In this document: positions 1 through 11,823 of the stretch, one piece after another | How the letters are laid out: the number at the start of each line of letters is the position of its first letter | Position numbering within the stretch: position 1 is the first letter of the stretch | Origin: PVC group bacterium | Lineage (GTDB): Bacteria > Auribacterota > Erginobacteria > Erginobacterales > Erginobacteraceae | Assembly (NCBI GenBank): GCA_043804695.1 | Contig: JAZDIV010000075.1 | Coordinates: forward strand, 1 to 11,823 | DNA length: 11,823 bases | Reading direction: 5' to 3' | Made by a program: the position numbers and the translations under genes | The notes under the pieces: model-generated | What the model was told of the DNA's origin: nothing | The model's database searches: none | The model's input: only the letters and a program-made list of their open reading frames with translations

Positions 1-147
1 TGTTCCGATCAGTCGAACTTCAGGGCATTTATCCGGTGTGAAACAGTTCTGAAGGCAGCAGAAAATGAAATCATTGCAAGCAAACCATCACTGGAATGAC
101 ACAAACAAGCTGCCTGATTTTTTAAAGAGCTAAAGTGTTACCAATAA

Positions 148-174
148 TCGTATTTTTCCTCCGGAAAAATACGA
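148..174. other. Perfect 12-bp inverted repeat
   Basis: tcgtatttttcc-tcc-ggaaaaatacga; no following U-tract on either strand. Confidence 0.7.
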
Positions 175-217
175 ACGTGCAAATATTGAACCGACATTGC
201 AGTGATATTTTAAAGAT

Positions 218-244
218 AATTCGTGTAATTCGCGTAATTCGTAG
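218..244. repeat. 9-nt period repeat AATTCGYGT x3, with a second copy at 4188-4214
   Basis: aattcgtgt aattcgcgt aattcgtag versus aattcgcgc aatttgtgt aattcgtag. Confidence 0.8.
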
Positions 245-285
245 TTTTATTTAGTCGCCCGAACGAAGTGAGGGCTAAGTTCTAG

Positions 286-1236
286 ATGAAGGCGCTGGTA
301 TTTGACCGGACACTGGAGCTGAAAGACGTCCCCATCCCGGAACGGAAGCCCGGCGAGGCCCTGATCCGGGTCCATCTGTCCGGGATCTGCAACACCGACA
401 TCGAGATCACGAAAGGATACATGGGATTCTCCGGGATCCCCGGCCACGAGTTTGTCGGGAGGGTCGAGAAGTCCGATGACCCCGGGCTGATCGGGCGGCG
501 GGTGGTAGGCGAGATCAACACCGGGTGCGGGAGATGCCGGTGGTGCCGCCGGGGGCTGGAACGGCACTGCCCGGACCGGACGGTTCTCGGCATCGTCCGG
601 CGGAACGGAGCTTTCGCGGAGTTCCTGGTCCTCCCCGACCGGAACCTTCTTCCCGTCCCGGATGAACTTTCCGATGACCTGGCCGTCTTCACGGAGCCGC
701 TGGCAGCAGCGGTCGAGATCGGGGAGCAGATCCACCTGGATCCCTCCGCCTCGATCTGCGTCATCGGCGACGGCAAGCTGGGGATCCTGGCCGCCTGGAC
801 CCTGGGCCTGTTTTGCCCGGACCTGACCGTCCTCGGGAGGCATCCGGAGCGGGCCCCCCTCCTCGTTGAGAAAGGACTCCGGTGGACCCGGTCCCTGAAG
901 GACCGGAAGGCCACATTCGACATCGTGGTGGAGTCGTCCGGCTCGCCCGCCGCCTGGGATCTCGCCGTCGGCTTGACCCGCCCCCGGGGGACAATCGTGC
1001 TCAAGAGCACCGTGGCCGCGGGACGGGAAACGAACCTCTCCCCCCTGGTCGTCAACGAGATTACGGTCGTGGGATCACGCTGCGGCCTCTTCCAGCCGGC
1101 ACTCAATCTCCTGGAAAAAGGCCTCGTCGACCCCTCCCCTCTGATCGACTCCCGGTATGACCTCGCCGATTACGCCGCAGCCTTCGATCGGGCGCGGTCT
1201 CATACCCTGAAAGTGCTTCTCGGGATGCCGCAGTGA
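286..1236 (+). CDS. Zn-dependent alcohol dehydrogenase, MDR superfamily (substrate unknown)
   Basis: GICNTD catalytic Cys, GHE motif, structural-Zn cluster CGRCRWCRRGLERHC, TEPLA, Rossmann motif IGDGKLG; 316 aa. Confidence 0.93.
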   Translation: MKALVFDRTLELKDVPIPERKPGEALIRVHLSGICNTDIEITKGYMGFSGIPGHEFVGRVEKSDDPGLIGRRVVGEINTGCGRCRWCRRGLERHCPDRTVLGIVRRNGAFAEFLVLPDRNLLPVPDELSDDLAVFTEPLAAAVEIGEQIHLDPSASICVIGDGKLGILAAWTLGLFCPDLTVLGRHPERAPLLVEKGLRWTRSLKDRKATFDIVVESSGSPAAWDLAVGLTRPRGTIVLKSTVAAGRETNLSPLVVNEITVVGSRCGLFQPALNLLEKGLVDPSPLIDSRYDLADYAAAFDRARSHTLKVLLGMPQ

Positions 1237-1359
1237 CGGGAACTTTACGAAAAATATATCGCATTATCCCGCCAAATTAAGGTATATGATTCTTGAATAT
1301 TCCATATATAGGTGATTTTATAGAATCAGGGTCATGAAAAACCAGGGAATGATTTAACC

Positions 1360-1510
1360 TGGGATATCGGAATGTTGGAGTAATGGACTAGCTGTTTTCG
1401 CCGCCATAAACATCTACTACACCGGCTAATCCGGGAAAAATCGAGCCTGGTAATCCGGGGTCAGGCGGTCTTCCATCACTCCATTATTCCAGTATCCCAT
1501 TACTCCAGTA
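1360..1510. repeat. 8-nt period repeats forming inverted arms
   Basis: 1360-1387 (tgggatat cggaatgt tggagtaa tgga) is the reverse complement of 1472-1499 at 23/28 positions. Confidence 0.8.
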
Positions 1511-1564
1511 AGCTTGAGTGCTCTTGCTGTCGGGAAACGTGAAACATTGGAGGAACATATACAC

Positions 1565-2554
1565 ATGATGTTGACCGGATTCAAAGGACGATCCCTGCTG
1601 ACGCTGCGGGAGTTTACACCCGGGGAGATCGATACTCTCCTCCGGTTCTCCATCGCTCTGAAACGGGAGAAGGCCGCCGGGACGCGGAAGAAGCGGCTGG
1701 AAGGGAAAAACATCGCTCTCATCTTCGAGAAGCCGTCCACCCGGACCCGATGCGCCTTTGTGGTGGCCGCCTGCGATGAGGGAGCCCACCCGGAGTATCT
1801 GGGCAAGAGCGACATCCAGCTCGGGAAAAAGGAGACCGTCAAGGATACCGCCCGGGTCCTGGGAAGGCTGTTCGACGGCATCCAGTTCCGCGGCTTCCAG
1901 CACGAAACCGTCGAGGAACTGGCCCGGTTTTCCGGGGTGCCGGTCTGGAACGGCCTTACCGACCGTTTTCACCCCACCCAGGCGCTGGCCGACCTGATGA
2001 CCATCCTCGAGCGCAAGGGGGAACTCCGGGGGGTAGGACTGGCTTATGTCGGTGACGGACGGAACAACGTGGCCAACTCCCTGATGCTGGCCGCCGCCAG
2101 CATGGGGATGAACTGCCGGATTGTCGCCCCGGAGCCCCTTTTCCCCGCAGAGGAGCTGGTGAGGGAAGCCCGGCTGGCGGCCGGAGTGCGGGGCGGAACC
2201 GTCACCATCACTGCGGATATCGACGAAGGAGTCGCGGGGGCCGAGGTCGTGTACACCGATGTCTGGGCATCTATGGGCGAGGAAGACGCGATCATGGAGC
2301 GGATCCGCCTCCTCTCGCCCTACCGCCTCGACAGCCGTCTTATGGAGAGGACCGGCCGGACCGACGCGCTTTTCATGCACTGCCTCCCCTCCTTTCACAA
2401 TGCCGACACCGATGTCTCCCGGGAGAATCCCGGGATCTGCGAAACGACCGACGACGTCTTCGAAAGCGCCGGTTCGGTTGTCTTTGACCAGGCGGAGAAC
2501 CGGATGCACACCATCAAGGCGGTCATGGTCGCCACCTTGACGGGGAGCGATTAA
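1565..2554 (+). CDS. argF: Ornithine carbamoyltransferase (ArgF/ArcB type)
   Basis: STRTR carbamoyl-phosphate motif, HPTQ, DVWASMG and HCLP motifs. GGAGG at 1549-1553 precedes ATG 1565 (alternative ATG 1568); the track start at 1514 is probably too far upstream. Confidence 0.95.
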   Translation: MMLTGFKGRSLLTLREFTPGEIDTLLRFSIALKREKAAGTRKKRLEGKNIALIFEKPSTRTRCAFVVAACDEGAHPEYLGKSDIQLGKKETVKDTARVLGRLFDGIQFRGFQHETVEELARFSGVPVWNGLTDRFHPTQALADLMTILERKGELRGVGLAYVGDGRNNVANSLMLAAASMGMNCRIVAPEPLFPAEELVREARLAAGVRGGTVTITADIDEGVAGAEVVYTDVWASMGEEDAIMERIRLLSPYRLDSRLMERTGRTDALFMHCLPSFHNADTDVSRENPGICETTDDVFESAGSVVFDQAENRMHTIKAVMVATLTGSD

Positions 2555-2601
2555 AGTTTTGCATTGTAATGGCGCTGGTCGTGACCGGTGCATGCCGGCA
2601 G

Positions 2602-2631
2602 TTGACAGAAGAGAGGGTCATCCGGTACTGT
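2602..2631 (+). promoter_or_regulatory. Candidate sigma70 promoter for the OprD-family gene
   Basis: Perfect TTGACA (2602-2607), 18-nt spacer, TACTGT (2626-2631) retaining the conserved T, A and final T. Confidence 0.4.
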
Positions 2632-2708
2632 CCCCTCCGGATTAAGCGGTGCAACCTTCAACCGGATCGTTGTCTCTTATGGCGGGAGCTTTCTCAACCT
2701 AGGAAGCT

Positions 2709-3998
2709 ATGACCGGAGTATCCTACAAAAGGGTCTTTTCCCTGATCGCGGTCTGCTCCGCCGCCACCGCAGGCCTCCACCGGGCCCACGCCGGTTCCCC
2801 TCTGGATCCATTTATCAACGGGGCATTTCACGGGAAGTTCCGGACCTATTATATCAATCGTGAGTTCAACAAGATCGGGGGAGAGCCCGAGCGCCGGATC
2901 CAGGAGAGCCTGGCGGCCGGCGGGTGGCTGGGCTATGAGACTGCAGCCTGGTCCGGTCTCAGCCTGGGGGCGGTGATCTACACCTCCCAGGGGGTCCTGG
3001 TCAACAACCCCAACTTCGGCGGGGGCGGGATCCTGGGGCCGGATAACGAAAGCTACAGCTCCCTCGGGCAGGCCTACCTTCAGTACCTTCTCAAAAATAC
3101 CACGCTCCGGCTCTACCGGCAGGGTATCAACTCCCCCTTCATCAACGACTACGACACCAAGATGACCCCCCGCACCTGGGAGGCATACACTCTGTATAAT
3201 CGCGACATTCCGGACGTCACGCTGACCACCTCTTTTATCCGCCAGATCAAGGGCTGGTACGAAACCGATTTCCAGTACATGGGCGAGTTCGCAAACAATA
3301 ACGGAACCTACCAGGTGACCAAAACCAATATTCCCGTGTCTCTGGCCGGGGCGGTCTGGACGCCGGCCGATAATTACAAGTTCCAGCTCTGGGATTACTT
3401 CGCTTACGAGTATTTTAACGGTGCCTATCTGCAGGGAAATGCTTCCTGGCCGCTGACTGACGACGGACTCTCTCTGGGGCTGGCTCTCCAGGGATGGACA
3501 CAGCGCTCCGCGGGCGAGGAGGTCGGGGGTGATTTCAGCACCTGTTTCGGGGGGGGAGAGATTGACCTCGGCTGGAAGTGCTGGACGATCAGCCTGATCT
3601 ATACCGTCACCGACCGGGGTTCCCGCGTGGTCAACCCCTGGGGGAACTCCTTCAGCTTCGCCTCCATCTTCGAGGAGGATTTTGACTATGCCGGTGAGGA
3701 GGCCTTCGTGGTGGGGCTGGAGTACGATTTCTCGGAGACGCTGCTCGATGGGCTGACGGCATCGGTCTATGTCTGCAACGGCGACACCCCGGCCTCCGGG
3801 CCCGGCGCGACGCCGAGCCAGAAAGAGTATGATTTTTTTATCAAGTACCGCCCGGATCCCGACCTCGAGGGACTGCACCTGAAGATCGAGGGAGCGGTCG
3901 TTGATACCGAGCAGTCGTTCCCCGAGGGCGAGGACTATCACGATATCCGTTTTATCTTCAACTATGACTTCGGCTTCGGGATCAAGCCGAAGACCTGA
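2709..3998 (+). CDS. OprD/Occ-family outer membrane porin
   Basis: Signal peptide ending AHA; family-like segments GKFRTYYINR, GGWLGYET, LGQAYLQY, RQGINSPFINDYDTKMTPRTWEAY; terminal strand IRFIFNYDF; AGGAAG upstream. Confidence 0.82.
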   Translation: MTGVSYKRVFSLIAVCSAATAGLHRAHAGSPLDPFINGAFHGKFRTYYINREFNKIGGEPERRIQESLAAGGWLGYETAAWSGLSLGAVIYTSQGVLVNNPNFGGGGILGPDNESYSSLGQAYLQYLLKNTTLRLYRQGINSPFINDYDTKMTPRTWEAYTLYNRDIPDVTLTTSFIRQIKGWYETDFQYMGEFANNNGTYQVTKTNIPVSLAGAVWTPADNYKFQLWDYFAYEYFNGAYLQGNASWPLTDDGLSLGLALQGWTQRSAGEEVGGDFSTCFGGGEIDLGWKCWTISLIYTVTDRGSRVVNPWGNSFSFASIFEEDFDYAGEEAFVVGLEYDFSETLLDGLTASVYVCNGDTPASGPGATPSQKEYDFFIKYRPDPDLEGLHLKIEGAVVDTEQSFPEGEDYHDIRFIFNYDFGFGIKPKT

Positions 3999-4010
3999 TA
4001 ATAAAGAATG

Positions 4011-4162
4011 AACGTCCAACATCCAACGTCAAACATCCAACGATTTGTAGGGGCGAACCCCCGTGTTCGCCCGGTGGTGATAAAAATAACGCCCAATATC
4101 AAACACCGAACACCGAACATTGAACATCGAACATCGAACGTCGAACGTCCAGCATTGAACAT
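4011..4162. repeat. Degenerate heptamer arrays (AACRTCS)
   Basis: About 4.5 units at 4011-4042 and about 10 units at 4095-4162. Confidence 0.88.
4047..4072 (+). repeat. GTAG-tagged REP-like palindrome
   Basis: GTAG followed by stem gggcgaac/gttcgccc with a 6-nt loop. Confidence 0.75.
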
Positions 4163-4250
4163 AAGGGGGATGAAAAGTCGGGGAAACAATTCGCGCAATT
4201 TGTGTAATTCGTAGTTCTTTTAAGGAGGGTAAGGGTACCCTTAGTGTTAA

Positions 4251-5876
<1,626 letters not shown>

Positions 5877-5888
5877 GAAAAGAACGAC

Positions 5889-5978
5889 CATCGAACGTTC
5901 AACGTTCAACGAACCGGATGGGAAAAGCATGAACGTCCCACATCAGTCTGATCCGTCGGATCCGACCAATCCGTCTGA
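5889..5978. repeat. Heptamer (aacgttc) and nonamer (tccgtcNga) degenerate arrays
   Basis: aacgttc x2 at 5894-5907; tcagtctga tccgtcgga tccgaccaa tccgtctga at 5943-5978. Confidence 0.8.
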
Positions 5979-6034
5979 TAGATTATTTAATAAACTGCAT
6001 GATTAACGGTAAAATCCAAACCAGGAGGTATGCC

Positions 6035-7501
6035 ATGCCGGAAGACATCGCTGTAAAAATGGGACGGGACGCGGCCGGAGGACTGGGCGCCAAGAAGTAC
6101 AAGGGCCTGGTCTATGTCGTCGCCTTCACCGCCGCCCTGGCCGGTCTCCTCTTCGGCCTCGACATCGGGGTCATCTCGGGAGCGTTGAAATTTATCGCCA
6201 AGGCGTTCTCGGCCACCACCCTTCAGCAGGAGTGGGTGGTCAGTTCGCTCCTCTGGGGAGCGGTGCTGGGGACACTTCTCAGCGGGGCAATCTCCAAGAG
6301 GTACGGGAGGAAGAATACCATTCTCCTGTCGGCGGTGATCTTCGCCCTGGGAGCGATCCTCTCCATGCTCTCCCAGTCAATCGGGATTCTGATCGGCTGC
6401 CGGGTCTTTCTGGGGCTGGCGGTGGGGATGGCGTCATTCACCGCTCCGCTTTACCTCTCGGAGATCGCGCCCCGGGGAATCCGCGGCGCCCTGATTTCGA
6501 TGTACCAGCTGATGATCACGATCGGGATCGTCCTCGCCTTCCTGAGCGACACTTTCTTCTCCACCTATTTCAAATACCACGGTGAGGCCGGCGGACACTG
6601 GCGGATCATGCTCGGGATCCTGGTCATTCCGGCGACCATCATGTTCATCGGGGTCTTCTTTCTCCCCGAGAGTCCCCGCTGGCTGCTTCTGAAAGGCAGG
6701 AAAAAGGCCGCCGAGCGGGTGCTGCACCGGGTCAGGTCAACCGAGGAAGAGATCGTCCAGGAAGTGGCGGAGATCGAGGCCAACCTGGAGCAGGAACAGG
6801 CCGGCTGGAAGATGTTCAAGAGAAACAAAAATTTCCGCCGGGCGGTCTTTCTCGGGATCGGTCTTCAGATCATTCAGCAGCTGACCGGGATCAACGTGGT
6901 CATGTACTACGCGCCGAAGATATTCCAGGCCGCGGGATTCGCCGGCACCGCCCAGCAGATGTGGGGAACGGTCCTGGTGGGGGTGATCAACGTCCTGGCC
7001 ACCTTCATCGCCATCGCTTTCGTGGATCGGTGGGGCCGCCGGCCGATCATGTACACCGGCTTCGTTGTCATGGGCATATCCATGTGCATCGTCGGCATCG
7101 CCATGCCCGACCAGGCCCAGCTGGCCGCGGCCGCCGGACAGATCCCGACCCGCGCCTTTATCTCCATCGCGGGGCTTCTCACCTTCATCATCGGTTTTGC
7201 CGCCAGCGCCGGGCCGATCATCTGGGTGATCTGCTCCGAGATCTACCCGCTCTCCGGACGCGACTTCGGCATCACCTGCAGCACGGCCACCAACTGGATC
7301 GCCAACGGGATCGTCGGTCTGACCTTTCTCTCGCTTCTGCAGGGGATCGGCCCCACGGCCACCTTCCTGCTCTATGGAGGAATCGAGGTGCTCTTTATCA
7401 TCTTCTTCCTGTTCTGGGTACCGGAGACGAAGGACGTTTCCCTGGAGAAGATCGCTCAGAACCTGCTCGCGGGGAAGAAGCTTCGGGATATCGGCCGTTA
7501 A
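6035..7501 (+). CDS. galP: Sugar porter family MFS transporter (GalP/AraE-like sugar:H+ symporter)
   Basis: LLFGLDIGVISGAL, YLSEIAP, PESPRWL, QQLTGINVVMYYAP, DRWGRRP, PETK motifs. AGGAGG at 6023-6028 before ATG 6035; adjacent to galK. Confidence 0.9.
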   Translation: MPEDIAVKMGRDAAGGLGAKKYKGLVYVVAFTAALAGLLFGLDIGVISGALKFIAKAFSATTLQQEWVVSSLLWGAVLGTLLSGAISKRYGRKNTILLSAVIFALGAILSMLSQSIGILIGCRVFLGLAVGMASFTAPLYLSEIAPRGIRGALISMYQLMITIGIVLAFLSDTFFSTYFKYHGEAGGHWRIMLGILVIPATIMFIGVFFLPESPRWLLLKGRKKAAERVLHRVRSTEEEIVQEVAEIEANLEQEQAGWKMFKRNKNFRRAVFLGIGLQIIQQLTGINVVMYYAPKIFQAAGFAGTAQQMWGTVLVGVINVLATFIAIAFVDRWGRRPIMYTGFVVMGISMCIVGIAMPDQAQLAAAAGQIPTRAFISIAGLLTFIIGFAASAGPIIWVICSEIYPLSGRDFGITCSTATNWIANGIVGLTFLSLLQGIGPTATFLLYGGIEVLFIIFFLFWVPETKDVSLEKIAQNLLAGKKLRDIGR

Positions 7502-7545
7502 TTTTTCTCCCCTCCAGCGGAAACGCTGGAGGGAAGAAAAATTAA
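7498..7545. other. Long GAAA-tetraloop hairpin between galP and galK
   Basis: 22-bp stem with one mismatch; core ccctccagcg-gaaa-cgctggaggg. Confidence 0.8.
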
Positions 7546-7580
7546 TTACGAAATTGCTCCACAGGCGTTGATTTTTCGCA

Positions 7581-8732
7581 ATGGAGAAGGGGCAAATCAT
7601 ACAGCGGTTCAACCGGCATTTTGCCGGAATACCCCGCGTCTTCGCTGCCCCGGGGCGGGTCAACCTGATCGGTGAGCACACCGATTACAATGACGGCTTC
7701 GTCCTCCCGATGGCTCTCGAGTATATGACAGCCGTTGCCGTCTACCCCCGCTCCGACCGGATGGTGGAGTCGCATTCGGTGAACCTGGACGACTCGGTCG
7801 TCTTCTCCCTGGACGAGAACGATCACCGACGCGGCCACTGGTCGGATTACATTGCCGGTGTGGCCCGGGTGCTGGAGCTCTCCGGCTTTCGCATGCCCGG
7901 AGCGGATCTCCTGATCGAGAGCACTGTTCCCGTCGGGGCCGGCCTTTCCTCATCCGCCGCACTCGAGGTCGCCACGGCCCTGGCTTTTCTCTCCACCGTC
8001 AATGGAGAATGTGCCCCGGAAGAACTGGCAAAGCTCTGCCGGCGGGCGGAGAACGAGTTTGTGGGGATGAACTGCGGGATCATGGACCAGTTCATCTCCG
8101 TCTGCGGGAAAAAGGGCCATGCCCTTTTCCTGGACTGCCGGTCGCTCGATTACCGGCAGGTTCCTCTCCCTTCCGACCGGGTTTCCGTGGTCGTCGGCAA
8201 CACTATGGTGAAGCACGAACTCTCCGGATCGGAGTACAACCGGCGGCGCGCCGAGTGCGAGGAAGGGGTGGCACTCCTCCGGGATATCTATCCCTCCATC
8301 ACCGCCCTCCGTGACGTCTCGCCGGAAGAACTGGCGGAGTGCGAAGGATCGCTCCCGGAGACCGTCAGGAAGCGATGCCGACACGTCATCACCGAGGACA
8401 GGCGGGTCCTGAACTCGGTGGCGGCGCTGGAGGAGGGCGACCTGGAACGGTTCGGCTCCCTGATGAACGCCTCCCACGAGAGCCTCCGGGACGACTACCA
8501 GGTGAGCTGCGGGGAGCTGGACATCATGGTCGAACTGGCCCGACAGGTCCCCGGATGCCTGGGCGCCCGGATGACCGGTGGCGGCTTCGGCGGCTGCACC
8601 GTCAACCTGGTCGTGGTCAAGGCGGTCGATGATTTCCGCTCGGCCGTTCGTGATGGCTACCGGAAGGCCGTCGGCCGGGAGCCCGAGATCTATGTTTCGT
8701 CCCCCGCCGACGGCGCCCGGGAACTACCATAG
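7581..8732 (+). CDS. galK: Galactokinase
   Basis: GRVNLIGEHTDYN signature, PVGAGLSSSAA (GHMP ATP loop), CGIMDQF, GARMTGGGFGGC. Confidence 0.97.
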   Translation: MEKGQIIQRFNRHFAGIPRVFAAPGRVNLIGEHTDYNDGFVLPMALEYMTAVAVYPRSDRMVESHSVNLDDSVVFSLDENDHRRGHWSDYIAGVARVLELSGFRMPGADLLIESTVPVGAGLSSSAALEVATALAFLSTVNGECAPEELAKLCRRAENEFVGMNCGIMDQFISVCGKKGHALFLDCRSLDYRQVPLPSDRVSVVVGNTMVKHELSGSEYNRRRAECEEGVALLRDIYPSITALRDVSPEELAECEGSLPETVRKRCRHVITEDRRVLNSVAALEEGDLERFGSLMNASHESLRDDYQVSCGELDIMVELARQVPGCLGARMTGGGFGGCTVNLVVVKAVDDFRSAVRDGYRKAVGREPEIYVSSPADGARELP

Positions 8733-8822
8733 CCGCTAAAACGAAGTCCCGAGGAGTCCGGAACGAGCTTTTTTCGGGAGGCGCAAAAGGCAAAAAATTA
8801 AGGGATCTGTGATAGCGGGGAG

Positions 8823-8850
8823 GAATGACGATACTCGAATGACGAAATCC
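8823..8850. repeat. Heptamer array GAATGAC/GAAATCC
   Basis: gaatgac gatactc gaatgac gaaatcc. Confidence 0.55.
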
Positions 8851-9050
8851 GAAAGAACTTCAAATTCCTAAATACAGAGAGGAAGTACTTGGTAATGAAG
8901 AATCAGTTCATTATGCTGTCGCTGAACATGATACCTTGATGCAAACTGAATTGTGGACAGAGTAGCATGACAAATACCCCTCGACTTTTGTTGTTTTTTT
9001 CTCGAAATCGGGTAAAATAGTTACTAGTCAGTCCATAATTGTATAGACAT

Positions 9051-9128
9051 GTCATTGCGAGGAGCGAAGCGACGAAGCAATCTCAACTTTATGCACAACA
9101 AGAGATTGCTTCGCTTCGCTGCTATGAC
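9051..9128. repeat. CGTC/TGTC-tagged REP-like palindromic element
   Basis: gtcattgcgaggagcgaagcgacgaagcaatctc ... gagattgcttcgcttcgctgctatgac; perfect 12-bp inner stem 9073-9084/9102-9113 with near-complementary termini. Confidence 0.85.
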
Positions 9129-9265
9129 CGCAATTGTTGATGTTAATATTACAACGGTCGGATTAATAACTGATGCCAGCATTTCTTTCACAACTTATCG
9201 GATATTCATTTTTAACCGGTTTTTACGTTTTAAATGACCGGAATTTTTTCTGAAAGGAGGAGGAG

Positions 9266-11823
9266 ATGAGAAGATTGATGGTTGTTGTCGGCGGGGCATT
9301 AATCATCGGGTTGCCGACTCTGCTTCCGGCCCAGGTTCAGCTTGATTATTCCACCTACCTCGGGGGGAGTGGTGATGATAAGGGTCTTGGAATTACCCTG
9401 GGGCCGGGCGGCGAGGCGTATGTCACCGGGTATACCAACTCCTTAAATTTCCCAACTGAAAATCCATACCAGGGGGGATTTCAAGGAGGATTTTGTGACG
9501 TCTTCGTGAGCAAGCTCGGCTCGACCGGCTCCACTCTCTTCTTCTCCACCTACCTCGGGGGGAGTAGTTCTGATGTGGGGTTTGGCATCACACTGGGGAC
9601 GGGCGGCGAGGCGTATGTCACCGGGTATACCACCTCCTTAAATTTTCCCACTGAAAATCCCTACCAGGTGGGATTTCAAGGTGGAATTTATTACGCTTTC
9701 GTGAGCAAACTCGGCTCGACCGGCTCCACTCTCTCCTTCTCCCCCTACCTCGGGGGGGTTAGTGATGATTGCGGGAAGGGAATTACCCTGGGGACGGGCG
9801 GCGAGGCGTATGTCGCCGGGTATACTTACTCCACGAATTTTCCCACTGAAAATCCCTACCAGGGGGGATTTCAAGGAGGATTTCTTGACGTCTTCGTGAG
9901 CAAGCTCGGCTCGACCGGCTCCACTCTCTCCTTCTCCACCTACCTCGGGGGAGGAGGTCAAGATTGGGGTCTTGGAATTACCCTGGGGACGGGAGGCGAG
10001 GCGTATGTCACCGGGTATACCACCTCCTTAAATTTCCCAACTGAAAATCCCTACCAGGGGGGATTTCAAGGAGGTTCTGACTCCTTCGTGAGCAAGCTCG
10101 GCTCGACCGGCTCCACTCTCTCCTTCTCCACCTACCTCGGGGGGGGTGGTAATGATAACGGGTATGGCATCACCCTGGTTACGGGCGGCGAGGCGTATGT
10201 CACCGGGGGTACCTTCTCCACGAATTTTCCCACTGAAAATCCATACCAGGGGGGATTTCAAGGAGGAGAGGCTGACGTCTTCGTGAGCAAACTCGGCTCG
10301 ACCGGCTCCACTCTCTCCTTCTCCACCTACCTCGGGGGGGTTAGTGATGATTGCGGGAAGGGAATTACCCTGGGGACGGGCGGCGAGGCGTATGTCACCG
10401 GGTATACCGCCTCCTTAAATTTTCCCACTGAAAATCCATACCAAGGGGGATTTCAAGGAGGAACTTCTGACGCCTTCGTGAGCAAGCTCGACTCGACCGG
10501 CTCCACTCTCTCCTTCTCCACCTACCTCGGGGGAGGGGGTTATGATTGGGGACGTGGCATTACCCTGGGGACGGGCGGCGAGGCGTATGTCACCGGGGAT
10601 ACCGACTCCACGAATTTTCCCACGAAAAATCCCTACCAGGGGGGATTTCAAGGAGGAACTTATGACGCCTTCGTGAGCAAGTTGAGGCAGATTACGCCGA
10701 CGCCGACGCCGACACCGGTGGGAGAGGTCTTCGAGGCGCCGATTGTGGTCACGCTGAACTACCACAGCAGCGGGGACACCACGGGTTTCGCCAACAACTA
10801 CAACCATTACAGCTGCTTCTTTTTCGAAGAGACCGGCCGAGACGTGGTCTATTCATTTAACGTGAGCGCCCCGGGGACGCTGTCGATTTTGCTCAGTAAC
10901 CTTTCCGGTGATCTCGACCTGATCCTCTGCGACGCGCCCGATTGGAAGGATTGCGTGGACAGCAGCACGCGCTCGGGAACGAGAAACGAGGAGATCACGT
11001 TCGCCGCCGGGACGGGGACGTTCTACACGGTGGTGGACGGCTTCGGCGGCGCCTTCGGCCCCTATGACCTTGACATCGCGATCACCACGCCGACGCCCAC
11101 ACCGACGCCGACGCCAAGCGCGACCCCGACGCCGAGCGCGTCCCCGGCGGCGACGCCCCGGGAGACGCCAACCCCGGAAAAGACCCCGACGCCTCTCACC
11201 ACCCGCACCCCCTCCCCCACCCCGACCTGCGGGCCGACCGTGGCCCAGCTTCGCTTCGTCCTCCAGTCGGGGGATTATGACGGCGACGGGACCGCCGACA
11301 TCGGCATCTTCCGCCAGAGCGGCGGGCTCTGGGCGATCCGCGGCGTCACCCGGGCCTACTTCGGCGGCGCCGGCGACGTGCCCGTCTCCGGCGACTACGA
11401 CGGCGACGGCACCGCCGACATCTCCATCTTCCGGCCGACCCGGGGCCTCTGGGCCATCCGGGGGGTCTCCCGGATCTACTACGGCCTCCCCGGGGATTAC
11501 CCGGCTCCCGCCGATTACGACGGCAACCGCACCGCCGATGTCTGCGTCTTCCGGGACGCCGTCGGGCTCTGGGCGGTCCGGGGCGTCACCCGGGCCTACT
11601 TCGGGGCGACCGGCGACCGGCCGGTCCCCGGCGACTACGCGGGCGGGGGAACCGACGCCATCGGCATCTTCCGCCCCTCCTCCGGGACCTGGGCGGTCCG
11701 CGGCGTCACCCGGGTCTACTTCGGCGGTTTCGACGACTGGCCGGTCCCCGGCGACTATAACGGCAACGGGAACTTCGAGGTGGCGATCTTCCGCCCCTGG
11801 TCGTCCGGCCTCTGGGCGGTCCG
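9266..11823 (+). CDS. Large secreted/surface protein (3' truncated): signal peptide, 7x SBBP beta-propeller, PT linker, PPC-like domain, PT linker, FG-GAP/VCBS-like repeats
   Basis: Manual translation: AGGAGGAGGAG then ATG 9266, MRRLMVVVGGALIIGLPTLLPAQVQLDYSTYLGG..., open for more than 850 codons to the window end. Probably absent from the ORF track because there is no stop codon in the window. Confidence 0.93.
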   Translation, partial: MRRLMVVVGGALIIGLPTLLPAQVQLDYSTYLGGSGDDKGLGITLGPGGEAYVTGYTNSLNFPTENPYQGGFQGGFCDVFVSKLGSTGSTLFFSTYLGGSSSDVGFGITLGTGGEAYVTGYTTSLNFPTENPYQVGFQGGIYYAFVSKLGSTGSTLSFSPYLGGVSDDCGKGITLGTGGEAYVAGYTYSTNFPTENPYQGGFQGGFLDVFVSKLGSTGSTLSFSTYLGGGGQDWGLGITLGTGGEAYVTGYTTSLNFPTENPYQGGFQGGSDSFVSKLGSTGSTLSFSTYLGGGGNDNGYGITLVTGGEAYVTGGTFSTNFPTENPYQGGFQGGEADVFVSKLGSTGSTLSFSTYLGGVSDDCGKGITLGTGGEAYVTGYTASLNFPTENPYQGGFQGGTSDAFVSKLDSTGSTLSFSTYLGGGGYDWGRGITLGTGGEAYVTGDTDSTNFPTKNPYQGGFQGGTYDAFVSKLRQITPTPTPTPVGEVFEAPIVVTLNYHSSGDTTGFANNYNHYSCFFFEETGRDVVYSFNVSAPGTLSILLSNLSGDLDLILCDAPDWKDCVDSSTRSGTRNEEITFAAGTGTFYTVVDGFGGAFGPYDLDIAITTPTPTPTPTPSATPTPSASPAATPRETPTPEKTPTPLTTRTPSPTPTCGPTVAQLRFVLQSGDYDGDGTADIGIFRQSGGLWAIRGVTRAYFGGAGDVPVSGDYDGDGTADISIFRPTRGLWAIRGVSRIYYGLPGDYPAPADYDGNRTADVCVFRDAVGLWAVRGVTRAYFGATGDRPVPGDYAGGGTDAIGIFRPSSGTWAVRGVTRVYFGGFDDWPVPGDYNGNGNFEVAIFRPWSSGLWAV
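9350..10684 (+). repeat. Seven tandem 195-bp (65-aa) SBBP repeats
   Basis: Units start at 9350, 9545, 9740, 9935, 10127, 10322, 10517 (unit 4 is 192 bp; unit 7 ends at VSKL). Consensus STYLGGxxxDxGxGITLGTGGEAYVTGxTxSxNFPTENPYQGGFQGGxxDxFVSKLGSTGSTLSF. Confidence 0.97.
11084..11227 (+). repeat. Pro/Thr-rich linker (a shorter one lies at 10694-10717)
   Basis: TTPTPTPTPTPSATPTPSASPAATPRETPTPEKTPTP..., encoded by acgccg-type hexamers. Confidence 0.9.
11270..11823 (+). repeat. 120-bp (40-aa) FG-GAP/VCBS-like repeats, at least 5 units
   Basis: GDYDGDGTADIxIFRxxxGLWAIRGVTRxYFGxxGDxPV units start at 11270, 11390, 11510, 11630, 11750; DxDGDG Ca-binding-type motif. Confidence 0.9.

Follow-up and report, generated by a model that had tools for sequence, protein, structure and literature searches.

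The locus raises the question of why a secreted protein should be built of seven blades that are alike in most of their length and differ from one another at the same few positions. The window, i.e., the whole stretch of DNA analysed, is 11,823 nt long and corresponds to contig JAZDIV010000075.1 (C75) of the PVC group bacterium assembly GCA_043804695.1 (Auribacterota). More probably (about 0.6), the protein carries a secreted seven-bladed head of the SBBP type, in which the scaffold is homogenised and one face, likely ligand-binding, is held diverse by selection. Judged from sequences, the blade pattern is one of concerted evolution combined with selection favouring diversity.

The gene and its parts, with the variable patches given for the first blade, are arranged as follows.

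9266..11821, forward strand: ORF of a modular secreted protein, 852 residues within the window, 3' end open at the contig edge
9266..9334, forward strand: predicted signal peptide of about 23 residues without lipobox Cys (translation; putative cleavage site)
9347..10684, forward strand: seven SBBP repeats (blades) of 65 codons (TRF, Pfam PF06739, codon table, AlphaFold)
9368..9388, forward strand: blade 1, variable patch 1, at unit codons 8-14 in the strand 1-2 loop and the start of strand 2
9431..9445, forward strand: blade 1, variable patch 2, at unit codons 29-33 where strand 3 ends and a 19-residue loop starts
9491..9502, forward strand: blade 1, variable patch 3, at unit codons 49-52 where the long loop ends and strand 4 starts
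10685..10723, forward strand: Pro/Thr-rich linker (translation)
10847..11038, forward strand: match core of a PPC (bacterial pre-peptidase C-terminal) beta-sandwich (PF04151, residues 528-591)
11100..11245, forward strand, limits approximate: second, longer linker rich in Pro, Thr, and Ser (translation; TRF short repeats 11083-11146)
11270..11821, forward strand: shared C-terminal propeller module of FG-GAP/VCBS-like repeats, 40 residues each and 4.6 in number within the window (TRF, PF01839)

The translation opens with a signal peptide, in agreement with the secretion proposed in the initial annotation, and strand 1 begins 3-4 residues after the predicted start of the mature protein. The same layout of a signal peptide followed by blades was found in the nearest homologs P0098, P0107, and P0120. 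The PPC domain scored 32.9 bits in the Pfam search of the protein, with a cut-off of 25.9. The C-terminal module has a TRF period of 120 and matches PF01839 with 25.5 bits (cut-off 22.1). FG-GAP/VCBS repeats were defined by a PF01839/PF13517 match and repeats of about 40 residues with a D-x-D/N-G-D-G loop; the module has repeats of about 40 residues, and in the sister proteins it matches both families. The head is linked through the Pro/Thr linkers and PPC to a second propeller. The ORF probably carries on for 57 residues on the reverse strand of contig C42 and ends in PVTR; over its last 137 nt the window matches the end of C42 with 100% identity. This join is ambiguous, since a paralog on contig C134 stops at the same point.

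The repeats belong to the SBBP family, with 68.4 bits for PF06739 (cut-off 20.5), and six single-unit matches above the cut-off were recognized on this contig in the scan of the genome. More than 7,998 SBBP homologs were found, and thousands of bacterial and archaeal homologs bear the name 'SBBP repeat-containing protein'. The seven-bladed propeller that had been proposed at first was recovered in the AlphaFold model, with 28 strands (7x4), pLDDT of 94.9, and pTM of 0.94, and the Foldseek matches are seven-bladed propellers as well. The closest solved fold is the CylK propeller (PDB 7fh6 and 7ron; TM 0.76-0.80, 21-22% identity, E 2e-22). No match was found when the propeller sequence was compared with solved structures; a profile built from 30 homologs had weak matches to NHL, Pizza, and PknD motifs only (E 0.008-0.7), and a profile of the seven units only three matches at chance level.

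Tandem Repeats Finder recognized one array at 9350-10681, with a period of 195, 6.8 copies, 85% matches, and a score of 1892. The units start at 9347, 9542, 9737, 9932, 10124, 10319, and 10514, in frame with the ORF; unit 4 is one codon short and unit 7 ends at codon 57, so that the repeats have 64-65 residues. DNA identity between units is 84.6-88.3%, and mean amino acid identity is 0.80 (77-86% to unit 1). Of the 65 alignment columns, 38 are invariant, and residue variation clusters at 12 codons, namely 8, 9, 10, 12, and 14 (patch 1), 29, 31, and 33 (patch 2), and 49-52 (patch 3), as the initial annotation had described; codons 1, 3, 19, 20, 27, 38, 43, 58, and 65 are changed in single units. 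Unit-to-unit nucleotide identity falls to 0.565 in the 12 variable codons, as compared with 0.936 in the 53 scaffold codons. All strings reported earlier are present in the codon table: SGDDKGL, SSSDVGF, VSDDCGK, GGQDWGL, GGNDNGY, VSDDCGK, and GGYDWGR in patch 1; YTNSL, YTTSL, YTYST, YTTSL, GTFST, YTASL, and DTDST in patch 2; and FCDV, IYYA, FLDV, -SDS, EADV, TSDA, and TYDA in patch 3. D11 and G13 are fixed in patch 1, which recurs each 195 nt (192 after unit 4), T30 and S32 are fixed in patch 2, and D51 is nearly fixed in patch 3; patches 2 and 3 are present in every unit. The residues S, D, Y, G, V, and W abound in the patches. When three independent arrays were compared, the set defined on the C75 array took in 10 of the 12 positions of highest entropy, so the pattern is not due to chance.

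The strands of each unit in the AlphaFold model are at codons 64-5, 10-18, 24-30, and 50-57, and the variable codons, at 8-14, 29-33, and 49-52 on this strand map, are all next to the strand 1-2 and strand 3-4 loops. With the antiparallel-meander topology of the strands, all three patches would flank loops on one face of the propeller, which is probably the top face. The initial annotation had placed the patches on the d-a and b-c loops of the top face; their common face is upheld by the strand map, while the loop names and the top face were not borne out by it and come from topology. The top face is named here according to topology, the weak NHL motif match, and the description of CylK, in which long internal and blade-connecting loops lie on the top face together with the active site (PMC8916777). 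In related propellers the top face is the side in contact with ligand or substrate. The face of the patches likely binds a ligand, because the selected positions share this probable contact face; such a ligand could be a glycan or protein on particles, prey, or other cells.

The same structural match is an argument for an enzyme, CylK-like or a lyase of the Vgb type, with catalysis on the top face and variable residues that tune the substrate range. CylK is the best match of the fold (TM 0.76-0.80, E 2e-22) and has, similarly, long internal loops and its functional face at the top (PMC8916777); moreover, the sister proteins with the same C-terminal module are mostly hydrolases. However, CylK is a two-domain intracellular biosynthetic enzyme, and CylK-like alkylating enzymes are defined by an N-terminal Ca-binding beta-roll packed on the propeller and catalytic Arg, Tyr, and Asp residues; the active site requires this domain, which supplies Arg105 (PMC8916777). 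The mature protein studied here opens at blade 1, has no N-terminal Ca-binding domain, and shares with CylK the fold only; the solved enzymes give no sequence match. An active site also requires a few conserved asymmetric residues, whereas the positions on the probable top face are the least conserved, and no blade-specific conserved polar residue is evident. An enzymatic role is improbable.

The source genome is a short-read-type MAG of 155 contigs, 88% complete, and mis-assembly of repeats, paralogs, or strains might have created the array, the order of units, or the combinations of patches. In favour of this are the fragmentation, the gene running off the contig, and the break of C75 and C134 at the same residue in a shared repeat. 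The sole run found, a groundwater metatranscriptome (contigs), holds 0.05 of the words and gives zero coverage of 9190-10994, i.e., none of the array. On the other hand, exact repeats inside the array reach 71 nt at most and every 72-mer is unique, while the contig ends overlap by 137 nt, which suggests that the assembler used words longer than 71. The frame is intact over 852 codons, and exactly seven blades fold with the high pLDDT given above. The same pattern was found in many independent assemblies, such as P0115 (a contig of 4.87 Mb, mean blade identity 0.75), and on contigs of 115-550 kb of relatives. An artefact is therefore highly improbable.

The initial annotation held the units to be nearly identical at most synonymous sites as well. 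This was too strong; the scaffold differs by about 0.18-0.21 per synonymous site, or about 7 silent differences per unit pair, and is less homogenised than was claimed. Selection was estimated from pN and pS differences and minimum-change counts. In the C75 array, the variable codons have a pN of 0.495 and a pS of 0.203 (pN/pS 2.44; scaffold pS 0.177), a ratio that is inflated because the codons were picked after viewing this array. Other arrays were evaluated at the codon set defined on C75, with variable-codon pN divided by scaffold pS as the test and scaffold pS below 0.3 as the definition of a young array. The ratio exceeds 1 in all ten other young arrays, from the paralog, relatives, and metagenomes: 2.82 in C134, 2.67 in L012, 1.95 in L014, 2.19 in L047, 1.79 and 2.00 in the two arrays of L091, 4.27 in L122, 1.38 in L124, 1.62 in L123, and 1.65 in L121. 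The excess of non-synonymous change at the patch codons, for which a per-codon calculation had been recommended, is thus present in C75 and in each of these arrays, although at 1.4-4.3 the independent ratios are modest. When minimum changes were counted, four arrays each reached a binomial p between 5e-5 and 2e-4. Where scaffold pS is above 0.5, the ratios are 0.68-1.13, owing to saturation, and scaffold pS of SBBP arrays spans 0.11 to 0.77 as a continuum.

Part of the signal at the variable codons is plain lack of constraint, since these positions are the least conserved ones in the family consensus. Codon-usage selection or gene conversion may also depress synonymous sites and lift the ratio without positive selection. 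A rival reading is that recent amplification from one blade, in the cycle of Pereira and Lupas, accounts for the array entirely, with unconstrained loops drifting first and no selection for diversity. Highly repetitive propellers have arisen independently in close relatives in many lineages (PMC9218822), the variable positions are generally unconserved across the family, and the continuum of pS from 0.11 to 0.77 is expected from repeated birth and ageing of arrays. Neutral drift, however, cannot lift non-synonymous above synonymous change, and all 11 young arrays stand at 1.4-4.3, with binomial p of about 1e-4 in four of them. Amplification as the only cause is unlikely, and selection is the preferred explanation; it would hold about 11 positions per blade different, in or beside two loops that share one face. 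The patches suggest a binding surface under diversifying pressure, the binding itself being a prediction.

Selection acts, in the preferred reading, on blades that would be kept alike by recent amplification and continuing gene conversion among the 195-nt repeats. When scaffolds were compared, 53 of 61 units had their nearest neighbour within their own array, and only one of 61 at the same blade number elsewhere. When units of C75 are compared with those of C134, identity is 0.820 for the same blade and 0.814 for different blades. The grouping of blades by array and not by blade number is, however, also predicted by independent amplification. Many arrays of the family still have blades about 70% identical where silent sites are saturated, so that much of the 'homogenised' look of the family is accounted for by purifying selection alone. 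The mosaic structure of the array speaks against amplification alone: 73 of 136 site pairs are incompatible in the four-gamete test, and incompatibility between neighbouring sites is lower than after permutation (P = 0.004). Units 3 and 6 have a common tract of 71 identical nt that spans patch 1, whereas their patches 2 and 3 are different. Taken together, the mosaicism and this shared tract point to exchange between blades after amplification, although strain mixing during assembly could contribute to the mosaicism.

Targeted hypermutation, for instance by a diversity-generating retroelement, is another way in which variable codons might be written. A single reverse transcriptase gene was found in the genome (C23:30881-31513). 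It lies on a different contig, and the variable codons recur in register seven times per gene, not as one VR/TR pair, which makes this explanation extremely improbable. The retroelement was rejected on two further results: DNA of the unit matches only the C75 array and the C134 paralog, with no template copy, and units differ at all four bases and not at adenine alone.

Both the protein family and the evolutionary mode, that of repetitive propellers and of HET-E-type repeats, are already known. In highly repetitive propellers, the blades of one propeller resemble each other more closely than they do those of homologous propellers, and differences of both kinds, silent and non-silent, build up after amplification (Pereira and Lupas 2022, PMC9218822); blades of the C75 array are likewise closest within their own array. 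It differs from those propellers in being mosaic and in having dN above dS at defined loop codons, and the main text of PMC9218822 mentions neither SBBP, hypervariable positions, concerted evolution, nor positive selection. Judged by titles and abstracts, none of the four papers found on SBBP propellers treats the evolution of blades.

The parallel to the WD40 repeats of HET-E and HET-D, drawn in the initial annotation, fits in its main points. These fungal NLR repeats (HET-E/HET-D/NWD), like other repeats of high internal conservation in fungal NLRs, undergo concerted evolution (Paoletti 2007 in Dyrka et al. 2014, PMC4986451). A few of their positions, located on the interaction surface, are under positive diversifying selection, and the criterion for such repeats is an identity of 85% or more along 100 or more residues (PMC4986451). 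Concerted evolution is seen here in the 53 of 61 units nearest to a unit of the same array, and diversifying selection in the pN/pS of 2.44 and in the ten other young arrays at 1.4-4.3, while the mean amino acid identity of 0.80 is borderline and below the 85% limit. HET-E systems are intracellular NLR receptors with a variable number of repeats; in contrast, the present protein is secreted, has no NOD domain, and forms a closed array of seven blades, and most arrays examined have seven units. It would add a secreted bacterial case to a mode documented mainly in intracellular fungal NLR repeats.

LipL53 binds extracellular matrix. The LipL53-type lipoproteins of Leptospira (NCBIfam NF047494) resemble the present protein in belonging to the SBBP family, in having seven units of about 64 residues per propeller, and in being secreted or at the surface. 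It is not their equivalog, with 21.3 bits against a cut-off of 400, and has no Cys or lipobox in its signal peptide. It also differs from most listed SBBP homologs, as no DUF7948 precedes the propeller, and PPC and the C-terminal FG-GAP-like propeller are present instead. Its function as an adhesin or receptor is putative.

In the secreted proteins of uncultured bacteria, archaea, and phages, SBBP propellers rank with the most frequent domains that lack an explanation, and sequence searches lead to no solved structure for any of them. If selection for diversity acts on some 11 positions per blade on one face, that face is the functional one, and it would offer a concrete map for ligand screens and for the engineering of binders on a very regular, consensus-like scaffold.

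The C-terminal module was found in 82 ORFs of the genome with our own HMM, 60 of them with at least four repeats, and 40 of these 60 end in PVTR or PATR. Among 20 ORFs scanned, the heads on the module include S8, C1, and C25 peptidases, GH9, GH38, and GH123, lectin-like, and NHL domains. Since it is present in dozens of hydrolases that this bacterium secretes, the module is probably a common unit of anchoring or targeting, attachment to the surface being the presumed outcome; the propeller ending in PVTR is a candidate for a common anchor of the exoproteome of the phylum. The Auribacterota paper (PMC9324843) has no mention of propeller, FG-GAP, VCBS, adhesin, SBBP, or secreted. Within the same order the SBBP family shows expansion; two genomes of 3.4 Mb have 49 and 43 matches.

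A wider view, which is tentative and rather unlikely, is that Auribacterota-like bacteria keep a germline repertoire of extracellular propeller 'binders' made by amplification of blades and reshuffling of loop cassettes. As many as some 50 SBBP propellers in a genome of 3.4 Mb would be formed by amplification of a blade, homogenisation of the scaffold, and gene conversion of short loop cassettes between blades and paralogs, and they would be displayed on the shared C-terminal propeller ending in PVTR. Such a repertoire would be a secreted prokaryotic counterpart of the recognition diversity of HET-E/NLR or variable lymphocyte receptors. On the narrower, preferred reading, specificity would vary between blades and paralogs upon a fixed scaffold. 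The 'antibody-like' variation of the initial annotation, within a population or a cell, found no support: no close ortholog or allele was found in 41 related genomes (best identity 67%) or among 78 metagenome loci (best 59%), and the metatranscriptome covers none of the array. Genes for porins, a sugar transporter, and galactokinase lie upstream of the propeller gene in the window, and a gene for a papain-like protease upstream of the C134 paralog; the neighbourhood is not conserved between the two loci.

One more element lies upstream of the gene, outside the protein.

9041..9125, no strand assigned: hairpin repeat of dispersed type within the spacer of 533 nt that precedes the gene

The search of the window in Rfam gave no RNA family. 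The predicted folding energy of the hairpin is -32.9 kcal/mol, and the repeat has 157 blastn matches on 80 contigs of the genome. It is also matched by about 80 unrelated contigs of the metatranscriptome.

More probably than not (roughly 0.6), the ORF at 9266..11821 (+) of contig C75 encodes a secreted modular exoprotein with a putative binding head. The head would have a top face that is diversified between blades and between paralogs, on a scaffold that amplification, gene conversion and purifying selection would hold uniform. The window is an entire contig (11,823 bases) of a metagenome-assembled genome of 2.97 Mb (155 contigs, 88% complete), and the ORF is open at the contig end. The encoded protein is arranged as follows, from the N-terminus.

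Signal peptide, without lipobox
Seven SBBP repeats (PF06739, 68.4 bits, cut-off 20.5); unit starts in codon register 9347, 9542, 9737, 9932, 10124, 10319 and 10514, plus strand
Pro/Thr linker after the SBBP repeats
PPC domain (PF04151, 32.9 bits)
Second, longer Pro/Thr/Ser linker
FG-GAP-like repeats of 40 residues each, C-terminal

The nearest full-length homologs, P0098, P0107 and P0120, are 64–65% identical, have the same layout but no PPC domain, with PATR or PVTR as their last residues. Homolog P0077 (60% identity) has the source name Candidatus Auribacterota. The final 137 nt of C75 recur without a mismatch at the end of contig C42, and on C42 alone the frame carries on for 57 residues to a stop after ...PVTR. 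A 3' module is common to four contigs of the genome (window end 11687–11823, C134 end, C42 end, and C63:748–1323) with 93–100% identity, and contigs break or overlap inside it. With at least four closely related genes having a near-identical 3' module, it is ambiguous which contig end truly joins which.

Tandem Repeats Finder reported a single array at 9350–10681, with period of 195, 6.8 copies, and 85% matches. In the alignment of the 65-codon units, 38 of 65 columns are invariant. The amino acid variation lies in three patches, as the initial annotation had described, at codons 8, 9, 10, 12, and 14 (patch 1), 29, 31, and 33 (patch 2), and 49–52 (patch 3); units share a nucleotide identity of 0.565 at these 12 codons, against 0.936 in the rest of the unit. 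The near-identity that had also been claimed for most synonymous sites did not hold, as the scaffold synonymous difference is 0.18–0.21 per site. Codon 33 is TTA in units 1, 2, 4, and 6 and ACG in units 3, 5, and 7, two forms with a different base at every position. Units 3 and 6 have a 71-nt identical tract spanning patch 1, but differ in patches 2 and 3.

An AlphaFold2 model built with a 30-sequence alignment predicted a seven-bladed propeller of 28 strands (pLDDT 94.9, pTM 0.94). In each unit, strands are at codons 64–5, 10–18, 24–30, and 50–57, and loops at codons 6–9, 19–23, 31–49 (the long one), and 58–63. On this map, the patches adjoin the 6–9 loop and both ends of the 31–49 loop. As an antiparallel four-strand meander puts these two loops on the same side, the patches of the seven blades would ring one face. 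That face would be the propeller's top face, judging from three points. The homolog profile has a weak match to the NHL/PknD/Pizza motif across the strand-2/strand-3 hairpin (E 0.008–0.04), strand 2 has the small residues G13 and G15, as would fit an innermost strand, and the closest solved structure is CylK (TM 0.76–0.80, E 2e-22). A CylK report (PMC8916777) notes internal loops of unusual length and Ca-binding loops that connect the blades, both on the top face, which also holds the active site. If the top-face reading applies, patch 1 would comprise the D-A loop and the beginning of strand A, and the B-C loop would have patches 2 and 3 at its two ends, both as guessed in the initial annotation. 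The conserved D11 and D51 within the patches might, speculatively, be Ca ligands as in CylK. The propeller could be an enzyme, as CylK is, but we consider this improbable.

Nei-Gojobori counts for the 21 unit pairs gave non-synonymous (pN) and synonymous (pS) differences per site of 0.495 and 0.203 at the 12 variable codons of C75, and of 0.025 and 0.177 at the 53 scaffold codons. Since the codons were picked on the C75 array itself, the same set was applied unchanged to other arrays as a test, and variable-codon pN was divided by scaffold pS in young arrays (scaffold pS <0.3). Among 18 arrays, four were young including C75, and the ratio was 2.82 in paralog C134, 2.67 in L012 of genome G011, and 1.95 in L014 of genome G001. 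Among 80 metagenome rows from 78 loci, seven were young, L092 and L093 being duplicates of L091; the ratio was 2.19 in L047, and 1.79 and 2.00 in two L091 arrays. A further set of 25 arrays had four young ones, L122 (4.27), L124 (1.38), L123 (1.62), and L121 (1.65). The excess of non-synonymous change at patch codons anticipated across repeats and paralogs was found in 10 of 10 other young arrays, all with a ratio above 1. A young propeller with merely relaxed loops is an unlikely alternative to the binding head. In spanning-tree minimum-change counts, non-synonymous changes per patch site were 2.4–3.1 times the synonymous changes per scaffold site (binomial p 5e-5 to 2e-4 in each of four arrays tested). 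In three independent arrays, the 12 positions that vary most include 10 of the predefined set, plus 45 and 58. Among the patch residues, S, D, Y, G, V, and W are frequent. DGR-type mutagenesis of the variable codons is extremely improbable, as the sole RT of the genome is on another contig, a template copy is absent, and the changes are not adenine-specific. Arrays with scaffold pS >0.5 have ratios of 0.68–1.13 because both site classes are saturated. Many arrays retain about 70% blade identity despite near-saturated silent sites (e.g., pS 0.54–0.60, identity 0.66–0.70), so purifying selection on a consensus-like blade explains much of the homogenised look of the family.

When 61 units of nine arrays from three genomes were compared in scaffold nucleotides only, the nearest neighbour was in the same array for 53, in another array with matching blade number for one, and elsewhere for seven. 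Between C75 and C134, same-blade identity is 0.820 and different-blade identity 0.814; the two are likewise equal between arrays generally, and every array compared has private scaffold motifs. Such within-array likeness is read as independent amplification from single blades by Pereira and Lupas (PMC9218822), and as concerted evolution in the fungal NLR literature (PMC4986451). In the C75 array, 73 of 136 informative site pairs fail the four-gamete test, so it is a mosaic, and incompatibility of neighbouring sites is 0.378 versus 0.538 in permutations (P = 0.004). Together, these favour sequence exchange among blades once amplification had taken place. Part of the mosaic pattern could also arise if mixed strains had been assembled together; that the array is an assembly artefact is very unlikely. 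At three scaffold or patch codons (45, 48, and 50), two blade types alternate in the C134 array (C134:40798–43403), one in units 1, 3, 5, 7 and the other in units 2, 4, 6, a pattern that resembles amplification of a two-blade unit; Pereira and Lupas report a single case of this kind (PMC9218822). The last blade and entire 3' part of C134 and C75 are 87–100 identical per 100 nt, versus 78% in the propeller, which suggests conversion between the paralogs.

The literature already covers the SBBP family, highly repetitive propellers, and concerted evolution combined with diversifying selection. Our literature search found no paper describing concerted evolution and diversifying selection for SBBP repeats, and in the main text of PMC9218822 the terms SBBP, hypervariable, concerted, and positive selection are all absent.

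Eight ORFs of the genome have SBBP repeats, and seven of them also have the FG-GAP-like module. This FG-GAP/VCBS-like module (window 11270–11821) is much commoner than the SBBP repeats, being carried by the propeller ORF and 81 others (examples L023–L042), 82 in total. Four or more repeats are present in 60 of the 82, of which 32 end in PVTR and eight in PATR. The shared C-terminal propeller consists of six to seven 40-residue repeats. Heads of 20 of the 55 non-SBBP carriers were scanned, and included peptidases (three S8 subtilases, a C1 papain-like, and a C25 with GDSL lipase), glycoside hydrolases (GH38, GH9, and GH123-like), a transglutaminase core, and NHL, lectin-like, BNR, and LTD domains; in six of the 20 the head family was not recognised. 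The module looks like a phylum-specific anchoring or sorting module. Within the same order, SBBP propellers are much expanded, four genomes having 49, 43, 24, and 20 matches; most of the other families searched in the phylum yielded none, and 16 of 41 genomes have a match. Single ORFs of 1,300–1,700 residues in related genomes hold two or three tandem SBBP propellers (G013:C22, L013; G011:C7, C52, and C127, L126, L127, and L140). Several multi-propeller genes are clustered in relatives, and two 3.4-Mb genomes have 43–49 propeller matches each.

Upstream, co-oriented genes at 2709–8732 code for an OprD-family porin, a LamB-type porin, a sugar MFS transporter, and a galactokinase (Pfam), likely a locus for the uptake of galactose or oligosaccharides that lies immediately before the propeller gene. 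The porin, transporter, and galactokinase genes are not conserved beside the C134 paralog. A 533-nt AT-rich spacer containing a dispersed hairpin repeat separates them from the propeller gene. The hairpin element (9041–9125, 85 nt, predicted −32.9 kcal/mol) gave 157 blastn hits, spread over 80 of the genome's contigs, and its core at 9049–9086 matches about 80 unrelated contigs from a groundwater metatranscriptome. Short-unit tandem repeats lie at 4011–4042 (14-nt, 2.3 copies) and 4098–4162 (7-nt ATCGAAC, 9.3 copies), where a spacer separates the OprD-like from the LamB-like porin gene.
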